Source of the DNA: an uncultured Chroococcidiopsis sp.
GTDB taxonomy: Bacteria; Cyanobacteriota; Cyanobacteriia; Cyanobacteriales; Chroococcidiopsidaceae
Direction of reading: 5' to 3'
DNA: 64,000 nt
Assembly: GCA_964248365.1 (NCBI GenBank)
Contig: CAXTYC010000002.1
Coordinates: 166,547-230,546 of the forward strand
Below the pieces are notes generated by a model. That model was given only the letters and a program-made list of their open reading frames with translations. It was not told the origin of the DNA and searched no databases. The position numbers were made by a program, and so were the translations under genes. Shown here one piece after another: positions 1 to 64,000 of the stretch (within the stretch, counting starts at the first letter, position 1; each line of letters starts with the position of its first letter).

Positions 1-90
1 GTGGTGTAGGAGCGCCAGGCGGTGTGGTTGCATCCGGTGGTGTAGGAGCGCCAGGCGGTGTGGTTGCATCCGGTGGTGTAGGAGCGCCAG
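1..90. repeat. 36-bp tandem repeat (~2.5 copies visible), coding
   Basis: gtggtgtaggagcgccaggcggtgtggttgcatccg at 1-36 and 37-72, partial at 73-90; no spacers; encodes a 12-aa repeat on the minus strand. Confidence 0.95.
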
Positions 91-217
91 GGGTAGTAGA
101 GGGTGCGTCCTGCACTTGAGACTGAAGTATTGGTTCTTGCGGTTTCGCTTGTGCAGAGAAGCTACCTGTCACTAATAAAGCGAGAACAGACCCAGCTGTC
201 AAAAGTTGCTTAAGCAT
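1..217 (-). CDS. Secreted Pro/Thr-rich protein, 5' part (runs off the window start)
   Basis: Manual translation from ATG at 217, preceded by GGGAG: MLKQLLTAGSVLALLVTGSFSAQA|KPQEP...(GAPTPPDATTPP)n. Looks like a signal peptide with an AQA cleavage site; not in the ORF track because it is truncated. Confidence 0.75.
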   Translation of the reverse strand, partial: MLKQLLTAGSVLALLVTGSFSAQAKPQEPILQSQVQDAPSTTPGAPTPPDATTPPGAPTPPDATTPPGAPTP

Positions 218-537
218 TAATGTTGTCTCCCTGCTATTTGCCTGCTGTACGAGAAGTTGTAAGTTTCAGCTAAGCTTGACACCTCTAAGCTAGGCAACGC
301 TTATACCATAATGTAGATTCAGTATTGTTGCCTACAGCACATTTAGCATAAGTTTTTATGTAGTTTTTGCTACATTATACTTTCTTAAAACCTTTTATTT
401 ACAGAAAGTGAACTTAAATAACTACTTATTTACACTAATTTAGTTGTATCAATTTATGCAGTTTTCGAGGATTATGGTGAAATAAATGATTAGAAAAACT
501 AATCGTATTTATGATTTAGATTAAGCAATGCGAGGCA

Positions 538-558
538 GGTGGGCAATGCCCACCCTAC
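538..558. repeat. REP-like palindrome (GTAGGGTGGGCAWTGCCCACC family) just downstream of aspS
   Basis: ggtgggcaatgcccaccctac; the same core recurs at ~35316 and ~37253. Confidence 0.8.
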
Positions 559-562
559 TGTT

Positions 563-2353
563 TTAAAATTTTGGCTTTTTGGCAGTTGAGGCGACGTGCA
601 ATTCTTTAAGCTGCTTGTCATCCACACTAGAAGGAGCATCGGTTAACAAGCAACGAGCCTGCTGTGTTTTCGGAAAGGCGATTACATCTCGAATTGAGTC
701 TTCTTTTGCTAGCAACATCACCAAGCGATCTAAACCGTAAGCTATACCGCCATGAGGTGGTGTGCCGTATTCAAATGCTTCTAGCAGAAAACCAAACTTG
801 TTGTAAGCTTCCTCTAGTGATAAACCGATCGCTTTAAATACCTGTTCCTGAATTTCCCGCTGATAAATCCGCAGGCTACCCCCGCCTATTTCAAAGCCAT
901 TGAATATCAAGTCGTAAGCTTGGGCGCGGGCGGTTTTGATATCATTCACGTCATCTGGATGCGGGGCTGTAAATGGATGGTGCAACGCTTCTAAGCGCTT
1001 TTCATCTGCATTCCACTCAAACATGGGGAAATCTGTGATCCAGAGTAAGTTAATTTTTTCTGGATCGATCAGCCCCAATTCTCGACCGATAACTTGCCGC
1101 AACCGATCTAAAGTTTTGTTAACGGTGTCGGCTGCACCTGCACCAAATAGCAACAAGTGGCCCGGCTTCGCCCCAGTACGACTTAATAGTTCTTGTTTCT
1201 GAGACTGGGTGAGGTTGTCTTTAATCGCGCCAATGGTGTCAATTTCACCATCTTCTCGGACGCGAATATAGGCAAGACCCCTTGCGCCAGCAGCTTCCGC
1301 TTCTTTAAACAAGTCTCCGCCTGGTTTAATCCGTACATTGGAAATTAGATCGTTACCATTGGGAATTGGTAGCACTTTCACAACGCCGCCGGATGCAACA
1401 GATGCCGAAAAGACTTTGAAACCAGAGTCTTTCACCAAATCAGAAACGTTGACTAGTTCCAAGCCAAAGCGGGTATCTGGTTTATCGCTACCGTAACGCT
1501 CCATCGCCTCTGTATAGGTAAGACGGGGGAAGGGGTGGGGTAAGTCTATACCCTTGACTGTTTTGAAGATATGACAAACTAAATTTTCGTTCAGCTGGAG
1601 AATTTCTTCTGGGGACATGAAACTCATTTCCATGTCCAATTGGGTAAATTCTGGCTGGCGATCGGCGCGTAGATCTTCATCACGGAAGCAACGAGCAATT
1701 TGATAGTAGCGATCGCACCCCGAAACCATCAGCAGTTGTTTGAATAATTGCGGTGATTGTGGTAATGCAAACCATTCCCCAGCATTAACGCGACTGGGAA
1801 CTAGGTAATCTCTTGCACCTTCGGGAGTAGAACGAGTCAAAATTGGGGTTTCAATTTCGATAAAGCCTTGTTCGTCTTCCAGGTAACGACGGATAGCTTT
1901 GACAACTTGATGCCGTAATTGCAGGTTACGACTCATGCGATCGCGTCGTAAATCCAAATAGCGATACTTCAGTCGCAGATCTTCGCGCACTTCCTCTGTA
2001 TCTGCTGTTCCTACTTGGAAAGGCAACTGTTTACGCACAGGATTGAGTAATTCTATCTTGTCGGCGTAAATTTCTACCTTACCTGTAGGTAGACGGGGAT
2101 TGAGTGACTCCTCTGGACGCTGTGTTACTCTACCAGTAATTTGGACAACGTATTCATTTCGCAGAGCGTTGGCTTGGTTGTAGGAGTCTGGGGTACGCAC
2201 AGGATCGCTGACAATTTGGACAATTCCAGTGCGATCGCGCAAATCAAGAAAAATTACACCTCCATGATCGCGGCGACGATCTACCCATCCACATAGGGTA
2301 ACTGTGGCTCCAATATGTTCTGTTCGGAGGTCGCCGCAATAGTAGGTTCGCAT
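563..2353 (-). CDS. aspS: Aspartate--tRNA ligase
   Basis: MRTYYCG start, [40 protein letters not shown] and [12 protein letters not shown] motifs. Confidence 0.98.
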
Positions 2354-2651
2354 AGCTGTTGATTGCTGATTCGGGTTGGCTAGTTGGAAAGCTAAAAATT
2401 GACAAAGCCTTCCTATTATCTAGCATTACGCAAGAATAATTCGTAATTGGTAATTAGTAATTCGTAATTTTGAGGGAACAGGGGCGCTTTTGCTAGAGGC
2501 GCTTAGGCTAGAGGCTAGAGGAACTAGAGGAACCAGAGGCTAGGGTAAAGGTAAAAGGTAATTTCTCCCCCACCTTCCCTACCGCAAGATGCCTGCGCTA
2601 CCCTAGATCCCCCTCTCGCCTAAGCGCGATCGCCTCTCGCCACTCAGATGT

Positions 2652-3128
2652 CTATTGGTCAGAACGGGGGCGTGGGGCTGTGAGAACTTCCCACGCGGCT
2701 TTAGCAGCATCAGTTAGGCGATCGCCCAATTGTGCAACTTCCTTAACAACGGACTCCAAGTTTTTCTCGGCTTCCTTCTGAAGTAAGTGCCAAGAATACT
2801 CAATGCGATCGCGCTCAATAAGCTGATTACTTTCAATTGCTTCGCGCGCCCGACGCACAGCAGCTAAATACGTCTCGCGGGTAAGTGTTCCAGCAGATGA
2901 TGCTTCTATCACAGCGCGTTTTCTAATCGCCTCAATCAGTGCTTTTGTTTCCTGCTTGAGATCGTCGCTTTCACCAGACATATGGCTTTCCACCAGTTCA
3001 TTGGCAGGGGGAATAATTTCAACCATGACCGATGTATCTTCTACATCATCGTTTGTTTGGGAGGTCATATTCTGGGGAGTGATTTCAATTCTTACGGATG
3101 TGTTTTCGATATTTGTGTCAGAATTCAT
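2652..3128 (-). CDS. Hypothetical helical protein
   Basis: 158-aa ORF with ATG and GGAG RBS, co-oriented with htpX; no recognised domain. Confidence 0.75.
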   Translation of the reverse strand: MNSDTNIENTSVRIEITPQNMTSQTNDDVEDTSVMVEIIPPANELVESHMSGESDDLKQETKALIEAIRKRAVIEASSAGTLTRETYLAAVRRAREAIESNQLIERDRIEYSWHLLQKEAEKNLESVVKEVAQLGDRLTDAAKAAWEVLTAPRPRSDQ

Positions 3129-3175
3129 AGCTATATCTCCTAGATTGAAAGTTTGTAAATCTTTTCGGGGGGAAT

Positions 3176-4063
3176 TTATCGACGAAATGAAAACTGTGAA
3201 GATTTGGGCAATTCTTGCTCTAGCTTTAGTAGTTGCTCAATTCCTGCCTGGGTAGAAGGGTGGCTGGAGAATAATTCGCTCAAAAATTGGCTACCAGAGA
3301 ATGCATTCACAATTAACAGTGGTTCAAAGGCAGGATTACCACTCATTGGTAGTTGTCGTGCTGCATTTTCTAACCTTTCCAAGGCACGAGCCAAAGCGCG
3401 AGGATTACCTGTTAATCTTGCTGAACCTGCATCGGCGGCAAATTCTCTTGTGCGTGAGATAGCTAACTGAACGAAGGTAGCAGCTATCGGAGCTAGGATG
3501 ACTGTAAACAGTAGTCCCAAGGGGTTAGGCGCATTGCGGTTATCCCATGAATATGGCGTGTACCACAAGCCATAACTGAGCATTTGCGACAGAAAGGAAA
3601 TTGCTCCAGCGATGGTAGCTGCGACTGCTTGCGTCAAAGTGTCACGATTAGCAACGTGGGTGAGTTCGTGAGCAATCACGCCTTCTAGTTCATCCTCTGG
3701 CAGCAAATTTAAGATGCCTTGTGTCACTGCGACGGCTGCGTGTTCGGGATCGCGCCCTGTGGCGAATGCATTGGCTGCTTGGGTGGGGACGATGAAGATA
3801 GCTGGCATGGGCAAGCTTGCGCGATCGCACAATCGCTGTACCATTTGATAAAGTCTCGGTGCTTCATTTGCACTTATCGGTTGAGCGCGATATGCTGCTA
3901 GGGCAATTTTGTCTGATTGATACCACGAAAACAGGTTGGTGAAAGCTGCCAGGGCAATTCCCACCATTACGCCTGTGCTGCCGCCAATAATCCAGTAGCT
4001 AATTGCAATTAACAAGCCGCTCAATAAACCTAACAAAGCGACTGTTTTTAACTGATTTTGCAT
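3176..4063 (-). CDS. htpX: Zinc metalloprotease HtpX (M48)
   Basis: NAFATGRDP, HELTH (HExxH), ISRTREFAAD, SSHP motifs; N-terminal TM helices. Confidence 0.93.
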   Translation of the reverse strand: MQNQLKTVALLGLLSGLLIAISYWIIGGSTGVMVGIALAAFTNLFSWYQSDKIALAAYRAQPISANEAPRLYQMVQRLCDRASLPMPAIFIVPTQAANAFATGRDPEHAAVAVTQGILNLLPEDELEGVIAHELTHVANRDTLTQAVAATIAGAISFLSQMLSYGLWYTPYSWDNRNAPNPLGLLFTVILAPIAATFVQLAISRTREFAADAGSARLTGNPRALARALERLENAARQLPMSGNPAFEPLLIVNAFSGSQFLSELFSSHPSTQAGIEQLLKLEQELPKSSQFSFRR

Positions 4064-4234
4064 ATTTTGCTCTCCTGATAATGCTGTTTTTGCTTATTAT
4101 CAGCATTACTTAAGCCGCACTTTGATTCTATCGACCATTCTTCAGATTCGCAGGGTTGATATCCTAACATCCAAGTACGGTTTTACCTACTTAAACCATC
4201 CTTTTGGAGCTATAAAATTTAGATTTTTAAGAGA

Positions 4235-4325
4235 TATAGCAGGGAGTAGGGAGTAGGGTAAGAAGGCTTGTAACAATTGTCTTCTAGTAAATTGACTTGT
4301 CCTAATCTATCTAGTTACTGCTATA
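4235..4325. mobile_element. Degenerate MITE-like element with TATAGCAG...CTGCTATA ends
   Basis: 8-bp terminal inverted repeats, no ORF; related TATAGCA ends occur elsewhere in the window (6343-6359, 37222, 62333). Confidence 0.5.
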
Positions 4326-4408
4326 AAAGATATTGCGTCTTGACCATTACTCAGATTTTGCACTAGTGCCGATACCCAAAGAGCCAATCAATTGGCGGAC
4401 TAATAGCA

Positions 4409-4519
4409 CTCGTCTTATCTTAAAGACTAACTGAGGGTTTAAGTCCATTTCAATGGACTTGAGCTATGAGCTTTGAACTGAAGTTCAAAGCGGAATTTAT
4501 CGCAGGCGCAAGATGTAAG
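4409..4519. repeat. Double-hairpin REP/MITE-like dispersed repeat
   Basis: Hairpins aagtccat-ttca-atggactt (4441-4460) and gctttgaact-ga-agttcaaagc (4470-4491), followed by ggcgcaagatgtaag. Confidence 0.55.
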
Positions 4520-4653
4520 ATTAGGCATATTCAGCCGTAGACAACTACCTACTTACTAATAATATGTTGAAAATGCCTCTATCTGAAGTTGCAAATTAGA
4601 ATTTATCAACCCAAAAATTGAAATTATTAAGTTTATTCATTTTGTATATTTTA

Positions 4654-5049
4654 ATGCTGCAAAAACCAGAAATTAGCCATCCAATTGTTATCAGTTTAGG
4701 GGCGATCGCAGGTGCTTTAAGCCGCTACTACCTAACTTTGTGGTTTGTCCAACGCTTTGGTACGAGTTTTCCCTACGGCACTTTTTTCATCAACCTGACT
4801 GGCTGTTTTGCTATGGGTTTCTTTGCCACTCTAGCTTTAGAACGAGTGGATCTAATTTCTCCAGAAATCCGGTTGCTGGTAGCAGTGGGATTCTTGGGTT
4901 CCTATACTACGTTTTCCACCTACGGGCTAGATTCTGTTTTACTGCTGGGACGCAACTTTACCGCTGCTGGTTTTTACTGGTTAGGTAGTGCTGTCTTGGG
5001 AATTGTCTGTGTGCAACTGGGAATTATGCTAGCGCGGTTGGTAAGGTAG
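4654..5049 (+). CDS. crcB: Fluoride efflux channel CrcB/FluC
   Basis: [35 protein letters not shown] signature; ATG 4654 preferred over TTG 4618. Confidence 0.95.
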
Positions 5050-5149
5050 TGCGATCGCCTGATTCCTGATCGCAGTTTAGCCCAAATTTAGAACCTCTCT
5101 CCCAGATCCACGGCTAAGAAGCAAACTTGAGCGGATTAACATCTTTTTA

Positions 5150-5220
5150 ATAAAAACTATTGTCAACAAGCCCCATCGTGTTGTAAGCTTGTTCGTCAAG
5201 TTATTGAATAATTTTCTCAA
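5150..5220. promoter_or_regulatory. Two Fur-box-like sites upstream of the isiC-like gene
   Basis: ataaaaactattgtcaa (5150-5166) and ttgaataattttctcaa (5204-5220) resemble TTGANAATNATTNTCAA. Confidence 0.5.
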
Positions 5221-5438
5221 CAGAGGTGTGGATCTGTGACAACTGCTTTTAAGAGCCTGCTATCACAAGAGCAGAACATCGAGCGAGCCATATTCGCTTA
5301 TCTACTGTCAATAACATGAAGCATGGCTAGTGTATAGGGGCGAGGGGCAATTAAGAAATTATCCTAATTACTGCTGCTATGGTTTCCCCTTGGCGCAAGA
5401 AAGGTGCTACGAATGATGATTTTTATCAAGGTATTTTG

Positions 5439-6179
5439 ATGTCTAAATTACCAGATAGTTTGTGGTTGAATACAAGCCCTTGTTTGCAATGCCTTGATCT
5501 GCCACTACTGCGTTACTTGTCAGGGCAAATATCGATTGCTCGGTGGAAATATTCCCAAAGTCAAGATGAAGCTAGTTCTCTAAATGTAGCAGGGCAACTA
5601 CTACACGACTATCTCCAATCTTACGATCAACCTGTGCATTTGATTGGACACGGCACTAGTGGTTTGTTAGGGCTATTGTATGCCCGTCTATATCCAGAGA
5701 AAGTACGATCTTTAACTCTTTTAGCTGTGGGTGTTCATCCCGCCGTTGACTGGCAAGCACATTACTATATTCATCGGCGCGTGTTGAGTCGCAAGGCGAC
5801 TTTGAGAGCGATGGCATATAACCTTTTTGGCTATCACAATGAATGCACTATTAAAAGGTTAGAAAAGATTCTAGACTCAGATTTAGATTGTTCTTTGTCT
5901 GGTCACTCGCTATTTGAGCATCGCAGTATCCTTCCTGGTGGGGTGAAAGTACCGATAATGATTTGTGGCTGCCAAGACGATATGATTGTAGAACCTGATG
6001 CCTTGCAAGGATGGCAGCCTTGGTTGAAGTCGAGCGATCGCCTCTGGTTATGTCCGCAAGGAGGTCACTTTTTTCACTTCTTTTACCCCCAGCAAGTAGG
6101 ACAATCAATTCTTGAGTTTTGGCAATCTCTCTATCAGTTGGACACACTTTGTTCTACTCAAACTTACGCCAGAATTTAA
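5439..6179 (+). CDS. Alpha/beta hydrolase, IsiC-like (iron-stress family)
   Basis: DSLWLNTSP, QSQDEASSL, LLHDYL, HLIGHGTSG, PAVDWQAHYY, GGHFFH; resembles Synechocystis IsiC from recall; start at the second ATG. Confidence 0.8.
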   Translation: MSKLPDSLWLNTSPCLQCLDLPLLRYLSGQISIARWKYSQSQDEASSLNVAGQLLHDYLQSYDQPVHLIGHGTSGLLGLLYARLYPEKVRSLTLLAVGVHPAVDWQAHYYIHRRVLSRKATLRAMAYNLFGYHNECTIKRLEKILDSDLDCSLSGHSLFEHRSILPGGVKVPIMICGCQDDMIVEPDALQGWQPWLKSSDRLWLCPQGGHFFHFFYPQQVGQSILEFWQSLYQLDTLCSTQTYARI

Positions 6180-6354
6180 TTAAACCAAATCTGAAATTCT
6201 TGTGATCGAGTTAAGCTTAGTAACGAGTGTTAGCGTCGCGCATTCGCAATTCGTAATTGTATTGGTGAGCGGTTTTTATCCCCTTTGCTCCCCTTTACTT
6301 CCCCAGCCCTCCTTTGCTCTTCCCTAGCCTCTAGCCCCTAGCCCCTACTCCCTG

Positions 6355-7404
6355 CTATACCTCTGCTTTCATTTCTTCTATTTCAAATAAACTCACAATT
6401 ACGCCAGCGATGGGAATTGCCAGAAAAATTCCAAGTAATCCTGCTACTCTAGCACCAACTAACAGAGCGAAAAAAATTACTACTGGATTAACATTTATTG
6501 AACCTTGCATCACCCTTGGTGAAATTAAATTATCTTGAATTTGTTGCAGTACAATACAAGCAATTAAAACTTTTAAAGCTAACTAAACGCTTTGAGATAG
6601 AACAAGCAAAAAAACGATAGTAACTCCTAATGTAGCTCCAATGCCAGGAATTGTATCTAAAACTCCTACTATAGTTGCTAAAATTAATGAAAAAGGTACT
6701 TGTAAAATTAAGAAAACAATAAAAGTAGTACTCGTTAAAAATAAAGTTAAAATAAACTGACCTCTCACAAAGCCTAAAAACTTACGTTTTACTATCGTCG
6801 CAAAGCGGTTTCGTCGATTTTTAGGGACAATTTTCAGGATAAGTTGCCAAAGTCGTTGCCCATCTAATAGCATAAAAAAAGCAACAACTGCAATTAATAT
6901 GAGATTAATAAAGTTAGCAAAAAATATTTGGATAGTAGATAAACTATAACCAATTCCAAGGCTTAGACTAGATAGAATCTGGTTTTGTACTTGCCGTTGA
7001 ATAGCATCCAAGTCAACTACAATATTGCGGTTACGCAGAAACAATTCTAATCGATCTGTCAGGGGGAGGAGAGAATTTAAAAATAATGTTACACTATTAG
7101 TTAGTTGTTGCGCTTGAGATACAACTGATAAACCTACTGTAATTGTGACGCTAGCAATTAGCACCAAGCTAAGTAAGAAAACTAAAATAACTGCTATGCT
7201 TCGAGGTATAAAACGCTGTAGCCATCGCACAGGATAATTTAGCAAAAAAGCTAAAATTGCAGCAAATGTAAAAATAACAATTACAGTTTCAAAGTAAGCT
7301 AAAAGCTGAACAAAAGCCCAGCCAGAAGCAAAAAGTAGTAAGAAGCGAACGAGAGATAAATTATCCAGTTGCTCCCAAAGACGTGGCGGTTTTGGCTCTT
7401 GCAT
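6355..7404 (-). pseudogene. AI-2E family transporter interrupted by an in-frame TAG at 6583-6585
   Basis: After LSQSV* the same frame continues LALKVLIACIVLQQIQDNLISPRVMQGSINVNPVVIFFALLVGARVAGLLGIFLAIP...AEV* to 6355, a typical AI-2E C-terminus. Confidence 0.85.
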
Positions 7405-7502
7405 ACTTGGCGAGGCTATTGATATAAGCGATGTGTTCTCAAGAAATATAATCTTGCGATTAAATCGAATGGGAAACAACGATCTAAAGACAGACTCACA
7501 TC

Positions 7503-7799
7503 TTAAGCCGCAGCAAGCTGTTGTACCAGCACGTAGGGTTGAACAATCAGAGTTGAAAATCGCTTAGTGCGATCGCTATTCCAGTCTGATAACTGAGTCA
7601 ATGTGGGTTTAGCAATCAACGCCTCACTAATCCAATTTTGCACGATCGCTACATCATCTTGTGCGATCGCCACTCCCACATCAATTAAATCTAGTTGTTG
7701 AGCCACTACCACCACAGCATCGCGTTTAGCATGAGGAATCAGCCATTCCCACTCTGCCTCATCCAAAGTGTCTGCTAGTTGCGCTCTTAAATCCTGCAT
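7503..7799 (-). CDS. DUF2288 family protein
   Basis: EAEWEWLIPHAKRDAVVVV...LIVQPYVLVQ pattern. Confidence 0.85.
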   Translation of the reverse strand: MQDLRAQLADTLDEAEWEWLIPHAKRDAVVVVAQQLDLIDVGVAIAQDDVAIVQNWISEALIAKPTLTQLSDWNSDRTKRFSTLIVQPYVLVQQLAAA

Positions 7800-8016
7800 T
7801 CTAATCGAATCCTTTTAATTGCTGAGTTTAGTCTACCGTTTTCGTAAGTAGTAGGGGAGCAAAGGGGCAGGGGAGCAGGGGGGACAAGGGGACAGAGGGG
7901 CTTCAAGGGCAGAGGGGACAAGGGGAGAAAACAACCTCTAGCTATAGCGCCTCTAGCCTAAGTGCCTTTAGCCCCTTTACCGCAATACCTCTTTACCCTT
8001 CATCCTTCATCCTTGA

Positions 8017-8655
8017 TTAGCGTCCTAAATCATGCAGTGCCATAATTGCTGCTGCACACTTTTGCGTTACAGCCTGCAATTCGAGCCGATCTGTAGAACT
8101 GGGAGGAGCGATCGGCTTGCCAATTCGCACAGTGATCGGGACTGGACGAGGAATGGCAGAACCTTTGTTTAAAATTCGTTGGGTTCCCCATAAACTGACT
8201 GGTAACAGTGGGGAATGCGCCTTAGCCGCAAGTAGGGCTGCACCTTTTTTCGGATCTGTAATTCGTCCGTCTGGTGTGCGACTACCTTCTAAATAAACGC
8301 CCGTAGCCCACCCATTCTCAAGCGACTTAAGTGCTGCACGAATAGCACTGCGATCGGCTGCTCCTCGACTGACTGGATAAGCACCGTACAACTCGATTCC
8401 TTGTTTCAAAATCGGGACACGAAACAGCTCTTCCTTTGCCATATAAGCAACAGGTCGCCTGAGACAACAAGAGAGAATAGGTGGATCAAAGTAACTGGCA
8501 TGATTACTCACAACCACCAATGGTCCTTGCTGTGGTACATTTTCAGCCCCATAAACCCGTCCCCGAAAGTAAAAATGCAGCATGGGACTAACTACCGAAT
8601 ATTTAAATAGGTAGTAGAGCAGCAGACTGACAAATGGTTCGCGGCTTTGAGCCAT
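8017..8655 (-). CDS. plsC: 1-acyl-sn-glycerol-3-phosphate acyltransferase
   Basis: NHASYFDPP (HX4D), MAKEELF, EGSRT motifs; in the plsX-fabH-fabD operon. Confidence 0.93.
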   Translation of the reverse strand: MAQSREPFVSLLLYYLFKYSVVSPMLHFYFRGRVYGAENVPQQGPLVVVSNHASYFDPPILSCCLRRPVAYMAKEELFRVPILKQGIELYGAYPVSRGAADRSAIRAALKSLENGWATGVYLEGSRTPDGRITDPKKGAALLAAKAHSPLLPVSLWGTQRILNKGSAIPRPVPITVRIGKPIAPPSSTDRLELQAVTQKCAAAIMALHDLGR

Positions 8656-8657
8656 AC

Positions 8658-8880
8658 GATTTTGGATTTTTGATTTTAGATTTTGCGAAAAGTTGAGCTA
8701 GGGAGGGTGCGGAGGTTCCCGACCTTGTGGCAACAACCGCTTAGTGTCGGTTTGGGTCCCCGAAGTTGCCTCAACGGGGGGAACAGGGCCACGGCACTTC
8801 TGTTCGCCAAACTTTTCAAGACGGATTTGGTATTTTCTCCCCCAGCTCCCCCAGCTCAAGATCGCTCCCCCAGCTTTCTT
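8658..8880. repeat. Nested small dispersed repeats inside short tandem arrays between fabD and plsC
   Basis: gattttg/gatttta array interrupted by gcgaaaagtt...aacttttcaagac, which encloses GC-rich hairpin modules (cggaggttcccg, aagttgcctcaacggggggaac...cacggcacttct). Confidence 0.6.
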
Positions 8881-8914
8881 AAACGCCCCTACAATTCCTA
8901 CTAATTGCTAATAG

Positions 8915-9796
8915 CTAATCGGGGAAGTCTTCGAGACTACTGACATTTTCTAAGATTAAATCAGGGCAGGTACGTTTAATTAAACCAGTCAGTACTGTAC
9001 CAGGACCTATTTCTACAACCCGCTCGATGCCTTCTTCGAGCAAGCGCACTGAAGTTTCACGCCATCGCACTGATCCTGTAATCTGGCGGCTCAAATGCTC
9101 TTTCAATACCTTTGCATCCATACTTGCGATCGGTTCCACATTAGAAAGTACTGGGATCTGTGCTGGCTTGAAAGTGACAGACGCAAGCACTTGTTCAAAC
9201 TCGGATGCTGCTGCTGCCATTAAGGGTGAATGAAACGCCCCTGAGACATTCAAGGGAATAGCCCGCTTTTTCTTGACTTGGGATATGACCGCTTCTACAG
9301 CTGCTGGTGTGCCAGAAATTACCACCTGAGCGGGACTATTGTCGTTAGCTAGTACAACATCGGGAGTTTGTTGAATTTGTTGTTCGAGTTGTTCGCGGTC
9401 AAAGCCAATTAAAGCCGCCATCATACCACCAGCAACACTGTCCATCAGTTCTGCTCGACGTTTGACTAGACGTAAGCCCGCAGACCATTCAAAGACTCCA
9501 GCCACATAGAGAGCAGCATATTCTCCTAGGCTGTGACCTGCCACCAAGTCTGGCTGCTGCCCTCGATCGCGCAGCAAGTCTGCCAGAATGCTTTCTATAA
9601 CATACATACTAGGCTGCGTATAAAGTGTACGCGATATCACGTCATCCTCCCTTTGGCAGATTTCCCCTACTGACCAGCCTAAAATTTCCTCAGCAGCGGC
9701 AAATTTGTCTTTGGCATAGCTTAAGTCTAGTAAATCCATGCCCATGCCGATCACTTGCGAACCTTGCCCCGGAAACACCCACGCCGTCTTAGTCAT
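8915..9796 (-). CDS. fabD: Malonyl-CoA:ACP transacylase
   Basis: FPGQGSQ, GHSLGEY, VSGAFHS motifs. Confidence 0.97.
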   Translation of the reverse strand: MTKTAWVFPGQGSQVIGMGMDLLDLSYAKDKFAAAEEILGWSVGEICQREDDVISRTLYTQPSMYVIESILADLLRDRGQQPDLVAGHSLGEYAALYVAGVFEWSAGLRLVKRRAELMDSVAGGMMAALIGFDREQLEQQIQQTPDVVLANDNSPAQVVISGTPAAVEAVISQVKKKRAIPLNVSGAFHSPLMAAAASEFEQVLASVTFKPAQIPVLSNVEPIASMDAKVLKEHLSRQITGSVRWRETSVRLLEEGIERVVEIGPGTVLTGLIKRTCPDLILENVSSLEDFPD

Positions 9797-9895
9797 TGCT
9801 CAATTGTTATATTCAAAAAAATTTCTCCCCCAGCTTCCCCAGCTCCCCCAGCTCCCCCTGCGGTCACAAAGAAAAGTATTAAACTAAGATCGAGA

Positions 9896-10891
9896 TCACC
9901 TTCCCCATTGAAAAACTGCCGCGCCCCAAGTCAAGCCAGCACCAAAACCAGCAGAGGCGATGATATCACCTGGTTTAATTTGACCTCCACGTACAGCTTC
10001 ATCGAGAGCAAGGGGAATAGAGGCGGCTGAGGTGTTGCCGTAGTGAGCCAGGTTGCTAATTACTTTTGATGGTGGAATAGAAAGACGCTCAGCCACAGCA
10101 TCGAGAATGCGTTGATTGGCTTGATGTAATAGGAGCCAGTCTACTTGATGTGCGCCTAGATTAGCGCGAAACAAAGCTTTGTCGATGACTTCTGGCACTC
10201 GTTGGACGGCAAAGCGGTAAACTTCTTTACCGTTCATAGTGATCGATTGATAAGTGCCGTTACTAACTTCAACACCATCAAGTAGTTGTTTCGGTTGAGC
10301 TTGGTAAGCAAGATTGAGACAATCGTTTTGACTGCCATCGCTTTTGAGTTCAAATCCGAGTAGGCGATCGCAATCTCCTGCTTGCATGACTAACGCCCCT
10401 GCACCATCCCCAAACAGTATACAAGTGCGGCGATCTTTCCAGTCCACCCAGCGGGAAAGAATATCTGCCCCAATCACGAGGACATTTTGGTAAACTCCTG
10501 TTCTGATGTACTGAGCAGCTGTTACCAACCCAAACAAAAACCCAGAACAAGCGGCTGTCATATCAAAGGCTACTGCATTGGTAGCGCCCAAAAGCGCTTG
10601 AATTTTACAAGCCGTACCAAATAAGTCATCGGGTGTTGAGGTGGCAAGAATAATTAAATCGATTTGTGTCTCAGTAATTCCTGCCATTGCGATCGCATTT
10701 TTTCCGGCTGCCGTTGCGATCGTACTCAAGGACTCCTCGCCTACTGCCAGCCGCCTCTGACTGATCCCCGTGCGGGTTCTAATCCACTCATCCGCCGTAT
10801 CAACCAGTTGACTCAAACCCTGGTTATCCAAGACTGTCTTTGGTGTTGCCCTTCCGCTGCCTGTAATTACTACCCCTGATTTTTGCACCAT
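9896..10891 (-). CDS. fabH: Beta-ketoacyl-ACP synthase III
   Basis: AACSGF, FGDGAGA, HQANQRI, GNTSAASIP motifs. Confidence 0.97.
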   Translation of the reverse strand: MVQKSGVVITGSGRATPKTVLDNQGLSQLVDTADEWIRTRTGISQRRLAVGEESLSTIATAAGKNAIAMAGITETQIDLIILATSTPDDLFGTACKIQALLGATNAVAFDMTAACSGFLFGLVTAAQYIRTGVYQNVLVIGADILSRWVDWKDRRTCILFGDGAGALVMQAGDCDRLLGFELKSDGSQNDCLNLAYQAQPKQLLDGVEVSNGTYQSITMNGKEVYRFAVQRVPEVIDKALFRANLGAHQVDWLLLHQANQRILDAVAERLSIPPSKVISNLAHYGNTSAASIPLALDEAVRGGQIKPGDIIASAGFGAGLTWGAAVFQWGR

Positions 10892-10997
10892 GCTTCTCCC
10901 AAGATTATGAGTGAGAAGAAAGAGCCAGAAGAATTCGGAATTAGCTAGCCTCGCGCTTCCTCTAGCCCCTAGCCCCTAGCCCCTAGCCCCTCACTCC

Positions 10998-12038
10998 TCA
11001 TTCTTCACTACCACTTACTGCTGATTTTTGACCACGTTGATTTTGAAACTGAATTCTTTCTATTACCTGGTTTTCAACTGCATCCTTCGCCAAGCGAATG
11101 GCATTAAAAATTGATGGTGCTTGAGAACTACCGTGACTGATAATGCAAATTCCGGCTACACCTAACAACAAGCCGCCTCCATGTTCTGCATGGTCTATCC
11201 GCTGCTTGATCCGCTTCAGGTTTGGTTTCAACAAACTTGTACCTAACTGACCGTGTAATCCTTGAGGTAACTCTTCCCGTAGGATTTGCAGCATCACTTC
11301 ACCCACAGCTTCTGCAAACTTTAGCAATACATTACCAACAAAACCATCGCAAACAATCACATCAAAGCGACCAGAAAGAATGTCTCGTCCTTCAGCATTG
11401 CCAATAAAGGAAATTTTAGAATTATCTTGTAGCATTTGATGAGTGCGGATAGCCAAGTCATTACCCTTGCTGTCTTCCTCACCTATATTCAGAAGTCCCA
11501 CTTTTGGGTCAGTAACACCCAGCACGTATTGACTATAAACCGATCCCATGTAGGCAAATTGCTCTAAAAACTTGGGACGGCAGTCAACATTTGCCCCGAC
11601 ATCGAGGAGTAACACTTGCTTACTGGCAATGATGGTTGGAAACACTGCGCCAATCGCTGGGCGGTCAATTCCCCGCAGTCTTCCTAAGCGCAACAGTGCG
11701 GATGCCATAGCTGCGCCAGAGTGACCTGCTGACACGACAGCATCTGCCCGCTTTTGCTTGACTAGATCCATTGCCACGTTGATTGAAGCCTTGGGCTTAC
11801 GTCTGATACCGCTCAAAGGCTCCTCATGCATTTCAATCGTACCCTCAGCGGGAACGATTTCTAGCTGACCTTGATTGGTCTTGGGAGGCAGGGCAGCTTC
11901 AATTTGCTGGGGTTCTCCCACCAGTAATACTTCTACACCCAATTCCTCCCGTGCCCGCAAAGCGCCAGTAACGATTTCGGCAGGTGCATGATCTCCCCCC
12001 ATAGCGTCAATTGCGATTCGTGCGCGAGTCGTTCCCAT
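10998..12038 (-). CDS. plsX: Phosphate acyltransferase PlsX
   Basis: IAIDAMGGDHAP, DVGANVD, NIGEE, DGFVGN, HGSS motifs. Confidence 0.97.
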   Translation of the reverse strand: MGTTRARIAIDAMGGDHAPAEIVTGALRAREELGVEVLLVGEPQQIEAALPPKTNQGQLEIVPAEGTIEMHEEPLSGIRRKPKASINVAMDLVKQKRADAVVSAGHSGAAMASALLRLGRLRGIDRPAIGAVFPTIIASKQVLLLDVGANVDCRPKFLEQFAYMGSVYSQYVLGVTDPKVGLLNIGEEDSKGNDLAIRTHQMLQDNSKISFIGNAEGRDILSGRFDVIVCDGFVGNVLLKFAEAVGEVMLQILREELPQGLHGQLGTSLLKPNLKRIKQRIDHAEHGGGLLLGVAGICIISHGSSQAPSIFNAIRLAKDAVENQVIERIQFQNQRGQKSAVSGSEE

Positions 12039-12400
12039 TGATGAAAGTTCCAGAAACCTTAAAGATCTTACCAGATGCCTTCCACATAACTATCAACCGA
12101 TCTTGTGCCCAATCAAGCCATTTTTCTTTAAGTATTGGTTAAAGAAAAATTGTTGACCACAAAAGTGAGTGGGGCAACGTGCGATCGCCATTTTTAGGGC
12201 AAAATATCAGCAAGTCGGAAAAAGTGGGGCAGAAGGTTTTAATGACAAATTTAACTCTATTATCTAAAATTGCCGTATTTGATCGATAAGTATTTAATTA
12301 TCTTGGGAAAAATTAGAAGAATCAGCACTCAGTTCACTGAAGGCTGAAAGCTAATCATTTGATTAGACCTTTAACACCACTACAAGAGGCAAGTGCTTCA

Positions 12401-13711
12401 ATGCTGGATCTAATTGGCTCGGGGTTAGTTTCTTTTTGGCTTGATGTGGCTGGGGTACGCGCCAAACCACTAGAAGCTTTTGAGGTATTGGCGTTGCAGA
12501 GTAGTCCGGCTTTAATTGTCGCTCCCGATCCCGATCCTGTCGAGAAAACTACAATCGGGCAATATTTGCACGTGCTAGAAACCGAGGGAATGGCAAGAGC
12601 TAACCAAGGAATCTGGATGCAGTCAGGACCAATGCTACTGGCTAACAATAATGGTACTGTGCCTTTGCCTGCTGCCTCGTTAACCAAAGTTGCCACTTCT
12701 TTGGCTGCGTTGAAAACTTGGAAACCCGATCATCGCTTTCAGACGTTAATTGGTGCGACAGGACCGATCGCGGGGGGGGTGCTGCATGGAGATTTGGTGA
12801 TTACTGGCGGTGGAGATCCTTTGTTTGTTTGGGAGGAGGCGATCGCGCTTGGTAACAGTCTCAACTCTTTGGGGATCCATCGCGTTACTGGTAACTTGGT
12901 AATCGCTGGCAATTTTGCCATGAATTACAAGTCCGATCCTCTAGTAGCTGGCGAATTACTCAAACAAGCCTTAGACTCTGCCACCTGGAAAGCTGCGGCA
13001 TTGCACCAGTACTCAACCCTACCTCCTGGTACGAGCAAACCTCGTGTGGTGATTTCTGGAGTTGTACAAGTGCCACTCATTCCCAACCCTAAACAAATCT
13101 TGCTATTGCGTCACAATTCTTTGCCTTTATCCGAAATCCTCAAGGAAATGAATGTTTACAGTAACAACGAAATGGCTCAGATGTTAGGCAATTCGTTGGG
13201 AGGAGCGCTCGTTGTGGGACACTTAGCTGCTACAGCGGCTGGGGTATCCCAGTCAGAAATTCAGCTAATGAATACTTCTGGACTGGGTGTAAAAAATCGG
13301 ATTTCGCCTAGAGCCGTTTGTGCCATGTTTATGGCAATCCAACGAGAATTACTTCCCCATCAAATGAGTGTAGCTGACGTGTTTGCCGTCGCCGGAGCGG
13401 ATCATCGAGGAACGTTAGAAACTCGTCATGTTCCAGCTGGAGCAGTAGTCAAAACTGGTACTTTAAATGATGTGAGTGCCTTGGCTGGAGTGATGCCGAC
13501 ACGCGATCGCGGCATGGTTTGGTTTGCCATCCTTAACCGAGGCTCAGCTATAGAACGCTTACGTACTAGTCAAGACAATTTGCTACAACGTCTAGTAAGA
13601 CAGTGGCATTTAGCACCAGTCGTTCCTGCTGCTATTACTCCCCACCGGATCGGTAAGATTCCTACCGATTTGGGCGCAGTTAGTCGGAATGACATTTTGT
13701 ACAGGAGTTAA
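12401..13711 (+). CDS. dacB: D-alanyl-D-alanine carboxypeptidase/endopeptidase (peptidase S13)
   Basis: PAASLTK (SxxK), YSNN (SxN), KTGTL (KTG), GGGDP; ATG 12401 preferred. Confidence 0.9.
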   Translation: MLDLIGSGLVSFWLDVAGVRAKPLEAFEVLALQSSPALIVAPDPDPVEKTTIGQYLHVLETEGMARANQGIWMQSGPMLLANNNGTVPLPAASLTKVATSLAALKTWKPDHRFQTLIGATGPIAGGVLHGDLVITGGGDPLFVWEEAIALGNSLNSLGIHRVTGNLVIAGNFAMNYKSDPLVAGELLKQALDSATWKAAALHQYSTLPPGTSKPRVVISGVVQVPLIPNPKQILLLRHNSLPLSEILKEMNVYSNNEMAQMLGNSLGGALVVGHLAATAAGVSQSEIQLMNTSGLGVKNRISPRAVCAMFMAIQRELLPHQMSVADVFAVAGADHRGTLETRHVPAGAVVKTGTLNDVSALAGVMPTRDRGMVWFAILNRGSAIERLRTSQDNLLQRLVRQWHLAPVVPAAITPHRIGKIPTDLGAVSRNDILYRS

Positions 13712-13778
13712 TTCAAGGGTGGCGAAAGCGAGGATAAGATAAAGGGCGATCGCATGAACTACCTGTTTGTTACACTGT

Positions 13779-14210
13779 ATGAGCGAATATCAAATCGAGG
13801 ATGAGGTACTGGGGTGTTTAGTTTGGGATAGTGAGCTTGAATGGTGGTCTAGCCAAATAGAGATCTTGTCTGGACACTGGATAAATGTGTCTGTTTCCCC
13901 AGAGAATACCGATCCATCTGTTATTTTTCAGCGTGTTCGCCACACTCTTTGTGCGATCCTAGAGGTAGAAATTAATCTTCGCCGCTCAACTGCTGACAAA
14001 CTTCTTAATCTTTATAACACTACATGGAATGACGGGCTGGCAATTAATCAGGAGGAATTTATTAATTGCATCACACTAGATGCAATTACCTTTTCTCCTG
14101 ACGGTAGTGCCGATCTCTACTATTGTGATGGAGATTTGTTTTGGGGGCATACAATCATCACTGCAATTGATACAGATGGCTGTTTTAAAGACACAATGAT
14201 TGCTGGGTAA
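13779..14210 (+). CDS. DUF2262-like acidic protein
   Basis: DEVLG...W...YNTTW...YYCDGDLFWGHTI pattern. Confidence 0.7.
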   Translation: MSEYQIEDEVLGCLVWDSELEWWSSQIEILSGHWINVSVSPENTDPSVIFQRVRHTLCAILEVEINLRRSTADKLLNLYNTTWNDGLAINQEEFINCITLDAITFSPDGSADLYYCDGDLFWGHTIITAIDTDGCFKDTMIAG

Positions 14211-14355
14211 TACCAACTAACGTATCAACTAGATCAACAGAAAGTATTACTCTACAGATTGATGCTGTTACAAGTTCAAACCTTTAAATACTGTGTTAAA
14301 AGATGGCTAGCAAGTGCTGATCCTCAAGTAAAATCTAAACAAGGGACTACAAACG

Positions 14356-14592
14356 ATGCCAATAACAAAAGTTGACGTGCGTGAAATGCAAGCACGGCTG
14401 ACAGAATCAATATCACTTGTGGTTGACGGAACTGAAGTAATAGTAACCGATGGTAGTATGCCCCTTGCCCGCCTCGTACCGTTTACGAATGGCACTACTC
14501 CAAGGCTAGCGGGTTTACATTTAGGGGCTATCCAAACCAGTGATGATTTCGATCACCCACTTGGAGACGACTTTTGGATTAATGGTAGGTGA
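14356..14592 (+). CDS. Type II antitoxin (Phd/YefM-like, VapB role)
   Basis: GTEVIVT...PLARLVP...SDDFDHPL..DFW; overlaps the toxin start (GTGA). Confidence 0.88.
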   Translation: MPITKVDVREMQARLTESISLVVDGTEVIVTDGSMPLARLVPFTNGTTPRLAGLHLGAIQTSDDFDHPLGDDFWINGR

Positions 14593-14975
14593 AAGTACTA
14601 TTTGATACCCACACTTTCATTTGGTGGGATAGCAATCCTACAAAGCTTTCTCCTTTTGTTCTTAGCTTGTGTAACGACTCTACAACAACCATTTTATTAA
14701 GTGTTGCCAGTGTTTGGGAGATGCAAATCAAGCTGCAATTAAATAAGCTTACCCTCACAATGCCACTGGCTGATATTATCAGCAGTCAACAGCAAACGAA
14801 TGGCATTGAGGTAATTCCTGTGACTCTCGCACACGTATTAGCATTGCAAAACTTACCAACGCTACACAAAGACCCTTTTGATTGCCTGCTAATTGCACAG
14901 ACAAATGTTGAAGATGCTATTTTGCTTAGTGCCGACGCAATCTTTGCTCAGTACCCAGTTACAGTATTGTGGTAG
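14589..14975 (+). CDS. vapC: PIN-domain toxin VapC
   Basis: LFDTHTFIW, SVASVWEMQIK, HKDPFD, LLSAD motifs. Confidence 0.9.
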   Translation: MKVLFDTHTFIWWDSNPTKLSPFVLSLCNDSTTTILLSVASVWEMQIKLQLNKLTLTMPLADIISSQQQTNGIEVIPVTLAHVLALQNLPTLHKDPFDCLLIAQTNVEDAILLSADAIFAQYPVTVLW

Positions 14976-15055
14976 TCTTGACTGGGGCAGTAGATCTGCC
15001 CTGCGATCGCAATGTTAAGCTGCCCATAGCGCACTTTCGCTATTCTTGCTAACTG

Positions 15056-15733
15056 ATGCCAACTGATATCCAGCTGCTACCCCGCCTAGAAGCGAAATCG
15101 AGGCGGGAAAACGGCAAACAGTACTATGTTGATGCTAAAGGCGATCGCCTTCCCAGTGTCACCACAATTCTTAACGCCACCAAACCACAAGAGGATCGAG
15201 ACAGGTTAGCTTCTTGGCGGCAGCGCGTTGGGAAAGAGGAAGCAAACCGAATTTCAGGCACAGCCAGCCGTCGGGGAACACAAACCCACAAACAAATTCA
15301 ACGCTACTTACGAGGCGAAGATACTACTTGTCCTGAAGCTAGCCGCCCTTACTGGGAGAGTATAAAACCAGTTCTTGAAAACATTGATATCGTTAGGTTA
15401 ATCGAAAGCCCCGTTTTCCACTATGACTTGAGCTATGCCGGAGTAGTAGACTGTGTTGCCAGCTACAAGGATATTCCCTGCGTCTGTGAGTGGAAGACAG
15501 CCGATAAACCCAAAGGTTCAATCGAGCGCCTGTTTGATTATCCGCTCCAGCTTACAGCTTACTTGGGAGCAGTAAATCATTATTACCAAAATTATGGTAT
15601 AATGCTCAGTCATGCTCTGCTAGTTGTGGCAATTCCCCAGTTACCCGCCGAGGTGTTTTGGTTTGAAAATGCCGCAATTGAATATTACTGGCAGGAGTGG
15701 GAAAAACGAGTCGCGGAATATTGCAGGGGCTAG
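15056..15733 (+). CDS. PD-(D/E)XK exonuclease family protein
   Basis: LPSVTTIL, RGTQTH, YAGVVD..., EWKT, QLTAY motifs. Confidence 0.85.
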   Translation: MPTDIQLLPRLEAKSRRENGKQYYVDAKGDRLPSVTTILNATKPQEDRDRLASWRQRVGKEEANRISGTASRRGTQTHKQIQRYLRGEDTTCPEASRPYWESIKPVLENIDIVRLIESPVFHYDLSYAGVVDCVASYKDIPCVCEWKTADKPKGSIERLFDYPLQLTAYLGAVNHYYQNYGIMLSHALLVVAIPQLPAEVFWFENAAIEYYWQEWEKRVAEYCRG

Positions 15734-15926
15734 GGGCTGGGGGCTAGGGACTAGAAGAGGATGGGGGGAAGCTTACAGTAATTCTCACAAGAGTCCCCTT
15801 GTCCCCTTTCCCTTTCCCCTTTTCCCTTTCCCCTTTTCCCTTTCTATTATGTCCACCTACTTAAGAAAAAAGGAATGAATCATATCATCCCCTTTTTGTC
15901 AACTAGTTAATTTTTAAACTTGTTGC

Positions 15927-17813
15927 TTACAAAGTCGGCACATATTGAGACTTGTCGGGTACATCAGCGTACTCGGCAAGAATCTGGCGGAATTCTTCAC
16001 CGTCAATTGTTTCTTTCTCGATTAGGAGATCGACTAAACGATCGCAGGCAGTGCGATTATCTCTAATCAGCTTCTTTGACAATTGGTAGCATTCTTCCAC
16101 AATAGCGCGGACTTGCCCATCGATGCGAGAAGCGATCGCATCTGAGTATTCTGAGCGGGACATCCAATCACGACCCAAGAACACTTCTCCCTGCTGGCTT
16201 TCCAATGACAGTGGACCTAAATCTGACATCCCAAATCGAGTTACCATCTGTCGCGCCATTCCTGTCACTTGTTGCAAGTCATTGCCTGCACCTGTGGTTA
16301 CTTCTGCCGCACCAAAGATCACAGCTTCAGCTGCTCTACCACCCAAAGCACCTGTAATTCTGGCTTTGAGCTGAGAGCGAGAAATCAATCCTTGCTCTTC
16401 GTTAGGAGTAAACCAAGTTAAACCCTGTGCTTGTCCGCGCGGGATGAGAGTAACTTTCTGCACTGGATCATGGTCTTTGAGCAGAGTACCAATTAAGGCG
16501 TGTCCAACTTCATGGTAGGCAATTAGCCGCTTGCTCTTGCTGTCTACCAGTGGTGTGCCTTCCATCCCTGCCACTACTCGGTCTACAGCATCGTCAATTT
16601 CTAACAAGGTAATCGCGTCTTTACGCCGTCTAGCAGTTAAAATTGCCGCTTCGTTGAGTAAGTTAGCTAAGTCAGCACCTGTAAAGCCTGGGGTACGTCT
16701 AGATATTGCTTCTAAGGAAACACTGGGGTCGAGTTTCTTATTGCGAGAGTGAACTTTTAAGATTTCCAGTCGTCCTTTCAAGTCGGGAGCATCGACAATT
16801 ACTTGTCGGTCAAATCTACCAGGACGCAAAAGTGCTGCGTCTAACACATCTGGACGGTTGGTTGCAGCAATAATAATGATACCTGTATTGCCTTCAAACC
16901 CGTCCATTTCTGTCAACAACTGGTTAAGGGTTTGTTCTCTTTCATCATTACCCCCACCAATTCCAGCTCCCCTTTGTCTACCTACCGCGTCAATTTCATC
17001 GATGAAGATTAGACATGGGGCGTTATCTTTGGCTTTTTTGAATAAGTCGCGGACACGGCTTGCACCCACACCCACGAACATCTCGACAAATTCACTACCA
17101 GAGATACTAAAGAATGGTACACCAGCCTCACCTGCGATCGCTTTTGCTAGCAAAGTTTTACCTGTTCCAGGTGGTCCCACCAGTAGCACACCTTTGGGAA
17201 TTCTTGCTCCTACTGCTGTGAACCGTTCTGGCTGTTTGAGGAAGGTGACGACTTCTTGCAGTTCTTCTTTGGCTTCGTCTATCCCAGCCACATCATCAAA
17301 TTTGATGCCTGTTTTGGCTTCCATTTGGAATCTGGCGCGGGATTTGCCAAAGTTTAGAGCTTGACCTGGACCGCCTGGAATGTTGCTAGAGCGACGGAAC
17401 AAGAAGAATAATCCACCAATCAACAGAATTGGAAAAATTAGATTACCTAATAAACCCCAAACTGCCCCGTCATTACGCATCGGGTGGGCATCAAAGCTAA
17501 CGTTTGCCTCTTTGAGCTTGGAAATCAGTTCAGGGGCATTATAAGGAAGATCTACCCGTAACCTTTGTACACGATTGTCAAGTTCTGGATCAATGGCTTC
17601 GACAATTGCCGTCCGCCCACCTTCGTAAAGATCTACACTGGTGACTCTACCAGCATCCACGTATTCCAGAAACCGACCATAAGTCATCCGAGTACTGGCT
17701 GTGTTCCTACTCGCCTCGGTGGGAGTAGTAGCAAACGCTCCTTGCCAGAAGAAAAAGCCTATCACTAGAGCTGGTAATGTCCAAAGTACCAGGACTCTCC
17801 ACGAAAATTTCAT
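15927..17813 (-). CDS. ftsH2: ATP-dependent zinc metalloprotease FtsH (FtsH2 type)
   Basis: GPPGTGKT Walker A, IFIDEID, HEVGH; N-terminus [10 protein letters not shown]...[16 protein letters not shown] typical of FtsH2. Confidence 0.93.
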
Positions 17814-18324
17814 CAGTTAGTTGCCCTTAAATGTAGATACAACAATTGAGTTTAAGAAAGCTGTTAGCTGTTATCAGTTACCAGTTATCAGTTACCAGTT
17901 ATCAGTTACAGCTAAAAGCTAAAAGCTAATCGCTAATCGCTTTTATTAACTTGCTTGGCGCTGACTCAGATTCGGAATTACCTCCTTTGTGTCTGTTTCA
18001 TCCCAAGCTTTAGAACAATTACCCAGTTGTTAGCTACCGTAATGGGAATTTATCAAGATGTCAGAGTGAATCTTAATTAAATTTAACTTAATTTTAAGCG
18101 ATCGCACCACTAAAGAGCAGAGGAAGCAAAGGGAAAGCTTGAAGGTTAAAGGCTAAAGGCAAAAAGGGACTCGGGAAAGGGTAAAGGCAAAAGGGTAAAG
18201 GATAAAGGAAATTCATAATTTCTCCCCCAGCGCCCCCAGCGCCCCCAGCTCTCTTCTCGCCTCTTGCCTTACACCACTAACAGTTTACTATTATTAAAAG
18301 ATGTAAATAAATGTAAATAAAATT

Positions 18325-19032
18325 ATGCAAGATAAGGTTGTTGTAGTAGTCGGTGCGACTGGTGGCATTGGTTCAGCCTTAACTCATAAACTTGCGCCGA
18401 TGGGAGCGAGTTTAGTACTAGCAGCCAGAGATAGTAGTGCTTTATCGACTTTGGCGGCGCAATTACCAGCAAGTGAGCTTTTAACCGTTCCTTGTGATAT
18501 AAGCGATCGCAACCAGGTAGACACATTGATGCAAAAGACCATTGCCTCTTTCGGTAAAATTGATGTTCTGGTAAATGCGGCAGGAGCTGGAATATTAAAA
18601 CCATACAGCAATCTCGAACCTGCTGATTTAGAGGCAATGTTAGATGTAAACTTGAAGGGCAGTTTTTATACCTGTCAAGCAGCAGCCGAGTTGATGCAGG
18701 AGCGTAAAAGCGGTCACATCTGTAATATAGTGGGAATTTTAGGCAAGCACTCAATGTCAATGGCAGCGGCTTACTGTGCTTCTAAATTTGGTGTTGTCGG
18801 TTTGACCAAGTGCATGGCAGAGGAACTCAAGCGCTTTGGCATCAAGTTCACTCTATTCTACTTCGGTGGAGTAAATTCTCCTTTCTGGGATGACGTACAG
18901 ATCAAGGTAGACCGGAAAAAAATGCTCAGCCCTGAAACTGCTGCCAATGCTATTTTGTATGCTCTACAAGCCGAGCCACAAGCTGTACCAATGGAAATTA
19001 ATATTCAGCCAGAAAGTCACTTATTTTTCTAG
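18325..19032 (+). CDS. Short-chain dehydrogenase/reductase
   Basis: GATGGIG, NAAG, YCASK motifs. Confidence 0.92.
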   Translation: MQDKVVVVVGATGGIGSALTHKLAPMGASLVLAARDSSALSTLAAQLPASELLTVPCDISDRNQVDTLMQKTIASFGKIDVLVNAAGAGILKPYSNLEPADLEAMLDVNLKGSFYTCQAAAELMQERKSGHICNIVGILGKHSMSMAAAYCASKFGVVGLTKCMAEELKRFGIKFTLFYFGGVNSPFWDDVQIKVDRKKMLSPETAANAILYALQAEPQAVPMEINIQPESHLFF

Positions 19033-19265
19033 AGGCTAGGGGCGCTGGGGCGCTGGGGCGCTGGGGTGAGAGGCTAGTGGCTAGAGGTGAGAGGCTAGTG
19101 TACCCCTTGTCCCCTTGTCCCCTTTCACCCTTCAACCTTTATCCTTCAACCTTCATCCTTTTCCTAGCTTCTGTACAGGTTTCTTGCTTAAGAGTGACCA
19201 GAAAATTCAGTGAAACAGGCAAAATCTACAATCAGATAAGCTGTTGTGCTGGATTTTCAAAAGTT

Positions 19266-20354
19266 ATGGAAATTGATCACGTTCACTTCTACGTAGAAGA
19301 TGCCAGAGCGTGGCGTAACTGGTTCGTTCACAAGTTAGGGTTTCAGGAACACGCCAGTGGCAGCAGTGCTAGTCATACCTGTACAGAAGTAGTCAAGAGT
19401 GGAGCAATATACTTTGTCCTATCTTCACCCCTAACACCACTTAGTCCAGTAGCAGAGTTTTTGCGTCACCATCCGCCAGGGGTAGCAGATGTAGCTTTTC
19501 GCGTCTTGGATGTCGCAGCAGTGATGCAGCAGGCGGGGGCGTGGGGCGCTCAAGTCCTTCAACCCATCCAGCATCAACAAGGCTGTAAATGGGCAAAAAT
19601 CAAGGCTTGGGGTTCTTTGACTCACACGCTGATAGAAAGGCTTGAGGCAAGAGGAAAAGCAGAGGAGCAGAGGGGCAGAGGAGCAGAGGAGAGAACTGGT
19701 TTCAATTTCCCCCCTGCACCCCTGCACCCCTGCACCCCTGCACTCTCTTTCACTGGCATCGACCATATAGTATTAAACGTTGCTGCTGGTGATTTAGATC
19801 GTGTTGTTGCTTGGTATGAAAATGTTCTGGATTTTCATTCTCGGCAGTCGTTTAAAATTCAAACTGATCGCTCTGCCTTGAATAGTCAGGTGATGGTTTC
19901 CCATAATAACTGCGTTCAATTCCCCATTAATCAACCAGCATCACCTAATTCTCAAATTCAAGAATTTTTGGATGCAAATCGTGGTGCGGGAATTCAACAC
20001 ATTGCTTTACAAATACCCAAGATTGTGCAGGCGATCGCGCAATTTCGCTCTTGTGGTGTACCCTTCCTCCCCGTTCCTCCTAGCTATTACACCCAACTAC
20101 AATCCCGTCAAGGACTACCACTGGGGGCAGCTCAATTAGAGGAAATTGCTCAGCAGCAAATTTTAGTTGATTGGCAAGACACTAATCCCCAGGCTGTGCT
20201 GCTTCAGACTTTCACCCAGCCTATTTTCTCCCAGCCTACCTTTTTCTTTGAAATCATCGAGCGTCGCTCCCAAGCAGTAGGCTTTGGTGAAGGCAATTTT
20301 CGCGCCTTGTTTGAAGCAATCGAACGCGAACAAATTAAACGCGGCAGCATTTGA
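19266..20354 (+). CDS. hppD: 4-hydroxyphenylpyruvate dioxygenase
   Basis: IDHVHFYV, IDHIVLNV, GAGIQHIAL, FFEIIER, GFGEGNFRALFEAIEREQ; ATG 19266 (the upstream extension is repeat-derived). Confidence 0.95.
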   Translation: MEIDHVHFYVEDARAWRNWFVHKLGFQEHASGSSASHTCTEVVKSGAIYFVLSSPLTPLSPVAEFLRHHPPGVADVAFRVLDVAAVMQQAGAWGAQVLQPIQHQQGCKWAKIKAWGSLTHTLIERLEARGKAEEQRGRGAEERTGFNFPPAPLHPCTPALSFTGIDHIVLNVAAGDLDRVVAWYENVLDFHSRQSFKIQTDRSALNSQVMVSHNNCVQFPINQPASPNSQIQEFLDANRGAGIQHIALQIPKIVQAIAQFRSCGVPFLPVPPSYYTQLQSRQGLPLGAAQLEEIAQQQILVDWQDTNPQAVLLQTFTQPIFSQPTFFFEIIERRSQAVGFGEGNFRALFEAIEREQIKRGSI

Positions 20355-20603
20355 AGGGTAAAGGGGAAAGGGAAAAGAGGTATTGCGGTAAAGGAGAAAG
20401 GATAAAGGAGAAAGGATAAAGGTTGAAATTTTACACTTCCAACGAAATACTTCATACTTGTTCTCCCCTTTTCCCCCTCTCCCCCTCCTCTTTCCCTAGC
20501 CCCTAGCCTCTTATATTAGTAATTCCAAATTCATTCATCAAAAATTCAAATCTATAAGCTACTAGTATCTAGGCTATTGTGTTAAGTAAAGTAAATATTT
20601 CCT

Positions 20604-21308
20604 ATGCTTATGATAAGGCTGATTACAGATTTTGATGGACCGATTATTGATGTCTCAGAACGCTACTACCAGGTTTACCAATTTTGTTTGGAAAAAAGCC
20701 GTAACCCTCATCAGCCCATAAAACAGTTAAGCAAAGCCGAATTCTGGGAATTGAAGCGATCGCGTGTTCCAGAAAAACAAATCGGTATTTTATCTGGACT
20801 TGACGAAACTCAAGCTGGGGCGTTTGCCCAACTGCGACGGCAAACTGTACATACCGAATCCTACTTTAAATATGACACCCTTGCCCCAAAAGCAGTAGCC
20901 GCCCTAGAGAAAGTACAACAAGCCGGAGTTGATTTGGCTGTAATGACGATGCGCCGAGTGCGAGAGTTAGATTATGCCTTCAATCAACACGATTTAGGTA
21001 GATTTTTTCCCAGAAATCGGTGTTATTGTCTGACCAATGACTACGTAAAAACCCGTGACGTTGATGATAAACCTTTGTTAATGGAAAAAGCTTTAGTCGA
21101 ACTTCCTCCCGCTAGTGATACTTGGATGTGCGGGGATACAGAAGCAGATATCATTACCGCCAAAAATCATGGCGTGAAGGTGATGGCGGTGTTATCCGGG
21201 ATTCGCAATCGCAATTCTCTCGAACATTACCAACCAGACTTGATTGTTAAAGATTTGAGCGAGGCAGTAGATGTAGTTCTCAACTCCTCGCTTGCTCAAA
21301 TAAATTAG
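20604..21308 (+). CDS. HAD family hydrolase
   Basis: TDFDGPIID motif I, GDTEAD motif IV. Confidence 0.9.
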   Translation: MLMIRLITDFDGPIIDVSERYYQVYQFCLEKSRNPHQPIKQLSKAEFWELKRSRVPEKQIGILSGLDETQAGAFAQLRRQTVHTESYFKYDTLAPKAVAALEKVQQAGVDLAVMTMRRVRELDYAFNQHDLGRFFPRNRCYCLTNDYVKTRDVDDKPLLMEKALVELPPASDTWMCGDTEADIITAKNHGVKVMAVLSGIRNRNSLEHYQPDLIVKDLSEAVDVVLNSSLAQIN

Positions 21309-21321
21309 GCGATCGCCAGCC

Positions 21322-21948
21322 TCAACGCAAAAAGCTAGTAATTATCCACAACAGAATAAACGTAAACACAGTAGAAAATTGCTCAACCGTCAAATGGATG
21401 CTTGCTATTTGCGGTTGCAGCAAGCTACCCAATAGCCCACCACCAATTAAGCCTGTAATCAGGCTCACAGCAGTCAGCAGGACGGCACGACCAAATTTTT
21501 GCTCTTTGCGATTGAGAAAATAAAGACTAAATCCGACTCCTACCACCAATACTAATTGCAAAATCTGAGTTCCCCCACCTGTATAAAATACACTTATACA
21601 ACTCAGAGCTAAAAATAAAATTCCAGACAACAGAATTTCTGTTGAACTTGGGGTATCTCGCAACTCCTGAAGCCATGAAGGAGATTGTTGTGCTGGGGGG
21701 GGACTTGCTTTTGGAGGCGATAAAGCAATATTCTCTGCAAACCGGATACCTTCTGGCACTTTAATCTTTCCTTCTTGGCGTAACCGCAGACGCTCCATTA
21801 GTATGGCATCGTAAGCTGCTTCTACAGCTTCTAAAAGCTGCGGATCATCGCTGCACTGCTTTACTAGTCGAGTGCGAGCCTCCTGAATTTCATCAAATGT
21901 CGCTTCTTCTGTTAACCCAAGCTTGTCGTAGGGACTTTGCTCGCTCAT
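21322..21948 (-). CDS. CPP1-like (J-like domain, DUF3353) membrane protein
   Basis: PYDKLGL..ATFDEIQ, EAAYDAILMERL..RQEGKIKVP; C-terminal TM helices. Confidence 0.85.
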   Translation of the reverse strand: MSEQSPYDKLGLTEEATFDEIQEARTRLVKQCSDDPQLLEAVEAAYDAILMERLRLRQEGKIKVPEGIRFAENIALSPPKASPPPAQQSPSWLQELRDTPSSTEILLSGILFLALSCISVFYTGGGTQILQLVLVVGVGFSLYFLNRKEQKFGRAVLLTAVSLITGLIGGGLLGSLLQPQIASIHLTVEQFSTVFTFILLWIITSFLR

Positions 21949-22723
21949 GTGATTTTATCGCCTCAGCCTCAGTCAGGGGCAGCCTGTAGAGGAAAATGAC
22001 AACAATCTTTTGGTGTTTGTTTGTATAAAAGACCTGCGACGCAACCCGCTTGGATTTGTAAAATCTTCCATGATGGCTGCCTTTGTGTCCTTTGTCATTT
22101 GGACTTTGTTAAGAACTAATGACAAATAACGACATTCAAAGCAGTATTTCATGACTCTTATGGGATTGCGATCTTGACAAGTCTATTCCTAATAGCATAT
22201 CACCTATTGGTTTCATCTACTGGTAATGACTTCCAATAGTTACCTTAATTAATATGATAGTAACAGATCGATATGTGTATTGAGGGTAATTGATTGGAGC
22301 TTTGGGTTACTTAAGGACTAACAGAGCCGGACACCCAGCGCTTCAGTTAAAACGCTCAAATTTGATGTATTAAAAAACACAGCTATTCAAATACTACCCT
22401 TGTGCGATCGCATTTTCCAGGTTAGGAAAAATGTTTCTAAAAAAGCAACGCTTGTTAGATAATTACCTGAGAAGCTAATCATTCTGCTTAAAAATACACG
22501 AATCTAGGCGAACTCAAACTTTTACAACAGCTATAGTATCGTTCTACACTAGCTCTACAATTCCAATCAGGATGGGATTAAAGTATATTGAACTACAAAT
22601 TTTTACCTAATAGTTGGCATTCCGAAAATATCGATTAATAATTGTCATAGTGTTGTAGCTCCGGTTCTAACGCTGCTAAGTTGCCCCTTTGGCTGTTTAT
22701 ACTCCTCTTTTTCGTGCAAAGTA

Positions 22724-23443
22724 ATGCATATGGCTCACGCCAAGATTCTAGTCGTTGATGATGATCCATCAATCCGAAACTTAATCCAACGCTTTTTGAG
22801 CAAGCAGAATTACCAGGTGGAGTCTGCCGAAGATGGTAAGACTGCTCTAGCTGTGTTTGAGCAATTTAACCCAGATTTAGTGATTCTGGATGTAAACTTA
22901 CCAGACACAATCGGTTATAACCTCTGCCAAGAGATGCAAAACCGCACCAAAGTTTTTGTTCTGATGTTGACTAGTCGAGCAGATGAAGCGGACAAAATTC
23001 GAGGCTTTTCGCAGGGTGCAGATGACTATCTCACTAAGCCGTTTAGTCTAGGGGAGTTGGAAGTTCGAGTAGGAGCAATTCTAAAGCGCCAGCGAGTTGT
23101 GACTACAGCAGAAAAGCAACGTCTGGTTTTTGAGAAGCTCGTGATCGATCCAGAGCGGCGGGAAGTAACAATCGACAACCAGCTTATACCCTTAACTGCG
23201 CTTGAATTTGACCTATTGCGTTTCTTAGCCAGCCATCCAGGTCGAGTGTGGCGGCGCTCGGAGTTAATTCAAGAGGTCTGGGACTACGAATATGTGGGAG
23301 ATCAAAGAGTTGTCGATGTCCATATTGGTCAAATTCGCAAGAAAATTGAAATTGATGCAGCTCAGCCAATCTTAATTCAAACAGTGCGCGGTGTTGGTTA
23401 CAAGTTTGAAGCTCCCAATAAAGCTAACAAAAATCAGCACTAA
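22724..23443 (+). CDS. OmpR-family response regulator
   Basis: REC (VVDDD, ILDVNLPD, KPF) plus wHTH (LTALEFDLL, VDVHI, TVRGVGY). Confidence 0.95.
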   Translation: MHMAHAKILVVDDDPSIRNLIQRFLSKQNYQVESAEDGKTALAVFEQFNPDLVILDVNLPDTIGYNLCQEMQNRTKVFVLMLTSRADEADKIRGFSQGADDYLTKPFSLGELEVRVGAILKRQRVVTTAEKQRLVFEKLVIDPERREVTIDNQLIPLTALEFDLLRFLASHPGRVWRRSELIQEVWDYEYVGDQRVVDVHIGQIRKKIEIDAAQPILIQTVRGVGYKFEAPNKANKNQH

Positions 23444-23878
23444 GAAATTGATGAAGTATGAAGTATAAAGGATGAAGTATGAAATGTGAAGTTAGAAGTG
23501 TGTAAGCGTTGCGGCGCGATCTTCGCAGTGTGAAGTGTGAAGTTAGAAGGAGTCAGGAGTCACAAGTCAGAATTAATGATTCTCCCCCTCTCCCCTTTTG
23601 CCTCGGTCGCCCCTCTGCTTTTCCCTTTCCCCTTTCCCCTTTATCCTTCATCCTTCTAGAAGACCCAAGCTTGCTTATAACTGATAATTTTGCTGTCTAT
23701 TGTTTGTCTAATAGACGTATTGCATGAATTCAAACGGTTATAGGTAGCTCAGGGTTTAATTAAAATATTTATTGTCAACGCAAGTTTTTTGGTGAACCCT
23801 TGCTACGCGCACACTTCGTGCAAGAGGTCTAATGTCTATGACTCAACTAAACGTCGCTGCGTTCGTCATAGCCACACT

Positions 23879-24076
23879 TTATGAGTGGTAAAAGAGAGTT
23901 TCTAGGTATACACGAGCGGCACGGCGATCAGTGTTGCCATTTTGCAGTAAAAACAGTGATAGCGCTGCTGTGAATACTCGATCTTGATCCCAGTCGGGAT
24001 GGGTTTCTAAGTACCATTTGAGCGATTCGTGCAATTGTTCGGGAATCTCGGTCAGTATACTAACGGTGGCGTTCAT
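23879..24076 (-). CDS. DUF2811 family small protein
   Basis: EIPEQLH...HPDWDQDRVFTAALSLFLLQNG pattern; GAGG RBS. Confidence 0.85.
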   Translation of the reverse strand: MNATVSILTEIPEQLHESLKWYLETHPDWDQDRVFTAALSLFLLQNGNTDRRAARVYLETLFYHS

Positions 24077-24414
24077 TGGATACCTCTTTTAGAACAGGTA
24101 ATTTTTACAAGGCAAGCTTTTTTCCACAAAAGCGAAAAACCCAGGGTTTACAACCATAGCAACCCCAATCCAGCGGTAAAAGCATTACCTCTTTCCCTAC
24201 TACCGATAACGGTTGCACAAACTGCAAAGGGATGTCGCATCATTGTGCAGCAAGTTTCACTACCCCGTCAATGCTGCGAAATGTTACAACTGCTTTGATG
24301 AAAAAAAAATGCTGACGATAAAATAAGCCTTTTAGCCGATTATGTGTTACTTTCCTTAACAATATCTGCCTTGTTCTGGGTGCTTTAACTGTATAGTCAG
24401 AAATTCACAGTTAT

Positions 24415-24516
24415 TGTGGTAAACCCAAACTTGCCGTTACAGCTTGTGGAAAACTTTGACAGGTGCTGTGGAAAAAATTCGATCACTTGTGGAAACAGTG
24501 GGGAATCTGTGGGGAA
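24415..24516. promoter_or_regulatory. Cluster of DnaA-box-like nonamers (TGTGGAAAA, reverse complement TTTTCCACA)
   Basis: Perfect at 24445 and 24467, 1 mismatch at 24415 and 24488, 2 mismatches at 24508; opposite-orientation perfect copy at 24120. Confidence 0.6.
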
Positions 24517-24748
24517 AAATTGGGATAAAAATAAGAATTGCAAACTAGGGGTGAGAGGAACCAGAGGCGAGAGGAACTAGAGGCGAGAGGAACTAGAGGC
24601 TACAGGCTACAGGCGAGAGGAACTAGAGAAAGGTGAATTCTCCCCTTGTCCCCTTGTCCCTTTGTCCCCTTGTCCTCCCCTAGCCCCTAGCCCCCAGTCC
24701 CTAGCCCCTAGTAATATGCTAGATTAGGCAATCACATTCAAAGGTCTA

Positions 24749-25732
24749 ATGGCAGAAACACTATTTTTTAACGCCCTGCGCGAAGCCATTGATGAAGAAA
24801 TGGCGCGTGACTCAACTGTATTCGTTCTTGGGGAAGACGTTGGTCACTACGGCGGCTCGTATAAAGTTACAAAAGATTTATATAAAAAATATGGCGAACT
24901 GCGGGTGCTTGACACTCCAATAGCTGAAAACAGCTTTACTGGTATGGCAGTGGGAGCAGCAATGACTGGCTTAAAACCAATCATTGAAGGCATGAACATG
25001 GGCTTTTTGCTCCTTGCCTTTAACCAAATCTCCAACAACGCAGGAATGTTGCGCTATACCTCCGGCGGTAACTTCAAAATTCCGATGGTAATTCGGGGTC
25101 CTGGCGGTGTAGGACGACAGCTAGGTGCAGAACACTCTCAGCGACTAGAGGCTTATTTTCAAGCAGTTCCTGGGCTAAAAATTGTCGCTTGTTCCACCCC
25201 TTATAATGCCAAGGGTTTGCTTAAATCCGCCATTCGTGACGAAAATCCCGTCTTGTTCTTTGAACACGTTCTTTTATACAACCTGAAAGAAGATCTGCCA
25301 GAGGAAGAATATACGCTACCGCTCGATCGCGCCGAAGTCGTGCGAAAAGGCGAAGATGTGACTATCCTGACCTACTCGCGGATGCGTCATCATGTGCTTC
25401 AAGCAATCAAGACGCTGGAAAAAGAAGGTTTTGACCCAGAAGTTATTGACTTGATTTCTTTAAAACCGCTTGATTTTGACACCATCGGGGAATCGGTGCG
25501 GAAAACTCATCGAGTGATTATCGTTGAGGAGTGTATGAAAACTGGAGGTATTGGAGCAGAATTGATTGCTTCGATTAACGATCGCTTGTTTGACGAATTA
25601 GATGCTCCGGTTTTGCGGTTGTCTTCCCAAGATATTCCCACCCCCTACAATGGCGCTTTGGAAAGACTGACTATTGTACAACCAGAGCAAATTGTCGAAG
25701 CAGTGCAAAAGATGGTAGCACTACAAGTATAG
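24749..25732 (+). CDS. pdhB: Pyruvate dehydrogenase E1 beta subunit
   Basis: [21 protein letters not shown] motifs. Confidence 0.97.
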
Positions 25733-25948
25733 TGGAACCAGTGGAACCAGTGGCTAGAAAAGAGCAGGGCGAGCTGAAGACCGCCCTGGAAGTTGAGGGA
25801 TCTCAATACCGCCTAGGAAGCCCAGGGAGAATTCCCCATCCAAAGTCACGCCACTTTGCTTGTTTCGGGAAACCCGCGATTGCTTGTGGCTCCAAAATCT
25901 ATGCCTCCAAAATCCCACTGGTTCCACTGGTTCCACTGGTTCCACTAG
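25731..25948. repeat. Inverted 9-mer arrays (AGTGGAACC)n...(GGTTCCACT)n enclosing dispersed-repeat modules
   Basis: Seen directly; the same 9-mer occurs at ~30415, ~43555-43592 and ~46669. Confidence 0.75.
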
Positions 25949-25989
25949 AAAAAAGGGTTATTATAGCATTTGTTGCAGCAAAATCTGGT

Positions 25990-27411
25990 ATGCAAAAACA
26001 GCGATCGCTATTGGCTTTGATCATCGTTCTTGTCATCGCAGCTATTGTGGTGATTGTCCAATTTCCAGTTGCTCTGGGATTAGACCTCCAGGGAGGCTCT
26101 CAGCTAACTATTCAGGTGAAACCTACCCAAGAAATTAAACAAATCACCGAGAAAGAGTTAGAAGCGGTTAAAACTGTAGTTGAAAATCGGGTGAATGGTT
26201 TGGGAGTGTCTGAACCAGTGATCCAGACAGTAGGACAAGACCAAATTCTTGTCCAACTACCAGGAGTGAACGACCCAGCACAAGCAGAAAGAGTACTAGG
26301 GGGAGTGGCACAACTGGACTTTCGCCGCGAGAGTGCAGATGCAAAAGCATTCCTGAATGTGAGAGAGCAAGAACTCAATCAATTACTGAGCAAGCAGTCC
26401 ACGTTGGATCAGAAGAAAGATACAGAAGCGATCGCTGCTAACAAAGCTGCTCTTGAGGCGAAACAAAAAGAAATTGTCCAATTGTCCCAAAACCTGTTCG
26501 AGAAGACTGGTTTAACTGGCAAAAGTCTTAAGTATGCCGATGCTCGACCCTCCCAGTATGGTAATGCTTGGAGTGTGGGGATTGAGTTTGATGCTAGGGG
26601 AGGTGAATTATTCGCTCAGCTAACTAAAGACTTGGCAGGGACAGGACGTAGACTAGGCATTTTTCTAGACAATAAACTAATCAGTGCGCCTGTCGTTGGA
26701 CAAGAATTTGCCTCCACTGGCATCACTGGCGGTAAAGCCGAGATTACAGGCAACTTCAATGCTCAATCCGCAACCGACCTAGCCCTACAATTGCGTGGTG
26801 GCTCTTTACCTGTACCAGTAGAAATTGTCGAAAACCGGACGGTGGGGGCGACCTTGGGACGAGACAGTATCCAACGCAGCATCTATGCTGGGGTTGGGGG
26901 TTTGGCTTTCGTACTGATTTTTATGGTCGTCTACTATCGTCTACCAGGACTGATTGCTGATGTGGCTTTAGTTATCTATTCCCTACTCACATGGGCGGCT
27001 TTTGCCCTGTTGGGCGTTACCTTAACTCTTCCAGGCATTGCTGGATTTATTCTAAGTATTGGGATGGCTGTAGACGCGAATGTACTGATTTTTGAGCGGA
27101 CACGGGAAGAATTACGAGCGGGGAAATCTCTGTATCGCTCGGTTGAATCTGGTTTTTACCGTGCCTTTTCGAGTATTTTAGATAGCAACGTCACGACATG
27201 GATTGCTTGTGCTGCCCTATTCTGGCTAGGTTCTGGTTTGGTGAAAGGCTTTGCTCTGACTTTGGCTTTGGGGGTGGCGGTGAGTATGTTTACAGCAATT
27301 ACCTGTAGTCGGACGTTCTTGTTTTTGGCGATCGCATTACCAGCTATCCGCAAACCAGAACTATTTTGTCCAAACCTGCCAGCATCGAGAAAGACACAGG
27401 GCGCAGTATGA
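25990..27411 (+). CDS. secD: Protein translocase subunit SecD
   Basis: [34 protein letters not shown] 25990. Confidence 0.97.
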
Positions 27412-28364
27412 AATTTAGTGTAAACAAACAGCGATCGCTTTGGTGGGCAGCTTCTATTGCCATCATCCTGGCTGGTTTGATTGCAATGGTAATATCTTGG
27501 CAATCTATTGGTACACCCCTACGCCCCAGTTTGGATTTTATCGGTGGGACACGTTTGCAATTTGAACGGGATTGTACTAAACCTGGTAACTGTGATAAAC
27601 CGATTGATATCACAGCAGTTCGAGAAGTAGCTAGAACCGAGGGGCTGGGTGATAGCAGCATTCAAGCTGTGGGTAACAACGGTATATCAATCCGCACAAA
27701 AAACTTGAATGTTGAAGAGCGTACCAAGTTACAAAAAGCTCTAGCTGAAAAAATCGGAGACTTTGATCCCAAGAAAACCCAAATTGATACGGTAGGACCA
27801 ACAGTTGGGCAACAGTTGTTTACATCGGGAATAATAGCTTTAATCGTTTCCTTTGCTGGCATTATTATCTATCTAAGTCTGCGCTTTCAGCTGGACTATG
27901 CCGTATTTGCCATCATTGCTCTGTTTCATGATGTTTTGATTACTGTTGGCATTTTCTCAATTTTAGGTTTGGTGCAGGGCGTTGAAGTAGATAGCTTGTT
28001 TATTGTCGCCCTGTTAACGATTACAGGTTTCTCGGTTAACGATACCGTAGTGATCTACGATCGCATTCGAGAAGTGCTGAGTTTGAACCCAAATCAGCCG
28101 ATCAATAAGGTTATAGATGATGCTGTTAATCAAACCCTGGGAAGATCGATTAATACCACATTAACCGTACTGCTAACTTTATTTGCAATCTTCTTATTTG
28201 GGGGAGAAACCCTAAAAAACTTTGCCTTAGCTTTGATTATTGGCTTCACGATGGGGGCGTACTCTAGTATTTTTATTGCCAGTACTTTATTATCTTTGTG
28301 GAGAGAACGCACTGGACAATCTCAAAGTATGGCTGCGATCGCATCAGAGAGCAGCGAACAGTAA
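27408..28364 (+). CDS. secF: Protein translocase subunit SecF
   Basis: [27 protein letters not shown] overlap with secD. Confidence 0.97.
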
Positions 28365-28544
28365 TCAATTAGCTTTTAGCCATTAGCTATTAGCTATTAG
28401 CTTTTAGTAAGCGCTTTTAGCGAGTAGCAACTGATAGACTAATGAATATCAAAGATCACCATCTGCAAGGGAACTATGGTTCAGCGCTTGGTTAACAGCT
28501 AAGAGCTAACAGCGCACCTGCTAACTGCTAATTGATAACTGTCT

Positions 28545-28937
28545 ATGGAGCAGCCTTTGTCATCGGATGAACTTGACCCCATCTTTAAGCAGCAAGTGCA
28601 AAAACTATATCAATTAATCGTCTATGGAAGATGGTTGGTAGTAGTATTGCTCTGGCTTAGTGTTGGTTCTATAAGCTTGTGGGGTCTACGTTCAGAAATT
28701 GCTCTGTGGCTGCAATACTTCACCTGGGTAGCAGTAAGATTTGGTCTTTATTACAATCCTCTATCAACGCTTGGTCTAACTTTTTGCATCGTTATGACGA
28801 TTTCTGTCATAATTTGGCAAATTCGCAATATTCTGTTAGGACTACCGCCCCAAGAACAGCGGCGTTTAGAGCAGCAAGTTCATAAAATTCGTCAGCAAGG
28901 CGCAACTCATCCACTGTGGAGGTGGATTTGTAATTAG
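28545..28937 (+). CDS. Hypothetical membrane protein
   Basis: 130 aa, 2-3 hydrophobic segments, HPLW C-terminus. Confidence 0.75.
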   Translation: MEQPLSSDELDPIFKQQVQKLYQLIVYGRWLVVVLLWLSVGSISLWGLRSEIALWLQYFTWVAVRFGLYYNPLSTLGLTFCIVMTISVIIWQIRNILLGLPPQEQRRLEQQVHKIRQQGATHPLWRWICN

Positions 28938-29105
28938 GGGCGCTTAAGAGGGTTCCAGGGGGGGAAAATACTTCTGACTACTGACTACTGACTTCTGACT
29001 CGGAGTTGAATGTTAAGGTTTGCTCATATTAGGTAGATGCGATCGCGCTAGTATATTGCAAAATGTAAATTAAGATTGGTATAGATACTTTTTAATTGAG
29101 TACTG

Positions 29106-29582
29106 ATGGATTGTAGTCATATTCAGTTCTGTGATCGCAAATCCCAAATCGACCTCAATCAACTGCAAGCGCTGTTCCAGCTAGGAGCTTTCTGGGCGCA
29201 AGACCGCAGTGTTGAAGATTTAAGTATCGCCATTGCTAACAGTGAACCAGTAGTTAGCGTTTGGAATGGCGAGCGATTGATTGGTTTTGCTAGAGCCACA
29301 GGAGATGGTATCTACCGCGCTAACATTTGGGATGTGGTAATTCACCCAGATTATCGTGGTGCTGGACTAGGGCGCAAGTTAGTAGAAACTGTCTTGACTC
29401 ATCCCCGCATGAACCGAGTAGAGCGGGTTTACCTAATGACTACTCACCAGCAAAGCTTCTACGAACGAATTGGTTTTGAGTGCAATTCGAGTACTACGAT
29501 GGTGCTGTACAATCAGCCTTTGGCTAGTCCCCTTCCAGCGACACAGACGCAGTTTCAGGTTCAGGAATCATTAGGGGGATAG
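29106..29582 (+). CDS. GNAT N-acetyltransferase
   Basis: LIGFARA, WDVVIHPDYRGAGLG, FYERIGF; 3' end overlaps the convergent kinase by 59 bp. Confidence 0.92.
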   Translation: MDCSHIQFCDRKSQIDLNQLQALFQLGAFWAQDRSVEDLSIAIANSEPVVSVWNGERLIGFARATGDGIYRANIWDVVIHPDYRGAGLGRKLVETVLTHPRMNRVERVYLMTTHQQSFYERIGFECNSSTTMVLYNQPLASPLPATQTQFQVQESLGG

Positions 29583-30621
29583 TTAGCTGTATCCGCGTTT
29601 GCTCGTTTGTATCCGCCGCATCGGGAATAAAGACAATCTCCAGGCTACCCTGCATTAGTTCCAAAAGTGTCTGAGTCAGCAGTAGAGACATTCCAAATGA
29701 AGGAGCGGTATTTTTAAGTACTGACTGTTTAGATTGTAGGGTTTGAAGGGAATCTACTGGTTCCGACCAAATAGTAATTGGTAGGTTGACATCTAACCAA
29801 ATTTGTGCATAGTTTTGGGAAGAATTGGATTTTGCATCAGCAGCCATTGGAGGACTCGACTCGTTCCCAGGCTCAGCTTGGGAACGAGAGTAGGCGGATG
29901 TAGAACAGGTAGAAACACAGATACTGCCTTCCTCCATCTGAGTTAAGCAAGTGTCGAGTAAATTTAGTAAGGCTTGTCGTAGCCACCAAGGATCAGCTAA
30001 GACATAAATTTCTGATTCAGGCGGTGATAACTGAAGACGAATATTACGATTGGCTGCTACCAGATGAGTTGAATTATATACTTCTGCTAAGACGGCAGCT
30101 AATTGCAGCGGCTGAATTTCTAATTTGCTATTACCATGTTCTAAACGAGAAACTTCCAAAATTTGATCGATTAGGTCGATCAATTTGAGTGCAGAGGAGT
30201 TAGCCTGGGCAATAAAAGTACGCTCTTCAGCTGGGTCATCACATAAATCTGACAGAATTAACTGATGCAGACCAATTAGACTATTAAGAGGCGATCGCAA
30301 CTCATGGGAAGTCCGCGCCAAAAACCCAGCTTTAAATTTGCTCATTTGGTGTGCAAGCTGGTAGGCAATTTCTGTTTGCTTTAGTTTTTCTGTCAACTCG
30401 GACACTTCTTGAGTAGTGGAACCAGTGGGATTTTGGTCACGCAAAGACGCAAAGGCGCAAACAGACGAATTTTCTTTTGCTCCCCCAGCTCCCCCAACTC
30501 CCCCAGCTATCTCAATGGGTATTCTTTGGTTGGAAAGAGAGTTTGACCTAACAAACAACCAACGACTACCTACACCCAATCCTATCCCTATCGCTAAATA
30601 TATCCAATTACTCCAGATCAT
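29524..30621 (-). CDS. Membrane-anchored sensor histidine kinase (HisKA, degenerate HATPase)
   Basis: ARTSHELRSPL H-box, LRQALLNLLD N-box-like; G1/G2 boxes not recognisable. Confidence 0.8.
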   Translation of the reverse strand: MIWSNWIYLAIGIGLGVGSRWLFVRSNSLSNQRIPIEIAGGVGGAGGAKENSSVCAFASLRDQNPTGSTTQEVSELTEKLKQTEIAYQLAHQMSKFKAGFLARTSHELRSPLNSLIGLHQLILSDLCDDPAEERTFIAQANSSALKLIDLIDQILEVSRLEHGNSKLEIQPLQLAAVLAEVYNSTHLVAANRNIRLQLSPPESEIYVLADPWWLRQALLNLLDTCLTQMEEGSICVSTCSTSAYSRSQAEPGNESSPPMAADAKSNSSQNYAQIWLDVNLPITIWSEPVDSLQTLQSKQSVLKNTAPSFGMSLLLTQTLLELMQGSLEIVFIPDAADTNEQTRIQLTIPLMIPEPETASVSLEGD

Positions 30622-30745
30622 TATTCCCTCACACTTCACACGCACAACTCTTTACTTTGTGAGTTAACAAAGACAAAACTTGTAGTCAGGGGTGTCGAAA
30701 AAAAATACCGCTTGGGAGAACAATTAACGCCCAAAAAAAGCACCC

Positions 30746-31330
30746 CTACAGAAAAACTGCTCCTTGGCGCAAAATTTCCCAATTACTACCCGTCCATTTA
30801 GCTACAGTGGAGGGAACGCCAATTACAGAATTTTCTCCTGCTAATTCTGGTATTTGGAGAGTGAGGACACTGGGAAACTTTGCGGCAATTTCTGCCATTG
30901 TTGTCAGAGGCGGCTGACCTGACAAATTAGCGCTCGTGGTGGCAAGTGGACCTGTTTGCGATAGGATGTTTTGGGCGATCGCACAATTTGGCACTCGTAA
31001 ACCAATTGTAGTTGGATCGGTAGGATTCATGACCAGAGGAACGCGATCGTTTGCAGGTAGCACTAGAGTCAAGGCTCCAGCCCAGTAAGAAGCCGCCACT
31101 TGCTGCCAAACTTGCCATTCTTCCTCACTTCCCATAACAAAATCCCACAGATCATCTGCGATCGCTCCCATCAAGATCAACGGTTTATTTTGACTACGTT
31201 GCTTGGTTGCAAAGAGCAAATCAGCTTTTTCTGGTAAAACTGCCAAGGCTGGTACAGTATCAGTAGGAAAGCTGACGACACAGCCAGCACGTACACCATC
31301 TACAAGGTCGAGAATTGAAACTTGAGGCAT
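30746..31330 (-). CDS. tsaC: L-threonylcarbamoyladenylate synthase (TsaC/Sua5/YrdC)
   Basis: FPTDTV, K.R...KPL, GLRVP, TTSANLSG motifs. Confidence 0.9.
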   Translation of the reverse strand: MPQVSILDLVDGVRAGCVVSFPTDTVPALAVLPEKADLLFATKQRSQNKPLILMGAIADDLWDFVMGSEEEWQVWQQVAASYWAGALTLVLPANDRVPLVMNPTDPTTIGLRVPNCAIAQNILSQTGPLATTSANLSGQPPLTTMAEIAAKFPSVLTLQIPELAGENSVIGVPSTVAKWTGSNWEILRQGAVFL

Positions 31331-31455
31331 TTTAGAATGAGGGGCTAGGGGCTAGGGGCGCTCTTGCTAGGGAGAGGACAAGGGGACAAGGAGACAATTA
31401 GTTTACCGCAATACCTCTTTATCCTTTACCCTTTCCCTAGCCTCTAGCCTCTAGC

Positions 31456-32367
31456 CTAAGCGCCCCTATATGCAAGGGCAAAGCGTTCAATTCCAGCTAA
31501 ATCGGTATGAATTTCAATTTGGCAGTAACTGCCTTGATTGTCCAGTAGCTGGGCGACAGTTGGAGCTTGTCCTGCCATCATTTCAATTAACCACACACCA
31601 CCAGGTCGAAGATAGGCGGGGGAGGTTTCAATTAAATATCTGATACAATCTAATCCATCCACACCGCCATCTAGGGCTAAATGTGGCTCATGTTTAGCTA
31701 CTTCTGGTTGCAGCTGGGGTACTAGAGAACTGGGAATATAAGGCGGGTTCGACACCATACCACTGATTTGACCTTTGAGCGATGCAAGTGGCTCCCACCA
31801 ATCACCTTGATAGAAGTGAATGCGGTCGGTAAAACCTAATTTCTGGGCATTCATCTGAGCGATCGCCAGTGCTTCCCGACTACGATCAATGGCATGAATT
31901 GTAGCAGCGGGAAAAGCATCTGCTAGTCCCAGGGCGATCGCGCCACTCCCCGTCCCCAAATCTACCCAGTGTCCCTCTTCCAATTGACTTACGGAAGCAT
32001 TTGTGGTAGCTGCTACTGCTAAGTCGATTAACTGCTCGGTTTCTGGTCGGGGAATCAAGACAGCGCTCGAAACTGCCAATTTAAACTGTCGCCAAGGCGT
32101 AGCATGAGCAATGTACTGGACTGGTAAGCGGTCATTTAGTCGCTTTTGCCACAGCCTGTCTAATTCTGGTAAAGGTAGCTGTAGCTGAATTTGGGGATAA
32201 TCTTTGAAAGACTCTAGCCGCAGGGATAAACGATCCATACTGGCTACTTCTTGCAGTAGCCAGTCTAGTTCATTTGGTGAGACATTGGCAGCGATCGCTG
32301 CAAGTGTTGCTCTTTTACGCCACTGCCAAAGTTCTAAACCAGATACCCACGACAAAGAAGCGCTCAT
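31456..32367 (-). CDS. prmC: Release factor glutamine methyltransferase
   Basis: VLIPRPETE, DLGTGSGAI, SNPPY motifs. Confidence 0.96.
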   Translation of the reverse strand: MSASLSWVSGLELWQWRKRATLAAIAANVSPNELDWLLQEVASMDRLSLRLESFKDYPQIQLQLPLPELDRLWQKRLNDRLPVQYIAHATPWRQFKLAVSSAVLIPRPETEQLIDLAVAATTNASVSQLEEGHWVDLGTGSGAIALGLADAFPAATIHAIDRSREALAIAQMNAQKLGFTDRIHFYQGDWWEPLASLKGQISGMVSNPPYIPSSLVPQLQPEVAKHEPHLALDGGVDGLDCIRYLIETSPAYLRPGGVWLIEMMAGQAPTVAQLLDNQGSYCQIEIHTDLAGIERFALAYRGA

Positions 32368-32370
32368 GAG

Positions 32371-33168
32371 TTAGCGTTTCGGTGCAGTTGATTGGGGACG
32401 TTTTTGATTACCACCATTAGAACTGAGCGATCGCACAAAGTCAATTGACTCTTTTGGTGGGACTAGGACAACTTGGCTCAAACCCTTATCATTGCCACTT
32501 TGTAGAGCTTGTATCATTCCTTCCAAATTCACTACTTGAATTTCAATCGTGGAAGCTAAATCAGGTTTCTGTTGTTTGAAGCGCTCTAGCATACTTTGTA
32601 ATTCACTTTTGTTAAAGAAGAAAGGAATTACTTGCCCGTTCGCTTGTTTAATAGTCAAGTAGCCTTTTTCTTTTCCAGCTTTGGCTACAAATAAAGGAGT
32701 GCCATTAAACTTTTGCACTTTTTGACCACTTTGCTGCAACAGTTGCACTGCTGCTGCAACTTGTTGCTGTTGTGGAACAAAGGCAAAATCAGGAGAATTT
32801 GGCTTGTTTTTGTTCGCTTGCTCTAGTTTGTAAACTTCCGCCAAAGATACAGGAACTACTCGGACATTTTTCGCCAGAGTTGGATTTTTCGTCTTTATGC
32901 GATCAATAAATGCCTGAGCATCTTGACGATTAATAAAAACTCCTGCAACTCCTGACTTTTTTTTCTGATCTGGTACAGAAGCCACTAAGGGAGCGCCTTT
33001 GTCATCTGTAATTGTGAACATAGGCACAGGTCCTAGTTTTTGCAAGACTTGCTCTTGGGGCAAAGCTAATGCTTGTAAAGCACCAATTGTTGAAGAGCCG
33101 ATGATAGCACTTGCAGCTAAACCTAATGTAGCGGTTCGGCGAATCATTGATTTTATAACTGATTTCAT
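32371..33168 (-). CDS. tic22: Tic22 family protein
   Basis: Signal peptide, KLGPVPMFTIT..GAPL, FNGTPLF, IPFFF; upstream of prmC-tsaC. Confidence 0.88.
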   Translation of the reverse strand: MKSVIKSMIRRTATLGLAASAIIGSSTIGALQALALPQEQVLQKLGPVPMFTITDDKGAPLVASVPDQKKKSGVAGVFINRQDAQAFIDRIKTKNPTLAKNVRVVPVSLAEVYKLEQANKNKPNSPDFAFVPQQQQVAAAVQLLQQSGQKVQKFNGTPLFVAKAGKEKGYLTIKQANGQVIPFFFNKSELQSMLERFKQQKPDLASTIEIQVVNLEGMIQALQSGNDKGLSQVVLVPPKESIDFVRSLSSNGGNQKRPQSTAPKR

Positions 33169-33329
33169 GAATGCTCCTGGCATTAATCACCAAATTGATA
33201 GATGCGAACGGTTAGAAGTTTACACCGTCCTTTTGTTCTTGCCTATAGTAACGCCTTTGTCAATAGTCTTTTTGATTTTATTTTGGCTCTCGACTCCAAT
33301 AGACGAAAGCATTAGGAGAAAAGTTTCAA

Positions 33330-34178
33330 TTAGGCAAGCAGTTTGTAGCAAACACTTTTGTTGAATTGCACCCGCTCAAACGAGTCATCAAGATTAATTG
33401 TCGTTTCACCACCACCCAAAAACAAATAGCCATCAGGTTTTAAAACCTGCCGTACCTTACCCAGAATTGCTTTTTTTGTTTGAGTATCGAAATAGATTAA
33501 AACATTACGCATGAAAATAATATCCATTGGCGGCAGTGATGACCAGGATTGGATGAGATTGAGCTGATGAAACTCAACCATCTGCCGAATATCTTCCTTA
33601 AGAAGCCAGTCATTATTTTGCGGCTCAAAGTATTTGTTTCGTAGTGTTTCAGGTAGTCCTCGGTTAACTTCGAGTTGATTATAACGACCATTGCGGGCGC
33701 GTGCTAAAATTTTGCTGGAAAAGTCGCTGCCAATTAGCCGCAAATTCCAACTTGTCAGCATGGGGAAATGTTCACGAATCAGCATAGCGATGCTGTATGG
33801 TTCCTGACCACTGGAGCAAGCAGCAGACCAAATATTAAGAGATTGATCGCCTTTGCGCCGCTCGATTAACAGGGGTAGGATAAAATCGATTAGCGCTTCA
33901 AAAGGATAGACATCTCGGAAAAACGTTGTTTCGTATGTCGCTAGTGCTTCAATTACTTGCACATGAAGCTCGCCAAATGGGACACTTCGCAGTCGTCTTA
34001 CTAACGAGGCGATCGAATCGAATCCTGCCGACTGTGCCAGCATTCCTAGATGTAGCTTTGCCAGATATTCTTTATCTGCATCCAGCACAACCGCTGAATG
34101 TTCACGGACTAAGTGACGAAGATAGGCAAAGTCGATACTACTTATGCCCATTGTCGGTTTGTTACAGTTCTTAAACAT
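33330..34178 (-). CDS. cheR: Chemotaxis methyltransferase CheR
   Basis: ETTFFRD, WSAACSSGQEPYS, RNVLIYFD motifs. Confidence 0.95.
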   Translation of the reverse strand: MFKNCNKPTMGISSIDFAYLRHLVREHSAVVLDADKEYLAKLHLGMLAQSAGFDSIASLVRRLRSVPFGELHVQVIEALATYETTFFRDVYPFEALIDFILPLLIERRKGDQSLNIWSAACSSGQEPYSIAMLIREHFPMLTSWNLRLIGSDFSSKILARARNGRYNQLEVNRGLPETLRNKYFEPQNNDWLLKEDIRQMVEFHQLNLIQSWSSLPPMDIIFMRNVLIYFDTQTKKAILGKVRQVLKPDGYLFLGGGETTINLDDSFERVQFNKSVCYKLLA

Positions 34179-34205
34179 ATATGATTAAAAAATTTAAATA
34201 TCATA

Positions 34206-35255
34206 TCAATTTTTATGTATTTGGTTTATAATTTCATCTGCCATTTGGTCAAGGGGTAAGATTTGATCGGCAAGTCCCGCATTAGCTACAAAACCAGGCA
34301 TACCCCAAACTACGCTGCTGGCTTTATCCTGAACTAGAATTTGACCTCCCGCCTCGCGGATACACTTGCAGCCATGCAGTCCATCTCCACCCATACCAGT
34401 CAGCACAACTGCTAATGTTCTTGCTCCATAAACCTGAGCTACAGAACGAAAGAGGACATCAACTGAAGGGCGACAGGAGTTTTCTGGTGGTTCTTGGTTG
34501 GTGGCAATTTGCCCTCCTGTTCCATGTCGCTCTACAATCATGTGAAAATCCCCTGGTGCTATCCAAGCGTATCCTGGTTCTAGGACAGCCCCAGGAAATG
34601 CTTCCTGGACGGGAATTTTGCACTTAGATGCAAGGCGCTGTGCCAATAGCTGGGTAAACATGGGGGGCATATGTTGAACAATCACAATCGGAACAGAGAA
34701 TTCTGCTGGTAGCTGGGACAGTAGAACTGCTAGGGCATTAGGTCCCCCAGTAGAAACCCCAATTGCTACTATGTCCACTTGTTTCTTTGCTAAAGGAGTG
34801 GGTGGAGCGATTGTTTGGGGAGCGATCGCAGGGGGTGATTTGGTACTATCTATACCAAATAACTTAATTTTAGGAACTAACTCTTGGCAGATGTGTTGAT
34901 TTGCCGCCTCTACACTACCTAAATTACTTGGCTTGGTAGCGTAATCATTAGCCCCCAAAGATAGAGCTGACAAAGTTGCTTCTGCTCCCGTGCGCGTAAA
35001 CGTGCTAAACATAATTACGGGTAGAAGTGGATAATTTTGCCGAATTGCAGTCAATGTTTCTAACCCGTTCAGATCGGGCATTTCTACGTCAAGGATGATT
35101 ACATCAGGATTGACTTGGGGAATTTTGGCTAGAGCAATGTAACCATTAGCCGCGACACCCACCACCTCTATTTGAGGATCGCTTGACAATATTTTACTAA
35201 CTCGACTACGAACTACTACCGCGTCATCAACAATCAGTACGCGAATCTTCGGCAT
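34206..35255 (-). CDS. cheB: Chemotaxis methylesterase CheB (REC + esterase)
   Basis: REC (IVDD, LDVEMP, KP); catalytic STGGP, VQHMP, TGMGGDG; RPSVDVLF. Confidence 0.96.
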   Translation of the reverse strand: MPKIRVLIVDDAVVVRSRVSKILSSDPQIEVVGVAANGYIALAKIPQVNPDVIILDVEMPDLNGLETLTAIRQNYPLLPVIMFSTFTRTGAEATLSALSLGANDYATKPSNLGSVEAANQHICQELVPKIKLFGIDSTKSPPAIAPQTIAPPTPLAKKQVDIVAIGVSTGGPNALAVLLSQLPAEFSVPIVIVQHMPPMFTQLLAQRLASKCKIPVQEAFPGAVLEPGYAWIAPGDFHMIVERHGTGGQIATNQEPPENSCRPSVDVLFRSVAQVYGARTLAVVLTGMGGDGLHGCKCIREAGGQILVQDKASSVVWGMPGFVANAGLADQILPLDQMADEIINQIHKN

Positions 35256-35286
35256 TGTGCTTTATTATTTGGTAATTGGTAGAGAC

Positions 35287-35338
35287 TGCCACCCATGCCC
35301 ATCAAATTATTGAATGGTGGGCATTGCCCACCCTACTA
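35287..35338 (-). repeat. 52-bp REP-like element, copy A (overlaps the MCP stop codon)
   Basis: Reverse complement: tagtagggtgggcaatgcccaccatt-N11-tgggcatgggtggca. Confidence 0.85.
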
Positions 35339-37171
35339 GTATTTGAATGTGTTAACAACTTGCTGTAAATCGACTGCCATGCGGGATAATTCACTTGCCG
35401 CTTGGTTCGTATTACTTGCACCTGTTGTAGTACTTTGAGCATTGACGGCAACTATACCAATACTCTTAGCAATATCAGAACTGCCTTTTGCTGCTTCTGC
35501 TACGTTGCGCGAGATTTCATTTGTTGTTGCTGTTTGCTCCTCAACTGCGCTGGCAATGGTATTTTGGATATCGTTAATTTGGTTGATGATGCCAGTAATT
35601 TGAGTAATAGCAGAAACAGCACCATTTGTATCAGTTTGAATCGCTTCAATTCTTTGGCTGATATCCTCAGTAGCTTTTGCAGTCTGTTTGGCTAATTCCT
35701 TGACTTCGCTAGCAACAACAGCAAAACCTTTACCCGCTTCGCCTGCTCGTGCAGCCTCAATTGTAGCGTTGAGAGCTAGTAAATTAGTCTGCTGCGCGAT
35801 CGAAGTAATCGTCTTAATTACTTTGCCAATTTCAAGACTGCTTTTGCCCAATTGAGTAATCGTATCATTAGTGTTGTCAGCTGTCTTGACGGCAATATTA
35901 GCCACTCTAGCACCCTCAGCAGCACTCCTGGCAATCTCCTTAATGCTGGCGTTCATTTCCTCTACAGCAGTGGCGACACTTATGGCATTTGTACTTACCT
36001 GTTCAGCTGAAGCTGAGGCTGATGTCGCCTGAAGAGCTGTCTGGGAAGCATTTTCATTCATTTCTTTACTGACTGCTGTTAATTCTTCTGATGCAGAGGC
36101 TACCGCAGTGGCTACGTCAGCCATTTGTTTTATCGAAGCCATCAAATTGGCAATCATCTGGTTAAGGTTATGGGTTAACTGTTTAAATTCCCCAGCATTT
36201 TGCGTCGAAATCTGCTTTGATAGATCTCCAGAGGCTACTGATAACACTACCTCGCCAATACTTTTCACCTGCTCTGTGAGATTGGTTGACATTTGGTTGA
36301 TATTGTCTATCACTTCTTTCCAAATACCTGATGCTTCCTCTAAAACGGCTTGAGAGCCAAGTTTCCCCTCAGTACCAATCTCACGGGCTACCCGCGTTAC
36401 TTCACTGGCAAAAACATTTAGCTGATCCACCATTTGGTTGACGGTATTCTTAAATACCTCTAGTTCCCCTTGGGTTTCTACGGTAATCTTTTTAGTGAGA
36501 TCTCCCAATGCGATCGCACTGGCAATTTCAGCGATGTTGCGAATTTGCCCTCCCAAAGTTGCCCCCATTCGGTTCACATTCTCTATCACTTCCTGCCAAA
36601 CACCAGCGCCTCCCTCTACCACGATTTGCGAACCAAGCTTGCCTTCTGTACCGACTTCCCGTGTCATTTGGGTAACTTCACAGACAAACGTATTAAGTTG
36701 ATCTACCAGTGTGTTGACAGTAGTGCTAACTTGTAGTATCTCTCCTGTTAAAGGTCTACCGTCGATTTCTAATGGCATTTTTTGAGATAAATCACCTCTT
36801 GCGATCGCGCCTATTACCCTTTGGGCTTCCCTCGTCGGCTTTGCCAAGTTATCAATCAAACTATTAATTGAATTAATACTGGTTCCCCACAAACCATCTG
36901 CGGTATCTGTCAGGCGCTCATGAAGTTTTCCTTCGCCAACTTTTTTACTAATTTCTACAATTTGATTAGCAAAATTTTCGTTCAGACTAACCCATTCATT
37001 AAATACTTCTGCAATCTCTCCCAATCCGTTATCTTCTGGTAATCTAATAGTAAAATCTCCATTGTTAGCTTGTTTTAGAGCATTAATTAATTGCATAGTT
37101 GCGGTATTTTCTATACAAACATCCTCTAATTTAGAATTTTTCAAATCATTTTCGCCTTGATTGTTATTCAT
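35336..37171 (-). CDS. Soluble methyl-accepting chemotaxis protein with ~7 tandem HAMP/HAMP-like units
   Basis: No TM segment; repeated GDL..K and [16 protein letters not shown] units; [34 protein letters not shown] hairpin tip. Confidence 0.93.
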
Positions 37172-37250
37172 TGCAAAATTCTCCTTAATTATTAAAACTA
37201 ATAAAGTACTTAGCTAATAGCTATAGCAATCCTAAAACATTCGTGAATAG

Positions 37251-37302
37251 TAGTAGGGTGGGCATTGCCCACCATTATCAGAAAGAGTGGGCATGGGTGG
37301 CA
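37251..37302 (+). repeat. 52-bp REP-like element, copy B (inverted relative to copy A)
   Basis: tagtagggtgggcattgcccaccatt-N11-tgggcatgggtggca; preceded by the MITE-like end tatagcaatcctaaaacattcgtgaa (37222-37247). Confidence 0.85.
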
Positions 37303-37313
37303 AACTAGAAATT

Positions 37314-37790
37314 TCACTTATCACATAGGACTGCTATAATTCCTTTTCTATCAAGAACTTTGTCTGTATCCAGAATCAGCAAAAATCCGTCCTTAAGTTT
37401 ATAAGCTCCCTGTAATACCTGCTGTAATTTGCCTTTAAGGGTTGCGGGTGGAGGTTCAAAATCATTTTCTGTGAATTCTAAAATGTCTCCAATGTCATCC
37501 ACTAATAGACTCACTACCTCCGCATCAGTACGCACTATTACATTGTAGGGAAGTTGCTCGTCGGGAAGTTCAGATATTGGTATTACAGGATCGCTCATCT
37601 CTAATCTACGGCGCAGGTCAATAATAGTAACAATTTGTCCGCGCAGATTAATCAATCCACAAATATCTAACGGTGCTAGAGGTACAGAAGTCATTTCTTG
37701 ATAGCGAATGACTTCTTGGACATGGCGCACATCAATACCAAAGAAAATCCCATTTAGAAAAAAAGTGCAAATCTGATGTTGAACAGGCAT
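37314..37790 (-). CDS. cheW: Chemotaxis coupling protein CheW
   Basis: FGIDV..VQEVI, GLINLRGQIVTIIDL motifs. Confidence 0.95.
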   Translation of the reverse strand: MPVQHQICTFFLNGIFFGIDVRHVQEVIRYQEMTSVPLAPLDICGLINLRGQIVTIIDLRRRLEMSDPVIPISELPDEQLPYNVIVRTDAEVVSLLVDDIGDILEFTENDFEPPPATLKGKLQQVLQGAYKLKDGFLLILDTDKVLDRKGIIAVLCDK

Positions 37791-37827
37791 TATCAGTTAC
37801 CAGTTAGCAGTTACCAGTTACCAATTA

Positions 37828-40125
37828 TTAATTTCCCTTAAGTAAATAAGGATTGGCAATCCGAACAATATTTTCAATATCGAGGATTTCAGTTATTTGA
37901 CCTTGGATAAGTGCAAGAAAAAGCACACCTGGTCTACTGGCTGCGCCTTTAATAGTAAGTGGTTCCTCTACAATATCAAGAATGCGCTCTACTACTAGTC
38001 CTATATTGTGTTCTTGGTTCAAAGAAACTACTACTACCTGAATAATGTCATCTTCAGCTTGTGGGATAGCCTTAATAGGCTTAAAGGCAGGCAAGGGGCA
38101 AACCTCACTATAATCATCCTGGGAATCTGCAATGCCAAATACAGTATGGAGATCGATTAGAGACAAAATTTTACCTCGATACTGTATTGCATACTGATTT
38201 GCAATCTTCTCAACAGCAGAACGGGGAAACTCTTCCAAGCGAAAAGTTTGGGTAAGGGGAATACCCATACGTCCACCTTGGGAACCGTGAAAAAGCAGCA
38301 CCATCTGGCGGTTGTCTTCTTGTTGGGCTTTTTGTGGTTGAGTACTGGACAGTTGCTGCTGCATTTGTAATGTCAAGCCAGCTCGTTTTGCCAGTGCGAT
38401 CGCATCTATAATTAGTGCAACCTTGCCATCACCCAAAATAGTTGCTCCAGCATAAATAGTTAAATCTTTTAACTGTTTCCCCAGTGGTTTAACTACAATA
38501 TCCTGAGTGTCTGAAATCTCGTCTACTACTAAACCAAAGCGGTAATTGTCAGCATTGATGACAACAATATTAATCGTTTCTAAGTCTGTGGTATCTTGAA
38601 CAAGCAATTCACGATTTAGATATACCAAAGGCAAAACATTGCCGCGCAAGCGGTACACAGGCACATCATAAAGCATTTCGATGTCATTAACAGCTTGTTC
38701 TTCGAGGCGAACTAGCTCTTGTATACTCGATTGGGAAATAGCATAGCGAGAGCCTCCACTCATCACAATCAACGCTGGAATAATTGCCAGAGTCAGGGGA
38801 ATCTTGATTTTGAATGTAGTTCCTTGTCCCAATTGACTATAAACGTCAACTGTACCATTGATCTTCTCGATGTTGGTTTTCACCACATCCATTCCCACAC
38901 CCCGCCCTGACAGATTTGTCACCTGTTGGGCTGTTGATAAGCCTGGTAAGAAAATCAAATTGACAGCTTCCGACTCGCTGATGCTAGCAGCTCTGCTAGC
39001 GGTAATCAGTCCGAGTTGCTGCGCTTTTTGTTTAAGCTGTTGGGAATCGATTCCACTGCCATCATCACTAATTTCTATATTTACTTTACCGCTTTCATGA
39101 AAGGCTCGTAAGCAAAGCCTTCCTACAACTGGTTTACCACGCTGTGTCCGTACAGTTGGTGTCTCAATACCGTGATCGATGCAGTTGCGAATTAAATGGG
39201 TTAAAGGATCTTTGATTGCCTCAATAATAGTCTTATCAAGCTCAGTTGAGGCTCCTAGCATTTCAACTTGTACTTGTTTACCACAAGCGATCGCCGCGTC
39301 ACGAACCACACGGGGAAACTTCTGCCAAATTATACCAATGGGCTGCATTCGAGTTTTCATCACCCCTGACTGCAACTGACTGGTAATCAGATTTAGCTGT
39401 TGGCAGGTAGCATTAAACGCCGTATCTTCTAGGCTATCGGCATATTGCAGCAGCTGATTGCGAGTTAAAACCAGTTCACCCACCAAGTTCATCACCTGAT
39501 CGAGCAAACCCACATTCACCCGAATTGAGGAGGGGCTAGAAGAGGGGCTAGGGGCTAGAGGCTGGGGGCTGGGGAACTCACCGGAAGATTCTGGGATTTC
39601 AGATATTTGATTTTTACTCACAGACTCCAACTTAGAATCCCTAGCCTCTAGCCCCAAACCCCTAGCCCCAAGTTCATCCCTAGCCTCTAGCCCCAAGCCC
39701 CTAGCCCCTTCCCCCGTTGCTTGTCCTACTACTTGCAGTTGGGTTAAAGTTTTGATCAGTGTTGAATAGTCAAGATTGCCTTCATTGCTACTTGCTTCGA
39801 TATTAGTGAGGAGTTGTCGTATAGTATCCACACCTTGGAGTAAACCACTAATGATACTATGATTCAGTTTCAGCTTGCCTGAGCGCAGGTTGCCTAGCAA
39901 ATTCTCACTAGCATGAGCGATCGCTTCTAACTTGGGAAAAGGTAGAAAGCCGCAGTTCCCTTTTATACTGTGAATTACACGGTATACCCGATCTAAAATC
40001 TCTCCATTGGTAGATTTTTTTTCTAAATCAATAATGTCGCGTTCAATTTGATTGAGATTCTCGTAACTTTCGACTAGGAAGGCTCTTATATCATCCTCGT
40101 CTATCTCATCTAACGCCATGTTCAT
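37828..40125 (-). CDS. cheA: Chemotaxis histidine kinase CheA (Hpt-dimerisation-HATPase-CheW-CheW, no P2)
   Basis: RVIHSIKG (P1), SIRVNVGLLDQVMNLVGELV, HLIRNCIDHG, DDGSGI, SGRGVGMDVV, PLTLAI; second CheW-like domain at the C-terminus. Confidence 0.96.
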   Translation of the reverse strand: MNMALDEIDEDDIRAFLVESYENLNQIERDIIDLEKKSTNGEILDRVYRVIHSIKGNCGFLPFPKLEAIAHASENLLGNLRSGKLKLNHSIISGLLQGVDTIRQLLTNIEASSNEGNLDYSTLIKTLTQLQVVGQATGEGARGLGLEARDELGARGLGLEARDSKLESVSKNQISEIPESSGEFPSPQPLAPSPSSSPSSIRVNVGLLDQVMNLVGELVLTRNQLLQYADSLEDTAFNATCQQLNLITSQLQSGVMKTRMQPIGIIWQKFPRVVRDAAIACGKQVQVEMLGASTELDKTIIEAIKDPLTHLIRNCIDHGIETPTVRTQRGKPVVGRLCLRAFHESGKVNIEISDDGSGIDSQQLKQKAQQLGLITASRAASISESEAVNLIFLPGLSTAQQVTNLSGRGVGMDVVKTNIEKINGTVDVYSQLGQGTTFKIKIPLTLAIIPALIVMSGGSRYAISQSSIQELVRLEEQAVNDIEMLYDVPVYRLRGNVLPLVYLNRELLVQDTTDLETINIVVINADNYRFGLVVDEISDTQDIVVKPLGKQLKDLTIYAGATILGDGKVALIIDAIALAKRAGLTLQMQQQLSSTQPQKAQQEDNRQMVLLFHGSQGGRMGIPLTQTFRLEEFPRSAVEKIANQYAIQYRGKILSLIDLHTVFGIADSQDDYSEVCPLPAFKPIKAIPQAEDDIIQVVVVSLNQEHNIGLVVERILDIVEEPLTIKGAASRPGVLFLALIQGQITEILDIENIVRIANPYLLKGN

Positions 40126-40228
40126 CTAGGCTTAAAAATTGCCTTTGAAATTATAGCTACTGCTAGGCTAGGCTAGCAAAATTTCCGATTTCATAGCTAA
40201 ATAAATATATCAACTTCAAAGAAGAATC

Positions 40229-40594
40229 ATGGCATTAATTTTGATTGTGGACGATGCAGCATTTTCCCGCCGGATGATCCGCAAAGCTTTGCAAACCGAC
40301 GGCTATGAGATTTTGGAAGCAACCAATGGGCGCGAAGGGCTAGAAATTGCTTGCAGCCACACACCTGATTTGATTTTGACAGATCTCTTAATGCCCGACA
40401 TCAACGGATTTGAATTACTTCAGGCTTTACAAAAACAAGGCTTAAAGATTCCAACGATTATCATTTCAGCAGATATCCAAGAATCCTCACGCAAACAAGG
40501 CTTGGAACTGGGAGCCGCTGGATTTATTAATAAACCCCCCAAAGCAGAAGAACTGCGTAATACAGTGCAACAAGTTTGTAATTTCAAGGATTAA
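40229..40594 (+). CDS. Single-domain response regulator (CheY-like)
   Basis: IVDD, TDLLMP, ISA, NKP REC motifs; 121 aa. Confidence 0.93.
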   Translation: MALILIVDDAAFSRRMIRKALQTDGYEILEATNGREGLEIACSHTPDLILTDLLMPDINGFELLQALQKQGLKIPTIIISADIQESSRKQGLELGAAGFINKPPKAEELRNTVQQVCNFKD

Positions 40595-40600
40595 TTCTTT

Positions 40601-41209
40601 ATGCAGTTGACAGATGATGAAATCGATGCTCTAAAAGAACTAGTGAATATCGGTGTTGGTCGAGCAGCCAGTATGCTAAATGAAATGGTGGACTCTAGAA
40701 TTTTTTTAAAAATTCCGTCTATTCAAGTACTAAATGCAACTGATTTGCAACAAGAATTAACGAAAAAATTTAACAATCATTGTTTTGCTGCTGTCACGCA
40801 AAGCTTCACAGGTTCATTTTGTGGAACCGCAGAGCTAGTTTTCCCTACTGAAAGTGCATCAAAGCTGGTAGCAGTTCTCACAGGGGAAAAGCAAGGATCG
40901 CCGGATCTTGATGCTGTTAAGATTGGTACACTAACTGAAATCGGCAATATTGTTATTAACAGTGTAATGGGTTCGATTAGCAATGTGCTAAAGCAGTATA
41001 TGAATTATGCTCTACCTGTATACTTAGAAGACACCGTTGAAAACTTATTAAGATCAAATAATGTTAGCAATTCAACAATATTATTAGCCTCTGCTCGTTT
41101 TACAATTGAAGAATTAGAGATTATTGGAGACATTGTCTTAATTTTTGAAGTCAATTCTTTTGAGGTATTACTAGCCGCTATAAATCAGGAAAACCAAGTT
41201 CGATTATGA
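40601..41209 (+). CDS. cheC: CheC-family phosphatase
   Basis: Two ExxN sites: DALKELVNIGVGRAA and GTLTEIGNI. Confidence 0.88.
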   Translation: MQLTDDEIDALKELVNIGVGRAASMLNEMVDSRIFLKIPSIQVLNATDLQQELTKKFNNHCFAAVTQSFTGSFCGTAELVFPTESASKLVAVLTGEKQGSPDLDAVKIGTLTEIGNIVINSVMGSISNVLKQYMNYALPVYLEDTVENLLRSNNVSNSTILLASARFTIEELEIIGDIVLIFEVNSFEVLLAAINQENQVRL

Positions 41210-41261
41210 AGAAAGCTAAAAGCTAACTGCTAGCTGCTAACAACTTGTACTGATTTTCATT

Positions 41262-43310
41262 ATGGACAAAATGAGTCAATTACAGGAGAAATTTAATCTT
41301 TTAGATCGCGTTCCCTTGGGGGTTTGCGTTCTCCAGCAAGATCTATTTGTCCTATTTTGGAATTGCAGCTTAGAAGAATGGACGAAAATACCAAGAGAGA
41401 AGATTTTAGGAACTAAAATAACCGCTCATTTTCCCCATTTTAATCAGCCCCAGTATGCCAACCGTCTACAGCAAATATTTCATGGTGGACCTCCTACCAT
41501 CTTTTCTTCTCAACTGCATAAACATATAATTCCTGCACCACTACCCCAAGGAAAATGGCGCATCCAGCATACAACAGTTACTAGTGTACCTGCGTTGGAT
41601 GCAGACGAATTTTATGCACTCTTATCTATTCAAGATGTCACAGATGTAACTTACCAAATTCAACAATATAGAAATTTGCGGGATGCCGCTTTAGAAGCAG
41701 CGCGGATAAAATCACAATTCCTCGCCAACATGAGTCATGAAATCCGCACTCCTATGAATGGCGTTTTAGGCATGGCAGAGTTAATGTTGAAAACCGACCT
41801 TACTCCCCAACAGCATGAATTTGGTCGGGTAATCTTCAACAGTGCTAATCACCTGTTGACAATTATCAACGACATCCTTGACTTTTCTAAACTCGAAGCT
41901 GGGGAAATGCACCTACAAGCCCTGGATTTTGATCTAACAGATTGTTTGCAAACTGTGATTGATGTTTTATCTTCCCAAGCAGAAGTAAAAGGACTACAAT
42001 TAACCGCTTTAATCGATCCTCAAGTTCCCAGACTTCTCCAAGGCGATCCTGTACGGCTGCGCCAGATTCTCTTGAATTTGCTCGGCAATGCAATCAAATT
42101 TACAGACGTGGGTGAGATAGTAGTACAAGTTAATAGCCTAGAACCAGTAACTCCTAAAGGAGAAAATTTATCACCCACTGTACGTCTTTTGTTTTCAGTT
42201 CGAGATACAGGAATTGGCATTTCCCTACAAGGGCAGAAAAAGCTGTTTCAATCATTTACCCAAGTCGATGCTTCAACTACCAGAGAATATGGGGGAACAG
42301 GTTTAGGTTTGGCGATTTGCAAGCAACTTGTGGAAATGATGGGGGGTGAAATTGGTGTTGAAAGTGAGGCGGGAAAAGGATCGACTTTTTGGTTCACAGC
42401 GCAGTTTAATCAAGCCGCTATAGACCATTGGACAGAATATCAACCGAGTACGGTGGGTATATTGCCCGACTCGCCTCTACACCCACGAGTAACTACCGAC
42501 AACAAGCTCAAAATTTTGGTGGCTGAAGATAATTTGGTAAATCAGCAAGTGATAGTCAATCAACTTCAAATTTTAGGTCACGAAGCAGATTGTGCCACTA
42601 ATGGCGAGGAAGCTTTGGCAATGCTAGCCCAGCACGACTATGACTTAGTATTAATGGATTGTCAAATGCCAGTTTTAGACGGTTATACTACTACCCAACA
42701 ATTGCGCCGGATGGAAGGAAAGGACAGTCATACGGTAATAATTGCCCTCACCGCCAATGCTATGCCAGCAGACCGAGAGCAGTGTTTAGCTGCGGGTATG
42801 GATGATTATATTAGTAAACCAGTTAGCTTAGATGCCCTGCAAGCGGTACTGCAACGTTGGATTACTGTCAAGCAAAGGGCTGAGGAAGCTGAGGGATCTG
42901 GGGAGGCTGGGGAGGTTGGGGGAGAATTTATTGCGAATTCTAGAGAGCCTGTTACACTTAGGGCTGAGTCGGTTCCTCCGGTTGATTTACGTCGTCTGAA
43001 CGAAGTTATGCGCGGTAATAGGGCGCGACAACGCCGCCTTCTAGAAATATTTATCCAGAACACTCAGACAGAACTCGAAGGAATTAGGAATGCGATCGCT
43101 ACCTCAGATGGCTTGACGTTAGGGCAAAAAGGTCATCGCCTCAAAGGTTCAAGCGCTAATGTAGGAGTAAATTATATTGCCACTTTAGCCGCCGAACTTG
43201 AGCTTTGCGCTCAACAAAAAAATTTATCCCAAGCGAATTTACTGCTCACTGCTATTGAAAGTCATTTAGATAAAGTCAAAACTTTTGTTCTGACCCATTT
43301 CTCCGATTGA
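41262..43310 (+). CDS. Hybrid sensor kinase (PAS-HisKA-HATPase-REC-Hpt)
   Basis: PAS-like N-terminus, [47 protein letters not shown]. Confidence 0.93.
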
Positions 43311-43394
43311 ATCAGTTACCACTTAGCGAGCGCGCTTTTAGCTTTTAGCTTTTAGCACTGGTAACTGATAACTGGTAACTGATAACTTACTCAA

Positions 43395-43468
43395 TCGGGA
43401 TGACAGGATTTGAACCTGCGACATCCTGCTCCCAAAGCAGGCGCGCTACCAAGCTGCGCTACATCCCG
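43395..43468 (-). tRNA. trnP: tRNA-Pro(TGG)
   Basis: Reverse complement cgggatgtagcgcagcttggtagcgcgcctgctTTGGgagcaggatgtcgcaggttcaaatcctgtcatcccga folds as a cloverleaf with anticodon TGG; CCA not encoded. Confidence 0.97.
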
Positions 43469-43591
43469 TTTTTGACTCTACAACTACAATATTATAACAC
43501 ACAAAAACAATTCGCAATTGACAAGCGCCCAATTCGCAATTGATGACTCTTTCCACTAGTTCTACTGGTTCGACTGGTTCCACTGGTTCCA

Positions 43592-44155
<564 letters not shown>

Positions 44156-44486
44156 CTAATGGCTATTTTGACACTTTTAATCCTATCGTGTTGTTTCACT
44201 TGCCTGACTTCTTAATCTTAAGAACCTTACCATACTTCACAAAGCAATCGAGTTGCAGTGAGAATTTATTTATGTTCGAGGTTTTTAGACAGAGCCAGAC
44301 AGGATTATCGTATCTAAAACCCGCCATGTCTAACTGTAGCACTTTATGGAGGGGAAAGGGACAAGGGTTAAAGGTTAAAGGGAAATCAGTTACCAGTTAC
44401 CAGTTACCAGTTACCAGTTACCGCTAAAAGCTAATCGCGCGCGTGCTAACCGCTAATTGCTTTGGTGTTAAAGATAGGATAGAAGC

Positions 44487-45431
44487 ATGGCGAAGATTGA
44501 AATTATGGGAGTGCGTCACGTTTACGAGCTAACCAACCCTACGTCATTCCCCCATAGTTTAGTGTTTATTCACGGTTGGCTATTAAGTCGTGCTTACTGG
44601 CAACCCCTAATTGAGCGGTTAGCGCCAGATTACCAGTGCTTGGCTTATGACTTACGCGGTTTTGGTCAGTCCCAATGTAGTCGGGCAACTGATTCAAGTT
44701 ATCACGATGGCTGTAACTCGAATCAAAGTTTTTTGGCTGCTGATGCTGCTGATGTGGCTGCTTCTGGCTATACTCCCTCTGCCTATGCTGAAGATTTAGC
44801 ACTTTTATTAGAAAAACTTAATATCGACAGTGCTTGGTTAGTTGGTCATTCGCTAGGAGGTACGATCGCATTGTGGGGAGCAAGCCAAATGCCAGATCGT
44901 GTTAAGGGAGTAATCTGTATCAATGCTGGTGGTGGCATTTATATCAAAGAAGCCTTTGAGCAATTTCGCTCAGCTGGACAAAAGGTTTTGAAATTCCGTC
45001 CGCGTTGGCTGTCTGGGGTGCCTTTGATTGATTTGGTGTTTACGAGGGCGAATGTAGCCTCTGCGATCGCTCGCGCTTGGGGTCGCCAAAGGATAATTGA
45101 TTTCGTTGTCGCTCAAGAAGAAGCTGCTTTGGGAGCATTGCTAGACTCCACGACCGAAGAGGAAATTAACCGTTTACCCCAAGTAGTATCCCAGCTCAAA
45201 CAGCCAGTTTATTTCTTAGCGGGAGCCCAAGACAAGCAGATGGAACCAAAGTATGTCCGCCATTTGGCAAGCTTTCACCCGCTGTTTCAAGGGTGCGGTG
45301 ACAATGTAATTGAAATTCCCCATTGCGGACATCTAGCAATGCTAGAACAGCCAGATATTGTTGCCACACAGATCCGTATAATTCTTGAGCAGCAAACTAA
45401 GGATGCTTTTGGTGCAGGGGAGAAAGGGTAA
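44487..45431 (+). CDS. Alpha/beta fold hydrolase
   Basis: FIHGW, YDLRGFGQS, GHSLGG, GHLAMLE motifs. Confidence 0.92.
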   Translation: MAKIEIMGVRHVYELTNPTSFPHSLVFIHGWLLSRAYWQPLIERLAPDYQCLAYDLRGFGQSQCSRATDSSYHDGCNSNQSFLAADAADVAASGYTPSAYAEDLALLLEKLNIDSAWLVGHSLGGTIALWGASQMPDRVKGVICINAGGGIYIKEAFEQFRSAGQKVLKFRPRWLSGVPLIDLVFTRANVASAIARAWGRQRIIDFVVAQEEAALGALLDSTTEEEINRLPQVVSQLKQPVYFLAGAQDKQMEPKYVRHLASFHPLFQGCGDNVIEIPHCGHLAMLEQPDIVATQIRIILEQQTKDAFGAGEKG

Positions 45432-45570
45432 AGGATGAAGGATGAAGGATAAAGGGTAAAGGTAAAAAGGGCAGAAGGTGATGACAAGATAAGGAGATAG
45501 GAAGATAAAGAGAATTTCTTCCCATACCCTCATCGGGTCATCTCCCCTGAACCCACTCTCCCCCTCTCCC

Positions 45571-46629
45571 CTACTCCCTACTCCCTACTCCCTCATAAAG
45601 CTGCATCATATCCTTGAGTGCTAGCCGTGAGTGTACGCCTAGAGTTAGAGGGGAGGTATGACCTCTAGTGAGATGATCGGCGGCGGCACAGCCAATCATG
45701 GCGGCGTTATCGGTGCAAAATTTCATCGGGGGAAATAGCACTCGTAGGTTATATGGGGCAGCGGCTGCTTGTAGGTGTTTTCTTAAACTGCTGTTGGCGG
45801 CTACTCCCCCACTCAGGGCAATGGTTTGTAGACCGTAGTCAAGAGCGCAGGCGATCGCTCTTTTGGTGAGACTTCGCGCTACAGTTGACTGAAAACTAGC
45901 GGCAACATCCGCCACTGGCAACGAACCGCCATCTTTTTCCAGTTGTTGCACTAGCCTTAATACCGCCGTTTTTAACCCGCTAAAACTTGAATCATAGCGA
46001 TGATAACCACCACTCGGTTTGGAAACATTTCCTTCCGGTAGTGCATAAGCTTGGGAATTGCCGATTTGTGCCAATTTGTCAATAGCCGGACCCCCTGGAT
46101 ATCCCAGATGTAACAATCGCGCCACCTTATCAAAGGCTTCACCAGCTGCATCGTCACGGGTTTCGCCCAGTGTTTCATACACACCACAATCTTTGACGTA
46201 AATCAAGCTAGTGTGACCACCAGAAACCAGCAAGCTTAAGAAAGGTGGCTCTAAAGTTGGCTCACTTAGGTAGTTGGCATAGATGTGACCTTCTAGATGA
46301 TGAACTCCCAAAAAAGGCTTTTGCTGTACGAGCGCTAAAGTTTTGGCAGCAGTTAGCCCAACTAATAACGCTCCCACCAGTCCAGGCGCACAGGTGGCGG
46401 CGATCCCATCAATGCTTTGCCAGTCGAGTTGAGCTTGTTCTAAGGCTTGAGCGATCGCACAGTTAATAATTTCTAAGTGTTGCCGCGATGCTACCTCCGG
46501 CACTACTCCACCATACTGTTGATGAACTGAAATTTGCGAGTTAACAATACTACTGTAAACTTGACGATTCTTAACAACTGCTACGGCAGTTTCATCACAG
46601 CTAGTTTCAATTGCTAAAACAGTTGCCAT
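45571..46629 (-). CDS. tsaD: tRNA N6-adenosine threonylcarbamoyltransferase
   Basis: [37 protein letters not shown] motifs. Confidence 0.97.
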
Positions 46630-47006
46630 AAAGAGGGGTTAGGGGCTAGAGGCTAGGGGCTAGTGAGTAGTGGAACCAGTGGCTAGAAGAGGGCAAAAGG
46701 AGACAAAAGGAGGCCAAAGGAGGCAAAAGGGAGAAAGTGCATTCAAATTTCTTGACTTGAAACCAGGGATATGATATTAAACGCCCCCTCAGCTCCCTTT
46801 TGCTCCCTCAGCTTCCCCAGCTCTCTTCTAGCCACCGATTCCACTAGTCACTATTATTAAGTAGCTTAAAGTTTAATTTGCTTTAACTTTACTCTTGATC
46901 ACCCACAAGAGTATGATTGCATCCAAGTGAGTGCGAACATAGCTGTACAAACCGACTTGTTTTGTAACAACTAACTTTTTGTTTTGTCACAAAAGGAAAC
47001 AATTTC

Positions 47007-47519
47007 ATGCGACGATTGTTTGCTCTAATTCTTGTGGTTGGGCTGTGGTTTAGTTTTACTCCTTCAGCCAAAGCAGTAGAAAATAATTTACAGGCTAATC
47101 TAGTACGTTGCAGTGATTCACCTGCGTTTATCCAACGGGCGCAAAATGCTCGTAATACCACCTCTGATCCCGAATCAGGGATCAAGCGATTTGAACGTTA
47201 CGCTCAGGCTATGTGTGGTCCTGAAGGTTTACCCCACCTAATTGTAGATGGTCGTCTCGATCGCATTGGTGACTTCACAATTCCTGGTATTCTCTTTCTC
47301 TACCTGGCAGGTTGGATTGGTTGGGCAGGTCGCTCCTATCTACAATCAGTCAAAAAAGACACAGGTGGTGCTTCCGAAAGCAAAGAAGTTAATATCGATG
47401 TGCCTATGGCGCTCAAGGCTTTTGGCTTAGGTGCAACGTGGCCTATAGGAGCTGTGAAAGAATTACTCACAGGTGAATTAACCGCAAAAGACGAAGAAAT
47501 TCCCGTTTCACCACGCTAA
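47007..47519 (+). CDS. psaF: Photosystem I subunit III
   Basis: Signal peptide, [39 protein letters not shown]-terminus. Confidence 0.97.
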
Positions 47520-47559
47520 TTTCTACTTACCTTAATTGACTTGTTTTGGAGACAAATTC

Positions 47560-47709
47560 ATGGCAAAGGAAAACGACCAAAAAAATTATTTCTTGCAGTA
47601 TCTTTCCCTCGCACCAGTGCTAGCTGTTGTGTCAATTTCAGTTGCATTCTCTACTTGGGCGATATTTAACTACTTTTTCCCAGATCTTCTTTTCCACCCA
47701 TTACCCTAA
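47560..47709 (+). CDS. psaJ: Photosystem I subunit IX (49 aa; below the ORF-track cutoff)
   Basis: GGAG RBS; MAKENDQKNYFLQYLSLAPVLAVVSISVAFSTWAIFNYFFPDLLFHPLP*; directly after psaF. Confidence 0.92.
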   Translation: MAKENDQKNYFLQYLSLAPVLAVVSISVAFSTWAIFNYFFPDLLFHPLP

Positions 47710-48247
47710 TGAGGGGCTAGAGGAAAGCAGGGGGGCAGAGGGTGCAGGGGGCAGAGGGGCAGAGGGGGAATTTCGACTTTCGACTTTCGACTTTCCTTTA
47801 CCCTTTACCCTTTGCCCTTTTTCTAATCCCTAGTTCCTATGGGAGGCAATGATAAATCACTCAAGTGGATGATGCTGAGTTGAGCGCAATCTACTACTTA
47901 TTTAGTGCTAGAGCGTGTTTCATATTTTTAACATCATTCGCTTGTTGTGTAGACTAAATTCATCTACCAATTAACAGCGACTAGTGAAACACAGCAACAG
48001 TAAATAGTAAACCTCTGCTGTGAAATTGATAACTGATAACTGATAACTGATAACAGTTGTGTCAATTAACCAAATGGCATATTTTAAAAGCTCACTGACT
48101 ACTTTAGTTAGCGCAAGTTTGAGCTGTTTTTAATTGTTAGCTATTAGCTAAATTAATTTTTCTAAACTTCTCTGTCAAAATTGATATTCAGCTACAATTA
48201 TTCACCTAAAATAATGCCACTACCTTGTTTAGATACCAAGACAAAAT

Positions 48248-48781
48248 ATGGCGCAAGCAATCGATGCATCAAAAGATCGCCCCAGCGATCCTAGAAACCG
48301 CGAGGTTGTGTTTCCAGTCAAGCGCGATCCGCAAATCGGCAACTTAGAAACGCCGATTAATAACTCAGGACTTAGCAAGTGGTATATTAATAACTTGCCC
48401 GCCTATCGTCAGGGAATTACTCCCCTCAGACGCGGGATAGAAGTTGGGATGGCTCACGGTTATTGGCTAATTGGTCCTTTCGCTAAGCTAGGTCCGCTGC
48501 GTGATACAGATGTTGCTAACTTAGCCGGACTGTTGGCAACTCTAGGTATGATTGCCATCTCTACTGCTGCTATGTCTCTGTATTCAGCTAGTAATCCACC
48601 CCAACCACTTGCTATTGTAAACACCAATTATCAAGTGTCAGATACTTATAAGTCCCAAGAAGGCTGGAACACTTATATAAGTGGTTTCTTGGTTGGTGGA
48701 ATTGGCGGAGCTGTCTTTGCCTACTTTGTGTTGGCAAATATTCAAGTGATCGGAAATATCTTCGGTGTGTTTGGTGGTTAA
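48248..48781 (+). CDS. psaL: Photosystem I subunit XI
   Basis: GNLETPIN, NLPAYR, EVGMAHGYW, KLGPLR motifs. Confidence 0.96.
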   Translation: MAQAIDASKDRPSDPRNREVVFPVKRDPQIGNLETPINNSGLSKWYINNLPAYRQGITPLRRGIEVGMAHGYWLIGPFAKLGPLRDTDVANLAGLLATLGMIAISTAAMSLYSASNPPQPLAIVNTNYQVSDTYKSQEGWNTYISGFLVGGIGGAVFAYFVLANIQVIGNIFGVFGG

Positions 48782-48824
48782 TTCGATTTAGTACTAAGGG
48801 CGGTTAGCGATCGCCCACTTCGAT

Positions 48825-48880
48825 ACGCTGATGAATGTAGGTAAGTTTGGATAACCAAATTTATCTCCATCTATCAGCGT
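48825..48880. terminator. Long imperfect hairpin between convergent psaL and gmk
   Basis: acgctgat...ggtaagtttgg-ataa-ccaaatttatct...atcagcgt; no clear U-tract. Confidence 0.45.
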
Positions 48881-48963
48881 TAAAATTAACTCGCTTCTAG
48901 GCTGAGCCTGGGAGCCTTGGAACTAGGCTCTTGCCTAGTAACTAGACAAAAGATTAGGCTTGA

Positions 48964-49572
48964 TTAGCCAAATAAAGCAGCTTCTATATCTTTGAGCGCG
49001 GTTTCAAAATCATCATTAATAATTTCAAAATCAAATTCCCCAGCAGCATTAATTTCTTCTTGAGCGCGACGAAGACGACGGGCGATCGCTTCCTCCGAGT
49101 CCTGTCCCCGATTGCGGATACGCTGCTCTAGTTCCTGCATCGAAGGAGGCATAATAAAAATTCGCAAAGCAAGGGGAAATGTTGCTCGAATTTGTCGCGC
49201 CCCTTCTAACTCAATTTCCAATAACACCCACTTGCCTTGATGAATTTTCTCTTCTACTTGTTGACGCAAAGTACCGTAGAAGTTTCCAGCAAATTCAGCC
49301 CACTCTAGCAGTTCTTCAGAGGCGACCATTCGGTCAAACTGTTCGCGGCTAACAAAGTAGTAGTGCTGACCGTCAATTTCACCCGCACGGGGAGAACGGG
49401 TGGTGACTGAAACCGAAAGATATAATTCGGAATGACGTTGTAGGAGACTTCGCACCAAAGTACCTTTACCCACGCCACTTGGACCTGTCAAAACAATTAG
49501 TCTGCCAGTCGTTGGGGAAAGTTCCGTACTTGTTGAATTATCAATAGACAAAACTTGCGTCATCCGCATCAA
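48964..49572 (-). CDS. gmk: Guanylate kinase
   Basis: [34 protein letters not shown] motifs. Confidence 0.97.
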
Positions 49573-49624
49573 ACTTAAAAGTGAAAAAATTTAGGTATAT
49601 TTCACATCGTACTGCTAATACAGT

Positions 49625-49888
49625 TCAATTGTCTGCATGATGATCGCGACCAACTACAAAGCGATTTGCCACTGTTTCCGGCTGAATTGCCGAGAGAATC
49701 ACATGGCTCGAATCAGTAATAATTACAGCCCGTGTGCGACGACCGTAAGTTGCGTCAATCAGCTGCCCTCGATCGCGCGCATCAGTAATGATACGCTTAA
49801 TAGGGGCAGACTCTGGACTGACAATGGCAACTACTCGGTTGGCAGAGACAATGTTGCCAAAGCCGATGTTGATCAGCTGAATGTCCAT
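49625..49888 (-). CDS. remA: RemA/DUF370 family regulator
   Basis: LINIGFGN.V...[21 protein letters not shown]; upstream of gmk. Confidence 0.92.
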
Positions 49889-50202
49889 GACGTTCTGACG
49901 CGACAAACGCGGTATGAGGAGCGATTTAAAAACCTACTTTTCATGGTATCTATAAAAATTTGGAGTTACAAGGCTAAAATCACCGAAAAATCAGGTTTTT
50001 GGTTTTTCTATCGGATTTTTGACCGTTTTCTACCTTTAGACATGGTTCAAAAGATAGATAATAATTGGTAATTGGTAGTTGGTAGTTGGTAGTTGGTAAT
50101 TGGTAATTTGTCTCCCCCTTGCCCCCTAATCCCCACAACGCGAGTGAAGAGCTTCCCCCTCTCCCTACTCCAAAACGAACTACTCCCTAACCCCTATTAA
50201 TT

Positions 50203-51942
50203 GTGCAACCAGTTGATTTCACCACATTGACCGCTGCTTGTAGCGAAATTAGTGCTTATTGGATACCAGCGCGTCTAGAGCAGGTGTATCAGCGCGATCG
50301 CTACACAGTCACCCTGGGATTACGTACCCTCAAACAACGGGGGTGGTTAGAAATTTCTTGGCATCCCCAAGCTGCTCATATTTGTATCGGCGATCCACCA
50401 CCGCGAACACCAGATACATTTACCTTTAGCCAACAAATATTACACCAGTTAAATGGTTTGGCACTCGTTTCTTGTGCTTGTGTAACTCCTTGGGAGCGTG
50501 TCGTCGATTTGCAATTTGCCCGTCGTCCAGGCGAAAGTGCTGTTTGGCATTTGTACGCCGAGGTCATGGGTAAATACAGCAATGTCATCCTCACAAACTC
50601 AGCTAACGAAATTATCACAGCTGCCCATCAAGTCAGTTCCACTCAATCTAGCGTACGTCCAATTCAAACAGGACAAACTTACGAACTACCTCCCACACTG
50701 ACAGGGACAATTCCAAGTTTGAGCGAACCCCAAGAACGCTGGCAAGAAAGAGTAAATTTAGTACCAGGAGCAATAAAGCGCTGTTTACTAAAAAGCTATC
50801 GCGGTTTAAGTCCTGCTCTAGTGCAGTCAATGATACAAGTAGCGAGTTTAGATCCTGAACAATCTAGTGATAGCCTCAACGCTACCGACTGGCTTCGTCT
50901 GTTTCAATATTGGCAAGAATGGCTCGAAGCTTTAGAAAAATCTCAGTTTCAACCAGGTAAGACACAAGAGGGATATACGGTACTCGGTTGGAATGTAATT
51001 AAAGGGGCTTCAAACGTTCAAGAATTACTCAATCAGTACTATACTCAGCAGCTAAATCAACAAGAATTTAGCCAACTGCGCCATCAGCTAAATCAGAAAC
51101 TGAATAATATTCTGGAAAAGTTGCGGAGCCGCCGGCGCACATTTGAAGAACGCTTACAGCAATCCGATCGCGCAGATGACTATCGCCACTTGGCTGATTT
51201 GCTGATGGCTCACCTGCAAGACTGGCAGCCTGGGATGAAATCTATTACCCTAGCTGATTTTGATAGTGGCAAAACAGTGGCGATCGCTTTAGATCCAGAA
51301 AAAAATGCTATCCAAAATGCCCAAAGTCTATACAAAAAAGCAGGTAAGCTCAAACGCGCCAGGAGTGCAGTCGAGCCATTGATAGCAGAGGTACAGCCAG
51401 AAATTGAGTATTTAGAGCAAGTAGAAGAGGCGAAAGATCAGATAGAAAAGTATCAATCCTCCGAAGACTTAGAAGCCCTGCAAGAAATCCGCGAAGAGCT
51501 AATTGGGCAGGGGTATATGTCAGAGCCAGAATATCTCAGGCGCAGTTCTAATACCCCATCGATGGTCAATTTCCTTCGTTACCGTACCCCCAGCGGCTTT
51601 GAATTATTAATCGGTCGTAACAATCGGCAGAATGACCAACTAACGTTTCGTTTGGCTGGAGATTATGACCTCTGGTTTCATGCACAGGAAATTCCAGGTA
51701 GTCATGTACTAATGCGAGTAGAGCCAGGATCTGTACCGGATGAAGCAGATTTGCAAATTGCCGCTGATTTTGCTGCTTTTTACAGTCGTTCTCGCCAAAG
51801 TGACACTGTTGCAGTTGTCTATACCGAACCAAAGCACGTTTATAAACCCAAGGGAGCAAAACCTGGAATTGCTCTTTACAAGCAAGAGCGGATTATTTGG
51901 GGAAATCCTCACCAGGCAAAACAGCAGATCAATAATTCGTAA
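50203..51942 (+). CDS. rqcH: NFACT/RqcH (Rqc2, FbpA-like) ribosome quality control protein
   Basis: MQPVDF, EVMGKYSN, NAQSLYKK..KLKR, GRNNRQND, WFHAQEIPGSHV, KPKGAKPG motifs. Confidence 0.92.
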   Translation: MQPVDFTTLTAACSEISAYWIPARLEQVYQRDRYTVTLGLRTLKQRGWLEISWHPQAAHICIGDPPPRTPDTFTFSQQILHQLNGLALVSCACVTPWERVVDLQFARRPGESAVWHLYAEVMGKYSNVILTNSANEIITAAHQVSSTQSSVRPIQTGQTYELPPTLTGTIPSLSEPQERWQERVNLVPGAIKRCLLKSYRGLSPALVQSMIQVASLDPEQSSDSLNATDWLRLFQYWQEWLEALEKSQFQPGKTQEGYTVLGWNVIKGASNVQELLNQYYTQQLNQQEFSQLRHQLNQKLNNILEKLRSRRRTFEERLQQSDRADDYRHLADLLMAHLQDWQPGMKSITLADFDSGKTVAIALDPEKNAIQNAQSLYKKAGKLKRARSAVEPLIAEVQPEIEYLEQVEEAKDQIEKYQSSEDLEALQEIREELIGQGYMSEPEYLRRSSNTPSMVNFLRYRTPSGFELLIGRNNRQNDQLTFRLAGDYDLWFHAQEIPGSHVLMRVEPGSVPDEADLQIAADFAAFYSRSRQSDTVAVVYTEPKHVYKPKGAKPGIALYKQERIIWGNPHQAKQQINNS

Positions 51943-52109
51943 TTCGTAATTGATGATTCTCCCCCAGCGAACCTGCTCTCCCCGCTGTCCCGCTGTCATC
52001 GTTCTATATAGATAAACACAGATGAAGTTTCATCCCTCTGGGGAAATAGTTTAGTCAAGAAACTATGAAGTTTGATAAAAAAGTCTGTGTTTATCGTTAC
52101 AATATAAAG

Positions 52110-52235
52110 CAAAGGGAAGAACAAGTTTTTACCCGCTGGGGCTACGAAAGCGCAGTTTGGTAAGATTCCCCTATTTTATCCGACAACGTTACAAAAATTA
52201 TCAAGACCAGCTGTGGTAGGCTGGTCATTTTTTTT
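52110..52235 (+). ncRNA. Candidate ~125-nt sRNA, possibly PsrR1-like
   Basis: TACAAT -10 box at 52098-52103, long 5' hairpin (gggaa..ttacc..gctg/cagt..ggtaa..ttccc), single-stranded linker, intrinsic terminator; family identity unverified. Confidence 0.5.
52205..52235 (+). terminator. Rho-independent terminator
   Basis: gaccagc-tgtggtag-gctggtc followed by aT8. Confidence 0.8.
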
Positions 52236-52420
52236 CATGTAGAAACGCAGTATATCCATGTAGAGGCAAAGGTATATCATGTGTCTACAGTATATGAATC
52301 AATTAAAGTGCGGGCGTGGTGTTAACAAGATACAAGTCTTGGTACTCCAGAGTCTTGACGTGATGCATAAAGCCCCGCCATGCTTTTTGTAAACTCTTTT
52401 AAATGCGATCAAGGTAGCTT

Positions 52421-52912
52421 GTGAACATCCAGCAACTACGTCATGCTTTGAAAGTCAAGTGGCTGCTTTACTATAGGCAGAATCGACCTTGGCTCATTAA
52501 AATAAGAATTTGGGGAACTTATGAAGGCAAGCGCCGTCCTTCTTCTAGTTTCATCTTGGCAACTTTGACTAATTTAGAGCCAAAACTAATTGAGATGCTG
52601 CCTTTTATTGTGTCCTTAAGCAATAATCCCGACTCTATTGTGGTAGCTTTGGGGCTTAACTTCAATCCCGAAGAGGAATTGAAATCATTAACACAGGCGG
52701 AATCTGTAGTTGAGGTAAATACTAATGGCAATGTATTGCCGCAAACTCCCATTGTGAAGACAAACACCAATGGCAACGGTGTGTCTGGGCAATTGTCAAA
52801 AATCAAGAGTGAAGTCAGTTTACCGACTCCCACTGGGGCGACTAATCTTCCTTCGTGGCTAGATGAAACTTGTAAAGGCGTGGGATGGAATCGCCACAAT
52901 CTAGCACAATAG
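52421..52912 (+). CDS. DUF5331-like cyanobacterial protein
   Basis: [29 protein letters not shown] pattern. Confidence 0.75.
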
Positions 52913-53077
52913 TTTTTTTGGTCTACTTAACATCTAACCGAAACAGTTACCAGCTATCAGTTATCAGTTATCAGTTATCAGTTACCAGTTACCAGTTATC
53001 AGTTATCAATTTCGGTTGGGGTTCACTGTTTACTGTTGACTGTTTACTGTTCACTATTTCACTGGTGGGGATAACTG

Positions 53078-53413
53078 TTAAGACCCAGTAGACCTTTTTG
53101 TTATTTGTTGAAATGAAAGCTGGATAGCAAGAGCAACTAAACCTACAGCTACTATACCAAATATTCCTGTTCCCAAAGCAGCTATACCCACCACCAGGGT
53201 ACGAACAGCAGCGGCAATATTGGCTACGGCTGGATTGTTAGAATGAATCGGTTTAGAAGCAAAAGAAAAGGCGATAGATGCTGTTAAGGAATATGAAGCG
53301 ATCGCAATTCCTCCAGCCATCAAAGCCCCAGTCAAACAGCGCAAAGGAGTTGATGTTTGCTCCAGTTTAGATGACTTGGTAGTAGGTTTTTCTGTTGGTG
53401 TAAGATTGTTCAT
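53078..53413 (-). CDS. DUF3082 family membrane protein
   Basis: PLRCLTGA, IAAAVRTLVVG; start trimmed to ATG 53413 (upstream part is repeat-derived). Confidence 0.8.
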   Translation of the reverse strand: MNNLTPTEKPTTKSSKLEQTSTPLRCLTGALMAGGIAIASYSLTASIAFSFASKPIHSNNPAVANIAAAVRTLVVGIAALGTGIFGIVAVGLVALAIQLSFQQITKRSTGS

Positions 53414-53536
53414 AATTGGTAGTTGGTAATTGGTAGTTGGTAGTTGGGGAAAGGGGAAAGGGAAAAGGTTGAAGGATGAAGGATGAAGGATGAAGGGTAA
53501 AGGTTGAAATTTCACACTTCATACTTTTACTCGCCC

Positions 53537-54508
53537 CTAGCCCCTAGCCCCTAGCCCCTTATTATTAGCCCCTACCTGGATGCCTGTAGTGCAAAGCTGA
53601 GCTATCCACAAGTCTAAATCAGGATCGGGAATTGCTGCTCTTACCTGCTGCTGCACCTGTTGTGCAGAGTCCTCAGACGCGCACAGCCCAAATACACTAG
53701 GACCAGATCCAGACATCAACGCCCCCAAAACACCACTGTTTTGAAATGCTTGCCGCAGCTGCAATACTTGGGGATACTCTGGCAAAACTACTTTCTCTAA
53801 ATCGTTGTGAAGCTTTTGACCGATTTGCTCACCATCTTCATGAATGATAGCTTTTACAATTTCTCCAGAGTGTACGGCATGAGCGCGAGATTCCAAGCTT
53901 TTTAAGTCACTAAGGTAGGAACTACCAAACTGCTGTCGATAGGTAGAGTACGCCCAAGCTGTGGAAACGGCAAGGCTGCGATATTTGCCTAGTACTACAT
54001 ATAAATTATCCAGACTGGGGAGAGGAGAGAGTTGTTCGCCCCTCCCTGTTGCGATCACAGTTCCACCCGCTACACAAAAAGGCACATCTGACCCTAATAG
54101 GGCGGCAAGTTCTTGTAATTCTGATTGAGTTAGTCCCAGCCGCCACAATAAATCTATTCCTACTAAAACTGCTGCTGCATCTGTAGATCCTCCTGCTAAT
54201 CCAGCCGCTACAGGAATATGCTTGTCGATGGTAATTTCTACGCCACCATATTGGGCAAAAGCATTGGGAAATTGCTGCGCCATCAGGAAGGCTGCACGAT
54301 AGGCAAGGTTAGTATTGTCTGTCGGTACTTGGGGATGATCGCAGCGAACGCGAATCGTGTCAGTGCTAATTGGTTGCAGGTGTATCTGGTCGGATAAATC
54401 AATGCTTTGCAAAATCATTGCCAATTCGTGATAACCATCTGGGCGATCGCCCAGGATCTCCAAATACAGATTAATTTTGGCAGGAGCAGTTAAAGTGTAA
54501 GAACGCAT
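53537..54508 (-). CDS. ispE: 4-diphosphocytidyl-2-C-methyl-D-erythritol kinase
   Basis: APAKINL, DGYHEL, IPVAAGLAGGS, GSDVPF, MSGSGPSVF motifs. Confidence 0.97.
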   Translation of the reverse strand: MRSYTLTAPAKINLYLEILGDRPDGYHELAMILQSIDLSDQIHLQPISTDTIRVRCDHPQVPTDNTNLAYRAAFLMAQQFPNAFAQYGGVEITIDKHIPVAAGLAGGSTDAAAVLVGIDLLWRLGLTQSELQELAALLGSDVPFCVAGGTVIATGRGEQLSPLPSLDNLYVVLGKYRSLAVSTAWAYSTYRQQFGSSYLSDLKSLESRAHAVHSGEIVKAIIHEDGEQIGQKLHNDLEKVVLPEYPQVLQLRQAFQNSGVLGALMSGSGPSVFGLCASEDSAQQVQQQVRAAIPDPDLDLWIAQLCTTGIQVGANNKGLGARG

Positions 54509-54638
54509 TGCTAGGGGCTAGGGGCTAGGGGCTAGGGGCGAGAGGCGAGGGGCAAAAGGAGGCAATAGGGGGCAATAGGGGGCAATAGGAGAAATTTTAA
54601 TCCCAAGACCCCTCCAACATCTAAAATTCCTCTTGCCT

Positions 54639-55457
54639 CTAGCCTCTTGCCTCTAGCCTGTTACTGAGGGCTACCCATTGAGCAACGCCCAGTTCTTCGG
54701 CGCGGGCTTCGGGGTTTATTTCTAATTGTCTCAGTAATTGGGTGAGACGATCGCGCGAGACTATTGCTTGCAAATTATTTCGTAACATTTTGCGCTTAGC
54801 ACCAAATCCCAGCTTGACCAAAGTCTCTAAGTGTTGGGGGTTTTGGGCGGAGGTTGATATTTGGCGGGGGCGTAGGCGCACGACAGCCGAATCTACCTTG
54901 GGTGGTGGGTAAAAAGATCCTGCTGGTACGATACAAATTAGTTCACAATCTGCCAAATATTGTACTTTTACCGACAATGCCCCAAATGCTCTTGAACCAG
55001 GTCGAGCATAAAGTCTTTCTGCTACTTCTTTTTGTACCAGTAGCACGATAGAGTCGAATGGTTCGGGATTAGAGTTGGCGATCGTACCTAGCAGTTTTTC
55101 TAAAATTGGTCCTGTAATGTTGTAAGGGATATTAGCAACAACTTTGTTAGGCTTTTGGAACGCTGGAAATGGGTCAAGCAGGGAAGGTAAATCGAGTGAG
55201 AGGATATCGCCTTGTAGTAAGAGAAAATTTTCCGCCTTACCCAGTTGTTTAGCTAAAATTTGGCATAAATCACGGTCAATTTCGACAGCAACGACACAAG
55301 AGGCAAGAGGTAATAAGCGGCGAGTTAAGATGCCTGTACCAGGACCGATTTCTAGGATGCGATCGCTGTTGCTAATTTCTGCTGCCTGAACTATCTGATT
55401 TAGTGCCTTTTCGCTTTTAAGCCAGTGTTGGGCAAATTGTTTTCGAGGTTTTATCAC
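54639..55457 (-). CDS. rsmA: 16S rRNA dimethyladenosine transferase
   Basis: EIGPGTG, VANIPYNIT, QKEVAER, PPPKVDS motifs. Confidence 0.97.
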   Translation of the reverse strand: MIKPRKQFAQHWLKSEKALNQIVQAAEISNSDRILEIGPGTGILTRRLLPLASCVVAVEIDRDLCQILAKQLGKAENFLLLQGDILSLDLPSLLDPFPAFQKPNKVVANIPYNITGPILEKLLGTIANSNPEPFDSIVLLVQKEVAERLYARPGSRAFGALSVKVQYLADCELICIVPAGSFYPPPKVDSAVVRLRPRQISTSAQNPQHLETLVKLGFGAKRKMLRNNLQAIVSRDRLTQLLRQLEINPEARAEELGVAQWVALSNRLEARG

Positions 55458-55496
55458 TGATGGATTGCAATTTTTTTAGCTGCTGCTATCTTAAGA

Positions 55497-55908
55497 TTAA
55501 ACAAAAAATTCCATCTCTTCATAGGGTTGCTTTTTTGTTGCTTCTATGCGTGTCTTTAGAACGCCTGCATGAAGTTCAAGTTTATGCCCGTTCAGATCTA
55601 AGAAATAGAGCGATAACCCCTCACTTGTATTTTGTTTCCAAATTGTTGCCCCTGACTCAATAATTTTGTAGCTAAATCTTTCAAGGTCTTTAGCTGCAAC
55701 ATTCAGCCCAATATGAGTATATTCAGGTAATGTTCCCAGTTTAGTTTGCTCAGCCAAACATAAACATAGCCATAGATCGCAAGCTTGAAGATAAGCGCCT
55801 TGCTTCCACCTGGCGATTGGCTTGCATCCTAAAACTTCTGTATAAAACTTAAAGGAGCAATTCTTAATCCAACACTGACAACGTGATGTGGTTAATACCA
55901 GTAATCAT
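55497..55908 (-). pseudogene. FosA-like VOC (fosfomycin thiol transferase family) gene, disrupted near 55860
   Basis: MITGINHITLSVLD* and then, in another frame, SFKFYTEVLGCKPIARWKQGAYL...WLCL...YTHI...WKQNTSEG.SLYFLD.NGHKLELH. Confidence 0.8.
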
Positions 55909-55998
55909 TTTGGCAGTTCCTATTTCAGTTACCAGTTATCAGTTACCGCGTCTTGCTTGTGCGAGCGCTAATAACTGTAGTTAAAGCTTACTTTGATC

Positions 55999-56184
55999 TT
56001 ACTTCTTAAGTATCTTGTATCCAGTGATGGCACTTTGACCGTTAGAAAAATGCATCCACTGCCATGCCACCTCTTCATCATCGCTTAACTCGACGCTGAT
56101 GACATAGGTAGGTGTAGCTAGGTTACTCGGCTGGGGTGCGTAGACGACTCGTTTCTGATTAGCTTGTTTTTCTTTCGCACTCAT
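55999..56184 (-). CDS. Small hypothetical protein
   Basis: 61-aa ATG ORF co-oriented with the upstream operon; no recognised domain. Confidence 0.5.
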   Translation of the reverse strand: MSAKEKQANQKRVVYAPQPSNLATPTYVISVELSDDEEVAWQWMHFSNGQSAITGYKILKK

Positions 56185-56286
56185 ACAACTGTCTACAACT
56201 CTAGGAATGTAAGGAATGGGTATATGCTTGTGGCAAGTACACTCAGAGCGTGACTCGGAATTTGTGCAGCACAGATGCCATGTGTT

Positions 56287-57129
56287 CTAGCCAAGATTAG
56301 CTGCAAACCAATTTGCTGCTGCTGTTTGCAACGCCCAATAGTTTGCCCTCAAAGCCTGATTTATTTCATCTGTCGGTGGTTCGAGCTGATGCTGAAGATG
56401 GGAAAATATTTTTAGAGAAAGTCGCTCGGGATATCCGGCGCGATCGTAGTATGGACACATTGCAGCATATAGTTGTTGCACCTCGTCAGGCGCAAATATC
56501 TCATCATTACCACCATGCAAGAAAAGCATTGCTGGCAGTTGTGCGTTGGTGACAATTTCCTCTACCCGCGATAAAAAATCTATCCGTCTACTCGCTGCAA
56601 GTGAAGCTTCACTCCAGCGATATTCACAATTATTGAATTGTTCTGTAGCACGAATGGCAGATGAAATATCTTTACTAACACCAGCCAGAACAGCAGCTTT
56701 GATTGGAATTTTGCTCTCGGCTAAAGCAAGCATGGCTGCAAACCCTCCCGCTGAAAACCCAAATAGTCCAATTCCAAAATCGCTTTGAATGTCGAAGCTA
56801 CTGTATAAGGACTCAACTACATTCGGTAGTTCGCGTACAGCGCCCTCTACCACAGGTAAAAAAAGTTGCAGCAGGTAGTCTTCCCTAACTCTACGTGTGA
56901 GTTCATCAATACCACCCTCTGGCATTCTCGCGCCAAATAATGGTAATCCCAGGTAAGCTTTCCAAGCGTTAACGCCTTTTAAGGGAATTGTTTCTGATAG
57001 AGTTTGTTCGCTGTTCGGAGTGTTTAAACCATGCCAGAGGATAATCAGTGGTGCTGGCTTTTCTAGCTTTTCTGGAAATCTCAGTACAACAGGAACACCA
57101 GCAACTTCCAATGACTCGATTTGTGGCAT
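56287..57129 (-). CDS. Alpha/beta hydrolase (S9/esterase-like)
   Basis: LWHG, GFSAGG nucleophile elbow, LHGGNDE, downstream His. Confidence 0.85.
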   Translation of the reverse strand: MPQIESLEVAGVPVVLRFPEKLEKPAPLIILWHGLNTPNSEQTLSETIPLKGVNAWKAYLGLPLFGARMPEGGIDELTRRVREDYLLQLFLPVVEGAVRELPNVVESLYSSFDIQSDFGIGLFGFSAGGFAAMLALAESKIPIKAAVLAGVSKDISSAIRATEQFNNCEYRWSEASLAASRRIDFLSRVEEIVTNAQLPAMLFLHGGNDEIFAPDEVQQLYAAMCPYYDRAGYPERLSLKIFSHLQHQLEPPTDEINQALRANYWALQTAAANWFAANLG

Positions 57130-57180
57130 GATACTTATGCCTGTGATTCCACATCCAAGGTTGCTTTGTCGGTAATATAT

Positions 57181-57843
57181 TTAATCAGCTAAATAAGCTC
57201 TCACTCGCGCTTTCATCAGAGGTAGACACGCTTCAATTTCTTCCTGACTAAGCTGAGTCTTTTGCCAAGTAGGACGTGACATTAAGCGCTCAGACCAGCT
57301 ACTTAGTTTAGAATAATCATCCAAGGAAACGCCTAGACTTGGTAACATAGGTACAACAGTTCCGGCGACTATATCAGCTAGAGTGAGGCGATCGCTTCTA
57401 GAGTACGAGCGATCCATTAAACTCTCGAAAAATTCCAGCACCTTGAGTATTTGCTGCTTTGCCTGTTCGAGTTTTGGCGGGTTTTCTTCTACACAGCCCA
57501 ATACCTGACTAGTTAGCCGTATGATAGCTGGAACCAATTCATTATCTGTTACCATTTCCACCATCCGCACAGTTGCTAAATCTTTGGCATTGGTAGGCAG
57601 CATTGCAGGTGAAGGATACTTTGCCTCTAGGTAGTCCAAAATTGCTAATGATTCTATTAACCTAAAATCATCATCTACTAAAACTGGAATGTGGTGAAAG
57701 GGATTGATTGCTAAAAACTCTGATTGGAATTGATCGCCATCCAGCTTCAGTGGCACTAATTCAAATGGTATTTCCTTCTCTAGTAGCGCAATCCACACGC
57801 GGCGAGAGTTGGCAGAAATGGCAGTGTGATAAAGCTTCAGCAT
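57181..57843 (-). CDS. Glutathione S-transferase
   Basis: SANSRRV, INPFHHIPVL, ESLAILDYL, TLADI motifs. Confidence 0.93.
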   Translation of the reverse strand: MLKLYHTAISANSRRVWIALLEKEIPFELVPLKLDGDQFQSEFLAINPFHHIPVLVDDDFRLIESLAILDYLEAKYPSPAMLPTNAKDLATVRMVEMVTDNELVPAIIRLTSQVLGCVEENPPKLEQAKQQILKVLEFFESLMDRSYSRSDRLTLADIVAGTVVPMLPSLGVSLDDYSKLSSWSERLMSRPTWQKTQLSQEEIEACLPLMKARVRAYLAD

Positions 57844-57881
57844 AGAAAATTCTCTTAAACTTAAATTCTGCTTGCATGATC

Positions 57882-58235
57882 CTAAGTAGATAGCTGCTTG
57901 AATACTCCCATCGCACCGAGACGAATCGTAATAAGTTCTACATCTGTAATTGCTTTATGGGAACCGTTTTTAGTATTAGCAGGCGTGAACCAAAATGTTC
58001 CCGCTGTGCATTCTCTTCCACCAGTTTCGATAATTCCTTTGAGGACATAAACATACTCGTCACAAGGATGAAAATGTACTGGAATTACAGTTCCAGCAGG
58101 CATTCTTAATCTGTGAATCGATCCTTGTGGCACTGGTTCAGCCAGCCCAATAAATTGTGTTCCTGGTAATTGCTCGAATTCCAGCCATTGTTGAGTATTA
58201 GTGTCAATAAAAGTTTGTTCAGTCATCTTGCTCAC
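57882..58235 (-). CDS. Cupin domain protein (ChrR-like)
   Basis: PVHFHPCDEYVYVLKG and G..WFTPA....H cupin motifs. Confidence 0.88.
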   Translation of the reverse strand: MSKMTEQTFIDTNTQQWLEFEQLPGTQFIGLAEPVPQGSIHRLRMPAGTVIPVHFHPCDEYVYVLKGIIETGGRECTAGTFWFTPANTKNGSHKAITDVELITIRLGAMGVFKQLST

Positions 58236-58265
58236 TATGTATAAACGTATAGCAATCCGCCTCTA

Positions 58266-58919
58266 CTATTTGTTGTTAGTGGAGCAAGTTAAAACTTGTG
58301 GCAGTTTTTGCTGTAGTCTCACGTTCCACTCATTAATGAGATAAGAACCCAGAAAGAAGTTATCTGATTTCTCATCAGCGCCTTCGCCATAGCCAGTAGA
58401 GGTTGGTTTAACTTCTTTGTCTGTTTGCTCATAAGGATGTTTGCTAAACCGATCTGTACGAGTATAAGAAGTAGGGAAAGAAGTATTACGGGCGATCGCT
58501 AGCTTTTGATTAGGCAAAGTTGACTTGTACATAAATTGCTCATGCCAAGTCGATGCAGTACCCATTAGCTCATATACAGACCTTGCAGGCAATGTCTCTA
58601 CAACTTGGTGCTGTAGCTGAAGTTGCGTACCACCTTCGACGGCTTTTAGCGTCCAGATGACAATTGATGGCTGGTGCATCAAACTATCCTGCCAAGTATA
58701 GGAAAGACGCTTAGGCTGATCGAGTTCCAGCACTTGACAATCAATAATCCCATCTAATCCTGGTAGAGAATGAGTCCGAAATTGAAATTTGTGACCGACA
58801 CGCGGCTCAAAGTCATTTTCCATCAGCCATGCAGCCATTGCTTGACGACTGGTAAGTACTTGCCAGACTTGTTGAGGTGGGTAAGGATAAAAAATTTCGG
58901 TCTTTACTCTTCGGAACAT
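58266..58919 (-). CDS. SRPBCC (AHSA1/START-like) domain protein
   Basis: PPQQVWQVLT...W, FEPRVGHKFQF, PKRLSYTW, GGTQLQL; overlaps arsR. Confidence 0.88.
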   Translation of the reverse strand: MFRRVKTEIFYPYPPQQVWQVLTSRQAMAAWLMENDFEPRVGHKFQFRTHSLPGLDGIIDCQVLELDQPKRLSYTWQDSLMHQPSIVIWTLKAVEGGTQLQLQHQVVETLPARSVYELMGTASTWHEQFMYKSTLPNQKLAIARNTSFPTSYTRTDRFSKHPYEQTDKEVKPTSTGYGEGADEKSDNFFLGSYLINEWNVRLQQKLPQVLTCSTNNK

Positions 58920-59239
58920 GAGTTCTTCTCCATATATTCACCCAGGACATCGAGTTTCTCTTGCCAGAACTGCTCGTAATGGGAAACCCACTCGGATACT
59001 TGCTTGAGCGGTTCAGGATTTATTTGGTACAGGCGTTGTCGTCCCGATCGCCTTTGGCTAACTAAGCCAGCTTCACAAAGAACTTGCAAGTGCTGGGATA
59101 TAGCAGGCAATGACATCTCAAATGGTTGAGCAAGTTGTCCAACTGGTTGTTCGCCATCGCGCAGCCGATCCAACAGCGCTCGTCTGGTTGGATCTGCGAT
59201 CGCCTGAAAAATATCCCCACTGGCTGCGGGTCTACTCAT
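58904..59239 (-). CDS. ArsR/SmtB family transcriptional regulator
   Basis: FQAIADPTRR, SLPAISQHL.VL..AGLV, GRQRLY motifs. Confidence 0.93.
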   Translation of the reverse strand: MSRPAASGDIFQAIADPTRRALLDRLRDGEQPVGQLAQPFEMSLPAISQHLQVLCEAGLVSQRRSGRQRLYQINPEPLKQVSEWVSHYEQFWQEKLDVLGEYMEKNSCSEE

Positions 59240-59252
59240 GGCAGTATTTGTT

Positions 59253-59328
59253 ATTTAACTTTTTACTTAAATAATACAATAAATAAGCTTATGCTTAAAT
59301 GTCAAGTCTTGATTTAAATCAAGACTTG
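59253..59328. promoter_or_regulatory. Palindromic operator candidates upstream of arsR
   Basis: atttaa-ctttttac-ttaaat (59253-59272), taagc-ttat-gctta (59284-59297), perfect 26-bp palindrome caagtcttgatttaaatcaagacttg (59303-59328). Confidence 0.55.
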
Positions 59329-59445
59329 CAGCTAGTGTTGAGAAGGTTAGAAAGTTGACACGGTACGGCTCAAAACGTTTTAAGTTTGTACACACGTTGT
59401 ATACATTTTTACCCAACCTTCCAATCGCGCCTTTTGCTACGAGTA

Positions 59446-59841
59446 TTAGTGCAGAAATCGATCCAAAGCTGCCTTTAACTGTTCAATTTCAACTTCAATA
59501 TTTCCCTCTTTAGCTGCCCTGCCGATACACTCAGTTAAGTGTTCATCTAAAATCATCCTTGCTACGCGGTCTAGTGCGCCGCGAACAGCCGCAATTTGGA
59601 TCAACACGTCAGGACAGGGGCGGCTTTCTTGCACCATTGTTTTAACGCCTCGGATGTGTCCTTCAATACGAGACAGTCGATTGACAATGCTGCGTAATGA
59701 TTCTTCACTGTGAACATGAGCATGAGATGACTGTTTCCCATGAGTATGGTCACTATGGGCATGATCTGACTCATGAGTATGGGAAACGTCTGGACTGGAA
59801 ATCAATGCTGATTTTTCTGTTAATCCGTGAGTGCGGTTCAT
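59446..59841 (-). CDS. CsoR/RcnR family metal sensor with His-rich N-terminus (InrS-like)
   Basis: RLSRIEGHIRG, RPCPDVLIQIAAVRGAL, HLTEC motifs; His-rich arm. Confidence 0.9.
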   Translation of the reverse strand: MNRTHGLTEKSALISSPDVSHTHESDHAHSDHTHGKQSSHAHVHSEESLRSIVNRLSRIEGHIRGVKTMVQESRPCPDVLIQIAAVRGALDRVARMILDEHLTECIGRAAKEGNIEVEIEQLKAALDRFLH

Positions 59842-60256
59842 GCTTAATCAAATAGCTGGGGATAGATTTAGATCCTAGCCTAGAGCAATTAAGCAAAACG
59901 CAGTAGTCTGCTTAAAAGAATGTCTCAACTTCTTTGAGTGAGAAGTTTGACAAAGCTAGCAGGAGGGCGATCGGGCTGAAAGTGCCACAATAGCCCTCGA
60001 TATTTTGACACTTTGCACGGGCGATGAGCCACGCAAATTCTAGGTTCTTCTTGCCAACATAATAAGAATTGGTTTTTACCAACAAAAACAGACGGTTGAA
60101 TCACGCCTGCACGTTTTCTGCCTGAAAAACAGCAGTTCCCAAATGCCCTATGGTACTGAGCGCTATGCAAGAGGTCTGTTGATACTAGCTGCGGCGCAGG
60201 TCGGTGTTGCAACAACTTTTGGAATAGGAGGAAGCGCGAAGCAAAACTTTTAGTGG

Positions 60257-61830
60257 CTAACTTCGTGCAGCTATTTTTGAAGTGACTAAGCGCGCCGATT
60301 CCAAAGCACCAGCCATCCATCCTGCCAGGTAGCTTAAATGCTCCCCAGCTAAGTAGATATTGCCATCAGGCTCATTCACTCTGGGATAGTACTGCTGTCG
60401 GGTTTGGCTGGTGTATTTTGACCAACCACCCAGATTTTCGGGGATTTTTGAGCAAAAAACAGAAACCCCGTGCTCAAAATGGTTATTATACTCAGGGTGA
60501 ATCTTGCTGCCTTGTTCTAACACTAAGGATATGCGCTGATCAAAAGGCAGATTTCCAATTGCGATCGCGTCTTGTTCAGAGTAAAAGCCCTCGTAAGCAT
60601 AGTTATAGCCGCTAACTAAAACTCCCTTGTTAGAAAGATAACCGTAAGATGGATACCAAATCTGATTAATGGTCAGGTTGGTATAAGTAATACCGCTATA
60701 GATGTCCTCGTCCTCCTCCCAAAAACGGCGGTTGAACTGCAAGCCAGTCTTACCCGCCTGATAATAGTCAACATTGGCAATTGCTTGTTGCATATCGGGG
60801 GAGAAGTCAGACGGGATATTTCTAAGCACAGTTAGTGGAATCGTGCAGATGCAGTAGCCACCTATTGCGTATTGCGTATTGCCCGATTTATCTGCATACA
60901 CAATGCGAACCCCATCAGGTGTCTTGCGAATCTCCTTAACCTCGGCATTGAAAGTAATTCTATTGCCAAGTTGACGTTCAAAAGCCTTAGCTATTTGGTC
61001 TATACCGCCAACAGGTTGGAACATTGTCATTTGATCGTCCCATTCCCATTCAGCGACTTCATATTTAGCGAATCCTAATTGAATTAAGGGGCTAAGGTCG
61101 TATGGATCTGCTACTTCACCCTCTTGGTCGCCAGCGCTTGGTGGGACAGTATAACCCCGTCGGCTCGAACCCTTGTAAAACAGATCCGGATCTAAGTCTC
61201 CATAAGTCTTGAGAAACTCAACTAGTTTCTTTTTGTCTTGGGCTGTCAAGGGTGCATTAAGTGCATTAGAATCTACTGCTTTAGCCAGCAGTTCTGATAT
61301 ATAGCCGCGCATATCGGTGATTGCTTCGCGGGCATGAACTTTGCGACCGGACAAGGAACCTGCATTTTCCTGATAGTAGTATTGTTGGCGACTAAGATTG
61401 ACAAAAACTTCTATGGGAACGCCCAGTTCCTTACAGTAGTCTATGGTGAGGTGATGGTAGGGAATGCGAGCCAAACCTGCATTAAAGTACAAGTCACAGT
61501 CGAATTGAACTGTTTGAGTCTGACCGTCAATTTCAGTAAATGAATCTCCACCTCGCAGTGTCCAGCAACGACCGCCAGAGCGATCGCGTGCTTCTAAAAT
61601 TTGGCAATCGTAACCAACGCCCAACTCATAAGCCGAACACATTCCCGCCAAGCCAGCACCTAAAATAATGATGCGTTTGTTCGTATTCGTTGGTTATAGC
61701 CCAATGGAACCCGCCCCGATGGACTATCCTGTGCAGTTGCAGGTTTGTCCAACAAGTCCAATGCCTTCATTGCAGCATATACCGAACCAGCCGACGCAGC
61801 GACGGCGGTGATGAAATCTCTTCTGTTCAT
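60257..61830 (-). pseudogene. Tat-exported flavin monoamine/L-amino acid oxidase, frameshifted near 61660-61700
   Basis: ATG 61830 MNRRDFITAVAA (twin-Arg) is in a different frame from IIILGAGLAGM (GxGxxG), EARDRSGGR and AGEH; the downstream frame is closed by TAA at 61694-61696. Confidence 0.82.
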
Positions 61831-61881
61831 ACCTACTCTTTAACTATTTAGTGATGAAGAGGATGTATTGCACAAACATCC

Positions 61882-61923
61882 CCCGCTGTGAAATGCCCGC
61901 TGTGAAATGCCCATTGTGAAATG
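61882..61923. repeat. 3 x 14-bp tandem direct repeat
   Basis: cccgctgtgaaatg x2 followed by cccattgtgaaatg. Confidence 0.9.
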
Positions 61924-62332
61924 TATTTGTAGCGAGTCGAGCGCAATTGGTCAGTGTCAAGTCTTTAAAAATAAAGAATATGGTTAGCTCATGTGCGCTT
62001 GTTGGGAGTACGCGATCGCGATCGCAGATCCTATATCTTGTTTCTCACTTACAAAATTGGAAACTACAGATGCACATAGATATACATAGCTATCATTTTT
62101 CTTGCCTCAAAAAAATAACATGATCAAAATTACTGCATATTGAATTACTTGATAATAGTTTTTTTTTCGATTTTCAGTAAAATTTGCTCAATCTTGCGCT
62201 CTACATAAACAAGAAAATTACTATAAAAAAGCTAGTAACAAAATTACCAATATTAATTAAAAATGCATTTTTACTATAAAGAATCTGCTTGTGTTTTGGA
62301 CAAGTGTATTTTTTATTAGTAAAAAATACCAC

Positions 62333-62580
62333 TTATATAGCAATCCCATTTCAGATATGAAATACCGTGTAGGGGTTGTCATTAATCGTAGCAAAGGTTT
62401 AGCAGACACTCAATTGAGCAACAGAGAACCCAGATAAAACCCTGCGTACAGAAGTATGTAGTCTATGAAGGAAAGTCAGAATTGATGATTTTTCCGAGTC
62501 CCTTTTCCTTGAGCTAGTAACAGGTATTGAGTAACTGATACCTGGGAAGATTTCACAAATCCAAGTGCTTTGCTATATAA
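62333..62580. mobile_element. ~248-bp MITE-like element
   Basis: Perfect 11-bp terminal inverted repeats TTATATAGCAA/TTGCTATATAA extending imperfectly to ~30 bp (..tgaaat/atttca..), internal hairpins, no ORF, AT-rich flanks. Confidence 0.7.
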
Positions 62581-63243
62581 ATATACTAAATAGAAAAAAC
62601 AGCCACTCAAATTTAAGTGTATTGGTAGCTAATAATAAAAGGATGTTTTCAACTTCAGCTATGTTGAATTAATTAAACTGTAAGTTGTAAGATATCTATT
62701 ATGTATCTCAAATTACTAACATTAGTTACAGAAATTCTATCTAGAGATTAACAATATAGTTGACAAGTTACATTTATTATGAATAGGAAAAACACGATTA
62801 CACTTTTCTCTTCGTACTATGTCACCACCTAACATACTGGGTTTAATTTAAAACAAAGAATTCGTAAACGGGGATTAGCTGTAGACCACACAACAATAGC
62901 TTGATTTGATATTGTTGGTTCTTTACCTTTGGGTCTTGATTACGAACATGGTTTAACGCTCTACCTATTAGCGCCATAATAAATAACGTATGGCACACAG
63001 CCGTCACGCTAACTACTGGGTGTTTTAGACGCATAGCACTAGCTAGCGATCACAAAAGGCAAATTCTGTCAACAGAGATTGTGGTTGATCAAGAATCATT
63101 TGTCATTGGTTATTAGGCATTTATCATTTTTTAAACGACGAAAAACAAAGGGCAAAGAACGGACAGCACAGTTATATTTATTTACATCCAGTTACTTTTA
63201 CTTTTGTTTCTCCAACATCTAGGCTGATTGAATGAATGATTTT

Positions 63244-64000
63244 ATGCGATTGGCAAATTTTTTACGGTATATAAGCAAACTGTGTACTCATGTGTTGGCA
63301 ATTGTTTTAGGAGTGATTCTAACAGTTAGCACTTTACAGGTGTTACCATCCCAAGCTGATCCAGCACCAGAGATATCAAATTCTGTTGCCAGCAAGACTT
63401 CAAAAGCACCTATTGAGGCTCACAGCTTTGTGACAGCGGCAGTAAATCGGGTAGGACAAGCCGTAGTGCGAATTGATACAGAGCGCACTATTAGTCGTCG
63501 TGTCCCCGATCCTTTTTTTGAAGATCCAGTCTTCCGGCGGTTTTTTGGTGATAACTTCCAGGGGCAGTTACCTCCAGAGCGATTGCAAGGTATAGGCTCA
63601 GGTTTTATTATTGACCGCAGTGGCGAAGTTCTGACCAATGCTCATGTGGTGGCTGAGGCTGATAAAGTCACAGTGACGTTGAAAGACGGACGCATCTTGG
63701 AAGGAAAGGTACAAGGCGTAGATGAAGTCACAGATTTAGCCGTAGTTAAGATTAATGGGGGCGATTTGCCAGTAGCTTCTCTGGGAGATTCAGCTGATGT
63801 GCAAGTAGGAGATTGGGCGATCGCTGTTGGCAATCCTTTAGGATTTGATAATACCGTCACACTGGGAATTGTCAGCACTCTCAAACGTTCCAGCGCACAA
63901 GTTGGCATCCCTGACAAACGCCTTGATTTTATTCAAACCGATGCTGCAATTAACCCAGGTAATTCGGGTGGTCCACTATTGAATGACCGAGGAGAAGTGA
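63244..64000 (+). CDS. HtrA/HhoA-family serine protease (partial, runs off the window end)
   Basis: Manual translation: [36 protein letters not shown]; HhoA-like [19 protein letters not shown]. Confidence 0.93.

Follow-up and report, generated by a model that had tools for sequence, protein, structure and literature searches.

The gene located at 35336..37171 of the window (the whole stretch of 64,000 nucleotides that was analysed) encodes a soluble chemoreceptor whose poly-HAMP rod is of the Nik1/AskA kinase type and is fused to a methyl-accepting domain. Two independent types of poly-HAMP arrays have been described, A/B, found before methyl-accepting domains, and C/D, found before GAF-kinase-receiver modules (Coles 2026, PMC13446029), and that survey places the C/D type upstream of kinases only. 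C/D rods on chemoreceptors were found in two families, a 38H family of cyanobacteria, which includes the window's receptor, and a 44H family, and both cross the line that the survey draws between A/B on chemoreceptors and C/D on kinases.

Architecture and HAMP type of the receptor

The receptor gene and its flanking elements show the following features:

35336..37171, minus strand: receptor gene, soluble chemoreceptor of 611 aa with a short N-terminal tail, seven kinase-type HAMP units and a 38H methyl-accepting domain
37103..37171, minus strand: N-terminal tail, residues 1-23, predicted disordered and acidic, without the RKPGRSVFF peptide of long-rod relatives
36137..37102, minus strand: poly-HAMP rod, residues 24-345, D1-C-D-C-D-C-D, with Trp95, Trp192 and Trp284 in C units
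36743..36838, minus strand: third-HAMP marks of AskA-like arrays, Pro112 and a linker insertion predicted as a beta-hairpin with strands near residues 135-140 (from the AskA alignment, the model and section 2.2 of PMC13446029)
35339..36136, minus strand: methyl-accepting signalling domain, class 38H, with tip E478 at 35738-35740
35945..35974, minus strand: methylation consensus motif, residues 400-409, by pattern match
35525..35554, minus strand: methylation consensus motif, residues 540-549, by pattern match
37181..37186, minus strand: AAGGAG, which serves the receptor gene as ribosome-binding site, 9 nt upstream of its ATG
37246..37276, no strand: palindromic intergenic repeat upstream of the receptor gene
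35313..35343, no strand: inverted copy of that repeat, downstream of the receptor gene

The highest 19-residue hydropathy mean of the protein is 1.05, which indicates that it has no membrane helix, and Pfam shows HAMP, HAMP_2 and MCPsignal (417-577) and nothing else, in agreement with the initial annotation, which had described a poly-HAMP chemoreceptor lacking a transmembrane helix and PAS, GAF or Cache domains. The open reading frame, the unit count and the match to AskA uphold the same description. HAMP cap glycines at residues 38, 79, 126, 176, 223, 268 and 315 delimit seven units, which score as D, C, D, C, D, C and D, so that the cap glycines and the unit scoring agree on the seven alternating units that had been read before the signalling domain. 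The 18-letter protein motif given for the repeat (letters not shown) is exact in unit 6 and close in unit 4, and is worn in unit 2. W95, W192 and W284 sit in the non-canonical units. The C-arm of the signalling domain is 133 aa long, equal to 19 heptads, and together with the tip at E478 it gives class 38H, as had been expected; it is 21 residues shorter than that of the T. maritima receptor 2CH7, which we take to be a 44H receptor. Receptor methylation sites follow a consensus pattern, and two full motifs match it in the receptor, at residues 400-409 and 540-549. With these motifs, and with cheR and cheB adjoining, the receptor is predicted to be methylatable, as the initial annotation had it. 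The single-chain model of the receptor is modest (pLDDT 66, pTM 0.32). A fold search with this model gave chemoreceptor signalling domains as the only significant matches, and atlas searches gave HAMP and MCP clusters only, without alignment. Promoter and terminator scans at the locus gave results at chance level.

Residues 21-345 of the receptor match AskA of Myxococcus xanthus (9TRK), the best solved relative of the rod, with 281 bits (E 1e-82), and the sole Aer2 match to the rod reaches 23.5 bits. The receptor scores 158 bits with the NCBIfam model of Aer2, whose cut-off is 1200, and Pfam finds no PAS domain in it, so it has no PAS-haem as in Aer2. All seven units show their top score against kinase C/D units, and the non-canonical units have best scores of 83-158 against C and 38-52 against A. 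The references for this scoring came from 15 kinases (117 C and 130 D units) and from nine receptors (16 A and 16 B units), the latter picked by motif in this analysis and not the seeds of PMC13446029; the Trp and Phe counts in these sets are imposed by the selection patterns and hence are not evidence. Controls leaving out a unit's own locus were right in 277 of 279 cases (C 117/117, D 130/130, A 16/16 and B 14/16). Streptomyces, the genus of OsaA, was represented among the references by one poly-HAMP kinase, L157. The Nik1/Os-1 type assigned to the array by the initial annotation, which is not the usual chemoreceptor type, is thus confirmed, and the clustering with Aer2-type HAMPs posed there as the alternative was not seen. 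An Aer2 or A/B identity of the rod is ruled out by the bit scores, the unit scoring and the units of its relatives.

C/D arrays are marked by a D1 unit at the N-terminus, by Trp in non-canonical units, where chemoreceptors have Phe, and by a proline kink and a hairpin in the third HAMP (PMC13446029). The receptor shows all of them: D1 followed by C-D repeats, the Trp, the kink at P112 and an insertion, both aligned to AskA, the latter forming two short strands in the modest model (pLDDT 66). AskA (9TRK/9TRJ) and the fungal group III kinases Nik1/Os-1/Drk1 share with the receptor the D1-(C-D)n arrangement, the interface Trp, the junction glycines, the kink and hairpin of HAMP3 and the lack of a membrane anchor (PMC13446029). 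They differ in that a GAF domain, a kinase core and receivers follow their array, whereas MCPsignal follows that of the receptor, which therefore falls outside the group III/AskA kinase family; in addition, AskA has 21 HAMP units and the receptor seven, and the receptor family has no conserved cysteine. With the A/B poly-HAMP receptors and Aer2, the receptor shares alternating canonical and non-canonical HAMPs before a methyl-accepting domain (PMC13446029), at least five of them upstream of that domain, as its seven units show, but it has C/D units, an interface Trp instead of Phe and no PAS-haem.

The F5-class cluster and its host

The receptor gene lies in a chemosensory cluster with gene order cheA-cheW-mcp-cheB-cheR, next to a divergent cheY-cheC-PAS hybrid kinase cassette:

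37828..40125, minus strand: cheA, F5 type, with Hpt, dimer, ATPase and two CheW domains, active-site motifs intact
37314..37790, minus strand: cheW
34206..35255, minus strand: cheB, receiver and methylesterase, catalytic motifs intact
33330..34178, minus strand: cheR methyltransferase
40229..40594, plus strand: cheY, divergently transcribed
40601..41209, plus strand: cheC-like phosphatase with two E-x-x-N motifs, the first found by script and the second by eye
41262..43310, plus strand: PAS-HisKA-ATPase-receiver-Hpt hybrid kinase with a conserved type of PAS domain, the likely output

The active-site motifs of the partner genes are intact, Pfam shows no extra sensor domain in the window's CheA, and no other free CheY was found in the cluster. 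On gene content and domain architecture the cluster matches class F5, because its CheA has two CheW domains, its gene order is A-W-...-B-R and its receptor is 38H, the marks of that class (PMC10746217, PMC10782961). The core of the window's CheA is about 60-69% identical to the F5 CheAs of planctomycetes and myxobacteria. MiST may label such clusters F5 automatically. The window's system differs from other F5 systems in its receptor, which has no PAS, GAF or membrane sensor, and in its operon, which contains no cheY: other F5 clusters mostly show their own cheY near mcp, and the cyanobacterial ones have the divergent cassette instead. It also differs in its host, which is an oxygenic cyanobacterium, since psaF, psaL and tic22 are in the window. 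Flagellin and FliM/N gave no match in the receptor's genome (99.97% complete), whereas non-photosynthetic members of the phylum do carry flagellin and FliM/N (3/3 and 2/2, respectively). Judged by its genes, the window's system is F5 by descent and cannot work like F5, which controls a flagellar motor. Cyanobacterial systems have been described as "typically" without CheR and CheB (10.1101/2021.06.11.447907); here a "flagellar-class" chemosensory system keeps both in cyanobacteria, and two more clusters of the same genome carry cheR and cheB. Neither a second receptor with this type of rod nor any other poly-HAMP gene was found in the genome, which rejects a donor kinase within it.

Among 40 cyanobacterial loci, which are kin to each other and some of which are cut by contig ends, cheA is present in 34, cheC in 34, the cassette cheY in 32 and the PAS protein in 28. 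The PAS domain of the hybrid kinase is present in all 12 receptor genomes (48-80% identity) and also in 22 genomes without the receptor, and cheY and cheC adjoin the PAS gene in all 20 PAS loci that were fetched. The linkage of cheY, cheC and the PAS gene is thus conserved, and the cassette is a module of its own, because it is also present in the 22 receptor-less genomes.

Two receptor families and the origin of the rod

Family 1, the 38H receptors of cyanobacteria, was sampled as the 120 closest signalling domains, which show 76-100% identity, with one outlier at 54%. A C unit is present in 118 of the 120 and an A unit in none; the two relatives without a C unit are one membrane receptor and one one-HAMP member. 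Among the 120 are 18 whose last canonical unit scores as B, and the distance from tip to Phe is 131 aa in 119/119 family 1 relatives. Among 80 genome loci, the rod is present in 24/24 cyanobacterial loci vs 0/56 other F5 loci; one of these 56 has an A/B array, and the loci that were inspected showed PAS, GAF or membrane sensors. The signalling domain is matched in 17 of 401 sampled genomes of the phylum: 12 belong to the window's order or class, with one 38H match each, and five belong to other classes and lack the rod. The rod receptor is patchy among cyanobacteria (12 of the 401), and one such receptor is found per genome. All seven genomes of the window's genus carry it, with one copy interrupted (L134), and in the signalling-domain tree the same-genus receptors group with records named Chroococcidiopsis. 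The number of HAMP units among 124 proteins ranges from about 1 to 30 and is mostly 3, 5 or 7: one protein has one unit, one has two, 48 have three, six have four, 25 have five, 32 have seven, five have 12-30 and six are incomplete. Short-rod receptors join the signalling domain mostly via a D unit, and the long-rod clade, together with one two-unit short member (P0194), via a C unit. In trees from quick searches, in which the short-rod rows evolve fast, the cyanobacterial rows lie on one side of a branch, both for the signalling domain (38 vs 57, SH-aLRT 97) and for CheA (33 vs 43, SH-aLRT 99).

Of 13 pairs compared, two were saturated; ten of the other 11 give a dN/dS of 0.10-0.26 for the rod, and one low-divergence pair gives 0.40. 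The signalling domain has values of 0-0.15. The rod is under purifying selection, and these values do not support a decaying remnant. A DNA-binding basic tail like that of FrzCD was also rejected, the tails of 115 relatives having a net charge of -6 to +4, mostly zero or below.

Family 2 was reached through a match of the rod search, P0098, in which a window-type rod precedes another kind of signalling domain. With this domain as query, at least 83 C/D-rod proteins with 5-30 units came up among the 120 matches listed, of which the other 37 have no rod. Their hosts are sediment-type bacteria and archaea, with names that include Methanoperedenaceae, Nitrospirae, Limnocylindrales and Acidobacteriia. 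The distance from tip to Phe is 152 aa in 76 of the 83, vs 131 in family 1, and this family is therefore 44H, being three heptads longer. Its operons (21 loci) show the order parA-mcp-cheW-cheY-cheB-cheA-cheC-cheD-PAS, often with a kaiC-like gene, and some of its CheAs carry their own PAS domain (L163). The domain shuffle proposed by the initial annotation is real as a fusion; it is not a one-off event, but belongs to a conserved cyanobacterial family and a second, 44H family.

The N-terminal peptide RKPGRSVFF, searched with a pattern made after the motif was noticed, is present in 34 of 47 complete family 2 members and in 5/5 long-rod cyanobacterial proteins, and in none of 111 short-rod proteins (the window's gene included), 14 cyanobacterial kinases and 62 other arrays. 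A parA gene is directly upstream in eight of nine motif-bearing loci (the exception is L022) vs 0/32 motif-less loci, and two loci were not assessable. Four loci missed by the filter agree: L162, L163 and L173 have both motif and parA, and L158, whose motif is worn, lacks parA. The cyanobacterial parA, present in one of the 401 genomes (G305), whose receptor bears RKPGRSVFF, is 45-49% identical to the family 2 parA. Twelve of 150 representative matches, which are mostly fragments, contain the motif: two full receptors, nine fragments and one protein with a kinase-like end (P0385). This counts against the motif being exclusive to these receptors. The basic N-terminus of TlpT and PpfA is thought to stimulate a ParA that positions a cytoplasmic array (PMC3964821, PMC7993993). 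By description, the peptide-bearing relatives resemble these Rhodobacter proteins in having a soluble receptor, a basic N-terminal peptide and a parA directly before it, and by this analogy RKPGRSVFF is a new candidate ParA-activating peptide. The window's gene differs from them, as both the peptide and an adjacent parA are absent from it.

In a tree of units 1-4 built under a mixture model from 65 of 173 rows, with one long branch omitted, a branch with SH-aLRT 99 separates all 34 receptor rods from the 31 rods of kinases or non-receptors, and the 20 cyanobacterial receptors are nested in family 2 (92); for many rows counted as "other kinase" the protein is partial and the effector an assumption. 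A tree of 101 rows agrees. A forced grouping of units 1-4 with the cyanobacterial kinases is rejected (p-AU 0.013, in a test run after the trees had been viewed), and with it a direct origin of these units from cyanobacterial poly-HAMP kinases. The last C-D module shows a different grouping, with 22 of 23 short-rod receptors joining kinase last modules (95, from 92 columns only), so that the rod is either a mosaic or retains an ancestral end module. Such a kinase-like last module does not fit a simple single transfer. The trees and the distribution of peptide and parA suggest a history in which a 44H receptor lineage supplied the front end of the rod along with parA and the basic N-terminal peptide, a 38H domain was joined to this front end, and the window's lineage later lost parA and the peptide and shortened its rod. 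Inheritance from flagellated non-photosynthetic relatives was rejected, since their F5 receptors bear PAS-like input domains and their CheAs do not form the sister group of the cyanobacterial CheAs; the signalling-domain tree does not include those receptors, which the motif filter excluded. Adaptation was not necessarily gained by the shuffle, because cheR and cheB already adjoin six of 14 cyanobacterial poly-HAMP kinase loci. Such loci fit the MAC2 systems, methyl-accepting coiled-coil kinases whose CheR and CheB are encoded separately (10.1101/2022.05.07.491037), so the rod and the methylation enzymes already co-occur there; the window's system differs from MAC2 in dividing receptor and kinase between two proteins, with CheW as the link.

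Proposed function and alternatives

In the mechanism that we propose, the receptor would assemble with CheA and CheW into a predicted cytoplasmic array. Its rod, likely without a ligand pocket, would bias CheA through its conformation, to a degree tuned by rod length, CheR and CheB would methylate and adapt the receptor, and CheY and CheC would pass the signal to the neighbouring PAS hybrid kinase and not to flagella. We give this mechanism as a whole an even chance. It is consistent with the proposal that poly-HAMP arrays are length-tuned modulators (PMC13446029) and with the finding that crowding stabilises the sandwiches formed by soluble arrays (PMC3964821). Its weakest step is the stimulus: our best guess, itself doubtful, is that array packing lets the rod register crowding or water loss as physical states of the cytoplasm. 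The wiring of the cassette to the window's CheA is read from gene linkage, since the cassette occurs without the receptor in the 22 genomes mentioned above, and this counts against the mechanism. The rod may also matter little, as the one-HAMP members (L126, L133) keep the whole cluster. Three further cases stand against the mechanism or the history given above: P0385, with its motif and kinase-like end, L022, with its motif and no parA, and the interrupted same-genus copy L134.

A dedicated switch for osmotic or aldehyde/redox signals, as in the fungal group III kinases, answering to osmolytes, methylglyoxal or fludioxonil, is an unlikely role for the rod, and the osmotic or redox sensing proposed in the initial annotation found no support in this analysis. 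In its favour, the HAMP type is also that of AskA and of P0015, a fungal protein (48% identity), and no other receptor was found for the system. Many named receptor hosts are presumably soil or rock cyanobacteria, which would suit such a switch, and the long-rod members come from what we take to be marine genera, which would not. Fungal arrays do contribute to osmosensing (PMC13446029), but DhNik1 requires both HAMP4 and HAMP5 (PMC5159414), whereas 48 of 118 measured family members have three units in total and one has a single unit. Fludioxonil acts via methylglyoxal and Cys392 of Drk1 (PMC6433957), and there is no cysteine before the signalling domain in 98 of the 120 relatives; C164, the one cysteine of the window's array, is kept in two of the 13 aligned rows that cover its position.

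It is improbable that a partner protein docks on the rod and that the cheY-cheC-PAS cassette is the input of the system and not its output. The high conservation of the PAS domain and its presence in every receptor genome would agree with it, as would the receiver and Hpt that the window's hybrid kinase has of its own and the lack of a recognised sensor in the receptor. However, the cassette is found without the receptor, a range of one to about 30 units suits a fixed binding site poorly, and the cluster has no other free CheY.

A role as a mere spacer or tether, which ancestrally held the ParA-activating peptide off the array and is a leftover in the window's lineage, with the input entering via the signalling domain or CheA, is likewise hard to credit. 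The co-occurrence of peptide and parA and the precedent of TlpT and PpfA favour it; long rods are found mainly where the peptide is retained, and the CheAs of the 44H family that bear a PAS domain would provide another input. The shortened rods are under purifying selection, however, the interface Trp at W284 is kept in 37 of 38 rows, and the window's CheA has no extra sensor domain.

Taking the proposed mechanism further, C/D rods could define a third class of soluble chemoreceptors, spread over two chemosensory classes (44H/F1-like and 38H/F5). The rod itself would sense the cytoplasm's physical state, and a length of 1 to 30 HAMPs would set sensitivity and array thickness. RKPGRSVFF would make the long forms ParA-positioned organelles, and in land cyanobacteria the short form would serve as a dehydration sensor that adapts and that acts on a PAS kinase in place of flagella; this wider picture is speculative and unlikely to hold in full. 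Neither chemoreceptors with C/D rods nor a window-type cluster were found described in the literature searched, in which the 723 chemoreceptors of PMC13446029, a source available in part, could include some without comment. The parts are known; the kinase-type rod on two chemoreceptor classes, in a flagella-less F5 system, is new. The role of poly-HAMP arrays is described as unclear (PMC13446029), and these receptors offer a natural test series of about 1 to 30 units, with C or D endings, on a domain whose output, CheA activity and methylation, is easily measured. Sensing and signal travel in the rods of the kinases that are fungicide targets thereby become testable in a simple bacterial assay.

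Surroundings of the receptor gene

The cheY-cheC-PAS cassette of the window (40229-43310; further examples in loci L246-L256) contains a conserved FSSQLH-type PAS domain, and a single literature search found no description of this cassette. It is present in 34 of the 401 genomes, 22 of which lack the receptor, including all 19 genomes of one genus. The window and its host genome, G000, also show the following features:

35313-35343 and 37246-37276: palindromic repeats, mutually inverted, on both sides of the receptor gene
37790-37827 and 43357-43387: 7-nt repeats
39533-39709: 7-nt repeats within cheA
29524-30645 (-): protein with a hydrophobic N-terminus and a HisKA domain (Pfam), in which Pfam found no ATPase domain
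G000:C5:55870-67875 and G000:C1:377718-387088: two further chemosensory clusters with cheR and cheB

RKPGRSVFF peptide, long-rod clusters and family-2 operons

An N-terminal RKPGRSVFF peptide is found at L045:8033-8080, a long-rod locus, and also in L058, L128 and L161-L175. Its occurrence goes together with that of parA upstream, and it is a candidate ParA-activating peptide. Two proteins outside both main groups carry the motif: P0385, which terminates in a kinase-like ATPase domain, and P0443, a receptor of 554 aa whose end is 38H-like. Upstream of parA-mcp, L045 contains receiver-GGDEF and PAS-GGDEF-EAL genes (L045:2210-6509), a possible c-di-GMP output. In the long-rod clusters, cheB is adjoined by a gene encoding a 326-337 aa protein (L129:12785-13795, L130, L029, L030 and L058:15293-16270), which belongs to no Pfam family and shows a weak CheC-like part.

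The gene order of family 2 (L158-L178, e.g., L163:6599-21566) is parA-mcp-cheW-cheY-cheB-cheA-cheC-cheD-PAS, followed in several loci by a kaiC-like gene, and no cheR was seen in these operons. The CheA of L163 contains an internal PAS domain.

Poly-HAMP kinases and divided receptor genes

In MAC2-like cyanobacterial poly-HAMP hybrid kinases (L138, L139, L141, L142, L145 and L149), a coiled coil rich in Glu and Gln separates GAF from the kinase, and the next genes are cheR and a cheB that encodes the methylesterase alone. Three loci contain a receptor gene in pieces, which may reflect either assembly error or decay:

L134:10377-11860 (genome G001): broken near the tip
L058:6409-11488 (Okeania record): three ORFs
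L130:9620-11938 (genome G323): two ORFs
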